Source: Breznakia blatticola | Lineage (GTDB): Bacteria > Bacillota_I > Bacilli_A > Erysipelotrichales > Erysipelotrichaceae | Assembly: GCF_004365815.1 (NCBI RefSeq) | Contig: NZ_SODD01000008.1 | Span: 30,001 to 62,000 of the forward strand | Direction: 5' to 3' | DNA length: 32,000 nt | Shown: piece by piece, positions 1-32,000 of the stretch | Layout: each line of letters starts with the position of its first letter | How positions within the stretch are numbered: the first letter of the stretch is position 1 | Program-made: the position numbers and the translations under genes | The notes under the pieces: model-generated | What the model saw: only the letters and a program-made list of their open reading frames with translations | Told to the model about the DNA's origin: nothing | Databases searched by the model: none

Positions 1-1
1 T

Positions 2-898
2 ATTGATTTTAATCGTTATCCAGACAATGATGTTACAATGATTAGAGAAGCATATGCAAGCTATATTGGGGTTGATGCAGATCAAATTATGGTTGGTAAT
101 GGAAGTGATGAAGTTTTAGGATTACTAATTCACTTACGTTTAGGATCGAATAAAACTCTTTATACACTTGAATACGATTTTTCAATGTACGACTATTATG
201 CAACATTGCAAGATGCAAACATTGTACGCTTTCCTTTGAAAGTAGAAGACACATTTGATGTTGATTCATTTATTCAACTTGGAAAGAAAGCGAATCCGGA
301 TTTGATTTGTTTTTCAAATCCAAACAATCCAACAGGACGTTGTATTGAAAAAGAAGATCTTATAAAAATTGTAGAGGCATTTGCGAATACATATGTCATT
401 ATTGATGAAGCATATGCAGAATTCAGCGATAGTTCTATGATTGATCAAGTGGATGTATACAAAAACTTACTAGTGACTAGAACACTATCTAAAGCATTTG
501 GTTTAGCTGCCATTCGTTGTGGAATGATGATTGCACACAAAGAAACGATGGAAACATTACAGACGTATAAAGTGCCCTATAATGTAAATACATTAACTCA
601 AGTCGTGGCTACTAGAGTCCTCCAACAGAAAGAACGTGTGCAAGAAAATATTGAACAAATCAAACAAGCTAGAGATGTTATGTATGAGGATTATGGACGT
701 GATAAACCAAAGAATGTTACACTATATCCATCATGCGCAAACTATTTCTATGGCACAAGTACAAATAAAGAGAAGTTGTTACAACTAATGGATGATGCAC
801 AAATCATCATTCGTAATTTCAAAGATGAATATTTTAGAATAACCGTAGGTTCAAATGAAGATAATAAGAAAGTTATGGATATCTTACGAAAGGTATAA
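2..898 (+). CDS. hisC: histidinol-phosphate aminotransferase, 5' end cut by window edge
   Basis: The frame is open from nt 2 (IDFNRYPDNDVT precedes the track Met). It has class II aminotransferase motifs (NPNNPTG; TRTLSKAFGLAAIRCG with the PLP lysine). It is first in a contiguous his gene string. Confidence 0.9.
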   Translation: MDFNRYPDNDVTMIREAYASYIGVDADQIMVGNGSDEVLGLLIHLRLGSNKTLYTLEYDFSMYDYYATLQDANIVRFPLKVEDTFDVDSFIQLGKKANPDLICFSNPNNPTGRCIEKEDLIKIVEAFANTYVIIDEAYAEFSDSSMIDQVDVYKNLLVTRTLSKAFGLAAIRCGMMIAHKETMETLQTYKVPYNVNTLTQVVATRVLQQKERVQENIEQIKQARDVMYEDYGRDKPKNVTLYPSCANYFYGTSTNKEKLLQLMDDAQIIIRNFKDEYFRITVGSNEDNKKVMDILRKV

Positions 899-907
899 GG
901 TGAAAGT

Positions 908-1492
908 ATGAAACGTATTGCGAGTAAGAAAAGAGATACAAAAGAAACACAAATTGAAATGTCAATCAATCTAGATGGTAGTGGTACATGTGATATTGAT
1001 ACAGGTGTTGGTTTTTTTGATCACATGCTGACGTTGTTTGCATTTCACTCAAATATCGATTTACGCTGTAAAGCAAAAGGAGATTTATATGTAGATGATC
1101 ACCACATGATTGAAGATTGTGGAATTTTGCTTGGTGAACTAATCCAAGATGCTTTAGCAGATAAACGTGGAATCGCACGTTATGGAAGTATGCGTTTAGT
1201 AATGGATGAAACATTATGTACAGTGGATTTGGATATTAGTGGACGTCCATATTTGGTGTTTAATGCATCATTTACACGTGATAACATCAACAATTATTCA
1301 CTAGAAATGACCAAAGAATTCTTCTATGCACTAGCCATGCAAGCACGACTTACATTGCACATCAATATTGCGTATGGAGATAATGATCACCACAAAGTAG
1401 AAGCGATGTTTAAAGGGTTTGGGCGTGCATTGAGACAGGCAATTCGTGTTGAAGGTACAGCAATTCCTTCGAGCAAGGGAGTGATTCAATGA
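908..1492 (+). CDS. hisB: imidazoleglycerol-phosphate dehydratase
   Basis: 194 aa with typical IGPD motifs (GVGFFDHML, DDHHMIED, HHKVEAMFKGFGRAL). An RBS-like AAGGTGAAAG lies upstream. Confidence 0.93.
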   Translation: MKRIASKKRDTKETQIEMSINLDGSGTCDIDTGVGFFDHMLTLFAFHSNIDLRCKAKGDLYVDDHHMIEDCGILLGELIQDALADKRGIARYGSMRLVMDETLCTVDLDISGRPYLVFNASFTRDNINNYSLEMTKEFFYALAMQARLTLHINIAYGDNDHHKVEAMFKGFGRALRQAIRVEGTAIPSSKGVIQ

Positions 1493-2112
1493 TAGCGATT
1501 ATTGATTATGGGTTAGGAAATCTACATAGTGTAAAAAATGCTTTAGATACACTAGGTGCGAAAACGATAATTACGTCGGATCCATACGAAATCGAACGTG
1601 CTGATGGGGTTATTTTACCTGGTGTTGGTGCATTTGAAGAAGCGATGCAAAATCTAAATAAACGAAACTTGATTGATGTTGTGTATCAAGTTGTAAAAAA
1701 CAAAACACCACTATTAGGTATTTGCTTGGGTATGCAGGTTATGTTTGAAAGAGGATATGAAGGCCAAATTACAGACGGGTTTTCTTTCTTTAAAGGAGAA
1801 GTTACACGTATCAAAGTGGATGGAAAAATTCCACATATGGGTTGGAATCAACTTGAATATACACAAGATGATGTGCTTATTGATAAAGAACAAGATGCAT
1901 ATGTGTATTTTGTACACAGTTTTGTTGCTACAAACTATGATGAAGATGATCTAGTTGCGTATAGTATGTATGGGAATGCAAAAATTCCTGCGTATTTTCA
2001 TAAGGGACAAATTTATGCGATGCAATATCACCCTGAAAAAAGTGGTGAAGTTGGACTTGCAATGCTAAAGAAATTTATGGAGGTGTGTGATGATTATTCT
2101 ACCAGCAATTGA
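1489..2112 (+). CDS. hisH: imidazole glycerol phosphate synthase, glutamine amidotransferase subunit
   Basis: IAIIDYGLGNLHSV, LPGVGAF, GICLGMQ (catalytic Cys) and QYHPEKS motifs. The ATGA start overlaps the hisB stop. Confidence 0.93.
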   Translation: MIAIIDYGLGNLHSVKNALDTLGAKTIITSDPYEIERADGVILPGVGAFEEAMQNLNKRNLIDVVYQVVKNKTPLLGICLGMQVMFERGYEGQITDGFSFFKGEVTRIKVDGKIPHMGWNQLEYTQDDVLIDKEQDAYVYFVHSFVATNYDEDDLVAYSMYGNAKIPAYFHKGQIYAMQYHPEKSGEVGLAMLKKFMEVCDDYSTSN

Positions 2113-2821
2113 TATACTTGATGGAAAACCTGTTCGTTTATACAAAGGGGATTACAATCAAGTGGAACGTGTTGACGGAAGTATCTTAGAACTTGCCAAA
2201 CAATTTGAAGCGGCAGGTGCACAGTATATACACCTTGTGGATTTGGATGGGGCAAAAGATGGAATGCTAAAAAATGCACAGGCTATTGTTGAAGTTGCCA
2301 AAACCTTATCGATACCTATTGAAATCGGTGGTGGAATTCGCAACATGGAAGCAATTGATTACTATCTAAAAAACGGTGTAAGTCGTGTGATATTAGGAAC
2401 GGTTGCTTTAGAAAATCCAGATTTTCTAGCACAAGCACTTGCTAGTTATGGGGATAAGATTGCAGTCGGTGTAGACTTTAAAGACGGTTATGTATATGGT
2501 CGTGGTTGGCTTGAAGCAAGTAATGAACACTATTTAGACTTCACAAAGAAGCTTGAAAACATGGGTGTGAAAACAATTATTGTGACAGATATCTCAAAAG
2601 ATGGAACACTGAGTGGAATAAATGCATCGATGTATCAAGAATTGCAAAACCATGTCAACATGCAAATTATTGCCAGTGGTGGAATTAAAGATATTGATGA
2701 TATTGCTGCACTTGCAAAGATTAAAAATTTCTATGGTGCAATTACAGGTAAGGCTATGTATCATAAAACGCTTGATTTAAAACAAGCGATTGCAGTTGCA
2801 AAGGGGGAAATCTCATGCTAA
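2090..2821 (+). CDS. hisA: ProFAR isomerase (1-(5-phosphoribosyl)-5-[(5-phosphoribosylamino)methylideneamino]imidazole-4-carboxamide isomerase)
   Basis: [24 protein letters not shown] and GGGIR motifs. I prefer the ATG at 2090 (GGAGG 6 nt upstream) over the track GTG at 2087. Confidence 0.92.
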
Positions 2822-3576
2822 CAAAACGAATCATTCCTTGTTTAGATGTAAGAGAAGGAAAAGTGGTGAAAGGAGTCAACTTTGTTGGAATCAAAGAAGT
2901 TGGTGATCCCGTTACTTTAGCTAAAGAATACTATACACAAGGAGCAGATGAGATTGTGTTTTTAGATATTACAGCAACACATGAAGAACGTAAAACGATG
3001 GTTGATGTTGCAAATGATGTCGCAAAAGAAATCTACATTCCTTTTACGATTGGTGGTGGGATTCGCTCAGTTGAAGATATGCGTAACATGTTGTTAGCTG
3101 GTGCAGATAAAATTTCATTAAACTCTGCAGCTATTAAGCAACCAGAGTTAATTTCACAAGGAGCGAAAGCTTTTGGTTCGCAATGCGTAGTAGTCGCAAT
3201 TGATGCAAAGAAACGCGAAGATAACAGTGGATGGAATGTATTTGTTGCTGGTGGTCGTATTGATACAGGATTGGATTTACTTGATTGGGTAAAAACAGCG
3301 GTTGATTTAGGTGCAGGAGAAATCTTGCTAACAAGTATGGATGCAGATGGAACCAAACAAGGATTTGATATAGAGATGTTACGTGCCGTCAATGCCATTA
3401 TTGACGTGCCACTTATTGCGAGTGGCGGATGTGGAAGTCTTGAAGATTTTTATGAAGTCTTCAAAGAAGATGTAGCTGATGCAGCATTAGCAGCTAGTTT
3501 ATTTCATTATGGTGAATTAACTGTTGGACAAGTAAAGCGTTACTTAGATGAGCGCGGCATTCCAGTGAGGGTTTAA
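2815..3576 (+). CDS. hisF: imidazole glycerol phosphate synthase, cyclase subunit
   Basis: [31 protein letters not shown] and IASGG motifs. It overlaps the hisA stop. Confidence 0.94.
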
Positions 3577-3577
3577 G

Positions 3578-3895
3578 ATGATTGATAAAATAGATTTTGC
3601 AAAACAAGGTGGATTAGTTCCAGTAATTGTACAAGAAGAAGGAAGCAATGAAATCTTGATGCTTGCATATATGAATGAAGAAAGCTTACAAAAAACAATC
3701 GACACAAAGCTAGCGACATATTACTCACGTAGTCGAAACGAACTTTGGCTAAAAGGTGAAACAAGTGGGCATTATCAACACGTGGTTCATATGTATTTGG
3801 ATTGCGATTATGATACAATATTGTTAGTTGTGAAACAGGATGGAGTTGCCTGTCATACAGGTGAAAAATCATGTTTCTTTCATAAAGTTTTATAG
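3578..3895 (+). CDS. hisI: phosphoribosyl-AMP cyclohydrolase (monofunctional)
   Basis: 105 aa with [26 protein letters not shown] and [20 protein letters not shown] motifs. Confidence 0.9.
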
Positions 3896-3903
3896 GAGGA
3901 CGT

Positions 3904-4236
3904 ATGGCAAAAAATGAATTACAAGTGTTATATGAAACACTACTTGATCGAAAAGAACATGCAGAAGTTGGAAGCTATACTGCATATTTATATGAAAAAG
4001 GTTTAGAAAAAATCTTGAAAAAAATCGGTGAAGAAGCAACCGAAGTCATTATTGCAGCAATGAAGGAAAATAATAAAGAGGAAATCGTAAATGAAATTAG
4101 CGATTTACTTTACCACCTTTTTGTCTTAATGGCAGAAAAGAATATTACATTGGATGATGTAAATAATGAACTTGAAAAACGTAGTCAAAAAAGTGGGAAC
4201 TTAAAACCAGAAAGAAAACCTGTGGAGAAATATTAA
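3904..4236 (+). CDS. hisE: phosphoribosyl-ATP pyrophosphatase (monofunctional)
   Basis: 110 aa MazG-like fold. SYTAYLYEKG..KILKKIGEEATEVIIAA...EISDLLYHLFVLM is the classic HisE pattern. Confidence 0.9.
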   Translation: MAKNELQVLYETLLDRKEHAEVGSYTAYLYEKGLEKILKKIGEEATEVIIAAMKENNKEEIVNEISDLLYHLFVLMAEKNITLDDVNNELEKRSQKSGNLKPERKPVEKY

Positions 4237-5006
4237 TGCAGTCATTTAATTATCATACACATACCGTTCGTTGTGGACATGCAGTTGGAAAAGATGAAGA
4301 ATATATTCAAAATGCAATCAAATCAGGCTTTCAAGTACTTGGTTTTAGTGAACATTTAGGATATGATGGTTGGGACGATCCACAAGAGCGAATTCCGTTT
4401 CTTGAAATGGATGCCTACTTTCAACGTATGTATGAACTAAAAGAGAAGTATAAAGATCAAATTGAAATCCGTGTAGGTGTTGAGTTCGAATATTTTGAAG
4501 ATAAGAAAGAATACCTTAAGGATGTTCAATCACGTTGTGACTATATGATTGTTGGTCAACATGCAAAAAACTTTGATCACTATTATGATCATGGCTGTAG
4601 TGATGATGATGTAGATTATATGGCAGAACAAATCATTGCAGCATTAGATGCAAAATTGACTACATATGTAGCACATGTGGATTACTTTATGCTAGGAAAA
4701 GAAGATTTCACCAAACGCAATGAAGAAGCAATCGCACGTATTTGTGATGCCGTAAATCGCAATGATGCAGTCTTAGAAATCAATCTTAAAGGGATGAAGT
4801 ATGGTAAGAAGGTATATCCTACAGGAATGCAATATATGTATCCACACTATGATGTGTTTAAAATTATTGCAAACAAAGGATGTAAGGTTGTCTTTGGGTA
4901 TGATGCACATAACCCAAGTGTGCTACTCGATCGCTCTTTGGAGCAAATAGCACAAAAAGAAATGCAAGGTTTACAATTGCATTTTATTGACACATTAAAA
5001 TTATAG
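4236..5006 (+). CDS. hisJ: PHP-family histidinol-phosphatase
   Basis: N-terminal YHTHTVRCGHA PHP metal motif, 256 aa. It is last in the his string with a TAATG overlap onto hisE. Confidence 0.8.
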   Translation: MQSFNYHTHTVRCGHAVGKDEEYIQNAIKSGFQVLGFSEHLGYDGWDDPQERIPFLEMDAYFQRMYELKEKYKDQIEIRVGVEFEYFEDKKEYLKDVQSRCDYMIVGQHAKNFDHYYDHGCSDDDVDYMAEQIIAALDAKLTTYVAHVDYFMLGKEDFTKRNEEAIARICDAVNRNDAVLEINLKGMKYGKKVYPTGMQYMYPHYDVFKIIANKGCKVVFGYDAHNPSVLLDRSLEQIAQKEMQGLQLHFIDTLKL

Positions 5007-5014
5007 GAGTATGT

Positions 5015-5884
5015 ATGATTCGATTATTTGTAAGTGATTTAGATGGAACTTTATTGAATGAGGACCATGTGGTAAGTAAAGAAAATATTAAAGCGGTTGA
5101 AATGTTACGTCATCATGGCGTTTCTTTTATGCCAGCAAGTGGAAGAGACTATTTAGCTTTACAGCAAGCAATAGAACCAATTGATGTTCGACCAAAGTGT
5201 ATTGCTTTAAATGGAGCGCAGTTCTATGATAATCAAGGCAATTGTTTAGTTGTAAATCCATTAGAACGTGATGCAATTGTTGAAATTCAAGCAATTCTTG
5301 ACACATTTGGACTTTCTCCTGACTATTATGCTACAGAAGGTCGTTATGCATTTTATGAAGGTGATGATTTTATCGGTTATGTTCGTGAAAGAATTTTAAG
5401 ATTATTTCATGGAGAAAAACAAGAAAACTTAGATGAAATCATTAAAAACTTTACAAAGGACTATCATGTTGAAAGTAATCTTACAAATATTTTGGATTTA
5501 GAGATTTTAAAATTAGAAATTATTTGCACTGATGCACAAAATAAAATCGATGTACAAAAAGCACTTGAAGTAGTTCAAGGTATTACCGTAACATCGTCAC
5601 ACGAATTGAACCTTGAAGTGAATGCTTTAGCAGCAACAAAAGGACATGCAATTCAACAAGTATGTGATGTGTATGGGTATAAACCTGAAGAAGTACTCGT
5701 AGTTGGTGATGGCTTAAATGACATCTCAATGCTTGAGAAATTCGAGAATTCATATGCGATGGGACAGGCAAGTAAAACAGTTAAAAATGCTGCAAATTAT
5801 GTAGCATTAAGCAATGAAGAAGATGGAATTGCAAAACTGATCTATAAAGTATTAGAAGACAATGAAAAAGAAGCAAATCAATAA
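5015..5884 (+). CDS. Cof-type HAD-IIB phosphatase
   Basis: LFVSDLDGTLL (motif I), SGRDY, and GDGLNDISML plus NAANYV C-terminal motifs. Confidence 0.85.
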   Translation: MIRLFVSDLDGTLLNEDHVVSKENIKAVEMLRHHGVSFMPASGRDYLALQQAIEPIDVRPKCIALNGAQFYDNQGNCLVVNPLERDAIVEIQAILDTFGLSPDYYATEGRYAFYEGDDFIGYVRERILRLFHGEKQENLDEIIKNFTKDYHVESNLTNILDLEILKLEIICTDAQNKIDVQKALEVVQGITVTSSHELNLEVNALAATKGHAIQQVCDVYGYKPEEVLVVGDGLNDISMLEKFENSYAMGQASKTVKNAANYVALSNEEDGIAKLIYKVLEDNEKEANQ

Positions 5885-5910
5885 TGTGATATGATACGCT
5901 TCTTTTTTTA

Positions 5911-6789
5911 CTATTTTGCTTCCCAACGTCCGTAGATTCCACATGGCAAAACTTGATTTGTATATGTGATTGGTAATCCAATTTCACCACAAGTAACTTG
6001 ACCTTGGCCTTGTTGCTTTTTCACGGTTAAGTGTAAAACATTTTCTAGTACAGTTGCCCCTAATCCGGTTGTATACGAGTTTACTAGGAAAAATAATGCA
6101 TCTTTATCTAAGATATCTAGACAAGCAGAGATTAGTGGATACAATTGTTCTTCAATTTTCCACATTTCACCATTTGGTCCTCTTCCATAACTTGGTGGAT
6201 CCATAATAATTGCGTGATATGTACGTCCACGTCTTGCTTCGCGTTTTACGAACTTGACACAGTCTTCAACAATAAAACGAATTTTCTTATCTGTTAGATG
6301 ACTGAGTTGCATATTTTCTTTTGCCCAGTTGACCATTCCTTTTGATGCATCAACGTGAACTACTTCACTTGCGCCTGCACTGGCACATGCAAGAGTTGCT
6401 CCACCAGTATAAGCAAATAGATTTAAAACTCGAATGTCATCACGTCCACTATTTCTAATTGTATCCATCATATAGTCCCAGTTTGCTGCTTGCTCAGGGA
6501 ATAAACCTGTGTGTTTAAATCCTGTAGGGCTAACTTTGAAAGTCAGTTCTTTATATGAAATTGTCCAATGTTCAGGAACTTTCTTGATAAACTCCCAATG
6601 ACCACCGCCAGATTTTGAGCGATGATAATGCGCGTCAACTTTTCTCCACATAGAGTTTGACGTATCGACTGGCCATATAACTTGAGGATCTGGACGACGT
6701 AAAATCACGTTCTTCCAACGCTCTAATTTTTCTCCATTTCCACAATCTATACATTCATAATCTTTCCAGTTATTTGCTATTAATTTCAT
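5911..6789 (-). CDS. class I SAM-dependent methyltransferase (RlmI/YwbD-like catalytic domain)
   Basis: VLNLFAYTGGATLACA..VVHVDAS SAM-binding motif and IIMDPPSYGRG motif. I prefer the ATG at 6789 (GAGGTG upstream) over the track GTG at 6795. Confidence 0.8.
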   Translation of the reverse strand: MKLIANNWKDYECIDCGNGEKLERWKNVILRRPDPQVIWPVDTSNSMWRKVDAHYHRSKSGGGHWEFIKKVPEHWTISYKELTFKVSPTGFKHTGLFPEQAANWDYMMDTIRNSGRDDIRVLNLFAYTGGATLACASAGASEVVHVDASKGMVNWAKENMQLSHLTDKKIRFIVEDCVKFVKREARRGRTYHAIIMDPPSYGRGPNGEMWKIEEQLYPLISACLDILDKDALFFLVNSYTTGLGATVLENVLHLTVKKQQGQGQVTCGEIGLPITYTNQVLPCGIYGRWEAK

Positions 6790-6899
6790 AGACACCTCAT
6801 AATTTCTTTTCCTATTATACCATGGTGTGCAATTGTTTAAAAAAGGAATCTACATTATTTGATTTATGGTATAATGTTTTGGTATATGCAGGAGGCACT

Positions 6900-7538
6900 A
6901 TGAAAAAACTTGGAAAATTATTTCTTGTCGCAATGCTGATTACTTTGGTCGCATGTGGTGGATCAAAGAATGATGAAGTAGAAGTGGCAAAGACACAAAT
7001 AAAAACAAATGAAGTATATGAAGCACCAAAAAATGCATTTGAATATCAAGTGGTAACTTACAATGAATTAACAGATGCACTTAAATCAAATGATGAAGAA
7101 AAAATTGCAAATTTAGTTGCACAAAACTTTGCGATTGATTTCTTTAGTTTAAAAAATAAAGAAAGTTCAGAAGATGTTGGTGGATTAACATACATCCCTG
7201 AAGATCGTCGTGAGGAATGGAAGACGTTTGCCATGAACTACGTATATGCAAATTACCGTTTCATCAGTGATGATTATGGAAAAGCAAACTTACCAGTCGT
7301 AAGTGAAGCGAAAGTAACAAATACGACTACAGAAGCATTAAGTTATACAGTTACAGTTCCTGGAAATGAAGCTGAAGGAACAACAGATACGGTAGAAACA
7401 CAAGATTTTGATGCATATGTTGTTACAATTTCAATTTCATATGAAGATACAAGTGTAAAAGCTGATGAATTGAAAAGTGAAGCAACGATTTATGTCATCA
7501 ACAACAATGGTCGCTTAGAAATTATCAAACTTCAATAA
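6900..7538 (+). CDS. lipoprotein of unknown function
   Basis: MKKLGKLFLVAMLITLVACGG is a signal peptide with a lipobox Cys. GCAGGAGG RBS and a TGgTATAAT promoter lie upstream. The track N-terminal extension from 6822 is unlikely. Confidence 0.8.
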   Translation: MKKLGKLFLVAMLITLVACGGSKNDEVEVAKTQIKTNEVYEAPKNAFEYQVVTYNELTDALKSNDEEKIANLVAQNFAIDFFSLKNKESSEDVGGLTYIPEDRREEWKTFAMNYVYANYRFISDDYGKANLPVVSEAKVTNTTTEALSYTVTVPGNEAEGTTDTVETQDFDAYVVTISISYEDTSVKADELKSEATIYVINNNGRLEIIKLQ

Positions 7539-7539
7539 T

Positions 7540-7998
7540 ATGGATGTATGTCTAATTGAAGATGTAAAACAAAAAGAAACTATTGCGCGTGCGGTGTTAG
7601 AGCGGTTAGAGACTTGGTTTGGTATAGAAAGTTCACGTGAAAATTATATCGAGCAAACACGTAATGAAATTTGTTTTGTAGTATTTGAAACAAATAAACC
7701 AGTTGGTTTTATTAGTTTGAAAAAAACAAGCGAAGTAACTTTAGAAGTAACAGTAATGGGTGTTTATATCGATAAACAACGAAAAGGATATGGTCATGCT
7801 TTACTTCAACAAGCAGAAATCTATGCAAAAAATCATGGATACAAAATGCTTCAAGTAAAAACAGTCGCAAGTGGACATTATGCATCGTATGATCAAACGA
7901 ATTTGTTTTACCAAAAGGAAGGTTTTCTACCAGTAGAGATATTTCCAACCTTATGGGATGCTCATAATCCTTGCCAACTCTATGTAAAATGTATATAA
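7540..7998 (+). CDS. GNAT family N-acetyltransferase
   Basis: 152 aa with VMGVYIDKQRKGYGHALL, the acetyl-CoA binding Q/RxxGxG/A-like motif. There is no SD. The start is 1 nt after the upstream stop, suggesting translational coupling. Confidence 0.75.
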   Translation: MDVCLIEDVKQKETIARAVLERLETWFGIESSRENYIEQTRNEICFVVFETNKPVGFISLKKTSEVTLEVTVMGVYIDKQRKGYGHALLQQAEIYAKNHGYKMLQVKTVASGHYASYDQTNLFYQKEGFLPVEIFPTLWDAHNPCQLYVKCI

Positions 7999-8026
7999 AA
8001 AAAGGAACTCGTAAGTTCCTTTTTTT
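7997..8026. terminator. bidirectional intrinsic terminator between convergent genes
   Basis: The hairpin GGAACT-cgta-AGTTCC is flanked by an A-run and a T-run. Confidence 0.8.
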
Positions 8027-8867
8027 AGAAGTTTGCTGTATCTGGATCTGTGTTAGAGTTTGTATCCTCATAAGGTAATGCGTCGATATAATTCATGTCT
8101 TCTGTTGTGATATCAAAATCAAAGACATCTAAGTTAGAGGCAATACGCTCTGGATTTGTTGAACGAGGTAGTGGCAAGAAGTCATGTTGTAAGTGCCAAC
8201 GTAAAAGTAATTGTCCAACATTTTTATTGTATTTTGCAGCTAATTCCACGATTTCTTTTTTCTGAATCAAATCACCGCTTGCTAATGGGCTCCAAGCTTC
8301 AATTAGAATTTCATGTTCACGGCAATACGCTACCGTTTCTTTATGTAATTGACCAGGGTGTAATTCAATTTGATTCACCATTGGTGCAATTTCCATTGTT
8401 TTCTCTAATTCTTGCAGATGGTGTGGTAAGAAGTTTGATACTCCAATTGCACGCACCTTTCCTTCTTTATATAAGTATTCCATCGCTTTCCATGAAGCAG
8501 CATTCATCGCTTGCCAGTTCTCACGATATTTTACTGGGTTTGGCCAGTGAATTAAATATAAATCAATATAGTCTACACCTAGTTTTTCTAGTGAAGTGTT
8601 AAATGCATCCAGTGTTTCGTCATAACCGCGTACGTCGTTCCATAGTTTTGTTGTGATGAATAGACTTTCACGATCTACATTTGCATCACGAATGGCTTCA
8701 CCAACGAACTCTTCATTGGCATACACTGCAGATGTATCAATATGTGTATATCCTGCTTTAATTGCTTCTTTCACGCTTGGATAAGCGAGTTCTCTTGTGT
8801 TTAATTTCCAAGTACCAAATCCAATTCTTGGAATTTCAACACCATTTTTTAATGTATAGTTTTGCAT
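8025..8867 (-). CDS. aldo/keto reductase (2,5-diketo-D-gluconate reductase-like)
   Basis: GFGTWK, YTHIDTSAVY, LWN, DLYLIHWP and IEAWSPL motifs. 280 aa. Confidence 0.88.
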   Translation of the reverse strand: MQNYTLKNGVEIPRIGFGTWKLNTRELAYPSVKEAIKAGYTHIDTSAVYANEEFVGEAIRDANVDRESLFITTKLWNDVRGYDETLDAFNTSLEKLGVDYIDLYLIHWPNPVKYRENWQAMNAASWKAMEYLYKEGKVRAIGVSNFLPHHLQELEKTMEIAPMVNQIELHPGQLHKETVAYCREHEILIEAWSPLASGDLIQKKEIVELAAKYNKNVGQLLLRWHLQHDFLPLPRSTNPERIASNLDVFDFDITTEDMNYIDALPYEDTNSNTDPDTANF

Positions 8868-8878
8868 AATTTTCTCCT

Positions 8879-9391
8879 TTAGTATGTATTGTGATGCACG
8901 ATTGCATCAATTTCGCGTCTTGGACGTTTTGCATATGGTTCATTTGCATATCCTAGAGGCATAAGGGCAACAACTTTATAAGTTTCTGGAATGTTTAGTA
9001 AGGTTTTTACTTCTTCTTCAGGGAATACACCAACCCAGCAAGTACCTAATCCTTGATTTGTTGCTTCTAGGCTTGCGTGCGTAATTGCGATTGCTGTATC
9101 TGCCATGTAGTATGGTTTTTCATCACGTAGTCCACTACTGTCTGGTCGAGCAATGAATACAAGGTTATGTGAACACATCGTATAGGCACTTTCACTTGGG
9201 TTATAGCGCACAAGGGCACCTAGTTTTTCTAATGTTTGACGATCATCAACCACAATCACTTCAAAGCATTGTTTGTTTTTCCAAGTTGGAGCACTTTGAA
9301 TTGCATGAAGAACTTCTTGTAACTTTTCATCTTCTACAACTTTGTCGTGATATTTTCGAATACTACAACGTTTATTAAAAACTTCTAACAT
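8879..9391 (-). CDS. nitroreductase family protein
   Basis: RCSIRKY N-terminal motif, 170 aa, with a GLGTCWVG region. AAGGAGG RBS and a TATAAT promoter lie upstream on the - strand. Confidence 0.82.
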   Translation of the reverse strand: MLEVFNKRCSIRKYHDKVVEDEKLQEVLHAIQSAPTWKNKQCFEVIVVDDRQTLEKLGALVRYNPSESAYTMCSHNLVFIARPDSSGLRDEKPYYMADTAIAITHASLEATNQGLGTCWVGVFPEEEVKTLLNIPETYKVVALMPLGYANEPYAKRPRREIDAIVHHNTY

Positions 9392-9459
9392 TATGAATCC
9401 TCCTTAACTATGTACATTATAAGACAATTTATTAAAAATGAAAAACATATGCAACTTTA

Positions 9460-9468
9460 TGATACAAT
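9460..9468 (+). promoter_or_regulatory. extended -10 promoter (TGaTACAAT) placed for a leaderless transcript
   Basis: The -10 element ends 6 nt before the ATG at 9475. No SD lies in between (acggac). Confidence 0.5.
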
Positions 9469-9474
9469 ACGGAC

Positions 9475-11688
9475 ATGAAAAAAATTGAGTTATTGGCACC
9501 AGCCGGAAATAAAGAAAGTGCGATTGCTGCCATTCAAAATGGAGCAGATGCTTTATATTTAAGTGGAGAATTGTTTGGGGCAAGAGCCTTTGCGGCAAAC
9601 TTTTCAATGGATGAAATACGCGAAATGGTTCAGTATGCGCATGCATATGGATGTAAAATTTATATAACTGTTAATACACTAATTTACCAACATGAATTCC
9701 ACAACGTGATGCATTACATTGATGATTTATATCATGCGCAAGTAGATGCTTGTATTGTGCAAGATTTAGGCTTACTTTATGCAATACGTAAAACATATCC
9801 TGATTTTGAAGTGCATGCTTCTACACAAATGCATATATACAATCATGAAGCATTAGCCTTTTTGCATAGTCAAGGTGTTAGCCGTGCAGTACTCGCCCGT
9901 GAGACTTCATATAAGCAAATGTTAAGCTATAGAGACATAGATATAGAAAAAGAAGTATTTGTGCATGGAGCACTTTGTATTTCATTTTCAGGACAATGTC
10001 TATTTTCTGCGCTTCATATGCATCGTAGTGGAAATCGTGGAATGTGTGCGCAAAATTGTCGTATGCTATATCGCTTATATGAAAATGGAACGATGGTACA
10101 CGATTATGCATATTTACTAAGTCCAAAAGATAACTTTTTATTAGAAGATATTGACCAGTTAAAAAATGCCGAAGTGCATTCACTGAAAATTGAAGGTCGA
10201 ATGAAAAGTCCACAATATGTTGCATATACAACGATGTTGTATCGTCAAGCAATTGATCAAGAACATTTCAAGATACGAGATGATCAATTGGACCAGTTGA
10301 AGGTATTGTTTAATCGTCATTACACAAAAGCTCATTTTCATGAAAAGAATGATAAGCAAATGATGAATCACGAAAGACCAAATCATGTCGGTATTCCTTT
10401 AGGTAAAGTTGTATATATTCGCAACAATCGTATTGGAATTTCACTAGTTGCAGATATTAAACAACATGACGGGATTCGTTTTCTAAATGAAAGTAATGAT
10501 GGATTTACACTGAATCGAATTTATGTACAAGACTTACTAGTCAATGGTGCCAATAAAGGAGATGTAATCGAGATTGATAAAGGAAAACTTTCCGTTAAAG
10601 TTGGCTGTGAAGTAGTTAAGACAAAGGATGTGCAACTTGAAGCAACAATTAGTCAAAGTTATCAACACCTAAAACGAAAAGTAGATGTGTATGCAAAAGT
10701 GAAATTACGCATTGGTAAACCTTTAGAAATAACTGTCAGTGATGGTATCCATGAAGTGCAAAAAGTAAGTGATTGTAATATTGATAAAGCACAAAAGCGT
10801 CCAGTTGAAGCAGCAGATATTCAAAAACGTATCGATAAAACCAACGATACAATATTTGCCTTTAAACAAATTGAAGTAGAAAAAGATGATGATATTTTCT
10901 TACCTTTACAGCAAATTAATGCTTTACGTCGACAAGCATTGGATGCACTTTATGATTTGCGGGTACAAGATTTCACACGTAAACATGTACAATTTGCATG
11001 TGCACCTATCAAGGACACATTTGAAAGTTTTTCACTTGAACTTACGGTACTAAACGAGGAACAATTACTTGCATGTAAAGATGTAAAAGCTAGCCTATTC
11101 ACAAGCAATTATGAGTTGTATAAAACCTACAAAGATCAAATGCCTGTTATGTATCGCCAGAGCAATGTTGTAAGTACACAATGTGATGAAGCTAAGATGG
11201 TCGGGGATATCGGAGGTCTAAATCAAGGAAAAATCATTGATGAAAGTCTTAATGTATCCAACAGTGAATCTTTGGCATATTTACAATCGATGCAAAATCA
11301 ACATATTTATGTGTCACGCGAATTGACGCATGAAGCAATTTTTGATCTTGTTCAAGACTTTCAAAAGACATATCACTTTTTACCGAATATAGGTGTTGTT
11401 CTTTATGGAAAAGCAAAAGTGATGCATATCAAAACCAATATTATCAAAGCAGCAATTTCAAGGACAAATGTAAATGCGCAATATTATTTAGAGGATTTAC
11501 ATAAGCATCGATATTATCTTCAAGAAGATAAAGATGGCTACATTTCCATCTATCAAGATATGCCAAAAGATGAAATTGCAAATATTGATCAATACAAGCA
11601 AATGGGAATTGAACACTTTCGACTTGATTTTACAGATGAATCAGAAAAAGAAGTTAAAGCGATTCTTGCAAAAATTCCAAATTATTAG
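9475..11688 (+). CDS. U32 family peptidase-like protein (large form with C-terminal extension)
   Basis: It has the canonical U32 N-terminus KIELLAPAGN..AIAAIQNGADALYL, the E..VHGALC.S.SGQC motif, and SLKIEGRMK. 737 aa. Confidence 0.88.
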   Translation: MKKIELLAPAGNKESAIAAIQNGADALYLSGELFGARAFAANFSMDEIREMVQYAHAYGCKIYITVNTLIYQHEFHNVMHYIDDLYHAQVDACIVQDLGLLYAIRKTYPDFEVHASTQMHIYNHEALAFLHSQGVSRAVLARETSYKQMLSYRDIDIEKEVFVHGALCISFSGQCLFSALHMHRSGNRGMCAQNCRMLYRLYENGTMVHDYAYLLSPKDNFLLEDIDQLKNAEVHSLKIEGRMKSPQYVAYTTMLYRQAIDQEHFKIRDDQLDQLKVLFNRHYTKAHFHEKNDKQMMNHERPNHVGIPLGKVVYIRNNRIGISLVADIKQHDGIRFLNESNDGFTLNRIYVQDLLVNGANKGDVIEIDKGKLSVKVGCEVVKTKDVQLEATISQSYQHLKRKVDVYAKVKLRIGKPLEITVSDGIHEVQKVSDCNIDKAQKRPVEAADIQKRIDKTNDTIFAFKQIEVEKDDDIFLPLQQINALRRQALDALYDLRVQDFTRKHVQFACAPIKDTFESFSLELTVLNEEQLLACKDVKASLFTSNYELYKTYKDQMPVMYRQSNVVSTQCDEAKMVGDIGGLNQGKIIDESLNVSNSESLAYLQSMQNQHIYVSRELTHEAIFDLVQDFQKTYHFLPNIGVVLYGKAKVMHIKTNIIKAAISRTNVNAQYYLEDLHKHRYYLQEDKDGYISIYQDMPKDEIANIDQYKQMGIEHFRLDFTDESEKEVKAILAKIPNY

Positions 11689-11697
11689 CAGATACTA

Positions 11698-11727
11698 CCA
11701 CATGGATGCGCATGTGGTTTTTATTTG
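11698..11727 (+). terminator. intrinsic terminator after the U32 gene
   Basis: ACCACATG-gatgcg-CATGTGGT followed by TTTTTATTT. Confidence 0.85.
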
Positions 11728-11735
11728 CTATATTA
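11727..11735 (+). promoter_or_regulatory. candidate extended -10 promoter (TGcTATATT) for the leader ORF / ankyrin / EF-G-like unit
   Basis: It lies immediately after the U32 terminator and about 10 nt before the GAGGGG RBS of the small ORF. No good -35 is present. Confidence 0.35.
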
Positions 11736-11758
11736 ATTTCAAGAGAGGGGTGATGAGT

Positions 11759-11824
11759 ATGCAAAACATTCAAGGATCAGTAAGTGAAGAAATCATCATC
11801 CCAATTTTTTTGTTTGTTTCATGA
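11759..11824 (+). CDS. candidate 21-aa leader peptide MQNIQGSVSEEIIIPIFLFVS
   Basis: GAGGGG lies 9 nt upstream of the ATG. An alternative ATG at 11753 has too short a spacer. The stop TGA (11822-11824) directly abuts the 5' arm of a hairpin followed by a T6 run. Confidence 0.3.
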   Translation: MQNIQGSVSEEIIIPIFLFVS

Positions 11825-11847
11825 TGCGAAGAGAATTCGCATTTTTT
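11825..11847 (+). terminator. small terminator-like hairpin between the leader ORF and the ankyrin gene
   Basis: TGCGAA-gagaa-TTCGCA followed by TTTTTT. The stem is short (6 bp), so this call is marginal. Confidence 0.4.
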
Positions 11848-11870
11848 AGTGAATGAAAGGAAGTGTTGAA

Positions 11871-12539
11871 ATGGACGAGCAAATGAAAATCCTGTGGAAC
11901 ACAGGAGCTACGGGGGATGTAACTACACTAGTTGCCCAAATTAAAAAGGGATTGGATATTAATTATCAAAATCCAGAAGGAAGAACCATTCTCATGCGTG
12001 CTGCTAAAAGAGATTATAAAGATGTCGTACGAATTTTAATTGATAATGGTGCAGATGTAAATTTAAGAGACAATCAAGGAAGAACTGCATTGATGGGAGC
12101 AGCAAAAAAAGGTAATAAGACCATCGTAAAGAAATTAATGGAAGCAGGAGCGGATATTAATATTCAAGATTGCAAGGGACGCACAGCATTGATGCGTGCA
12201 GCATTCTTGGGGTATGATCGTGTAATTCGTGAATTATTGAAAGGTGATTTAATGCTCGATTTACGTGATGAAAAAGGAAGAACCGCATTAATGGAAGCAT
12301 GTCTAGCGTATAAACAAGATGCAATTGATTTATTGCTAGTGGCAAAAGCAGATGTAAACTTACAAGATAATAATGGTTGTACTGCATTAATGCGCGCAGC
12401 ATATGCTGGATATGCAGGATTAGTTGAAAAATTACTTGATTATGGTGCAGATAAAAATATTGAAGATGAAGATGGAAAGAAAGCCATCAATTATGTTCGA
12501 GAGTCATTAAAAAGTGAACTTGAACCGTTATTAGGATAG
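11871..12539 (+). CDS. ankyrin-repeat protein (about six 33-aa repeats), no signal peptide
   Basis: The repeat G(R/C)TALMRAA..G....V..LL..GAD(V/I)N..D recurs six times. I prefer the ATG at 11871 (AAGGAAG 8 nt upstream) over the track start at 11853. Confidence 0.85.
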   Translation: MDEQMKILWNTGATGDVTTLVAQIKKGLDINYQNPEGRTILMRAAKRDYKDVVRILIDNGADVNLRDNQGRTALMGAAKKGNKTIVKKLMEAGADINIQDCKGRTALMRAAFLGYDRVIRELLKGDLMLDLRDEKGRTALMEACLAYKQDAIDLLLVAKADVNLQDNNGCTALMRAAYAGYAGLVEKLLDYGADKNIEDEDGKKAINYVRESLKSELEPLLG

Positions 12540-12550
12540 GGGGACAAAGT

Positions 12551-14635
12551 ATGAGAGATTATAAATCAAGTGAAATACGTAATGTCGCCGTGTTAGGACA
12601 TAGTGGTTCAGGAAAGACTTCTATTTTAGAAGCGATGCTTTATTTTACAAAAGCAAGTGATCGTTTTGGAAAAACAAGTGAAGGAAGTTCACTTATTGAT
12701 TATGACAGTGAAGAAATTGCGAGAGGAATGTCGATTTATACATCGATTGTTCCAATTGAGTGGCAAGATTATAAAATTAACTTCTTAGATACTCCAGGAT
12801 ATCTAGATTATATTGGAGAACAAGAAGCAGCAATGGAAGTTTGTGATAATGCATTAATTATTGTGAGTGCAAAAGATAAAGTACAACCAGGAACGATTAA
12901 TGCGTGGGAAGCTGCAAAGGATAAAAAGATTCCAGCAATTTTCTTTATTAACAAACTAGATGAAGATCATACATCATTTGATGAAACATACAATGCATTG
13001 CGTGATACATTTGGGAAAAGTGTTATTCCTTTTGAGATGCCAATTTTAGAAAATGGAGAAGTAATTGGTTCAATTAACATTTTAAGAGATAAAGTGTGGT
13101 ACTTTAAAGGTGAAAAGGCTAGTCGTGATACAGCATATGATGTACCTGATGACTATCGTGAAATCGTTGATACATATAAAGCACAAATTGCAGAAACTGT
13201 AGCAATGGGTGATGATGAATTGATGGAAAAATACTTTAGTGGAGAAGAATTCACTGAAGCACAACTTACAAAAGGTGTTCGTATTGGTGTTCGTAATGGG
13301 GATATTGTTCCTGTATTTAGTGGTTCAGCAACGTTATCAGTTGGTATTGAACGTTTAATGGACCTTATTGTGAAGTATTTTCCAACGTATGGTGAGCAAG
13401 GTACAATTGTTCTGACTGACACAAAAACAAATGAATTAGTGGAACTACAAACAGCAGAAGATGAAGCGTTAAGCGCACTTGTATTTAAAACAATTGTTGA
13501 CCCATTTGTTGGTAAAATTTCGTTCTTAAAGGTGTTAAGTGGTACACTGACAAGTGATACGGCAGTATACAACCCGAAAAAAGATGAAATGGAGAAAATC
13601 TCACAAATCTTTATTATCAAAGGAAAGCACCAAACTGCTGTAGGAAAACTATTTACAGGTGATATTGGAGCGGTAAGTAAATTACAATTTACACAAACGA
13701 ATGATACACTTTGTGATAAAGGAAAACATTATGTGGCAGATCCAATACCATTTACAAAAGGACTACTTGGTCATGCAATTCGTCCAAAGACAAAAGCGGA
13801 TGATGATAAAGTAAATGGAGCACTTCAAAAAGTACTCGAAGAAGATCAAACAACATGGATCGATAACAATAAAGAAACGAAACAAATTGTTCTTTATGGA
13901 GTTGGAGAACAACACTTTGAAGTGATTGTTAATAAAATGAAAAATCGCTATAAAGTCGATGTTGAATTAAGTGATCCAAAAGTACAATATCGTGAAACGA
14001 TTAAAAAGAAAGTGGAAGCCGAAGGTCGACACAAGAAACAATCTGGTGGTCATGGACAATTCGGACATGTATTTATTGAATTCTTACCGAATCCAGATGA
14101 AGAAGAAATGGTTTTTGAGACACGAGTTGTTGGTGGAGCAGTGCCAAAAGGATATTTCCCAGCAGTTGAAACAGGGTTACGTGAAGCTATGGAAACTGGA
14201 GTACTGGCTGGATACAAAATGGTAAACACAAAAGCGGTTTTATATGATGGTAAATATCATGATGTCGATTCAAATGAATTATCATTTAAACTTGCTGCAA
14301 GTTTAGCTTATAAAGATGGTATTCCTAAAGCAAACCCAGTATTATTGGAACCAATTATGAGTTTGAGAATTTCAGTTCCTGATGAATACACAGGAAATGT
14401 AATTGGTGAAATCAATAAACGTAGAGGAATGATTATTTCGATGGATCTTGAAGGAGGAAAACAGGTAATTACAGCAACTGCACCATTAGCAGAAATACTT
14501 GACTTCCCAACGATACTACGTGCTTGTACACAAGGTCGTGGACATTATACGCAAGAATTTGAACGCTATGATGAAATACCAAATGCAATGAAAGATCAAA
14601 TCATTGATAAGGCACGAAAAGCAAAAGAAGCATAA
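12551..14635 (+). CDS. elongation factor G paralog (divergent EF-G-II-like translational GTPase)
   Basis: It has G1 GHSGSGKTS, G3 DTPGYLDY (Tyr where canonical EF-G/EF-Tu have the catalytic His) and G4 NKLD. It also has the domain IV/V signatures GGHGQFGHV and YHDVDSNELSFKLAA. 694 aa. GGGGGA RBS, 11 nt after the ankyrin stop. Confidence 0.85.
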   Translation: MRDYKSSEIRNVAVLGHSGSGKTSILEAMLYFTKASDRFGKTSEGSSLIDYDSEEIARGMSIYTSIVPIEWQDYKINFLDTPGYLDYIGEQEAAMEVCDNALIIVSAKDKVQPGTINAWEAAKDKKIPAIFFINKLDEDHTSFDETYNALRDTFGKSVIPFEMPILENGEVIGSINILRDKVWYFKGEKASRDTAYDVPDDYREIVDTYKAQIAETVAMGDDELMEKYFSGEEFTEAQLTKGVRIGVRNGDIVPVFSGSATLSVGIERLMDLIVKYFPTYGEQGTIVLTDTKTNELVELQTAEDEALSALVFKTIVDPFVGKISFLKVLSGTLTSDTAVYNPKKDEMEKISQIFIIKGKHQTAVGKLFTGDIGAVSKLQFTQTNDTLCDKGKHYVADPIPFTKGLLGHAIRPKTKADDDKVNGALQKVLEEDQTTWIDNNKETKQIVLYGVGEQHFEVIVNKMKNRYKVDVELSDPKVQYRETIKKKVEAEGRHKKQSGGHGQFGHVFIEFLPNPDEEEMVFETRVVGGAVPKGYFPAVETGLREAMETGVLAGYKMVNTKAVLYDGKYHDVDSNELSFKLAASLAYKDGIPKANPVLLEPIMSLRISVPDEYTGNVIGEINKRRGMIISMDLEGGKQVITATAPLAEILDFPTILRACTQGRGHYTQEFERYDEIPNAMKDQIIDKARKAKEA

Positions 14636-14642
14636 GAGAAAT

Positions 14643-14671
14643 GACCGGTAGTTTTTAACTATCGGTTTTCT
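14643..14671 (+). terminator. intrinsic terminator after the EF-G paralog
   Basis: ACCGGTAGT-tttta-ACTATCGGT (one G-U pair) followed by TTTCTT. Confidence 0.75.
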
Positions 14672-14769
14672 TGCATATCAATATTGAATATTACGTGAAG
14701 TGTATGATTGCAATTGTAAAAGTATCAGATACTTAGTATAATAATTATTGTTAGAATTGGGAGCGCGTT

Positions 14770-15441
14770 ATGAAAAAGAATCAAGAAGTTAATGAACAAA
14801 AAGAAAATGTTGAAAAAAATGGTGGTGACTGGGAAGTTGCTGAGCAAAAAGTAAAAATAGGAACTGAATGGAAAAGTGCAGACCAATTAAAGAAGAGTTT
14901 CTTTGTTGAACTTTTAATCGCAATTGCCTTTGCGGTATTAACTGTTTATGCATTTACACTTAGTATCTTTTTAGGAGTAGTTATTTTATTCATTACGTTA
15001 TTCTTTGTTTTAACGGCAATGGGTTCAATTAGTGCATTAAAATCCATTGATGAACGAATTGAGTTTACACCTAATATTAATTTTAAAGACAAAGTAAACG
15101 GATTGCGTAAAAAAGTAGATGTAAATGCTAGCATGCGTAAACGTATTGTGATGACTACAGAAGTAGAAACAGAACTACCAGATGCATATAACTCAATTGC
15201 AATTGGATCTAAAATTATCGTAGAAAAAGAAAAGGTGTCTTTAGATAATGGAACTTTCTTAGGAAGTATCAATAAAAAAGATATGACGAAACTTCGTGCA
15301 TATCTTAAAGAAAATAAAGATGTTACTGGTTTTATTGGACGTGTCTTAAATGTAAAAGAAAAAGATGGTGATTATGTTGAAATTGAGATTTCAGCACAAG
15401 TGGATCCTGAGACAGTAACACCAACTCCAGAGAATAAGTAA
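14770..15441 (+). CDS. hypothetical membrane protein (two TM helices, soluble C-terminal domain)
   Basis: A charged N-terminus is followed by the hydrophobic stretch FFVELLIAIAFAVLTVYAFTLSIFLGVVILFITLFFVLTAMG. GGGAG RBS, with TATAAT upstream. I recognise no family. Confidence 0.7.
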   Translation: MKKNQEVNEQKENVEKNGGDWEVAEQKVKIGTEWKSADQLKKSFFVELLIAIAFAVLTVYAFTLSIFLGVVILFITLFFVLTAMGSISALKSIDERIEFTPNINFKDKVNGLRKKVDVNASMRKRIVMTTEVETELPDAYNSIAIGSKIIVEKEKVSLDNGTFLGSINKKDMTKLRAYLKENKDVTGFIGRVLNVKEKDGDYVEIEISAQVDPETVTPTPENK

Positions 15442-15469
15442 AATTATTTCAAATAGTGAGCAAAACCTA

Positions 15470-15498
15470 TTTACAAACGGTATCTTTTTGTTTATAAT
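15470..15498 (+). promoter_or_regulatory. sigma-A type promoter of tRNA-His (TTTACA-17-TATAAT)
   Basis: Consensus spacing. The -10 ends about 21 nt before the mature tRNA 5' end. Confidence 0.7.
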
Positions 15499-15519
15499 AG
15501 GTAATGCTTACTGAAATAT

Positions 15520-15596
15520 GGCGGTCGTGGTGAAGTGGTTAACACAGCGGGTTGTGGTCCCGTCATGCGTGGGTTCAAATCCCATCGGTCGCCCCA
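15520..15596 (+). tRNA. tRNA-His (anticodon GTG) with genome-encoded G-1 and encoded CCA
   Basis: I folded the cloverleaf by hand. The acceptor stem is GCGGTCG/CGGTCGC (two G-U pairs). The anticodon arm is GCGGG-TTGTGGT-CCCGT and the T arm is GTGGG-TTCAAAT-CCCAT. An extra 5' G sits opposite C73, and the 3' end is CCA. Confidence 0.9.
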
Positions 15597-15607
15597 TATA
15601 AAGCAAT

Positions 15608-15634
15608 AAACCTCTAGCAATAGAGGTTTTTATT
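15608..15634 (+). terminator. intrinsic terminator after tRNA-His
   Basis: AAACCTCTA-gcaa-TAGAGGTTT followed by a T run. Confidence 0.8.
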
Positions 15635-15647
15635 ATGCTCATTCGAT

Positions 15648-15669
15648 TTTGGCATACATTTGGCATACA
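15648..15669. repeat. perfect tandem direct repeat 2 x TTTGGCATACA, the second copy running into the palindrome CATACA-a-TGTATG (15664-15676)
   Basis: Read directly from the sequence. It lies about 150 bp upstream of the LytTR gene. Confidence 0.9.
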
Positions 15670-15822
15670 ATGTATGTCATTTTTACAATCTCAAGTGCAG
15701 ATAACTACTTAAAAGCGTGCATGATGCTCAATTATTGCATCTTAACCGTAAATTCTTACCACTTAGCGTGAAAGCCTATGTTTTTTCATTGAGTTTAGTA
15801 TAATACATGTAAGGAGAATTTT

Positions 15823-16284
15823 ATGAAGATACACATTGAGTTAATTGAAGATGATAATGATGAAGAAATTGTCATTAAAACAAAAGATATAACTAAAGAA
15901 ATAAAAGATATACAAAAATTCATCCAAAATCGACTCAAAGGGGTAAAACGGTTAGTACTCTACAAGGGTGAAGAAGAATTGTATGTACCAGTGGAAAACA
16001 TTCTCTTTTTTGAAACATCAGAAGACAGCGTGTATGCCCACACGAAGAATGATGCGTATATGGTTAAACATCGACTATACGAGTTAGAAAAAGAATTACC
16101 AGAATACTTTATGCGAGTAAGTAAATCGACGATTATAAATATCACTAAAGTGATGTCGATTCAAAAGAACCTCACAAGCAGCAGTTTGGTTCGGTTCATG
16201 AATAGTGTAAAAGAAGTTTATGTTTCTAGAATGTATTACAAAGAATTGAAGCTACGTCTTCACGAAAGGAGTTATTATGAATAA
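15823..16284 (+). CDS. LytTR-domain DNA-binding protein without a receiver domain
   Basis: 153 aa. The C-terminal two-thirds match the LytTR pattern (ILFFET.....YAHT.....V...LYELE..LP..F.RVSKS.IINI..V). The acidic N-terminal 45 aa are not a REC domain. AAGGAG RBS. Confidence 0.8.
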   Translation: MKIHIELIEDDNDEEIVIKTKDITKEIKDIQKFIQNRLKGVKRLVLYKGEEELYVPVENILFFETSEDSVYAHTKNDAYMVKHRLYELEKELPEYFMRVSKSTIINITKVMSIQKNLTSSSLVRFMNSVKEVYVSRMYYKELKLRLHERSYYE

Positions 16285-16987
16285 AAAAACAAATTGGCTA
16301 TGGGGAATTGTGTTTATAGCAGTAGGGGTCATGATTGTACTTGTTCCTATGTTAGGATTATCTATCAATCTAATGCATATGATTTGGACTGTACTATTAC
16401 TGCTATGTGTTGTAAGTAATATTAAATACAGAAACTGGTTTTTAATTGTAATGCCACTATGTTTGGCAGTATGGATTAATCGTTCCTATCTACAAATTGA
16501 AGATGTCTTAAGCTTCTTTCCATTAATGGGTGCTGGGGTGTTTGTAAGTATTGGACTTTCTATTATATTCAAAGATCACTCCTATCGTTACAATCATATT
16601 CGCTATCACCGTAGTGGAAAACATGCAGATTATACAAAACAAAGCAGCCATGATGAAAGTGTGATCAATATTGATACTGCATTATCAGGAAGTGCACAAT
16701 ATATACATTCACAAAATCTACGACTAATTACAGCAGAAGTTAGTTTAGGTTCTCTTCAATTATATTTACAACAAGCAAAACTAGATCCAGAGGGAGCGAC
16801 AATCAAACTAGATGTATCACTTGCTACTCTTACTTTATATATTCCAAAAGAATGGAACACACAAGTTGATGTATCTTCTAGTTTAGGTGGTGTAGATGAA
16901 GGTTTTCATGAAAGAGACTATAATCTACCAAAACTTCTTATTACTGGAGAAGTAGCTCTTGGGAATTTGGAAATCATCTATATTTAG
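16277..16987 (+). CDS. polytopic membrane protein with a beta-rich C-terminal domain reminiscent of LiaF/DUF2154
   Basis: About four N-terminal TM helices. The C-terminal half has repeated short strand-like segments (LITAEVSLGSLQLYL, IKLDVSLATLTLYI, LLITGEVALGNLEIIYI). It overlaps the LytTR gene by 8 nt. The family assignment is tentative. Confidence 0.6.
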   Translation: MNKKTNWLWGIVFIAVGVMIVLVPMLGLSINLMHMIWTVLLLLCVVSNIKYRNWFLIVMPLCLAVWINRSYLQIEDVLSFFPLMGAGVFVSIGLSIIFKDHSYRYNHIRYHRSGKHADYTKQSSHDESVINIDTALSGSAQYIHSQNLRLITAEVSLGSLQLYLQQAKLDPEGATIKLDVSLATLTLYIPKEWNTQVDVSSSLGGVDEGFHERDYNLPKLLITGEVALGNLEIIYI

Positions 16988-17037
16988 GTGATTTTTTCTT
17001 TATTATAATATAATCCTACTAAACGTGTAGGAAATGC

Positions 17038-17065
17038 TTGACATTGTTTTCTTTTATGGTATTAT
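17038..17065 (+). promoter_or_regulatory. strong promoter (TTGACA-16-TGgTATTAT)
   Basis: Consensus -35 plus an extended -10. No protein-coding gene follows it on the + strand. Confidence 0.65.
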
Positions 17066-17071
17066 ATAGAC

Positions 17072-17284
17072 AGGATAGGAAAGGTATACATACCAAAATG
17101 TTCACCAGGGAAGGGTGAACAAAGTAATATCTTATTTTCCTACTAGGAAGGTAGGAAATGTCGAGTTTTTGTCTAAAATTCATTGTTATCCCCCCAAAAC
17201 ATTAATTTTGACATGCGCTTTGTAGGAAGGGCGTCTACTCAAAATAAAAAGCAATCATCAACACGCATGATTGCTTTTTATTTT
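17072..17284 (+). ncRNA. candidate ~210-nt purine-motif-rich small RNA
   Basis: It is bounded by the promoter above and a strong terminator (AGCAATCAT-caacacgc-ATGATTGCT + TTTTTATTTT, 17250-17284). Internal hairpins are GTTCACC-agggaag-GGTGAAC (17100-17120) and CCTAC-taggaag-GTAGG (17139-17155), with GGA in the loops. I recognise no known family. Confidence 0.4.
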
Positions 17285-17321
17285 CAATTTATTTACATTA
17301 ATGAAAAAATTCAAATTAATA

Positions 17322-17350
17322 TTTACATTTCTTTGACCTATTGCTATAAT
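17322..17350 (+). promoter_or_regulatory. promoter TTTACA-17-TATAAT
   Basis: Consensus spacing and a perfect -10. No + strand coding gene lies downstream. Confidence 0.6.
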
Positions 17351-17356
17351 GAACTA

Positions 17357-17442
17357 AGTAAAACGAGGTTAAATATCCCTTTCCTATCTTCCTACCTTGT
17401 TTTACATCCTAATTAATAAAGCCCAATTTAAGGGCTTTTTTT
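17357..17442 (+). ncRNA. candidate ~85-nt pyrimidine-rich small RNA
   Basis: It runs from the promoter above to the bidirectional terminator AAAGCCC-aatttaa-GGGCTTT (17418-17442). It contains CCCTTTCCTATCTTCCTACCTT, which is complementary to 17074-17084 and 17148-17157 of the upstream candidate RNA. Confidence 0.35.
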
Positions 17443-17848
17443 ATGTTCTCTTTGAAAATTTTGTTTTACACTTTGGACAAGTGATTTCAATTTTACCTTT
17501 TCCACTAGGCACACGTACAACTTGTTTGCACTTAGGACATTTGTAGTACTTATGACTCTTATCTTCAAATCTGCGTTTTGTGCGTCTAAAAGGAGCACGG
17601 ATTTTATACCACATTCCTAGAAACTTATTGTTTTCAATACGACGGCGATATACTTTACGTGAGAAGAAACGAAACCAGAAAATGATAAGCGGAATCCACG
17701 TTATTGTGGCAGTAATCCAATTACTACCCACAAATAATGCCATTACAATGTTGAAGACTACTGCAAATGCCAACAAGAAAGTGTTCAGTTGGTCATTTCC
17801 ATAACGTCCTTGCATAAATTGATATAACTTGTATTTTAATTTATTCAT
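17441..17848 (-). CDS. membrane protein with C-terminal zinc ribbon
   Basis: Two TM helices are followed by a basic linker and the CPKC...CPKC pair. 135 aa. Confidence 0.75.
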   Translation of the reverse strand: MNKLKYKLYQFMQGRYGNDQLNTFLLAFAVVFNIVMALFVGSNWITATITWIPLIIFWFRFFSRKVYRRRIENNKFLGMWYKIRAPFRRTKRRFEDKSHKYYKCPKCKQVVRVPSGKGKIEITCPKCKTKFSKRT

Positions 17849-17976
17849 GTCTACCTCTTTTGTATTAAGATATATTATATTCCTGTTAAAGAATAATACA
17901 AGGGCTGTTGATATTTTTCAGGTAAAGTTCACAGTTTGGTGTATAATAGTAATCATAAAGTAAAGGATGGAAGTTT

Positions 17977-18588
17977 ATGGCAAAATTAAAACCAGAAACA
18001 ATGGACACCTTGGCAAGGACATCTTTGTCTGAATTGCAGCGACCACATGTGTTTGTTGTGGATATGATTAATGGCTTTATCAAAGAAGGAGCACTTAGTG
18101 ATTCTTACATTATGCATATTACAAATCCAATTCAAGATCTTGTAAAACAAGCACATGCAACGACATTTATATGTGATTCTCACAACTTGGATGCAAAAGA
18201 ATTTGATGCATATCCAATTCACTGTATTAAGGATACTAGTGAAAGTGAAGTGATTGATGAAATGCAACCACTAGTTAAACGATTGATTCATAAAAATAGT
18301 ACCAATACATTTATGGCAAAAGAATTTCAAGATCAATTACCTGACTTATTAAGTCAATTTGATGATTTTGTCTTAGTTGGTTGTTGTACAGATATTTGCA
18401 TTTTACACTTTGCATTAAGTTTACAAACATTTATCAATGAACATAATCTAAGTGATAAACGTGTTATTGTACCTGTGAATATGGTGGAAACGTATGATAT
18501 TCCAGAAGTACATTCTCGTGACAAGGCAAATCAAACTGCTTGTGAATTAATGATAAACAATGGTATTCAAGTTGTGGTAATGGAGTAA
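17977..18588 (+). CDS. pncA: isochorismatase-family cysteine hydrolase, probable nicotinamidase
   Basis: It has the VVDMINGF N-terminal motif and the catalytic-Cys region LVGCCTDICI. It lies immediately upstream of pncB. Confidence 0.75.
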   Translation: MAKLKPETMDTLARTSLSELQRPHVFVVDMINGFIKEGALSDSYIMHITNPIQDLVKQAHATTFICDSHNLDAKEFDAYPIHCIKDTSESEVIDEMQPLVKRLIHKNSTNTFMAKEFQDQLPDLLSQFDDFVLVGCCTDICILHFALSLQTFINEHNLSDKRVIVPVNMVETYDIPEVHSRDKANQTACELMINNGIQVVVME

Positions 18589-18592
18589 TATT

Positions 18593-20074
18593 ATGAAAAC
18601 ATACGATTTAAAATTTGATTTACGTGATGCACGTAATTTATCACTTGTGATGGACTTCTATGAGTTGACGATGTCTCAAGTGTACTTTAATGAAGGAAGA
18701 CAAGACCAAGTTGTAACTTTTGATTACTTCTATCGTAAAAATCCAGATAATGGAGGATTTGCAATTTTTGCAGGACTAGAAGAATTGATTGGTTACATTC
18801 AAAACTTGCATTTTAATGAAGAAGATATTTTCTATTTACAATCATTGGGACGTTTCGATGAAAAGTTTCTAGATTATTTACGTCACTTTATTTTTACAGG
18901 TAATGTATATGCAGTAAAAGAGGGAACTGTCGTATTTCCAAACGAACCAATTATTCGTGTCGAAGCACCAATTATCGAAGCACAGTTAATTGAAACGGCT
19001 TTGCTATTATGTTGTAATCATCAAAGTTTAATTGCAACAAAAGCAAATCGTGTCGTTCGTGCAAGTAAAGGTAGAAGTGTATTAGAGTTTGGAGCACGAC
19101 GTGCACATAACTTTGATGCTGCAAACTATGGAGCAAGAGCAGCATATATTGGTGGGGTATTTGGAACAAGTAATACAAAAGCAGGACAAATGTTTCATAT
19201 GCCTGTCTCAGGAACAATGGCGCATAGTTTTATTCAAAGCTATCCAAGTGAGTACGAAGCGTTTGTTGCATATGCAAAACACTTTCCAAAAGAAACATCA
19301 TTATTGCTAGATACTTATGACACATTAAACAGTGGTCTACTTAATGCCATTCGTGTGCATAAAGAAGTTCTGCTACCACAAGGAAACTACTTACAAAGTG
19401 TTCGAATTGATAGTGGGGATATTGCCTATTTATCAAAACGAATTCGTGAACGATTGGATGCAGAAGGAATGCAGGACACAAAAATTATTGCATCTAATTC
19501 ATTTGATGAATATATTATTAAGTCACTAATTGATCAAGGTGCTAAAATTGATGTTTTTGGAGTTGGTGAAAACTTAATTTGTTCAAAAAGTTCTCCAGTC
19601 TTTGGTGGAGTGTATAAACTAAGTTCAATTAAAGAAGAAGATGGAAGTTATACGCCAAAAATTAAAGTATCAGATAATGCTATCAAGCTTACAAATCCTG
19701 GAAAGAAAGAATTATATCGTGTATATTGCTTAAAAAATGGAAAAGCACTTGCTGATTTATTAACACTCTCTCACGAAGTGTTAAATGAAGAAGAAGATCT
19801 TGTGATTTATCACCCACAAGATGTTTGGAAGTTTAAAACTATTGAAAAAGGAACGTATCGTTTGGAACGCTTATTGGTTCCAATTATTGAACATGGAAAT
19901 CTTGTTTATGATTGCCCAAGTTTAGAAGATATTCGTAAACATGCAAATGCAAGTAGAGAAACGATGTGGGATGAAATCTTACGTTTTGAATATCCACAAG
20001 AATACTATGTAGATTTATCGAAGGAATTGTTAGATTTGAAACTAAGCTTATTAGAAAGTGTACGAAAAAAATAA
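18593..20074 (+). CDS. pncB: nicotinate phosphoribosyltransferase
   Basis: 493 aa with the DFYELTM N-terminal motif, EFGARRAH, GTMAHSFIQ and SVRIDSGD motifs. Confidence 0.9.
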   Translation: MKTYDLKFDLRDARNLSLVMDFYELTMSQVYFNEGRQDQVVTFDYFYRKNPDNGGFAIFAGLEELIGYIQNLHFNEEDIFYLQSLGRFDEKFLDYLRHFIFTGNVYAVKEGTVVFPNEPIIRVEAPIIEAQLIETALLLCCNHQSLIATKANRVVRASKGRSVLEFGARRAHNFDAANYGARAAYIGGVFGTSNTKAGQMFHMPVSGTMAHSFIQSYPSEYEAFVAYAKHFPKETSLLLDTYDTLNSGLLNAIRVHKEVLLPQGNYLQSVRIDSGDIAYLSKRIRERLDAEGMQDTKIIASNSFDEYIIKSLIDQGAKIDVFGVGENLICSKSSPVFGGVYKLSSIKEEDGSYTPKIKVSDNAIKLTNPGKKELYRVYCLKNGKALADLLTLSHEVLNEEEDLVIYHPQDVWKFKTIEKGTYRLERLLVPIIEHGNLVYDCPSLEDIRKHANASRETMWDEILRFEYPQEYYVDLSKELLDLKLSLLESVRKK

Positions 20075-20100
20075 AAGAGAATCGCGGATTCTCTTTTTAT
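20072..20100. terminator. bidirectional terminator between pncB and the TetR gene
   Basis: AGAGAATC-gcg-GATTCTCT flanked by A and T runs. Confidence 0.7.
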
Positions 20101-20678
20101 TTTGGGATTTCATTTAAGCTTTTCAAACCGTGGTATACAAGATTTGCAGTTAGTTTTTGATATTCAAGAAAGCTGATTTCATCTGGTTGTTCAAGCCACA
20201 TACGATAACAATGTACGATATTTTCAAGTACATAAGATGAAATGATTTGCGCAACCTTATCATTACAATGGTATTTCTTTAAAATATACGTTTTTACGTG
20301 TTTTACATATCGCTTTTTTACACCGTTGAATATAAACATATAGGAGTTTGCTTGCATTAGATAATTGTAAAACGATTGATCACAGTTGATGAAATCATAT
20401 ACAACTTGCATTAGCAGTTCATAGTTTATTTCATCAACATCTTTGAAGTTGTGATCATTGACCATCATCAATTGATTATAGATGGTATCTTGCAGTTCAA
20501 TGAAATAATCATCAAGGGATGGATAGTGTATGTAAAAGGTCTTGCGATGAATGTTACAGCGTTTAGTTACTTCTTGAACGGTAATTTTGTGGAAGGGCAT
20601 TTCTACTATCATCGCTTTCAGTGTTTGATCAATATGATGTTTTGTCTCTAATCCTTTTTCAATTTGTGATGTATTCAT
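20097..20678 (-). CDS. TetR/AcrR family transcriptional regulator
   Basis: N-terminal HTH region FHKITVQEVTKRCNIHRKTFYIHY. I prefer the ATG at 20678 (GAGGTAG RBS 7 nt upstream) over the track start at 20711. Confidence 0.8.
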   Translation of the reverse strand: MNTSQIEKGLETKHHIDQTLKAMIVEMPFHKITVQEVTKRCNIHRKTFYIHYPSLDDYFIELQDTIYNQLMMVNDHNFKDVDEINYELLMQVVYDFINCDQSFYNYLMQANSYMFIFNGVKKRYVKHVKTYILKKYHCNDKVAQIISSYVLENIVHCYRMWLEQPDEISFLEYQKLTANLVYHGLKSLNEIPK

Positions 20679-20711
20679 TTTTCTACCTCGTTCGTCAATT
20701 GTTTTACACAC

Positions 20712-20731
20712 ACCAGATTTTAAAATCTGGT
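20712..20731. promoter_or_regulatory. perfect 20-bp palindrome ACCAGATTTT/AAAATCTGGT, candidate TetR operator
   Basis: It lies in the divergent intergenic region, 2 nt from the -35 of the ohyA promoter and just downstream of a TACAAT on the - strand. Confidence 0.55.
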
Positions 20732-20733
20732 TA

Positions 20734-20762
20734 TTGTACCTCTATTGTACGCTAAATATAAT
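20734..20762 (+). promoter_or_regulatory. promoter of the oleate hydratase gene (TTGTAC-17-TATAAT)
   Basis: Read directly from the sequence, with consensus spacing. Confidence 0.6.
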
Positions 20763-20844
20763 AGGAGCATGCAACTAATGCACATGAACTAATTAATTAT
20801 ATAGTGGAAATGTATGCAGGAATGTTGAGATACAGGAGGAAGAT

Positions 20845-22614
20845 ATGAAATATACAAATGGAAATTATGAAGCATTTGCTAGACCAAGAAAACCACAAGG
20901 AGTTGATGATAAGTCTGCACATATTGTAGGTTCAGGTTTAGCAGGACTTGCTGCAGCGGTCTTCTTAATTCGTGATGGTCAAATGAAAGGTAGTAATATT
21001 CATATTTATGAAGAGTTAGGTATCAATGGTGGTTCTTTGGATGGAACATTTATACCACACGATGGATTTGTTGTCCGTGGTGGACGTGAAATGGAAAATC
21101 ACTTTGAGTGTTTATGGGACTTATTTCGTTCTGTGCCATCACTAGAAGTAGAAAATGCATCTGTACTTGATGAGTTTTACTGGTTAGATAAAGATGATCC
21201 AAACTCTTCAAATTGTAGAATTATCGAAAAACGCGGACAAAGAGTTACTGATGATGGTATGTTTACTTTAACAAAACAAGCCCAAAAAGAGATAGTTGAA
21301 TTATTTATGACAAGTGAAGATCGTCTAATTGGTAAGAAAATAGAAGATGTATTTACAGATGAATTCTTCGCATCGAATTTCTGGATTTACTGGAGTAGTA
21401 TGTTTGCTTTTGAAACATGGCATTCAGCTATTGAAATGCGTCGATATATTATGCGTTTTATTCACCATATTAAAGGATTACCTGATTTCACTGCATTAAA
21501 ATTCACAAAGTATAATCAATATGAGTCATTAGTCAAACCATTGTTGAGTTACTTGGAAAAAGAAGGTGTACATTTTGAGATGAATACACGAGTGGATAAT
21601 GTACTTGTTGATATAACAGAGCATAAAAAAGTCGCAAAAATCTTAAAGCTTGTTAAGGATGATGAGCCTATGGAAGTTGTACTATCAGAAAATGATTTAG
21701 TCTTTGTAACAAATGGTTCTATCACTGAAAGTTCAACTCAAGGTGATCACAATACACCTGCACGAATCACACATGAATTAGGTGGAAGTTGGAAGTTATG
21801 GAAAAACTTAGCAAGTCAAAGTAAAGAGTTTGGTAATCCGGATGTGTTCTGCGAAAATCTACCAGAAAAAAGTTGGTATGTTTCAGCAACAGTAACGTTT
21901 AAAAACTTTGATATCGAACCATATTTAGAACGTTTGACACACCGTAAAATGCGCTCAGGCAAAGTGGTGACTGGTGGAATTGTCACAGTGAAAGATTCAA
22001 ATTGGATGTTATCATTTACAATGCATAGACAACCACACTTCAAGGAACAAAAAGACAATGAAAGCGTTGCATGGGTATATGCGCTATATTCTGGAATTCC
22101 AGGAAACTACATCAAAAAACCAGTTGAAGAATGCTCGGGTAAAGAAATTGCTGCGGAGTTGATGTATCACTTAGGTGTACCAGAAAATCAAATTGATGCG
22201 ATGGTAAATAGTTGTGTCTCAATTCCAGTGTATATGCCATTTATCACTTCGTATTTTATGGTACGTAAAGAAGGTGACCGTCCACTTGTTGTACCAAAAG
22301 ATGCAACGAATTTAGCCTTTATTGGAAATTTTGCGGATACAAAAAGAGATACCGTTTTCACAACTGAATATTCAGTTCGTACGGCAATGGAAGCTGTATA
22401 TCAATTACTTGATATTGAACGTGGTGTTCCTGAGGTCTTTGCATCAGCTTACGATCTTCGTGAACTTGCCAATTCAGTATATTATCTATCAGATAAAAAG
22501 AAACTTAGTGAAATGGAATTACCATTTGTTGAAAAGCATTTGGTTAAACATTTCATGAAGAAAATAGATGGAACATATATTGAAGAATTACTTAAAAATG
22601 CAAAACTTTTATAA
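20845..22614 (+). CDS. ohyA: oleate hydratase (MCRA family, FAD-dependent)
   Basis: The N-terminus [12 protein letters not shown]...[21 protein letters not shown] (FAD fold) and the 589-aa length are typical of the family. Confidence 0.9.
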
Positions 22615-22626
22615 GTATGTGTATAT

Positions 22627-22667
22627 AAAAAATGAAGCACTTGAATCATCAAGTTGCTTCATTTTTG
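22627..22667. terminator. bidirectional terminator between ohyA and the hydrolase gene
   Basis: ATGAAGCACTTGA-atca-TCAAGT(T)GCTTCAT flanked by A and T runs. Confidence 0.75.
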
Positions 22668-23422
22668 TTTTGTATATCGACAGGTTGTTCTTCATTGTTT
22701 TCAGCATATGGATCAAATGCCTGTGGTCGAAGTTTTGTCACGATTCGATCATGCATAAAAGCATCAAATAATTCGTAGACTTCGTTGTTTGTATTTGTCA
22801 TTAGCATTAAGCGATGAACACCCTCATGTAAGGTGTATAAACGCTTCTCCTCGTGTTTTATCTTATTGTATGCATTAATGCTACTGCGTAATGGAATTAC
22901 AGGATCACTGTCACCGTGAATGAATAGAACTGGACAAGTGACTGCTGCAATATCATCCTTACATGCACTAACGACTTCACGAAATGCTTGTGTATGTTTT
23001 ACTGACATATCGGATGGGTTTTTCTGTTGCGAGAGTAATTTTCCGACAACTTCTAAAACCGTTTTTGCACTAATATATTCAAATGCAGGGGCAAGCAGTA
23101 TCAACTTCTTTACTGGATATTTACTTGCTATATGACTTGCAAGTACACCACCCATAGAAAAGCCGATAACATATACTTCATGATGTTTTTGAAGGAGTTG
23201 TTCCATTTGTATTTCACATCGCTGAATCCATTGATTTGCATTGGTATCTGCTTCATCTTTGTAGTCAAAGATATCAAAAGTTACAAACTCATAATCCTCT
23301 TGTCCCCATAGTTTAAAGTTATCATATTCGTGTGAACGGCGACGCCCAAATCCATGGATACAAAGAATCACAGGTTTCTTATAAAAGCGACGATGGAACC
23401 ATTTCTTTATAAATTGAATCAT
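22649..23422 (-). CDS. alpha/beta hydrolase (serine esterase/lipase-like)
   Basis: VILCIHGFG, nucleophile elbow GFSMGG, and C-terminal IHGDSDPV..H. I moved the start to Met48 of the track ORF. The upstream 47 codons overlap the divergent metNIQ promoter region. TGtCATAAT sits 6 nt before this ATG, a leaderless geometry. Confidence 0.75.
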   Translation of the reverse strand: MIQFIKKWFHRRFYKKPVILCIHGFGRRRSHEYDNFKLWGQEDYEFVTFDIFDYKDEADTNANQWIQRCEIQMEQLLQKHHEVYVIGFSMGGVLASHIASKYPVKKLILLAPAFEYISAKTVLEVVGKLLSQQKNPSDMSVKHTQAFREVVSACKDDIAAVTCPVLFIHGDSDPVIPLRSSINAYNKIKHEEKRLYTLHEGVHRLMLMTNTNNEVYELFDAFMHDRIVTKLRPQAFDPYAENNEEQPVDIQNKNEAT

Positions 23423-23487
23423 AGGTATATTATGACATAAAAGTAATGTGTCGTCACAAATTTTGAAAAAAAGATATGTAAAATCTG

Positions 23488-23516
23488 TTGACAATAAAAA
23501 ATGAATAGCATAAAAT
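23488..23516 (+). promoter_or_regulatory. promoter of the met T-box leader (TTGACA-17-TAAAAT)
   Basis: Read directly from the sequence. Confidence 0.7.
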
Positions 23517-23522
23517 GAACTC

Positions 23523-23785
23523 AATACAAAACAAATACGATGAAAAGAAGAGTAGAGTTTCAAAAGTCTTCATAGAGAGTCCTGGTTGGTGAAAAAGGAT
23601 AAGATAAGTCGAACTTGAATATGGTCTTGGAGTAGTACAGTTGAGAGCTTGCTTTAGATTGTACCGTGTGCACCCGTTAACGTGCTAGAGTTTGATAGAA
23701 CTTGAAGAGGTTATTGTAGTGATGCAATAATGAACTAAGGTGGTAACACGATGACATTCGTCCTTATGGGTGAATGTTTTTTTTA
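23523..23785 (+). promoter_or_regulatory. T-box riboswitch leader, probable Met specifier (AUG at 23621-23623)
   Basis: It has AGAGAGTCCTGGTTGGTGAAA (AG bulge/distal loop region) and the specifier-loop-like GAATATGG. The T-box sequence AAGGTGGTAACACG (23737-23750) is present. A terminator with a 10-bp stem (23754-23777) and a T run follows. The Met-transporter operon lies downstream. Confidence 0.8.
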
Positions 23786-23801
23786 TGATTTTGGAGGATA
23801 T

Positions 23802-24836
23802 ATGGAAAAGGTTGTCTTAAAACACATTTCGAAAACGTTTCAAGTAAAAACACATGATGTGCATGCAGTAAAAGATGTATCGCTAAGTGTGGATGAAGGC
23901 GATATCTTTGGTGTCATTGGATTTAGTGGAGCAGGAAAAAGTACACTTATACGTTGTATCAATTTGCTTGAAAGACCAACGAGTGGTGAAGTATGGGTAA
24001 ATGGGAAAAACTTAATTGAATTACCAGCAAAGCAATTGCGTGAAGAACGTAAGAAAATCGGAATGATTTTTCAACATTTCAATCTGATGCGTTCAAGAAC
24101 GGTTGCACAAAATATTGCCTATCCATTAAAAGGTAGTGGAAAAAGTAAAGCTGAAATCGAAGCAAAAGTAAGTGAATTACTTGAACTTGTAGAATTGTCA
24201 GATAAAGCAAAAGCATATCCAAGTCAACTGTCTGGTGGACAAAAACAAAGAGTTGCCATTGCAAGAGCGCTTGCAAATGATCCAAGCATCTTGCTTTGTG
24301 ATGAAGCAACAAGTGCACTGGATCCACAAACAACACAATCGATATTGCAATTACTAAAAGAAGTTAATGAGAAATTAAAACTTACAATTGTTATCATCAC
24401 GCATGAAATGGCGGTTGTAAAACAAATTTGTAATCGTGTTGCGATTATGGAAAATGGAGTCGTGGTTGAACAAGGAAATATTGTGGATATCTTCAGTAAC
24501 CCACAAAATCAGACAACAAAGAATTTCATTAATACGACAACTTCGATTAATGAAATATATGAAATGATTGAAGAAGAAAATCCACTTGTTAAGTTGGAAG
24601 AAAATGAAACGATGCTTCGTTTAACATATGGTTCAAGTAACACCGATGAACCAATCATGTCAGAATTGGTTAACCAATTTAATTTAGAATTTAATATCGT
24701 ATTTGCGAATGTTGAAGTACTAAGTGCAACTCCAATTGGAAATCTCGTTGTAAAACTAAAAGGTGAAACCAAAGATAGACAAGATGCTATTTCATATATC
24801 GAAAAACAAGGTGTGAAAGTTGAGGTGTTAAATTAA
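23802..24836 (+). CDS. metN: methionine ABC transporter ATP-binding protein
   Basis: Walker A GFSGAGKST, signature LSGGQKQR, Walker B ILLCDE, and a C-terminal NIL/ACT-like domain. The start at 23802 has a GGAGG RBS. The track extension from 23751 covers the T-box terminator. Confidence 0.9.
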   Translation: MEKVVLKHISKTFQVKTHDVHAVKDVSLSVDEGDIFGVIGFSGAGKSTLIRCINLLERPTSGEVWVNGKNLIELPAKQLREERKKIGMIFQHFNLMRSRTVAQNIAYPLKGSGKSKAEIEAKVSELLELVELSDKAKAYPSQLSGGQKQRVAIARALANDPSILLCDEATSALDPQTTQSILQLLKEVNEKLKLTIVIITHEMAVVKQICNRVAIMENGVVVEQGNIVDIFSNPQNQTTKNFINTTTSINEIYEMIEEENPLVKLEENETMLRLTYGSSNTDEPIMSELVNQFNLEFNIVFANVEVLSATPIGNLVVKLKGETKDRQDAISYIEKQGVKVEVLN

Positions 24837-25573
24837 TGGGAAGTCAAATTTCACAATTCTTTGAATTGATCATTGGTAAAGTTATTGAATTAATTGATCA
24901 TATACTACCAATGGAATTTATGAATGATCCAATTATGGTGAAAGAATTAGTTAATGCAACTTGGGAAACCATATGGATGTTACTTGCATCTGGTATTGTT
25001 GCATTATTACTTGGACTACTTGTTGGAGTGATTGTGACAGTTACAAACAAAGATGGCTTGTTGGAAAACAAAATTATCTACTTTGTATTTGATAAATTTA
25101 TCAATTTCTTTAGAGCAGTACCATTTGTTATTTTGATTCCATTGATGATGGGATTATCAAGAGTACTTGTAGGTACGGCGACAGGGACCACAGGAATGCT
25201 TGTGACACTTGTTTTTGGAATTATTCCATTCTTTGCTAGACAAGTACAAAGTGCATTGGCAGATGTGGATTCTGGATTGATTGAGGCAAGTATCTCAATG
25301 GGGGATTCCCCCTTACAAATTATTACAAGAGTTTACATTAAAGAAAGTATTCCAGGATTGATACGTTCTATATCGATGACACTTGTTTCTGCATTAGGAC
25401 TTACAGCAATGGCAGGACAAGTTGGTGGTGGAGGATTAGGTGCCTTCGCTATTCGTTATGGATATCAAAGACATGAACTTGATGCAACATGGACAACGGT
25501 AGTCATTATATTAGTTATTGTTGTAATTATTGAATCAAGTGCAAATTATTTCGCAAAAAAATTAACACATTAA
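24836..25573 (+). CDS. metI: methionine ABC transporter permease
   Basis: Polytopic, with an EAA-like loop (ALADVDSGLIEASISMGDSPLQII). It overlaps the metN stop. Confidence 0.88.
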   Translation: MGSQISQFFELIIGKVIELIDHILPMEFMNDPIMVKELVNATWETIWMLLASGIVALLLGLLVGVIVTVTNKDGLLENKIIYFVFDKFINFFRAVPFVILIPLMMGLSRVLVGTATGTTGMLVTLVFGIIPFFARQVQSALADVDSGLIEASISMGDSPLQIITRVYIKESIPGLIRSISMTLVSALGLTAMAGQVGGGGLGAFAIRYGYQRHELDATWTTVVIILVIVVIIESSANYFAKKLTH

Positions 25574-25599
25574 AAGTGTATCTTAAGGAGGATAAGAAG

Positions 25600-26436
25600 A
25601 TGAAAAAAATTATTGCAAGCTTAATTGTTGGTTTATTGGTTTTAACAGGATGTGGAGGATCAGATGATAGTGCTGGCGCTGATGACAAACTAGAAAAGAT
25701 TACAGTTGCAGCAAGTGCGACACCACATGCTGAAATTTTAGAAGAAGTAAAAGAAGATTTAAAAGAAGCAGGATATGAATTAGAAGTAAAAGTATTTGAT
25801 GATTACATTTTACCAAATACAGTTGTAGATGATGGAGAAATTGATGCAAACTTCTTCCAACATGAACCATACTTAATCAGTTTTAATGAAGATAATGGAA
25901 CAGACTTAGTAGCTGTAGCAAATATTCACATTGAACCTTTAGGAATTTATGCAAAGGATAATGAAAAAACAAACTCAGATTTTTCAGTTGCTGATGTAAA
26001 AGAAGGAGCAGTTATTACTATTCCAAATGATCCATCAAATGAATACCGTGCATTACTATTGTTACAAGAAAAAGGCATTATCAAAATCAAAGATAGCAAC
26101 AACTTAAAATCAACAGTTGTAGATATTGTAGAGAATCCAAAAAATGTAGAAATCAAAGAAGTGGAAGCAGCTGGAATTCCAGCAACACTACCAGATGTTG
26201 ATTACGCTGTAATTAATGGAAACTATGCACTTACAAATAAAGTTGAAGATAAACTAATTGTTGCAGAAACAAAAGATTCAAAAGGTGCATTAAAATATGC
26301 AAACATCCTTGCAGTTAAAAAAGGAAACGAAGACAGTGCAAAAACAAAAGCTTTAATTAAAGCGTTACACACAGAAAAAGTTAAAACATTCATTGAAGAA
26401 ACATTTGGTGACTTAGTCATTCCAGCTTTTGATTAA
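25600..26436 (+). CDS. metQ: MetQ/NlpA family methionine-binding lipoprotein
   Basis: MKKIIASLIVGLLVLTGCGG lipobox, FFQHEPYL and NIL..KKGNE motifs. AAGGAGG RBS. Confidence 0.88.
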   Translation: MKKIIASLIVGLLVLTGCGGSDDSAGADDKLEKITVAASATPHAEILEEVKEDLKEAGYELEVKVFDDYILPNTVVDDGEIDANFFQHEPYLISFNEDNGTDLVAVANIHIEPLGIYAKDNEKTNSDFSVADVKEGAVITIPNDPSNEYRALLLLQEKGIIKIKDSNNLKSTVVDIVENPKNVEIKEVEAAGIPATLPDVDYAVINGNYALTNKVEDKLIVAETKDSKGALKYANILAVKKGNEDSAKTKALIKALHTEKVKTFIEETFGDLVIPAFD

Positions 26437-26444
26437 TTATTTTG

Positions 26445-26475
26445 ACCCAATAGATAATATCTGTTGGGTTTTCTT
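26445..26475 (+). terminator. intrinsic terminator after metQ
   Basis: ACCCAATAGAT-aat-ATCTGTTGGGT followed by TTTCTT. Confidence 0.7.
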
Positions 26476-26547
26476 ATGTGCATGAATCAATAATAGACAA
26501 GCATTTCTTATTTGTATGGTATAATCAATGCAAGGAGCGTGAGGTCT

Positions 26548-27261
26548 ATGGAGTTTGTGAAACGAAATAAAATTTTTGTTGCACTTGCATCAGTGCTTTT
26601 GCTATTGATTGCAATATTGACTTATGAGTTTGTTCAGCCAAGTAACACCCCAAACACGGTTGTTGCAGGAAATGATAGTGAGAAAACTACTAGTATTTCT
26701 AATTTCTCGTTAAAGTTGACTTCTGCAAACGACTTAACGTTTCATTGGGAAATAAATCAAGGTAGTGAAACAATTTCAAAGATTGAGATTTTTCATGATA
26801 CAACCTTACTAAAAGATGTCACTAGCCAAGCAGTTTACTCAACTCCACTATTTCAAAGTGGAATTAAAACAGGAAATAATGAGTTTACGATAAAAGTAAC
26901 GTTAGGAAATGGGAAAGTACTAGAAAAACGTTTGTATCGTTATATCGATGAGGTATTGAGTTTCAAGGAGGAACATCGACTTGAAGGGACTACTTTATAT
27001 ATGGAAACTACATATTATGTGCAAAAAGATCAAAAACCACGCACACCTATGGTTTCTTATACGCTAAATCAAAAGGGAGTTATTCCATTTGAGTATGTGA
27101 AAAGTGAAACCGTAAAAGTTGAAGGTGATTACCAACAACAAAAAGATTATTATACATTTGATCTGTCTCAAGTGAATTCAGGAACATATGTGTTTTATTT
27201 GAATTTCAATTATAATGAGTTCAATTTAATGTTTAAACGTACAATCAGTGTAGACATATAA
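26548..27261 (+). CDS. hypothetical N-terminally anchored, beta-rich extracytoplasmic protein
   Basis: MEFVKRNKIFVALASVLLLLIAIL is a signal/anchor. AGGAG RBS and a TGgTATAAT promoter (26517-26525) are present. I recognise no family. Confidence 0.7.
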   Translation: MEFVKRNKIFVALASVLLLLIAILTYEFVQPSNTPNTVVAGNDSEKTTSISNFSLKLTSANDLTFHWEINQGSETISKIEIFHDTTLLKDVTSQAVYSTPLFQSGIKTGNNEFTIKVTLGNGKVLEKRLYRYIDEVLSFKEEHRLEGTTLYMETTYYVQKDQKPRTPMVSYTLNQKGVIPFEYVKSETVKVEGDYQQQKDYYTFDLSQVNSGTYVFYLNFNYNEFNLMFKRTISVDI

Positions 27262-27290
27262 AAAGCCTCGCAATCAAGCGAGGCTTTTTA
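27261..27290. terminator. bidirectional terminator between convergent genes
   Basis: AAAAAGCCTCGC-aatcaa-GCGAGGCTTTTT. Confidence 0.85.
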
Positions 27291-27301
27291 TATATCTAAG
27301 A

Positions 27302-29401
27302 CTAATCTGCTACTGAGTATAATAAATCTCCATATGATGGGAATGGCCAGTATTCTTTAGAACAGTTTTGTTCGATTTCATCAACCACTGCACGTAAGTC
27401 TACCATTTTTGCTAATACACTTTCACCATAGTATGTCGCGTTTTTAATGTTATCGCTAATGCCGTTTGCGGCAACAATATCATCTGCTAATAACTCAGTT
27501 TTTGTGTATACTTCATGGATTAACTTGTTTAGTTTTTTAATCATAGCTTCTTCGGTAATGCAATCTAAATCAGCAACAATTGATTTTTTTACAGCGACAG
27601 TTTCACTTAAGTCCTTAATGTATTTTAAGACGGAAGGGATAATGTTTTTCTTTGCCATATTTACCATTGTTTCTGCTTCAATATTGATTGCTTTTGAGTA
27701 TTCTTCAATCAATACATCCATACGAGCTTTCATTTCATTGACAGTATAGATATGATTTGAAGTAAATAGTTCTACATTTTTAGCATCCATATAGTGAGGA
27801 AGTGCTTCATATGTAGTGCGTAAGTTTAATAGTCCACGATTTTGTGCTTCAACTACCCAACTATCATCATATCCATTTCCATTAAAGATGATGCGCTTGT
27901 GTTTTGTGAATGTTTCTTTGATTAAATCATGTAAATCTTTTTGAAGATCACTAGATGCTTCTAAGCGGTCTGCAAATTCTTTAAATGCTTGTGCAACAAT
28001 CGTATTTAACATAATGTTTGGACAAGAAATAGATAGTTGAGAACCAAGCATACGGAACTCGAATTTATTCCCTGTAAAGGCAAAAGGGGAAGTACGGTTA
28101 CGATCCGTATTGTCTTTTTTAAATTCTGGTAGTGAGTCAACACCAATTTCGATCTTTCCAGCACTGTGGTTACATTGAGGCTTATCTTCAATGATACATT
28201 CAATGATGGCTTCTAAATCTGTACCTGTGAAAATTGAGATAATTGCAGGAGGTGCTTCTTGTGCCCCTAAACGGTGATCGTTTCCAGCACTTGCAACTGA
28301 GATACGCAATAAATCTTGGTTTTCATCAACTGCTTTAACTAAAGCTGCAAGAACCAACAAGAATTGTGCATTTTCTTCAGGTGTTGCACCTGGCTCTAAT
28401 AAGTTTTCACCTTGATCAGTAGCCATTGACCAGTTGTTGTGCTTTCCTGAACCATTTATCCCTGCGAATGGTTTCTCGTGAAGTAGACAAACAAGTCCGT
28501 GACGAAGTGCCACTTTCTTCATAATTTCCATTGTTAGTTGGTTTTGGTCTGTAGCAACATTGGTAAGCGTGAAGATTGGTGCAAGCTCATGTTGAGCAGG
28601 AGCAACTTCGTTGTGTTGCGTTTTGGCAAGAACACCAAGTTTCCATAATTCAACGTTTAAGTCATCCATAAAACGAGCAACTTTTGGTTTTAATACACCA
28701 AAGTAATGGTCATCAAGTTCTTGTGTTTTTGGGGGACGAGCTCCATATAAGGTGCGTCCTGTATAAATTAAATCTTTACGTTTATCCCATAGATTTTTAT
28801 CAATAAGGAAGTATTCTTGTTCAGCACCAACGGTTGTATTCACTCGTTTTACATCGGTTTTGCCAAAAAGTTTAAGAATACGTAACGCTTGACGATTCAG
28901 TAATTCTTGTGATTTCAGTAATGGTGTTTTCTTATCTAGTGATTCTCCATTGTATGACATGAACACACTAGGAATACAAAGAATTCCTTCTTTGATAAAC
29001 ACACATGAGGTTGGATCCCAACCTGTGTATCCACGAGCTTCATATGTATCACGTAGTCCACCATTTGGGAAACTTGAAGCATCAGGTTCACCCTTGATTA
29101 ATTCCTTACCAGAAAATTCCATAATGATACTACCATCTCCACTAGGGGTAATGAATGCATCGTGTTTTTCTGCTGTAATTCCTGTCATTGGTTGGAACCA
29201 GTGTGTGTAATGCGTTGCACCATTTTCAATTGCCCAGTCTTTCATGGCAGTTGCAATCGTACTCGCACATTCTGGATCAAGCGGTTTTCCTTCTTCAATC
29301 GTTGCTTTATATTTCTTGTAAATGTCTTTAGGCAGTTTTGCCTTCATACAACGATCGTCGAAAACCTTCGATCCGAAAATCTCAGTAACGTTAGTTCTCA
29401 T
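27302..29401 (-). CDS. glnN: type III glutamine synthetase
   Basis: 699 aa with a GSIII-type N-terminus (FGSKVFDD..MK..LPKD.YK). The catalytic motifs are intact: EQEYF, HNEVAPAQHELA, NGSGKHNNWS. AGGAGGAG RBS. Confidence 0.9.
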   Translation of the reverse strand: MRTNVTEIFGSKVFDDRCMKAKLPKDIYKKYKATIEEGKPLDPECASTIATAMKDWAIENGATHYTHWFQPMTGITAEKHDAFITPSGDGSIIMEFSGKELIKGEPDASSFPNGGLRDTYEARGYTGWDPTSCVFIKEGILCIPSVFMSYNGESLDKKTPLLKSQELLNRQALRILKLFGKTDVKRVNTTVGAEQEYFLIDKNLWDKRKDLIYTGRTLYGARPPKTQELDDHYFGVLKPKVARFMDDLNVELWKLGVLAKTQHNEVAPAQHELAPIFTLTNVATDQNQLTMEIMKKVALRHGLVCLLHEKPFAGINGSGKHNNWSMATDQGENLLEPGATPEENAQFLLVLAALVKAVDENQDLLRISVASAGNDHRLGAQEAPPAIISIFTGTDLEAIIECIIEDKPQCNHSAGKIEIGVDSLPEFKKDNTDRNRTSPFAFTGNKFEFRMLGSQLSISCPNIMLNTIVAQAFKEFADRLEASSDLQKDLHDLIKETFTKHKRIIFNGNGYDDSWVVEAQNRGLLNLRTTYEALPHYMDAKNVELFTSNHIYTVNEMKARMDVLIEEYSKAINIEAETMVNMAKKNIIPSVLKYIKDLSETVAVKKSIVADLDCITEEAMIKKLNKLIHEVYTKTELLADDIVAANGISDNIKNATYYGESVLAKMVDLRAVVDEIEQNCSKEYWPFPSYGDLLYSVAD

Positions 29402-29414
29402 AGTTCTCCTCCTG

Positions 29415-29460
29415 AATAAACAAAAAGGGTGCCGTAGACAAAAATATATCTACAGCACCC
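29415..29460 (-). terminator. leader (attenuator) terminator directly upstream of the glnN RBS
   Basis: On the - strand, GGGTGCTGTAGA-tatatttttg-TCTACGGCACCC (12 bp, one G-U pair) is followed by TTTTTGTTTATT. AGGAGGAG and the ATG come straight after. No promoter can fit between the hairpin and the RBS. Confidence 0.75.
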
Positions 29461-29467
29461 TTGCTGT
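29452..29467 (-). promoter_or_regulatory. candidate antiterminator hairpin ACAGC-AAGGGT-GCTGT overlapping the terminator 5' arm
   Basis: A 5-bp stem with a hexaloop that has A at position 1 and G at position 4, the ANTAR-target loop signature. It sequesters 9 of the 12 nt of the terminator 5' arm. I found only one such hairpin, not the canonical tandem pair. Confidence 0.35.
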
Positions 29468-29474
29468 TACCATG

Positions 29475-29503
29475 AGTTTAATCAATAATTACGTATAAGT
29501 CAA
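29475..29503 (-). promoter_or_regulatory. candidate glnN promoter (TTGACT-17-TAAACT)
   Basis: Read on the - strand. The predicted start is near 29468, right at the hexaloop hairpin. Confidence 0.45.
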
Positions 29504-29505
29504 GG

Positions 29506-29598
29506 TTAATTTGAATCTTTTTTACCAATATCACTTACTTTGATTGCAATGTAAAGTAACAACATCAGTTGAATAACATCATAGATAAATTTGTACAT
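29506..29598 (-). CDS. candidate 30-aa hydrophobic peptide MYKFIYDVIQLMLLLYIAIKVSDIGKKDSN
   Basis: AAAGGAG RBS lies 7 nt upstream of the ATG. It has a single TM-like core and a charged C-terminus. A possible TTAACT-17-TACACT promoter lies upstream. It is too short for the ORF track. Confidence 0.3.
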   Translation of the reverse strand: MYKFIYDVIQLMLLLYIAIKVSDIGKKDSN

Positions 29599-29803
29599 GA
29601 TAAGCTCCTTTCATTTACTCATATGATTGTGTTTCTAATACAAGTGTAGCACATACATATAAAAGAGTTAACCCTACAGGATTCCTTGATAGAAGAGCTA
29701 GATGTAAAGTATATGTAAATTACAAACAATTTTTAGTAATCTATTTTGCATAATGTAAAAAGTGTGATATGAATAGAAAGAGTTACAAGTATGAAATCTT
29801 TTA

Positions 29804-29832
29804 TTGACAGGAATTTAGTTGTAAACTATAAT
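29804..29832 (+). promoter_or_regulatory. promoter of the GS-like/ANTAR operon (TTGACA-17-TATAAT)
   Basis: Perfect consensus hexamers and spacing. The leader is short (~26 nt) with no attenuator. Confidence 0.75.
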
Positions 29833-29864
29833 CATAAAATAGATTTTGAAGAAGGAGCGTGACT

Positions 29865-31133
29865 ATGGAGCTACAAGATATTTTGCAATACATTCAACAG
29901 CATCATGTGAAATTTGTGCGACTCGCTTTTTGCGACATTTTTGGAACCCTCAAAAATCTCTCAATTAATGCAGAAGACTTCGAAGATGCAACAACATTTG
30001 GAGTTAACTTGGATGCTTCTATAGTTAACGGTTTTATGAACTTCAAAAAAACGGATTTACTCTTGTTTCCTGATTTGGAAACCATGACAGTACTGCCTTG
30101 GCGCAGCAATCATGAGAAAGTTGTTCGTTTTTTTTGTGATATTCGTCATGTGGATCACCGTCCATTTGAAGGTGATGGTCGTTATATTTTAAAGCAAGCG
30201 ATGGAAGCTTGCGAAGCTTATGGATATACACCACGAATTGGAATTGAAAGTGAGTTTTATGTTTTTAAAAATGATGAAGATGGAAAACCGACAAATCTTC
30301 CAGTCGATGATGCATCGTATTTAGATGTAACACCACTTGATAAGTGTGAAAATATTCGTCGTGATGTATGTTTGGCTCTTGGTGAAATGGGGGTAAAAAC
30401 GACTCTTTCCTACCATGAAAAAGGTCCGGGACAAAATGTTATTATGTTTCAAAAAGACCATGCACTACCGAGTGCTGACAATTTTATCACTTTTAAAAAT
30501 GCGGTAAAAAGCATTGCGTTGGTAAATGATTTGTATGCAAGTTTTATGCCACGTCCAATGGCAAATGAGGCTGGTAGTGGACTTCGTATTAAAGTGATTT
30601 TAAGTAAAAATGATCGGAATATTTTTGATGATGAATTTGAAGTTAATATTCAAGAACAAAGAAGTTTCATCGCTGGAATATTAAATCGAATTGATGATAT
30701 GAGTGCATTTTTAAATCCAATACATAATTCATATGAACGTTTAGGACGTGAAAAAGCACCAAAATACATAACGTGGTCAAAAGAAAATGAAAGTGAATTA
30801 ATTCGTGTTAGTGAGAAAAATGATGAGTATTCATTTATTACACTACGTTCACCTGATGCAGCATGCAATCCATATATTAGCTTTGCTTTATTGTTGTTTG
30901 CTGGAGTTGAAGGAATGAAAAATCATGAAGAACTTCATGAAAATACAAAAAGTCCAAGAATGCTACCAGATAGCTTGAAAGAAGCAATTAAAAAACTGGA
31001 GACATCAACGTTTATAAAAACGTATTTAAATGAGAAAACACTTGAGACATTTATTCGTGCCAAAAAAGAAGAAGTAGAACAAATTGATAAAGAAGCTTCT
31101 TTTGCCTTGGATCCATACTTCCGCCTAATTTAG
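29865..31133 (+). CDS. type I glutamine synthetase-like protein with degenerate catalytic motifs (probable pseudoenzyme)
   Basis: It has a clear GSI fold (VRLAFCDIFGTLKN, PFEGD, IESEFYVF, SFMPRP, NSYERL, RSPDAACNPY). Several motifs differ from the consensus. HHEVAPGQHE reads YHEKGPGQNV. GSGMH reads GSGLR. NRS.LIRIP reads NESELIRVS. VEVR reads ITLR. I prefer the ATG at 29865 (GGAG 7 nt upstream) over the GTG at 29859. Confidence 0.8.
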   Translation: MELQDILQYIQQHHVKFVRLAFCDIFGTLKNLSINAEDFEDATTFGVNLDASIVNGFMNFKKTDLLLFPDLETMTVLPWRSNHEKVVRFFCDIRHVDHRPFEGDGRYILKQAMEACEAYGYTPRIGIESEFYVFKNDEDGKPTNLPVDDASYLDVTPLDKCENIRRDVCLALGEMGVKTTLSYHEKGPGQNVIMFQKDHALPSADNFITFKNAVKSIALVNDLYASFMPRPMANEAGSGLRIKVILSKNDRNIFDDEFEVNIQEQRSFIAGILNRIDDMSAFLNPIHNSYERLGREKAPKYITWSKENESELIRVSEKNDEYSFITLRSPDAACNPYISFALLLFAGVEGMKNHEELHENTKSPRMLPDSLKEAIKKLETSTFIKTYLNEKTLETFIRAKKEEVEQIDKEASFALDPYFRLI

Positions 31134-31149
31134 TAGGAGTGGATACAGT

Positions 31150-31716
31150 ATGCCAAGTTGTTTAATTGTATCGAGTTTGGATAAAAGTTTAGATGCACTG
31201 ACTAAACTTTTATCAAGTATCGATTTAAAGAAAATAGAATGTGTAAAAAGTGCAACAGAAGCAAGACAGGTTCTGGCAAAACAAGCATTTGATATGGTGT
31301 TGATTAATGCTCCATTATCAGATGAATTCGGACATGAATTGACATTACAAATTACCGAAAACTCTACAAGTGGTGTCCTTTTTCTGGTGAAAAATGAACT
31401 GGTTGATGAACTGAGTAGCAAACTAACAAGACATGGCGTGATGGTTATTGGAAAACCGTTGAATCGTCATATGTTTACACAAGCGGTTCGTATGGGATTA
31501 TCCACACATCAACGCTTGTCACAAGCAGAAAAAGAAAATTTGCGATTACATGCCAAAGTGGAAAATTTAGAATTGATCAGTCGTGCAAAATACACACTGA
31601 TGGAGTATTTAAATATGGGAGAAGCGCAAGCACATCGTTATATAGAAAAGAAAGCGATGGATGCTAGAATTTCCAAAGAAGAAGTTGCGAAAGATATATT
31701 AAAAACATATGGTTAG
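31150..31716 (+). CDS. ANTAR-domain RNA-binding antiterminator with pseudo-receiver N-terminal domain
   Basis: The C-terminal ANTAR helices are [43 protein letters not shown]. The N-terminal REC-like fold has LIVSSLD where the acidic pair is expected. It has MVLINAP where the phospho-acceptor Asp is expected (Asn instead). The conserved Lys (GKP) is retained. Confidence 0.85.
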
Positions 31717-31727
31717 AAGGAGTTAAG

Positions 31728-32000
31728 ATGAGAAAATACATATTTGTTACCGGTGGAGTAGTAAGTGGATTAGGTAAAGGGATAACCGCAGCAAGTTTAG
31801 GACGTATGTTGAAAGAACGTGGGTTGAAAGTCATCGCACAAAAGATGGATCCATATATCAATGTGGATTGTGGAACCATGTCACCATACCAACATGGGGA
31901 AGTGTTTGTTACCGATGATGGTGCTGAAACCGATTTGGATTTAGGACACTATGAACGTTTTATCGATGAAGATCTGAATCGATTTTCGAATCTAACAAGT
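31728..32000 (+). CDS. pyrG: CTP synthase, 3' end cut by window edge
   Basis: It is not in the ORF track because no stop lies in the window. Translation gives [67 protein letters not shown], the canonical PyrG N-terminus. AAGGAG RBS, 11 nt after the ANTAR stop. Confidence 0.9.

Follow-up and report, generated by a model that had tools for sequence, protein, structure and literature searches.

Which products does a non-coding interval with two near-consensus promoters encode in Breznakia, an insect-gut bacterium? The window analysed here, a 32-kb stretch of Breznakia blatticola DNA, contains such an interval at positions 16988-17440, immediately following a LytTR/LiaF-TM regulatory system operon (15823..16987, plus strand). 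A preliminary description of this DNA had proposed two separate non-coding transcription units with no credible ORF in either, and this proposal held: each unit has a near-consensus promoter and a terminator, and none of the three ORFs in the gap (54 aa on the minus strand; 36 and 77 aa on the plus strand) has a counterpart in the MTC7 homologue. A small-protein reading was rejected, given that the 6-8 aa ORF after AGGAAAGG lacks a start codon in loci L002 and L003 and that the ORFs of 36-77 aa are unconserved. The region most likely encodes two non-coding RNAs, namely a multi-copy sRNA (RNA2) and a neighbour carrying complementary sites (RNA1). All the evidence presented here is computational, and both transcripts are predictions. 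The genes and transcripts concerned are as follows.

15823-16284, plus strand: gene for a stand-alone LytTR DNA-binding protein (Pfam LytTR match)
16277-16987, plus strand: gene for a LiaF-TM membrane protein (Pfam LiaF-TM match)
17072..17290, plus strand: RNA1, predicted non-coding RNA of ~215 nt, with the 5' end placed from the position of the -10
17356..17446, plus strand: RNA2, predicted sRNA of ~90 nt (promoter, terminator, conserved fold)

RNA1 is located directly 3' of the LytTR/LiaF-TM operon in all four lineages (the window, MTC7, Breznakia sp. PF5-3 and B. pachnodae). The RNA1 and RNA2 genes adjoin in three of them, the exception being B. pachnodae, where the RNA2 orthologue is found away from RNA1.

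The second unit had been described as a promoter and a short transcript ending in a bidirectional terminator. The promoter, the predicted transcript of ~90 nt and the terminator were all recovered, and only the bidirectionality was not borne out, because the scan flagged the plus strand alone. The parts of RNA2 are listed below.

17322..17350, plus strand: RNA2 promoter, TTTACA-17-TGcTATAAT (11/12 consensus, extended -10)
17358-17369 and 17394-17405, plus strand: arms of the 12-bp RNA2 stem
17370-17393, plus strand: 24-nt RNA2 loop, UAAAUAUCCCUUUCCUAUCUUCCU
17406-17417, plus strand: single-stranded AUCCUAAUUAAU, 3' of the stem
17418-17438, plus strand: RNA2 terminator, followed by a U tract

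The predicted fold of RNA2 has a z-score of -4.9, and about 67 nt of it are 100% identical to MTC7, compared with 74% identity for the flanking protein. The promoter hexamers are kept in MTC7, PF5-3 and B. pachnodae, with a diverged spacer. Ten copies of RNA2 were found in five lineages, this window included, each with its own promoter and terminator, and Breznakia and MTC7 carry between one and four copies per genome (four in PF5-3 and two each in B. pachnodae and MTC7). The 19-nt core of the loop, AUAUCCCUUUCCUAUCUUCCU, is identical in 10/10 copies, and CCUAUCUUCC is likewise a segment of this loop. Pairing holds in 99.1% of the cells of the stem, with compensatory changes at 5 of the 12 pairs; the covariation score was reached by none of 500 shuffles, and slid registers came nowhere near the observed values. 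A covariance model of the family gives the copy in this window 82 bits. With the search patterns used, the core was found in Breznakia and MTC7 only. None of the 24 matches of a core 18-mer to JGI metagenome contigs was RNA2-like, and the matches outside Erysipelotrichaceae in the genome scan were rejected, as they look like chance or unrelated conserved elements. Judged from these comparisons, RNA2 is a genuine structured RNA family, previously undescribed.

The promoter and terminator reported for the first unit were also confirmed, the predicted transcript being RNA1. Its elements are the following.

17038..17065, plus strand: RNA1 promoter, TTGACA-16-TGgTATTAT (11/12 consensus, extended -10)
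17071..17089, plus strand: site 1, CAGGAUAGGAAAGGUAUAC, complementary to the RNA2 loop over 13 bp + 3 bp (-19.8 kcal/mol)
17100..17120, plus strand: hairpin GUUCACC-AGGGAAG-GGUGAAC, with site 2 at 17106-17116 (duplex -14.7 kcal/mol)
17137..17160, plus strand: IR2, UUCCUAC-UAGGAAG-GUAGGAAAUG, an internal copy of the inverted repeat IR1 (see below), with site 3 at 17144-17159 (15-bp duplex, -22.3 kcal/mol, or -20.5 with a shorter loop probe)
17215..17234, plus strand: hairpin GCGCUUUGUAGGAAGGGCGU, with site 4 at 17221-17232 (duplex -14.0 kcal/mol)
17241..17290 (17241-17284 in the scan), plus strand: RNA1 intrinsic terminator, an 18-bp stem followed by a U-rich tail

RNA1 has a fold z-score of -5.6 against shuffles and is 80% identical to its MTC7 homologue. 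Both promoter hexamers are kept there, with a diverged spacer, and the terminator stem has a different sequence with its pairing kept. The GGA sites are better conserved than their surroundings, and the earlier suggestion that the GGA-type motifs are the functional, conserved part of this unit is supported. Site 1 is invariant between Breznakia and MTC7. The loop of the site 2 hairpin is also invariant, its stem pairing is kept in strain variants via G-U pairs, and the homologous hairpin of PF5-3 and B. pachnodae reads UCCACC..GGUGGA. At site 4, MTC7 keeps GGGAAG in the loop, with U-G pairs of the stem changed to U-A and a weaker duplex (-10.6 kcal/mol). Of the two GGA-loop hairpins previously described, both are present (17100-17120 and CCUAC-UAGGAAG-GUAGG at 17139-17155), but the UAGGAAG loop of the latter is not conserved, UAUAAAA taking its place in six other Breznakia contigs and in MTC7. 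Site 3, with its 15-bp match to the RNA2 loop, therefore owes its existence to three clustered substitutions, UAUAAAA to UAGGAAG. In total, RNA1 has four complementary sites in this window, one of them strain-specific and two or three common to MTC7 (two strong, the third weakly kept), these being the only sites in MTC7.

The TTCCTA copies of the second unit had been counted as further instances of the motif found in the first. They belong instead to its complementary partner: the RNA2 loop CCCUUUCCUAUCUUCCU can form 9-15 bp with the GGA sites of RNA1, with duplex energies that reach -27 kcal/mol in PF5-3. When both strands of the 32-kb window were searched, two of the three top-ranking partners of the loop, self matches aside, fell within RNA1. 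A purine-rich array and a pyrimidine-rich loop will show some pairing from composition alone, for which the loop shuffle is the single control. Summed pairing of the true loop exceeded that of 100/100 composition-matched loop shuffles in the window, PF5-3 and B. pachnodae, and of 93/100 in MTC7, a weak test in which 7/100 shuffles were as good. The extended complementarity of RNA1 to the conserved RNA2 seed thus exceeds composition in three of four lineages. Whole-transcript RNAduplex was discarded in favour of windowed scans, since it gave unrealistically long duplexes and 61 of 500 shuffles did as well.

These results bear on whether the two RNAs interact at all. They might be independent, with a complementarity that is a by-product, either of an anti-Shine-Dalgarno-like sequence facing a Shine-Dalgarno-like purine sequence or of an origin by inverted duplication. 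Judging from sequence, the RNA2 loop CCCUUUCCUA does resemble the 16S rRNA 3' end and the RNA1 sites look like weak Shine-Dalgarno sequences; besides, a conserved C-rich stretch of RNA1 (17190-17195) could be a seed of its own. The net dimer stabilization obtained by cofolding is small as well: RNAcofold of RNA1 with RNA2 yields ~-3 kcal/mol for real and shuffled loops, in a model that excludes pseudoknots and loop-loop kissing contacts, and the sites of the short-form RNA1 (window and MTC7) are partly buried in its own structure. We nevertheless regard independence as unlikely, given how far the true loop outpairs its shuffles, that the complementary sites are the best-conserved parts of RNA1, and that sites have been gained repeatedly, as seen in the strain-specific site here and the 16-22 sites of relatives. 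RNA1 and RNA2 also share one small clade, to which both are confined with the search patterns used, and their genes adjoin in three lineages. The RNA2 loop core is invariant, and therefore there is no co-variation between the sRNA and the sponge sites to compare.

The conservation in close relatives on which the preliminary description had made its claim depend was found for both units, with RNA1 homologues in MTC7, PF5-3 and B. pachnodae, in addition to the RNA2 copies described above. At the more distant LytTR/LiaF-TM loci (L055-L057), RNA1 is absent. The 5' modules align across all RNA1 homologues, including those of PF5-3 and B. pachnodae, which are expanded to 0.5-1 kb and carry 16 and 22 predicted RNA2-loop sites, respectively. 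PF5-3 has 28 GGAA[AG] motifs per 300 nt, and its locus consists of a promoter, 5.8 tandem copies of a 41-nt repeat and a terminator; the B. pachnodae array is irregular. The expanded loci of both contain no ORF longer than 47 aa, and structure prediction leaves the array region unpaired, as a purine tract with little structure. Most array sites are bipartite, of the form GGAAG-N1-4-GGAAAGG. The complement of the loop, GGAAG-AUA-GGAAAGG, has its two parts in the same order and at roughly the same spacing, and most long-form sites deviate from the perfect complement in the central spacer, where the change amounts to 1-3 nt.

The preliminary description had likened the first unit to the protein-sponging CsrB and RsmZ, and RNA1 could indeed be a sponge of a GGA-binding regulator, CsrA or an analogue, with RNA2 unrelated or competing for the sites. 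GGA in the window RNA1 occurs at the 5' end and in two or three hairpin loops, one of them strain-specific. The recurrent 7-nt (U/A)(A/G)GGAAG loops in short hairpins (AGGGAAG at 17107-17113, UAGGAAG at 17144-17150 and another UAGGAAG in an extra module of locus L061) would suit such a protein, and the long forms have at least 30 GGA motifs, a count like that of CsrB. A requirement for GGA only would not, however, account for bipartite array sites that mirror the order and spacing of the RNA2 loop, and for most array motifs the context is unstructured RNA made of purines only, not a hairpin loop. The CsrB, CsrC, RsmX, RsmY, RsmZ and other Rfam models gave no match to RNA1 even at E <= 10. The Rfam search that had been proposed as a check, run on the window and homologous loci at the gathering threshold and at E <= 10, returned only noise, tRNAs and a T-box, and no known family explains the region. 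The 32-kb window contains no csrA gene. Moreover, CsrA of Firmicutes is known to be antagonized by FliW and not by sRNAs, which we also count against a protein partner. Because the array motif is the complement of the loop, and more than GGA alone, an RNA:RNA sponge is favoured over one of the CsrB/RsmZ type, which we consider an improbable, though not negligible, explanation and less likely than a base-pairing sponge. The sponge idea was thus right in kind, with RNA rather than protein as the favoured partner.

Our preferred reading, to which we assign a probability of about 60% from the sequence comparisons, makes RNA1 a base-pairing sponge of the RNA2-family sRNAs, the two forming a trans-acting pair of non-coding RNAs that would work together. 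Each RNA2 sibling would be made from its own sigma-70-type promoter and would present a pyrimidine-rich loop of ~24 nt closed by the 12-bp stem. By analogy with CU-rich sRNAs of Firmicutes, the probable partners of this loop are ribosome-binding regions of mRNAs that are rich in purines. RNA1 would bind and titrate the siblings, by sequestration or coupled degradation, and the expanded arrays of PF5-3 and B. pachnodae have the look expected of a high-capacity sponge. The comparisons show the sequence with its conservation, covariation, complementarity and expansion, whereas in this scheme we infer that the RNAs are transcribed and pair in vivo, which of them controls the other and what induces RNA1. 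In a target scan of ~110 kb of fetched DNA, the weak candidates for RNA2 targets fall at two ribosome-binding sites (locus L024, 1177-1198, and locus L025, 1419-1437); a convincing mRNA target was found neither in the window nor in these ~110 kb of related loci.

The layout in PF5-3, with promoter, tandem repeats and terminator, is also that of a ToxI-like array, and the tandem-repeat RNA of the relatives could in principle be the antitoxin of a type III toxin-antitoxin system. No same-strand toxin gene was found downstream, where the neighbour is a convergent DEDDh exonuclease gene or, 3' of RNA1 in this window, RNA2 and then a convergent zinc-ribbon gene. PADLOC reported no ToxN-like match, the short form of RNA1 in this window has no tandem repeat, and the B. 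pachnodae array is irregular. With no toxin gene found, we consider this possibility close to refuted.

Sponge RNAs directed against base-pairing sRNAs have only recently entered the picture of bacterial regulation; to our knowledge, those described carry one or a few sites, as QrrX and CrfA do, and few examples come from Gram-positive bacteria. If the reading as a base-pairing sponge is right, RNA1 would, by analogy, join this group, with RosA, QrrX and CrfA as precedents. The QrrX (Vibrio) and CrfA (Caulobacter) sponges inactivate sibling sRNA families, Qrr1-4 and SisA-D, respectively, and resemble RNA1 in being separately transcribed RNAs complementary to a seed common to paralogous sRNAs (PMC12559287). 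They are Hfq-dependent systems of Gram-negative bacteria, whereas RNA1 is a predicted RNA of Erysipelotrichaceae. It shares no sequence similarity with them, and its predicted sites number from 2-4 up to ~22 and are partly in tandem. For Erysipelotrichaceae, we know of no RNA chaperone. In Bacillus subtilis, RosA sponges RoxS and FsrA and is thus a base-pairing sRNA sponge in a Firmicute, the sponge being purine/G-rich and the sRNA seeds it pairs with C-rich, as would be the case here (PMC8216469). RosA differs in having two sites for single-copy sRNAs and no tandem array, and it is not homologous to RNA1.

Other resemblances are more partial. Like RNA1, the CsrB, RsmY and RsmZ RNAs repeat the GGA motif many times, in part in hairpin loops, and have a copy number that varies by species and modular repeats; the RNA1 motif is longer, bipartite and complementary to a neighbouring sRNA, in an array that is mostly single-stranded. 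RNA2, being short and multi-copy with an unpaired pyrimidine-rich seed, recalls LhrC1-5 of Listeria, the csRNAs of Streptococcus and RsaE/RoxS, which are Firmicute sRNAs with CU- or C-rich seeds. These have several short UCCC motifs, whereas RNA2 has a single loop of ~24 nt with the invariant 19-nt core, and there is no sequence or model match between them; in particular, the window contains no Rfam match to RsaE/RoxS. In eukaryotes, CDR1as/ciRS-7 and the plant IPS1 likewise offer a single small RNA numerous imperfect sites on one transcript, often bulged at the centre, although in another domain of life and with other machinery, which makes the comparison an analogy only.

More tentatively, and with rather less conviction than we give the sponge reading itself, we suggest that a dedicated bacterial transcript may act here as a high-capacity competing endogenous RNA, with sites ranging from 2-4 up to ~22, partly in tandem, and differing in number between species and strains in a way that would tune how much sRNA it can titrate. 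Eukaryotic miRNA sponges such as CDR1as would then have a prokaryotic equivalent, and stoichiometric titration of sRNAs in bacteria would reach the scale at which CsrB acts on proteins or circular RNAs on miRNAs. Such a transcript could also account for the global switch-off of an sRNA family in a Firmicute lineage without a known CsrB-type RNA, and it would mean that sponge capacity evolves fast, by repeat expansion, module duplication and site-creating point mutations. RNA1 and RNA2 would be two RNA families new to Rfam and, in culturable Breznakia, would offer a tractable RNA pair for studying the sRNA biology of the almost unexplored Erysipelotrichaceae. A non-exhaustive literature search retrieved no earlier description of sRNAs from Erysipelotrichaceae or of tandem-array sRNA sponges in bacteria.

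The preliminary description had also emphasized a cluster of eight TAGGAA hexamers or their complements within 367 bp, with DNA operators as an alternative explanation. The count is correct (between 17028 and 17394), the expectation being ~0.16 per 367 bp (13.6 per 32 kb in window shuffles) and the Poisson probability of at least eight roughly 1e-10, with the background rate taken outside the region. Both copies of the repeated unit CCTACTA-N5-GTAGGAAATG were likewise found, at 17015-17036 and 17139-17160, spaced by 124 bp.

17028, 17076, 17144, 17152 and 17223, plus strand: TAGGAA hexamers (sequence count)
17137, 17381 and 17389, minus strand: TAGGAA hexamers (sequence count)
17012..17036, plus strand: IR1, upstream element AATCCTACTAAACGTGTAGGAAATG, with one TAGGAA hexamer, 24 nt upstream of the RNA1 -35

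Under this alternative, a transcription factor such as the adjacent LytTR protein would bind the hexamers and control both promoters. For one element the idea has some appeal: AATTCCTACTAAA..TAGG keeps a constant distance of 24-26 nt from the -35, on its upstream side, in all RNA1 promoter modules of the four lineages (in the relatives, those of MTC7 and PF5-3 and both modules of B. pachnodae), recurs 124-170 bp downstream and is confined to RNA1 loci among 57 fetched loci. It also delimits a module of 167 nt that a sister strain of PF5-3 has and PF5-3 itself lacks, and it resembles the LytTR repeat TCCTAGTAA of S. mutans SMU_294 (PMC6193735, Table 2). Only three of the eight hexamers are within this element, however, the other five being in transcribed sequence conserved as RNA, namely the covarying stem with its invariant loop core and RNA1 sites 1 and 4. 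An LRS target promoter has two 9-bp direct repeats 11-13 bp apart that end 4-11 bp upstream of the -35 (PMC6193735). The promoter of the operon itself has the canonical direct repeats GCATCTTAA-12 bp-ACCACTTAG at 15737-15766, whereas the RNA1 and RNA2 promoters lack a second 9-bp repeat at 12-bp spacing, and the TCCTACTAA element at RNA1 accordingly does not have the form of an LRS target promoter. The LytTR protein's own repeat ACCACTTAG, kept in four species, differs in sequence and does not occur in the region, with no similar repeats upstream of RNA1 or RNA2; we therefore rejected the adjacent LytTR regulator as a controller of RNA1, this conserved repeat occurring only at its own operon promoter. 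An operator role is thus set aside for most of the hexamers, and as an explanation of the whole cluster it is very doubtful; for AATTCCTACTAAA..TAGG alone it is possible and could coexist with RNA1 acting as a base-pairing sponge, IR1 being a candidate operator or module boundary. The LytTR/LiaF-TM sensory operon appears linked to RNA1 by position, as judged from the four lineages. The gene for QrrX similarly adjoins a regulator gene, that of QrrT, and a sponge gene next to a regulator would thus be common to both systems.

The gap at 16988-17440 of the window is intergenic, lying between the stop of a LiaF-TM gene and the stop of a convergent zinc-ribbon gene. It holds two predicted transcription units, the putative non-coding RNA1 (~17072-17290, +) and the putative sRNA RNA2 (~17356-17446, +), arranged as follows.

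Features of the gap and its flanks
15823-16284, +, stand-alone LytTR DNA-binding protein gene, preceding the LiaF-TM gene
16277-16987, +, LiaF-TM membrane protein gene, upstream flank
17038-17065, +, RNA1 promoter, consensus match 11/12, extended -10
17241-17284, +, RNA1 terminator (terminator scan)
17322-17350, +, RNA2 promoter, consensus match 11/12, extended -10
17418-17438, +, RNA2 terminator (terminator scan)
17441-17848, -, convergent membrane and zinc-ribbon gene, 135 aa, downstream flank

The two consensus promoter-terminator units of the preliminary description were thus recovered, with both promoters matching at 11/12 positions with an extended -10 and both terminators on the + strand. 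Its eight TAGGAA/TTCCTA hexamers were likewise counted, between 17028 and 17394, where window shuffles predict ~0.16, and its view that no credible ORF is present holds, as the gap ORFs (54, 36 and 77 aa) lack an equivalent in the nearest other genus-level relative. Rfam models gave no match to the gap at the gathering threshold, and none at E <= 10.

RNA2 is, as judged from its sequence, a member of a new family of sibling sRNAs. Its ~67 nt from just past the -10 up to the terminator are 100% identical between the window and Erysipelotrichaceae bacterium MTC7, against 74% identity for the flanking LiaF-TM protein; the promoter spacer has fully diverged, and the terminator stem has changed in sequence with its pairing kept. 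In the predicted fold (z = -4.9), a 12-bp stem closes the 24-nt loop UAAAUAUCCCUUUCCUAUCUUCCU, and a short single-stranded stretch leads on to the terminator. When the loop core CCCTTTCCTATCTTCCTA was scanned against one genome per prokaryotic species, RNA2-like copies were found only in the Breznakia/MTC7 clade, where a genome can hold several: Breznakia sp. PF5-3 has four, MTC7 and B. pachnodae have two each, and a Breznakia MAG has one. Scanning metagenomes added no members to the family, and a covariance model of the family identifies exactly one copy in the window. Promoter and terminator are separate for every copy, and the terminators are unrelated to one another. The alignment of the ten copies shows no change in the 19-nt loop core, so that co-variation between sRNA and proposed sponge cannot show. 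In the stem, 99.1% of cells are paired and both sides have changed in 5 of the 12 pairs (for example, AAAACGAGGU/ACCUUGUUUU versus AAAGUGAAGU/ACUUCACUUU), a covariation approached by 0 of 500 shuffles and by no slid register, and drawn from ten copies, the family being restricted to a small clade.

The 18-mer CCCTTTCCTATCTTCCTA also lies within an unrelated element of Thermodesulfobacteriota MAGs and metagenome contigs (L013, L020, L022, L030, L035, L039, L041, L047 and L048), conserved over >150 nt in the context tcattcaaagggaatttatcac... Just 3' of the RNA2 orthologue, PF5-3 (L025 ~2840-2945) and B. pachnodae (L016 ~1990-2075) carry a conserved hairpin-rich stretch without an Rfam match (cgacatacaa..ttgtatgtcg, gatgtttgat..atcaaacatc and tggctat..tagcca), which may represent a further RNA element or a group of terminators.

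The window's LytTR protein is 100% identical to that of Breznakia blatticola, and its LiaF-TM protein is 100% identical to one from 'unclassified Breznakia', which places the window in Breznakia, at or near B. blatticola. Breznakia are Erysipelotrichaceae of the insect gut. RNA1 was compared across syntenic loci of six other Breznakia contigs (L001-L006), 95-96% identical to the window across RNA1, MTC7 (L007) and a close relative (L058), PF5-3 (L025/L060) and a sister strain (L061), and B. pachnodae (L052-L054). These comparisons indicate that RNA1 is non-coding and conserved, and that what is conserved in it is complementary to the RNA2 loop. Its fold beats shuffles (z = -5.6), and it is ~80% identical to the MTC7 homologue. 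Conservation is patchy and peaks in segments such as the 5' end ACAGGAUAGGAAAGGU and the GUUCACC-AGGGAAG-GGUGAAC hairpin; the loop GGAAG of the last hairpin is also preserved. A windowed search of RNA1 for duplexes with the RNA2 loop predicted four sites, numbered 5' to 3'.

Predicted pairing sites of RNA1 with the RNA2 loop
17071-17089, +, site 1, -19.8 kcal/mol, 13 bp plus 3 bp
17106-17116, +, site 2, -14.7 kcal/mol
17144-17159, +, site 3, -20.5 to -22.3 kcal/mol, 15 bp
17221-17232, +, site 4, -14.0 kcal/mol

The summed energy of these sites, few and partly structured in the short RNA1 of the window, beats 100 of 100 composition-matched shuffles of the RNA2 loop. When both strands of the 32-kb window are ranked as partners for the loop, its own antisense set aside, RNA1 holds two of the top three. 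The eight hexamers can all be accounted for by RNA1 sites, a repeated CCTACTA..GTAGG element and the RNA2 loop: the RNA1 strand carries five as TAGGAA, within sites 1, 3 and 4 and the right arms of both element copies, one is the left arm of the internal copy, and two are TTCCTA copies within the RNA2 loop. The UAGGAAG hairpin loop at 17144-17150 singled out in the preliminary description is present in the window, but it is strain-specific, reading UAUAAAA in the other Breznakia contigs and MTC7. Three clustered substitutions at 17143-17150 (TATAAAA to TAGGAAG), unique to the window in the comparison with L001-L007, create the extra 15-bp match to the RNA2 loop, and the sequence reads as a site gained in this strain. 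Since the octamer TAGGAAGG at these positions recurs identically at 17222-17229, site 3 was possibly gained by a conversion-like event from that copy.

The decisive comparative observation, in terms of sequence and predicted pairing, is the expansion of the RNA1 homologues in PF5-3 and B. pachnodae, where a gene-free unit of ~0.55 kb and ~1 kb, respectively, occupies RNA1's position immediately 3' of the LytTR/LiaF-TM operon. The 5' module aligns part by part with RNA1 of the window (upstream element, promoter, GGA-containing 5' end, UCCACC..GGUGGA hairpin and second element copy), and the body is a GGA-rich site array, predicted to be single-stranded, with no ORF >47 aa in either array; promoter and terminator orientation make the GGA strand the RNA strand. 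The PF5-3 array has 28 GGAA[AG] motifs per 300 nt and a 41-nt tandem repeat UAAUAAAGGAAGAAGGAAAGGGAAAAAGGAAGUUGGAAAGG in 5.8 copies, and that of B. pachnodae is irregular, with units such as UAGGAAGUAGGAAAGGGU, UGGAAGAUUGGAAAGGA and UAGGAAGUUAGGAAAGGU. Most array sites have the bipartite form GGAAG-N1-4-GGAAAGG and the complement of the RNA2 loop is GGAAG-AUA-GGAAAGG(GAUAU), so the arrays reproduce the order and approximate spacing of the loop halves, usually with a small central bulge. At -10 kcal/mol or below, PF5-3 has 16 predicted sites and B. pachnodae has 22, each array beating 100 of 100 loop shuffles. That the complementarity has no functional meaning is quite unlikely, being opposed by the shuffle controls, the selective conservation and repeated gain of sites, and the common phylogenetic distribution of RNA1 and RNA2.

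Considering these data, we propose, with a probability of roughly 0.6 and on a wholly computational basis, that RNA1 acts as a decoy, or sponge, titrating RNA2-family sRNAs with multiple copies of a target-like sequence. The sRNAs would display a pyrimidine-rich seed with an invariant core in a large loop. As in Firmicute sRNAs with CU- or C-rich seeds, such as LhrC, csRNAs and RoxS, this seed probably pairs with purine-rich ribosome-binding regions. Short RNA1 forms would offer 2-4 sites, some shown in 7-nt hairpin loops suiting loop-loop initiation, UAGGAAG and the CUUCCUA of the RNA2 loop being exactly complementary, and long forms would act as open, multi-site platforms. The CsrB-like protein sponge suggested earlier is consistent with the GGA loops and the motif count, but it finds no Csr/Rsm model match and leaves unexplained why the sites mirror the bipartite complement of a neighbouring sRNA; we consider it rather unlikely. 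A type III toxin-antitoxin array is scarcely credible, given that a toxin gene is absent. Sponging of a sibling sRNA family by RNA1 would follow the logic of QrrX and CrfA, which sponge Qrr1-4 and SisA-D (PMC12559287), and of the B. subtilis sponge RosA (PMC8216469). RNA1 and RNA2 differ from these systems in host lineage and share no sequence or model similarity with them, and RNA1 also differs in site number and tandem organisation, for which a non-exhaustive literature search found no bacterial precedent. In site number and tandem organisation it resembles CsrB, although CsrB sponges a protein, or eukaryotic miRNA sponges.

Reading the hexamers as DNA operators would cover the CCTACTA element at most, and is very unlikely. 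The element itself could function either as an upstream promoter element or as an operator. AATTCCTACTAAA..TAGG lies 24-26 nt 5' of the -35 in every RNA1 promoter module, B. pachnodae having two modules, and a further copy is located 3' of the UCCACC hairpin. PF5-3 and its sister strain (L060 and L061) differ solely by one extra complete 167-nt module in the latter (~4835-5001), with 21-nt direct repeats at its borders, comprising, in order, an element copy, a promoter, a GUAGA-UAGGAAG-UCUAC hairpin and an AUCCACC..GGUGGA hairpin. The module is bounded by the element, which thus marks module boundaries, and the sequence comparison shows a locus evolving through gain and loss of whole modules.

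In the promoter of the LytTR/LiaF-TM operon, canonical direct repeats of the LytTR-system type, GCATCTTAA-12 bp-ACCACTTAG (15737-15766), stop 9 bp 5' of a weak -35, with the -10 TATAAT at 15799-15804. Repeats and architecture are conserved in four lineages (window, MTC7, PF5-3 and B. pachnodae) and fit the architecture described for LytTR systems (PMC6193735). Such repeats at the operon's own promoter imply that the system regulates itself positively, a behaviour described for HdrRM/BrsRM of S. mutans (PMC6193735). No GCATCTTAA/ACCACTTAG-type repeat was found near RNA1 or RNA2, and, judging by sequence, the CCTACTA..GTAGG element is not where the adjacent LytTR protein binds.

The more distant relatives L055-L057 carry the LytTR operon with no gap and no RNA1. 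In RNA1-less relatives, a DEDDh (RNase T-like) exonuclease gene directly adjoins the operon, an arrangement that suggests insertion of RNA1 between them; the gene is convergent with long RNA1 in PF5-3 (L025 3352-3936) and B. pachnodae (L052 6365-6949). Within the long RNA1 of the latter (L052 ~5660-6300), a ~185-nt higher-order repeat occurs in ~4 copies, each with a long hairpin (GGAUAAACUAGAU...AUCUAAUUUAUCC) bearing GAAGAUAGG near its apex, followed by a bipartite GGAAG..GGAAAGG run. The left flank of the LytTR operon varies between strains, with an EF-G-family GTPase gene (12551-14635) and a single tRNA gene (15521-15593) just upstream in the window, and phage integrase, holin and amidase genes instead in the Breznakia contig L002. 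The window also contains a T-box leader (118.6 bits; 23531-23768, +), overlapping the 5' end of an ORF starting at 23751.

Follow-up and report, generated by a model that had tools for sequence, protein, structure and literature searches.

A glutamine synthetase-like pseudoenzyme and a NitR-like ANTAR protein as a candidate nitrogen sensor and antiterminator at the glnN leader of Breznakia blatticola

Among the closest described systems is NitR of Clostridium saccharobutylicum, an ANTAR regulator encoded directly downstream of the glutamine synthetase (GS) gene glnA that controls the GS/GOGAT genes (Stutz 2007, as summarised in PMC6316151). According to the same summary, NitR is thought to antiterminate these genes under nitrogen limitation, while its signal sensing is "not fully understood". 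In Clostridium thermocellum, a type I GS gene adjoins an ANTAR gene (Clo1313_2030/2031; gene order from PMC4676874, where Stutz 2007 is cited for this pair), and deletion of this GS gene reportedly "deregulates nitrogen metabolism" (Rydzak 2017, as cited in PMC9888227); this hints at a sensing role for the GS, but the phenotype is confounded by the loss of glutamine synthesis. ANTAR leaders before Firmicutes nitrogen genes have already been predicted, and the target of EutV is a hairpin with A1 and G4 in a hexaloop, its 3' side forming the 5' arm of a terminator (PMC3369931). AmiR and NasT are each described as kept in check by a ligand-binding protein expressed with them, which lets go when the signal arrives (PMC3369931; PMC3795266); the GS of Bacillus subtilis is a nitrogen sensor that controls TnrA/GlnR via protein contact (PMC6316151, PMC10799026). 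The preliminary description of the locus considered here took a GS-like/ANTAR pair to be without known precedent; as these sources summarise clostridial glnA-nitR and the predicted leaders, this is not so, and the gene pair itself is already known.

The locus lies in a 32,000-nt window of the genome of the gut bacterium Breznakia blatticola (contig NZ_SODD01000008.1, positions 30,001 to 62,000). Its elements are, in order, the glnN leader on the minus strand, a divergent promoter on the plus strand, a GSI-like gene, an ANTAR gene, and pyrG. The proposed regulated target, glnN (27302–29401, minus strand), encodes a type III GS of 699 aa with the Pfam domains GSIII_N (8.7e-80), Gln-synt_C, and Gln-synt_C-ter; its alignment with the Bacteroides fragilis GSIII (3O6X, E 1e-188) spans the full length, and all GSIII active-site motifs (EQEYF, HNEVAPAQHE, NGSGKHNN, FEFR) match. 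Judged by these residues, it is an intact GS and the only working GS seen here. A bidirectional intrinsic terminator, read from the sequence as AAAAAGCCUCGC-loop-GCGAGGCUUUUU (27260–27289), closes both glnN and a convergent 249-aa ORF; Rfam gives only chance, sub-threshold matches to this region, from terminator-containing leader and sRNA models. The divergent operon starts from the promoter TTGACA-17-TATAAT (29804–29832, plus strand), a 12/12 match to the consensus, followed by a leader of about 30 nt with no hairpin and no terminator; promoter and leader are almost identical in the relative L087. A plus-strand scan from this promoter to the window end finds no terminator. The gene for the glutamine-using CTP synthase, pyrG (31728–32000, plus strand; 5' part only, identified by profile matches), starts 11 nt past the ANTAR stop codon and is probably co-transcribed with the ANTAR gene, since this gap holds no terminator; the same order is seen in about a dozen related loci. 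The preliminary description is thus borne out as regards the intact type III glnN, the consensus promoter without an attenuator, and the likely co-transcription of pyrG.

The glnN leader consists of a promoter, a 5-bp hexaloop hairpin, an overlapping intrinsic terminator, and a ribosome-binding site. The promoter (TTGACT-17-TAAACT, 29475–29503, minus strand) resembles the TTGACA-17-TAAACT/TAAAAT arrangement of the related loci L081, L083, and L085; only 7 nt separate its −10 box from the hairpin, with which the transcript would therefore practically begin. The hairpin ACAGC-AAGGGU-GCUGU (29452–29467, minus strand), predicted as an antiterminator from its fold and the family consensus, shows A1 and G4 in its hexaloop, and its loop and 3' arm double as the 5' arm of the terminator. 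The leader motif CAGCAANGGYGCTG is found once in the window, against 0.03 occurrences expected by chance. The terminator (29415–29462, minus strand, from the terminator scan) has a stem of 16 pairs (29462–29425) and the U-rich tail UUUGUUUAUU; its RNA fold reaches −30.9 kcal/mol (z = −6.25), and 0 of 200 shuffles are as stable. It is nearly identical in L087 and conserved in the Erysipelotrichaceae relatives L081–L086. The ribosome-binding site AGGAGGAG (29406–29413, minus strand) stands 4 nt before the ATG. Hence the terminator does lie between promoter and ribosome-binding site, as had been described, although with 16 pairs rather than 12; the strong fold, the ANTAR-target signature, and its conservation before glnN in all the related loci compared mark it as a real leader attenuator.

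Comparison of related loci places the same hairpin-terminator before glnN (29 cases), before the GS-like/ANTAR operon, and before the first gene of the GOGAT cluster, as well as before asnA, amtB-PII, asnB, gdh, and pyrG; it always co-occurs with this ANTAR family. In the hairpin consensus, C-AA(N)GG(Y)-G, the closing C-G pair never varies. Its covariation over 60 distinct elements is 0.58, compared to 0.23 for shuffles (0/500 reach the observed value) and 0.05–0.14 for slid controls. In 61 of the 67 elements with a good promoter, the −10 box ends 4–14 nt before the hairpin. The survey of genomes proposed earlier yields both the gene pair, the ANTAR gene being immediately preceded by a GS-like gene in 73 of 77 loci (the gap in the window is 16 nt), and the attenuated glnN leader; throughout the Erysipelotrichaceae clade, the GS-like/ANTAR/glnN triad is conserved together with the leader.

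The ANTAR gene (31150–31716, plus strand) encodes a protein of 188 aa with a pseudo-receiver, a coiled coil, and an ANTAR domain, a predicted antiterminator of the NitR/AmiR kind (Pfam: ANTAR, 51.6 bits; Response_reg, 31 bits). Its AF2 model has pLDDT 94; the best structural match is the RNA-bound EutV (6WW6, TM 0.80), with AmiR at TM 0.66, and the protein is predicted to bind RNA. The receiver has Ser-Ser at D12/D13, Asn at D57, and Val at T87, while K109 is kept. The phospho-acceptor Asp reported as missing is indeed replaced, and by Asn in 120/120 homologues, which identifies a conserved pseudo-receiver at the sequence level and argues against control by phosphorylation and for a protein partner or a ligand. 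Antitermination of glnN by this protein is well supported by the comparative evidence: the hairpin combines the ANTAR-defining A1/G4 hexaloop with terminator overlap, covaries, and never occurs apart from this ANTAR family; the triad is conserved with its leader; and a confident ANTAR model matches an RNA-bound antiterminator best.

The product of the GSI-like gene (29865–31133, plus strand; 422 aa), the proposed signal sensor, matches Gln-synt_N and Gln-synt_C (Pfam), and its closest solved relatives by sequence are archaeal GSI-alpha enzymes (E about 1e-88). Alignment to the GlnA profile TIGR00653 gives 309 bits, below the cut-off of 429, and several catalytic residues are lost rather than conserved. 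Three of six metal ligands are changed relative to the Methanosarcina mazei GS (E220 to V, H269 to R, E357 to T), in agreement with the suspected loss of these motifs; further changes affect the flap Glu (E327 to K), R339 (to E), and N264 (to A), while E129, E131, E212, R321, R344, R359, and D50 (M. mazei numbering) are retained. With three metal ligands lost and neither R339 nor H271 left to contact ATP, the nucleotide/metal site is unlikely to be functional. Values of dN/dS against L087 are 0.065 for the GS-like gene, 0.052 for the ANTAR gene, and 0.035 for glnN. By these residue changes and rates, the protein is a catalytically dead pseudoenzyme under purifying selection. To our knowledge, GS-family ligases keep the two-metal site; its loss here, together with R339 and the flap Glu, makes it very improbable that the protein is still an enzyme, e.g., a gamma-glutamyl-polyamine or -amine synthetase with a metabolic rather than regulatory link to the ANTAR gene. 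In favour of such an enzyme, the NCBIfam models of gamma-glutamylputrescine synthetase (207 bits, cut-off 650) and other GS-like ligases give weak matches, and there are known GS-like paralogues that use other substrates (PMC10799026, on GSI-gamma). However, other ANTAR-linked lineages have destroyed different ligands, e.g., E129K/E212K or E131Q/E212L, and a shared alternative chemistry cannot account for such lineage-specific losses.

Among ANTAR-linked GS proteins, catalytic metal ligands have been lost independently at least seven times, each time with a different substitution pattern, so the family appears to conserve something other than catalysis. Four diverged clusters (68–100% identity) consist of proteins of about 300 aa in which a GS N-terminal domain is fused to a pseudo-receiver and ANTAR; the fusion genes are located in a carA-carB-pyrG operon, their products carry E or A at the position of F24, and the AF2 model of one shows no confident inter-domain packing (pLDDT 70, pTM 0.48), two points that count against a 2-OG-sensing GS partner. 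Adjacency in 73/77 loci, repeated active-site decay, purifying selection, and natural fusions make it plausible that the pseudo-GS is a nitrogen sensor partnering the ANTAR protein. Alternatively, the two genes could be neighbours because GS is itself regulated: in the majority of clostridial loci, the same attenuator belongs to the GS-like/ANTAR operon, or to a GOGAT operon that includes the pair, which implies that GS is the target there. The ANTAR protein would then control the glnN attenuator while being gated by a PII protein, by a metabolite bound to the pseudo-receiver, or by its own abundance; the GS-like gene would adjoin the regulator only as a historically co-regulated glnA target and, in Breznakia, would have taken on some different function without catalysis or be retained because it assembles with another protein. 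Such a history fits the four loci in which no full-length GS-like gene adjoins the ANTAR gene (L003, L058, L042 at its first ANTAR copy, and L075 with its fusion), and also the amtB-PII fusions within the regulon, by which PII proteins are present in these organisms. Still, we regard this explanation as unlikely, though not strongly so: it leaves unexplained the strong purifying selection on a dead GS beside the regulator, the retention of the gene through the repeated active-site decay, and the existence of a diverged clade whose regulator carries a GS N-terminal domain; and the unattenuated consensus promoter of the pair in the Breznakia clade suits a sensor, not a target.

As regards the ligand, the residues of the 2-oxoglutarate (2-OG) pocket in the M. 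mazei and Methanothermococcus thermolithotrophicus GS are F24, R26, R87, R172, R173, and S189 (PMC11957540, PMC10799026). The pseudo-GS has this motif complete (F, R, R, RR, S), as do 63 of 73 ANTAR-linked GS (68, if R26K is counted) and 28 of the 33 that have lost catalytic ligands. The B. subtilis GS, described in one of these papers as unable to accommodate 2-OG, has Y20 and E36 and lacks R87, but shares R172, R173, and S189, so that the distinction comes down to F24, R87, and the missing Glu36; and, being on the subunit interface, the pocket residues could be kept for assembly alone. The preliminary description had the pseudo-GS bind glutamine, glutamate, or ATP and release or sequester the ANTAR protein; spelled out, it would sense glutamine (or glutamate or ATP) at the remnant of its active site, in the way of the feedback-inhibited B. 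subtilis GS, and sequester the ANTAR protein when glutamine is high. Residues for the amino-acid moiety are indeed kept (E131, R321, R359, G265, D50), R321 in 73/73 and R359 in 72/73 ANTAR-linked GS; B. subtilis GS-TnrA/GlnR provides a precedent (PMC9249791, PMC6316151), and the regulatory logic works equally well with a glutamine signal. Nevertheless, this version is distinctly unlikely. Feedback locking by glutamine needs an Arg (R62 in B. subtilis, R66 in M. mazei; PMC10799026, PMC11957540) that the window protein replaces by Asn and that nearly all family members lack; the glutamine-contacting flap Glu is Lys here and Glu in only 26/73; several metal- and ATP-binding residues are gone, as listed above; and active-site residues vary between ANTAR-linked lineages, whereas the 2-OG pocket does not. 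By this residue pattern, 2-OG is the more likely ligand, and sensing of glutamine in the Bacillus manner is unlikely.

Taken together, the locus would be a nitrogen-status switch at the level of transcription elongation. A constitutive operon would supply the GS-derived pseudoenzyme and the ANTAR antiterminator with its NitR-kind pseudo-receiver, and glnN transcription would begin a few bases 5' of the ACAGC-AAGGGU-GCUGU hairpin. If the hairpin is not stabilised, its loop and 3' arm would pair into the −31 kcal/mol terminator, stopping transcription before the ribosome-binding site; the ANTAR protein, bound to the hairpin, would block the terminator, and glnN would be transcribed. As the ANTAR protein is not phosphorylatable, the model requires a partner that sets its activity; the co-expressed pseudo-GS, with catalysis lost and the inter-subunit pocket kept, is the prime candidate. 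The concentration of 2-OG is high under nitrogen limitation; on sensing it, the pseudo-GS would change conformation or oligomeric state and release or activate the ANTAR protein, or, in an AmiC/AmiR-like version, the apo or nitrogen-replete pseudo-GS would sequester the regulator. Anatomy, conservation, hairpin covariation, synteny, fusion proteins, and the status of pseudoenzyme and pseudo-receiver are observed, while RNA binding by the ANTAR protein, its contact with the pseudo-GS, the ligand, and the sign of regulation are what we infer; the whole model, with ANTAR antitermination of glnN set by a 2-OG-sensing pseudo-GS, we consider probable, if only just. Of the interpretation offered earlier, it keeps the attenuator, the pseudoenzyme, and the pseudo-receiver, and drops the lack of precedent and glutamine as the signal.

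Like glnA-nitR of C. saccharobutylicum NCP262, the Breznakia locus has an ANTAR gene directly 3' of a type I GS gene, the type seen in 73/77 clostridial loci (NitR being compared by its published description only). There, as far as that description goes, glnA is taken to encode a working enzyme and to be under regulation itself, whereas in Breznakia the GS is dead, the promoter is an unattenuated consensus one, and catalysis is left to a second GS, of type III. With AmiC-AmiR (Pseudomonas aeruginosa) and NasS-NasT (Paracoccus denitrificans), it shares an unphosphorylated pseudo-receiver ANTAR antiterminator; however, AmiC and NasS have a periplasmic-binding-protein fold and bind amides or nitrate, while the candidate partner here is a pseudoenzyme of the GS fold, normally dodecameric. 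The REC/coiled-coil/ANTAR architecture is common to EutV of EutV-EutW (Enterococcus faecalis), although EutV is phosphorylated by a kinase and the Breznakia receiver is predicted to be non-phosphorylatable; EutV also needs two hairpins, P1 and P2, with a 5–12-nt linker, whereas the glnN leader has only a P2-like hairpin, beginning within a few nt of the transcription start, and this single hairpin, against two in characterised ANTAR targets, counts against the model. As in B. subtilis, regulator and GS are encoded in one operon, but the B. subtilis GS is an active enzyme that responds to glutamine via R62 and its flap Glu and targets DNA-binding proteins of the MerR type, while the Breznakia GS is dead, lacks R62, and has an RNA-binding antiterminator as its proposed output. 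Finally, as in archaeal GSI-alpha (M. mazei GlnA1, M. thermolithotrophicus GS), all residues of the inter-subunit 2-OG pocket are present; there, 2-OG turns on catalysis or makes the active dodecamer assemble, whereas the pseudo-GS has no activity to be turned on, and its pocket would be used for signalling alone. If the model is true, a dead GS acts as the nitrogen sensor, probably reading 2-OG, for the antiterminator of the real GS gene.

The gene glnN (27302–29401, minus strand) encodes a type III GS of 699 aa. It has the GSIII N-terminal domain, a catalytic domain with intact motifs, and the C-terminal domain (Pfam GSIII_N, Gln-synt_C, and Gln-synt_C-ter), and aligns over its full length with B. 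fragilis GSIII 3O6X (E = 1e-188), all active-site motifs being matched. The promoter read in the sequence, TTGACT-17-TAAACT (29503..29475, minus strand), is followed after 7 nt by a hairpin, ACAGC-AAGGGU-GCUGU (29467..29452, minus strand), whose loop and 3' arm are reused in the stem of a terminator (29462..29425, minus strand) ending in UUUGUUUAUU; 3' of this tail come AGGAGGAG and then the glnN ATG. The preliminary description had placed a 12-bp terminator between the glnN promoter and the RBS; its presence and position stand, while its stem is of 16 pairs. By RNA folding, the terminator has −30.9 kcal/mol (z = −6.25) and the small hairpin by itself −7.1 kcal/mol; therefore, the terminator should win unless the hairpin is stabilized by something.

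A scan of 27000–32000 against the curated Rfam families at E ≤ 10 gave no family over the glnN leader, only sub-threshold chance matches; the top ones (Leu_leader, STnc230, and others) all come from the bidirectional terminator at 27260–27289, which serves glnN and a convergent 249-aa ORF. Convergent with glnN is a conserved protein of ~240 aa (26512–27261, plus strand, in the window; L081:2320–3036, L085:2902–3615, and L087:1844–2557 in relatives), found throughout the Erysipelotrichaceae clade, with a hydrophobic N-terminal segment and no recorded Pfam match. Upstream of the locus, a three-gene ABC transporter (23751–26436, plus strand) is kept in Breznakia relatives; by synteny with the relatives L081 and L087, its genes encode an ATPase with the NIL domain, a BPD_transp_1 permease, and a Lipoprotein_9 binding protein, resembling methionine uptake. 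In L081 (Breznakia sp. PF5-3), a GNAT acetyltransferase gene (5314–5838, minus strand) lies between the divergent genes, farther from glnN than its promoter and attenuator, both of which are still directly before glnN. A 30-aa hydrophobic ORF with a good RBS, MYKFIYDVIQLMLLLYIAIKVSDIGKKDSN (29506–29598, minus strand), was considered as a leader peptide and rejected, since it is upstream of the glnN promoter and missing in the close relative L087. The ~150-nt stretch with this ORF, absent from L087, is probably a strain-specific insertion outside the circuit.

A scan with the ANTAR alignment, using one genome per species, yielded at least 583 relatives, of which the best 80 loci were analyzed; these are labeled as Clostridia, Bacillota, or unclassified, with one exception, and C. 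saccharobutylicum is not among them. One design is seen in all glnN leaders, that is, in the window, in 18 of the best 80 loci, and in the Erysipelotrichaceae relatives: a strong sigma-70-type promoter, then a hairpin, usually (A)CAGC-AA(N)GG(Y)-GCUG(U), then a terminator built from the hairpin loop and 3' arm. A second stem variant, (AU)GAAC-AAAGGC-GUUC(AU), is found before the GS-like/ANTAR operon, asnA, amtB-PII fusions, asnB, gdh, the GATase_2 gene heading the GOGAT cluster, and, in two loci, pyrG. ANTAR leaders before nitrogen genes have been predicted in Desulfotomaculum and other Firmicutes, and the ANTAR target was defined by Ramesh et al. as a hexaloop with A1 and G4 in a hairpin overlapping the terminator 5' arm (PMC3369931); these features are all present in the regulon hairpins. 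The 60 distinct elements all share the closing C-G pair and, in the loop, A1, A2, G4, and G5; of their cells, 85.6% pair, vs. 65% in shuffles, and the covariation score is 0.58, vs. 0.23 in shuffles (0/500 reach 0.58) and 0.05–0.14 in slid controls. Selection of the elements demanded the three inner pairs and left the fourth and fifth free; these two, outside the selection criterion, covary strongly. The leader motif occurs once in the 32-kb window, vs. 0.03 occurrences expected by chance. The anatomy, conservation, and covariation of this attenuator are shown by these data, as is its association with the ANTAR family and with nitrogen genes.

The published ANTAR target comprises two short hairpins, whereas the regulon described here has a single, terminator-overlapping hairpin near the predicted transcription start. 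An upstream P1 hairpin was sought in the leader elements by eye and by script and was not found. The hairpin starts 4–14 nt after the end of the −10 box in 61 of the 67 elements having a good promoter; it is therefore close to the RNA 5' end, with no space for P1. A dimeric ANTAR protein would have to use one 5'-terminal hairpin in leaders of the glnN and GOGAT types. The glnN leader of a Ruminococcaceae locus (L062:6200–6400, minus strand) has tandem hexaloop hairpins, CGGC-AAUGAC-GUCG and GCGGC-AACGGC-GUCGC; on visual inspection, a terminator-like hairpin of its own comes after each, forming a putative double attenuator, and the script finds no terminator after the second.

The candidate regulator is the 188-aa ANTAR protein (31150–31716, plus strand), which scores 51.6 bits with Pfam PF03861 (ANTAR; cut-off 27.3) and 31.0 bits with Response_reg (cut-off 30.2). 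Its AF2 model (pLDDT 94) consists of a (beta-alpha)5 domain, a long helix at residues 106–154, and a three-helix ANTAR domain; the best Foldseek matches are RNA-bound EutV 6WW6 (TM 0.80), EutV, Rv1626, and AmiR (TM 0.66). At the positions of CheY D12, D13, D57, T87, and K109, its receiver has S, S, N, V, and K, so that the suspected lack of the phospho-acceptor Asp is correct, and the acidic pocket D12/D13 is replaced by Ser/Ser as well. Asn occupies the phospho-acceptor position in 120/120 ANTAR homologues, with identity down to 34%; as judged from this position, conserved in all homologues, the protein is beyond control by phosphorylation. Pseudo-receiver ANTAR proteins characterized so far are controlled by a co-expressed partner (AmiC–AmiR, NasS–NasT). 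We predict with high confidence that the ANTAR protein of the window binds the leader hairpin and blocks the terminator.

The gene directly upstream of the ANTAR gene encodes the GS-like protein. A consensus promoter (29804..29832, plus strand; 12/12 match) with a ~30-nt leader precedes the GS-like gene (29865–31133, plus strand); the ANTAR gene follows after 16 nt, and pyrG starts at 31728 (plus strand), 11 nt after the ANTAR gene. No plus-strand terminator is found between the GS-like gene, the ANTAR gene, and pyrG, in agreement with the earlier reading of this divergent operon as having a consensus promoter, no attenuator, and pyrG 11 nt downstream of the ANTAR gene. The pair in the Breznakia clade has a conserved consensus promoter and no attenuator, as would be fitting for a sensor that is present constitutively. 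The unattenuated sensor operon of the window just has pyrG added after the ANTAR gene. In two other loci (L022:1550 and L052:8587, plus strand), the pyrG that follows the ANTAR gene carries a GAAC-AA(A/G)GGC-GUUC hairpin-terminator of its own, which makes CTP synthase part of the regulon in these loci. An expected rule that dead GS go with unattenuated operons and live GS with attenuated ones proved not to be strict, as Romboutsia (L001) has a degenerate GS and an attenuated leader.

A database entry named 'L-glutamine synthetase [Breznakia blatticola]' has a sequence 100% identical to that of the GS-like protein; B. blatticola is a member of the Erysipelotrichaceae. The GS-like protein is homologous to GS over its full length, including the beta-grasp and the catalytic domain (Pfam Gln-synt_N, 1.1e-22; Gln-synt_C, 2.3e-76), and residues 4–406 match GSI-alpha crystal structures with E of about 1e-88. 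Alignment with the GlnA profile gave 309.1 bits, below the curated TIGR00653 equivalog cut-off of 429.15 bits. The catalytic columns, read against M. mazei GS, bear out the claimed loss of metal-ligand motifs: three of the six ligands are gone (E220 to V, H269 to R, and E357 to T), and the flap residue E327 is replaced by K, R339 by E, and N264 by A; D50, E129, E131, E212, R321, R344, and R359 are retained. The same pattern of losses is common to a clade of nine homologues (P0001–P0007, P0009, and P0010), with identity down to 51%, throughout which the triad of divergent glnN, pseudo-GS gene, and ANTAR gene is conserved, as the preliminary description had anticipated for related genomes; pyrG is usually next. 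With the relative L087 (86% identical) as the comparison, dN/dS is 0.065 for the pseudo-GS, 0.052 for the ANTAR protein, and 0.035 for glnN; the low value for the pseudo-GS means that the gene is no decaying remnant. Judged from its catalytic columns and substitution rates, the GS-like protein is a conserved pseudoenzyme under purifying selection.

In 73 of the 77 loci with enough upstream sequence, among the best 80 of at least 583, the ANTAR gene is immediately preceded by a co-oriented GS-like gene. All six metal ligands are kept in only ~60% of these ANTAR-linked GS. The losses vary: E220V + H269R + E357T in the Breznakia clade; elsewhere E129K + E212K + H269T/S/N, D50N + E129R + E212K + H269K, E131Q + E212L, E129A, and E129S + E357V/I. 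A parsimony count on a neighbor-joining tree gives at least 7 independent changes of catalytic ligands. Asn264 is very rare in ANTAR-linked GS even where the metal ligands are intact, and only 26/73 carry the flap Glu. Given the repeated, varied loss of ligands and the rarity of Asn264 and of the flap Glu, catalysis is therefore not what the family conserves. The ANTAR-adjacent type I GS of Acetivibrio sp. (L070) has six intact metal ligands and Arg at the flap Glu position; Acetivibrio is the genus of C. thermocellum, and the flap Arg questions the activity of the well-studied C. thermocellum type I GS.

Several loci encode a fusion of the GS N-terminal domain with the ANTAR regulator. In L075:7665–8570 (plus strand), a 301-aa protein joins the GS N-terminal beta-grasp (~105 aa) to the pseudo-receiver and ANTAR; further fusion loci are L089:9001–9903 and L090:4045–4947. 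Four fusion clusters (P0241, P0242, P0243, and P0245) of ~300 aa, with 68–100% identity, come from uncultured Oscillospiraceae, and each has precomputed Gln-synt_N and ANTAR Pfam matches and is seen on many contigs. The fusion gene heads an operon with carA, carB, and pyrG, all three of which encode glutamine-consuming enzymes. Recurrent, diverged gene fusion is classical evidence of a functional link, and the fusions here point to the GS N-domain as the part relevant to the regulator. An AF2 model of the fusion, searched for an interface between GS_N and the pseudo-receiver, was of low confidence (pLDDT 70, pTM 0.48), with a disordered linker; synonymous sites are saturated in the dN/dS comparison of the GS_N part. 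The leaders of the fusion operons (L089:8700–8830 and L075:7380–7500) contain GUUAAGCAAAGGCAAGG (GUUAAGCAAAGACACGG in L075), similar to the regulon loop motif and without the complementary 3' arm seen elsewhere; next is a GC-rich terminator, GGGGGAGC...GCUUCCCCUUUUUU. Two longer candidates were rejected: a 610-aa GS–ANTAR fusion in L007 is an artefact, as the ORF extension crossed a stop codon, and P0008 (661 aa) is an ordinary GS with an internal duplication.

On this genomic evidence, no candidate sensor is better than the pseudo-GS, and its control of the ANTAR protein through direct contact is somewhat more likely than not. As to the direction of regulation, a nitrogen-replete form of the pseudo-GS may, tentatively, sequester the regulator.

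Glutamine, glutamate, or ATP had been put forward as the signal. This part of the proposal seems unlikely, as the feedback Arg is replaced and the metal and nucleotide sites are damaged; it is the 2-OG pocket that is complete instead. The Arg responsible for locking the enzyme in glutamine feedback is R62 in B. subtilis GS (PMC10799026) and R66 in M. mazei GS (PMC11957540). At the R62 position the window pseudo-GS has Asn, and nearly all family members likewise lack the Arg; the flap Glu (B. subtilis Glu304) is Lys, so that the features of a feedback-inhibited GS sensor are missing. The 2-OG pocket consists of F24, R26, R87, R172', R173', and S189' in M. mazei GlnA1 (PMC11957540) and of F18', R20', R88', R174, R175, and S191 in M. 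thermolithotrophicus GS (PMC10799026). The window pseudo-GS has F, R, R, R, R, and S at these positions, and Ser at the position of Glu36; it carries neither of the clash residues Tyr20 and Glu36. The pocket is complete in 63/73 ANTAR-linked GS (68/73 with R26K counted), in 107/120 database homologues (120/120 with R26K counted), and in 28/33 members with lost catalytic ligands. B. subtilis GS is, according to Muller et al., unable to accommodate 2-OG (PMC10799026); where the positions discriminate, its sequence, checked against PDB 4S0R, reads Y, T, and E: it has Y20 and E36, and the Arg of the R87 position is missing. As caveats, B. subtilis GS shares three of the 2-OG pocket residues, the pocket is located at a subunit interface, and the F24 position is occupied by E or A in the fusion proteins. 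Nitrogen limitation is classically signaled by 2-OG. In M. mazei, 2-OG causes the GS dodecamer to assemble (PMC11957540), which makes for a plausible route by which a ligand could alter partner binding by the pseudo-GS. We thus put 2-OG forward as a tentative candidate for the pseudo-GS ligand, with somewhat less than an even chance of being correct.

Combined, these elements suggest a model in which GS-derived proteins of Clostridia and Erysipelotrichia, some of them enzymes and many dead, would act as 2-OG receptors that gate the non-phosphorylatable ANTAR protein by direct contact through the GS N-domain; the ANTAR protein, in its turn, would activate the nitrogen regulon (glnN, GOGAT, amtB-PII, asnA/B, gdh, and pyrG) through one hexaloop hairpin at the RNA 5' end. 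As a whole, this model is speculative, being a little less probable still than its 2-OG component. If its sensor role is borne out, the GS-like protein would be the missing input of a regulon present in at least several hundred genomes, and the proposal gives the missing sensor of a widespread regulon a concrete, easily testable identity. The model, if true, would also provide a clean natural case of an enzyme turned into a pure receptor, with intermediate stages alive in related lineages and Breznakia as the end state, where sensing and catalysis are fully divided over two GS genes; it would extend the archaeal GS 2-OG pocket into bacterial signaling and imply that an ANTAR protein is able to act on a single 5'-terminal hairpin.

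Organisms with NitR-type regulators include major gut, rumen, and industrial clostridia. Deletion of the C. thermocellum type I GS is said, in 2017 work by Rydzak, to 'deregulate' nitrogen metabolism; this phenotype is confounded by the lost enzyme activity. The C. thermocellum type I GS gene adjoins an ANTAR gene (PMC4676874), and the model, if true, would help to reinterpret the deletion, with relevance to strain engineering. Since the proposed sensing and the catalysis are on separate genes in Breznakia, sensor mutants there would be unconfounded by lost glutamine synthesis, which makes it a favorable test system.

A known system with this kind of locus is glnA-nitR of C. saccharobutylicum, in which NitR is described as an ANTAR regulator of GS/GOGAT genes (PMC6316151; PMC4676874); by gene order and published description, the likeness includes an ANTAR gene directly 3' of a GSI gene and attenuators before GS/GOGAT genes. 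Nitrogen sensing by NitR-type ANTAR regulators of anaerobic Firmicutes is termed 'not fully understood' in the literature consulted. The literature searched, incomplete in coverage, gave no description of an ANTAR regulator whose sensing partner is a GS or GS-like protein; the claimed novelty of a GS-like/ANTAR sensor pair thus holds, within that literature, for the sensor role, and not for the type of locus, which is known from clostridial glnA-nitR. The locus resembles AmiC/AmiR and NasS/NasT in having a pseudo-receiver ANTAR protein along with a candidate partner sensor; AmiC and NasS have the periplasmic-binding-protein fold, whereas the neighbor of the ANTAR gene here has the GS fold. The logic is also similar to that of B. 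subtilis GS–TnrA/GlnR, of which the proposed circuit, if the model is true, would be an RNA-level counterpart with 2-OG, not glutamine, as the input. What sets the Breznakia locus apart from the known systems is a GS-fold pseudoenzyme as the candidate sensor, 2-OG as its putative signal, a single 5'-terminal hairpin as the target, and the proposed division of labor in which a dead GSI senses and a live GSIII catalyzes.

Follow-up and report, generated by a model that had tools for sequence, protein, structure and literature searches.

A catalytically degenerate glutamine synthetase-like protein as candidate signal-input partner of an ANTAR antiterminator in Breznakia blatticola

The gene at 29865..31133 (+) of the window, i.e. 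of the whole stretch of 32,000 nucleotides of Breznakia blatticola DNA that was analysed, encodes a protein of 422 amino acids that has the fold of a type I-alpha glutamine synthetase (GSI-alpha), with degenerate metal and ATP sites and a retained pocket for 2-oxoglutarate (2-OG). We give a probability of roughly 55% to the reading that this GS-like product is a non-catalytic, GS-fold signal-input partner of the ANTAR protein that is encoded 16 nt downstream. Conservation, synteny and analogy point to such a signalling role, and the sensed metabolite would probably be 2-OG. The Breznakia module is best read as a variation on the GlnA-NitR system of clostridia, which is itself poorly understood.

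The open reading frame begins with an ATG at 29865, placed 7 nt 3' of an AAGGAG, and ends with the stop codon at 31133. An alternative GTG start at 29859 was rejected, as the ribosome binding site would be too near. The encoded protein is 100% identical to the NCBI protein of B. blatticola and contains the Pfam domains Gln-synt_N (E 1e-22) and Gln-synt_C (E 2e-76), while its score of 309 bits with the GlnA equivalog model TIGR00653 stays under the cutoff of 429 bits. The registration of the motifs was set by residue-level phmmer alignments to the structures of M. mazei (8s59/8tfb; E 4e-88), B. subtilis (4lnf) and P. polymyxa (7tdp), and an AF2 model (pLDDT 80), for which Foldseek gave a TM of 0.92 with 8tfk_A, agrees with it. 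The gene is preceded by a sigma-70 promoter at 29804..29832 (+), TTGACA-17-TATAAT, which matches the consensus at 12 of 12 positions, is also kept in the closest relative (L088), and is followed by an untranslated region of about 25 nt that carries no attenuator.

A preliminary description of this DNA, made by eye, had named the gene a GSI paralogue with substitutions in the metal-binding and catalytic motifs, and the structure-based registration supports this: all four substitutions are correct, as HHEVAPxQHE is changed to YHEKGPGQNV (E220V), GSGMH to GSGLR (H269R), NRS to NES (R339E), and xIELR to FITLR (E357T). The four positions had all been taken as metal ligands, which holds for E220, H269 and E357, whereas R339 is a phosphate/ATP contact. 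With the roles of the residues as described in PMC10799026, three of the six metal ligands are thus replaced and three are kept (E129, E131, E212). Among the ATP/phosphate contacts E207, H271, S273, R339, R344 and R355, solely R344 is kept; the others are represented by E207T, a Lys at the H271 position, S273I, R339E and R355F. In addition, the flap Glu E327 is a Lys and the Y197 of the family is changed to Lys; of the replacements in the ATP contacts, the flap and Y197, the preliminary description had listed R339E only. R321, R359 and D50 are kept along with R344. As judged from these aligned positions, the protein lacks half of its metal ligands and most of its ATP contacts. The identical set of substitutions is present in eight orthologue clusters of 51-100% identity that come from independent genomes and metagenomes, and therefore neither chance nor sequencing error can account for it.

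The 2-OG pocket known from archaeal GS is an informative conserved feature that the preliminary description did not mention. The archaeal residues F24, R26, R87, R172, R173 and S189 correspond to F17, R19, R80, R165, R166 and S182 of the GS-like protein. Within the family of such ANTAR-linked proteins, the equivalents of F24, R87, R172, R173 and S189 are invariant in 200 of 200 and 53 of 53 members, and the R26 equivalent is Arg or Lys in all of them. The GS of B. subtilis is insensitive to 2-OG, and the discriminators in its pocket are Y20, E36 and the absence of Arg88 (PMC10799026). At all these discriminating positions, the GS-like protein has residues of the 2-OG-binding type, namely F17, S33 (at the position of E36) and R80. 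Since the insensitive B. subtilis enzyme shares F, R172, R173 and S189, i.e. four of the seven residues that contact 2-OG, a specificity for 2-OG would mainly depend on R80, on the presence of Phe rather than Tyr, and on the E36 position not being Glu. Asn replaces the seventh contact, which in M. mazei is the water-mediated S38. The invariance of the pocket in a protein with a decaying active site suggests 2-OG as the most likely candidate ligand.

The GS-like protein could in principle also sense Gln or Glu for the ANTAR protein by the remnant of the active site, in the way Bacillus GS acts on GlnR and TnrA, and the 2-OG pocket would then be of structural relevance only. The substrate contacts E131, R321, R359 and D50 are invariant even in degenerate members, which makes a sensing of Glu or Gln conceivable, and complexes of GS with Gln and GlnR peptides (7tfa, 7tf6, 7tf9; PMC11800386) are a precedent. 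However, the Arg that locks Gln in other enzymes (R62 in B. subtilis, R66 in M. mazei) is Asn59 here and is never Arg in 200 and 54 family members, and it is known for archaeal GS that the loss of this residue abolishes the inhibition by Gln. Moreover, the Lys mentioned above stands in place of the flap Glu, a residue that contacts Gln, and the site lacks the metals by which it is organised. We thus regard Gln or Glu as an unlikely ligand.

The ANTAR gene (31150..31716, +) begins 16 nt past the stop codon of the GS-like gene, and the two are probably co-transcribed, as the gap is that short; both genes have the same orientation. It encodes a NitR-like antiterminator of 188 amino acids with a pseudo-receiver domain: Asn53 aligns with the phospho-acceptor Asp of Rv1626, and the residues of the DD pocket are replaced by SS/SL. 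In 73 of 87 ANTAR proteins of the family, an Asn is likewise found at the acceptor position, and with the acidic pocket also missing, this kind of ANTAR protein would need a partner. The RNA-contact residues Met170 and His162, the latter being His as in AmiR, are kept. The 5' part of pyrG (31728..32000, +), which encodes CTP synthase, a glutamine amidotransferase, begins 11 nt past the ANTAR stop codon; pyrG follows ANTAR directly or shortly downstream in about a quarter of the related loci, and in others it is found elsewhere in the fetched flank.

The family of GS-like/ANTAR pairs, of which roughly 140 were collected, is widespread in Clostridia, Erysipelotrichia and some spirochaetes. In GTDB genomes, ANTAR lies directly downstream of the GS-like gene in 79 of 79 assessable loci, and in metagenome loci that were found by their ANTAR gene, the GS-like gene lies directly upstream in 65 of 68 assessable cases, the three exceptions without an adjoining GS-like gene being L143, L144 and L165. 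As to the earlier question of whether a clade of degenerate GS proteins exists that always neighbours ANTAR genes, the adjacency is indeed nearly universal, but there is no single dedicated degenerate clade. Catalytic residues are lost in 28 of 200 family members that belong to about 17 separate clusters, and in 18 of 54 members of an independent sample. By its residues, the ANTAR-linked GS family is mostly catalytically intact, and degeneration is recurrent within it, in about 14-33% of the members and with many independent signatures.

The tightness of this adjacency is also relevant for another alternative, namely that the GS-like protein acts on the type III GS GlnN, as a modulator or as a subunit without catalysis of its own, or is a structural GS relic with some other moonlighting role, and that its position beside ANTAR reflects co-regulation only. 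Protein partners that regulate GS are known (PMC11800386), and glnN (27302..29401, −) is the divergent neighbour in the window and, in roughly every second genome locus, lies no more than 7 kb away. In comparison to ANTAR, the linkage to glnN (about 45 of 80) is nevertheless far weaker, and the operon encodes no other candidate input protein for the pseudo-receiver ANTAR. The folds of GSI and GSIII differ at the oligomer interfaces, and we know of no mixed GSI/GSIII oligomers. A modulation of GlnN or a moonlighting role is therefore quite improbable.

Could the protein still be an ATP-dependent ligase with an altered chemistry or metal use, e.g. a gamma-glutamyl-amine synthetase such as the Streptomyces GlnA2-4 or PuuA? 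Half of the metal ligands remain, and there is some likeness to the model of gamma-glutamylputrescine synthetase, NF045547, but this likeness is weak, since the score of 207 bits is far under the 650-bit cutoff. Both metal sites and four to five ATP contacts are hit together, and the replacements are hydrophobic or of opposite charge (V, T, F, I, E). Different lineages of the family lose different residues, unlike what one would expect of a conserved new chemistry, and a remaining ligase function is very doubtful. The neighbouring glnN had been said to keep its motifs, and we can confirm this for all catalytic blocks, which are identical to those of the GSIII of B. fragilis (3o6x; E 1e-188); the losses in the GS-like protein are thus not due to a lineage-wide drift.

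With the MTC7 orthologue, dN/dS is 0.065 for the GS-like gene, 0.052 for ANTAR and 0.035 for GlnN, and the GS-like clade retains 133 of the 179 columns that are conserved in the family, which indicates that the GS-like gene is under strong purifying selection and not a relic. That it is decaying into a pseudogene is hardly credible: numerous catalytic residues are gone, but the reading frame is unbroken in every orthologue, even at 51% identity, dN/dS ranges from 0.065 to 0.19, and a perfect consensus promoter and a ribosome binding site are present.

The predicted regulated target is glnN, with its leader. The glnN promoter, TTGACT-17-TAAACT, is located at 29475..29503 (−). Seven nt separate the end of its -10 box from a hairpin (29452..29467, −) with the sequence ACAGC-AAGGGU-GCUGU, which must therefore be 5'-terminal in the transcript. 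This predicted antiterminator hairpin has a single hexaloop of the ANTAR type (A1, G4) that is closed by a C:G pair. It is followed by a predicted intrinsic terminator (29415..29462, −) with a stem of 16 bp and a U-tract, directly before the ribosome binding site of glnN. The 5' arm of the terminator is made from the loop and the 3' stem of the hairpin, so that 11 nt are common to both and the two structures are mutually exclusive. Hairpin and terminator are kept before glnN in distant taxa, and in most leaders, the -10 box ends 7-10 nt ahead of the single hairpin, which leaves no room for a P1 hexaloop. The pairing of the terminator is conserved to 96.6%, with compensatory changes at 7 of 14 pairs. 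The stems of the hairpin covary and the loop AARGRY is fixed when leaders that the regular expression had missed are included; the stem covariation in alignment A2 is uninformative, as its sequences were picked by a regular expression that fixes the stem. In total, 97 such elements were found in 1.1 Mb of related loci, versus one in the reversed sequence. Throughout the family, they precede genes of nitrogen assimilation; the genes concerned are glnN, GOGAT-like genes, amtB-PII, asnA, asnB, gdh, carA, purA and pyrG.

The canonical pair of P1 and P2 hexaloops is not present in the glnN leader, which has one hexaloop, and one hexaloop has been described as the minimal ANTAR site (PMC8934654). 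A scan of the window and seven loci for dual hexaloops (two A..G.. hexaloops not more than 15 nt apart) mostly gave noise, with a plausible P1 only in L007, and this criterion was replaced by that of a single hairpin plus terminator. Rfam 15, with gathering thresholds and with E<=10, gave no true match at the glnN leader, only chance matches to miRNAs and snoRNAs. There is no GlnR/TnrA box (TGTNAN7TNACA) in the intergenic region between glnN and the GS-like gene, and one match at chance level occurs at 23477 of the window. A second match to CAAGGACG at 17805-17812 was discarded, as it lies within a coding reading frame and lacks a terminator. A reading frame of 30 amino acids (29506-29598, −) was considered as a small GS-binding protein and dropped for want of conservation in the closest relative.

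How might the proposed signalling function? The GS-like protein would bind a metabolite that reflects the nitrogen status, most likely 2-OG at the subunit interface, possibly, via the retained amino-acid site, Glu or Gln, and the binding would alter its conformation or oligomeric state. This state may then decide between a bound and a free ANTAR dimer, as in the case of AmiC-AmiR and NasS-NasT. Under nitrogen limitation, when 2-OG is high, free ANTAR would bind the 5'-terminal hexaloop of the glnN mRNA and stabilise the antiterminator, permitting the RNA polymerase to read through into glnN, and at nitrogen excess, ANTAR would be sequestered and the terminator would form. The direction of control is taken here as sequestration, and an activation of ANTAR by the GS-like protein is the alternative. 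As GlnN would supply the GS activity, the catalysis of the GSI-like protein may have become dispensable, and for this reason may have been lost here and repeatedly elsewhere.

A more far-reaching idea, which we put forward only tentatively and with less than even confidence, is that the bacterial proteins of this GSI-alpha-fold family are primarily 2-OG receptors that gate pseudo-receiver ANTAR proteins on 5'-terminal attenuators with a single hexaloop, and thus form a master nitrogen circuit. If so, 2-OG would be signalled by GS-fold proteins, independently of PII, with an output at the RNA level, the circuit would govern many Clostridia, Erysipelotrichia and some spirochaetes, and the catalytically dead versions of Breznakia and over 15 further lineages would show that sensing and not catalysis is selected. 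To our knowledge, Clostridia and their relatives have no NtrBC logic of the enterobacterial kind, and in many cases no GlnR/TnrA either, and nitrogen sensing in these bacteria has been obscure since the GlnA-NitR pair was discovered. A presumably dead GS under purifying selection beside an antiterminator is a natural separation-of-function mutant, and it makes the GS-fold protein the likely sensor. It would add a member with GS fold to the bacterial pseudoenzymes, and the conserved residues would extend the archaeal 2-OG pocket to bacteria. The single-hexaloop attenuator, which is unannotated and absent from Rfam, can aid the prediction of regulons in gut and rumen Firmicutes, including the biofuel organism C. 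thermocellum. The question is testable with four reagents: the GS-like protein, its ANTAR partner, the 16-nt hairpin, and 2-OG or Gln. A literature search for a GS pseudoenzyme tied to ANTAR or to 2-OG found none.

The closest known system is the clostridial GlnA-NitR pair, in which a type I-alpha GS gene likewise is followed by a gene for a response-regulator-like ANTAR protein. In C. saccharobutylicum, the ANTAR protein NitR induces GS/GOGAT genes on nitrogen limitation by a mechanism that is "not fully understood", and the literature describes nitrogen-responsive antitermination in vivo for this species only (PMC6316151). In C. thermocellum, the ANTAR gene Clo1313_2030 stands beside a type I GS gene (2031) and GOGAT genes (2032-36), and the same order of GOGAT, GS-like and ANTAR genes is found in five of our loci (L009, L012, L022, L028, L032). 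The GlnA proteins of these two species are likened to the GS-like family by synteny only. The main difference is that the clostridial GlnA is treated as an enzyme, whereas the Breznakia partner has no catalytic site and a separate GlnN is the enzyme; furthermore, the GS-like/ANTAR operon of Breznakia has no attenuator of its own.

In structure and sequence, the best matches are the 2-OG-activated archaeal GSI-alpha enzymes, i.e. M. mazei GlnA1 and the GS of M. thermolithotrophicus, with which the GS-like protein has the pocket and the absence of the clashing residues in common. The archaeal proteins are catalytically active, with 2-OG priming their ATP site, and that of M. mazei has the Gln-lock R66. 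As the GS-like protein has lost the ATP/metal site, together with the counterpart of the archaeal relay residue F204 (Y197K), its output must be non-catalytic.

With respect to the output, AmiC-AmiR and NasS-NasT are similar, as a non-phosphorylatable, receiver-like ANTAR protein is there controlled through a complex with a small-molecule sensor that is encoded beside it (PMC3795266), and the position that stacks on G4 is His as in AmiR. AmiC and NasS, however, have the fold of periplasmic binding proteins, whereas the Breznakia candidate has a GS fold and probably forms dodecamers. The RNA element resembles the dual-hexaloop targets of the EutV type in having A1 and G4, a conserved closing pair and a hairpin that overlaps the 5' arm of the terminator, but differs from them by its single hexaloop at the extreme 5' end and by the much tighter loop AARGRY. 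Finally, the Bacillus GS that acts on GlnR and TnrA (PDB 7tfa, 7tf6, 7tf9) is also a GSI-alpha protein that doubles as metabolite-sensing nitrogen co-regulator. It is a working enzyme that senses Gln via Arg62 and targets DNA-binding repressors, whereas in Breznakia Arg62 is absent, catalysis appears to be lost, and the putative partner is an RNA-binding antiterminator.

The GS-like protein (422 aa, encoded at 29865-31133 (+), with its ATG at 29865 and AAGGAG 7 nt upstream), whose sequence matches an NCBI entry of Breznakia blatticola (Erysipelotrichaceae) with 100% identity, has the fold of a GSI-alpha glutamine synthetase (GS). Both GS domains are detected by Pfam, of all solved structures, those of GSI-alpha enzymes match best (M. 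mazei 8s59/8tfb, E 4e-88; Bacillus, Paenibacillus, Listeria and Staphylococcus GS at ~1e-80), and an AlphaFold2 model (pLDDT 80, pTM 0.86) reaches a TM score of 0.92 on 8tfk_A. The GlnA equivalog of NCBIfam scores 309 bits, below its cutoff of 429 bits. The preliminary description had recognized a GSI paralog with substituted metal-binding and catalytic motifs, and residue-level alignments to solved GS structures bear out its motif registration as well as its four substitutions, which are E220 to V, H269 to R, R339 to E and E357 to T in S. typhimurium numbering. These alignments also reveal the exchanges of the flap residue E327 to K, R355 to F, S273 to I, E207 to T, and a K at the position of H271. 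By the reference list of GSI-alpha nucleotide contacts and metal ligands (PMC10799026), half of the metal ligands and most nucleotide contacts are lost, and E129, E131, E212, R321, R344, R359 and D50 are kept. In contrast, the type III GS encoded by the divergent glnN (27302-29401, -) is intact, as had also been noticed before: all its catalytic blocks are identical to those of B. fragilis GSIII (3o6x, E 1e-188), so that the adjacent gene provides this organism with a conventional GS.

As judged by its conservation, the GS-like gene is not a relic and is under purifying selection. The identical substitution set occurs in eight orthologue clusters (51-100% identity), and dN/dS relative to the MTC7 orthologue (86% identical) is 0.065, with 0.052 for the ANTAR neighbor and 0.035 for GlnN, values that are rough because dS is near saturation (~1.4). 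Catalytically intact relatives share 179 columns with a conservation of at least 90%; of these, the Breznakia-type clade keeps 133 and loses 28, and the lost columns cluster in the metal and ATP site. The nearest relatives outside the clade (46-53% identity, ~439 aa), annotated as “glutamine synthetase family protein”, possess every catalytic residue.

The pairing of the GS-like gene with a gene for a pseudo-receiver ANTAR protein, an RNA-binding antiterminator, is obligate. The order glnN(-) / GS-like(+) / ANTAR(+) / pyrG(+) was found in all seven loci examined first, and a scan of GTDB species representatives yielded 80 loci from Clostridia, Erysipelotrichales, spirochaetes and Endomicrobia, 79 of which have the ANTAR ORF directly after the GS-like gene, the remaining one stopping at a contig edge. 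In the reciprocal scan of metagenomes with ANTAR proteins as seeds, 65 of the 68 assessable loci have a GS-like ORF directly before the ANTAR gene; the association with ANTAR neighbors, which had been asked about for a clade of degenerate GS proteins, holds for a family that is mostly catalytically intact. The true exceptions are L143 and L144, where the NitR-like ANTAR gene (4001-4570) lies between purC and dapF-guaA, and L165, where it lies between a GOGAT-like gene and glnN (2754-3344). In the receiver-like domain of the ANTAR protein (31150-31716, +), the phospho-acceptor Asp is replaced by Asn53 and the acidic pair is absent; Asn occupies the acceptor position in 73 of 87 family ANTAR proteins. 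The known pseudo-receiver ANTAR proteins, those of AmiC-AmiR and NasS-NasT, are controlled by a partner protein (PMC3795266). The loop-plugging Met is invariant in the family, whose members share with AmiR a His as the residue that stacks on G4.

The 5' part of pyrG (CTP synthase, a glutamine amidotransferase; 31728-32000, +) starts 11 nt past the ANTAR stop. A pyrG gene follows the ANTAR gene immediately or shortly downstream in ~20 related loci from different phyla, and in the related locus L047 it has its own hexaloop attenuator. The pair and the hairpin described below also occur beyond Firmicutes, in six loci of Treponema, Sphaerochaeta, Spirochaetales and Bullifex, one of Endomicrobia and one labeled as Bacteroides MAG, a distribution that points to horizontal transfer of the entire module or to MAG contigs that were binned wrongly.

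A hexaloop/terminator switch precedes glnN. Seven nucleotides past the promoter TTGACT-17-TAAACT (29503-29475, -) lies the hairpin ACAGC-AAGGGU-GCUGU (29467-29452, -), whose loop and 3' stem are reused as 5' arm of a 16-bp terminator with U-tract (29462-29425, -), followed by the RBS. The same arrangement is found ahead of glnN in distant taxa. The terminator pairing amounts to 96.6%, with compensatory changes in 7 of 14 pairs and a score reached in none of 500 shuffles. The loop with its closing pair, C-AARGRY-G, is fixed, and the stems covary (ACAGC/GCUGU, UGAAC/GUUCA, UACAC/GUGUA, ACAAC/GUUGU, CGGC/GCCG, UAAC/GUUA). A scan of the related loci for hairpin plus terminator gave 97 elements in 1.1 Mb, versus one in reversed sequence; 31 precede glnN and 11 the GS-like gene, and others precede GOGAT-like GATase_2 genes, amtB-PII fusions, asnA, asnB, gdh, carA, purA and pyrG. 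With its A1 and G4, the glnN-leader loop shows the signature that is typical of ANTAR targets, and the element has no match in Rfam 15. Structural work on EutV gave a new definition of the minimal ANTAR site, a single hexaloop, and posed the usage of such sites as a question (PMC8934654). In nearly all glnN leaders, including that of the window (29452-29503, -), the hairpin begins 7-10 nt after the -10 box, often past a CATRA motif; it thus lies right at the 5' terminus of the transcript, without space for a first hairpin, a geometry that is unusual for an ANTAR attenuator. The glnN/GS-like intergenic region contains no GlnR/TnrA box. A 30-aa hydrophobic ORF upstream of the glnN promoter (29506-29598, -) has a good RBS, but the closest relative, L088, has a shorter intergenic region that lacks it, and it is therefore unlikely to be a gene.

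In many relatives, the GS-like/ANTAR or GOGAT-GS-like-ANTAR operon is preceded by a second element class, AUGAAC-AAAGGC-GUUCAU with a terminator, which implies autoregulation in these relatives. An example lies at 5918-5990 (+) of the related locus L007, and nine further loci have it upstream of the GS-like gene. The element is absent from the Breznakia clade (the window, L003, L088), which has a consensus promoter and short UTR instead; in the window, the sigma-70 promoter is perfect and there is no attenuator.

Elsewhere in the window, an ABC transporter operon of the MetN/MetI/MetQ type (23751-26436), whose syntenic counterparts match ABC_tran+NIL, BPD_transp_1 and Lipoprotein_9, is immediately preceded by a T-box leader (23531-23768, +; Rfam RF00230, 118.6 bits). 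Between this operon and glnN, the Breznakia clade conserves an ORF (26512-27261, +; 249 aa) with an N-terminal hydrophobic segment, whose counterparts in three loci (237-238 aa) have no Pfam match. A single tRNA gene is located at 15521-15593 (+) (Rfam RF00005, 57.6 bits).

Catalytic residues have been lost recurrently in the GS-like family, and a 2-oxoglutarate (2-OG) type pocket is invariant. Of 200 family sequences, 28 deviate at one or more of 11 catalytic positions. These 28 form ~17 clusters, most of which have an intact sequence, not another degenerate cluster, as their nearest neighbor; single-residue cases from MAGs are possibly errors or still-active enzymes. An independent ANTAR-seeded sample contains 18 degenerate members of 54, with nine signatures. 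The flap position E327 (K297 in the window protein) varies among E, K, S and R even when metal and ATP residues are intact, with K in 15 of ~80 genome loci, and reduced catalysis may therefore be commoner than the 11-residue signature indicates. 2-OG is bound by F24, R26, R87, R172', R173' and S189' of M. mazei GlnA1, with a water-mediated contact of S38 (PMC11957540), and by F18', R20', R88', R174, R175 and S191 of the M. thermolithotrophicus enzyme (PMC10799026). The aligned residues of the window protein are F17, R19, R80, R165, R166 and S182, plus N31; no exchange of F17, R80, R165, R166 or S182 occurs among the family members (200/200 and 53/53), and R19 is R or K. The conservation pattern, with catalytic residues lost repeatedly and the pocket invariant, indicates that selection has preserved the allosteric site and allowed the active site to degenerate. 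2-OG-insensitive GS shares four of the pocket residues, and the argument for 2-OG thus leans on R80, F17 and S33. The insensitivity of B. subtilis GS is attributed to Tyr20, Glu36 and the lack of Arg88 (PMC10799026), whereas these three positions are all of the binding type in the family (Phe, Ser/Ala/Thr, Arg), which has PWR instead of PWT (B. subtilis) or PWV (P. polymyxa). The arginine that locks glutamine in feedback inhibition (Bs R62, Mm R66; PMC10799026, PMC11957540) is present in no family member of the 200 sequences and the ANTAR-seeded sample.

We propose that the ligand of the GS-like protein is 2-OG, with Gln and Glu as less likely alternatives, and that the ligand-bound protein would change its state such that the ANTAR dimer is freed or held; the analogy to AmiC/AmiR and NasS/NasT suggests sequestration as direction of control. 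Free ANTAR protein on the 5'-terminal hexaloop would prevent termination, and glnN would thereby be expressed under nitrogen limitation.

Our literature search found no paper that joins a GS pseudoenzyme, ANTAR and 2-OG. The closest known system is the clostridial GlnA-NitR pair, the published Clostridium proteins being assigned to the family by synteny; its sensing mechanism has been described as not fully understood (PMC6316151). The window locus differs from it in having a GS partner that is predicted to be catalytically dead, and a separate type III enzyme. The system also resembles Bacillus FBI-GS/GlnR-TnrA, but the window protein has no Arg62 and, as predicted, no catalysis, and the output would be via RNA. 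The working mode may well be the same as in AmiC-AmiR and NasS-NasT, with the difference that the sensor at the window locus has a GS fold.
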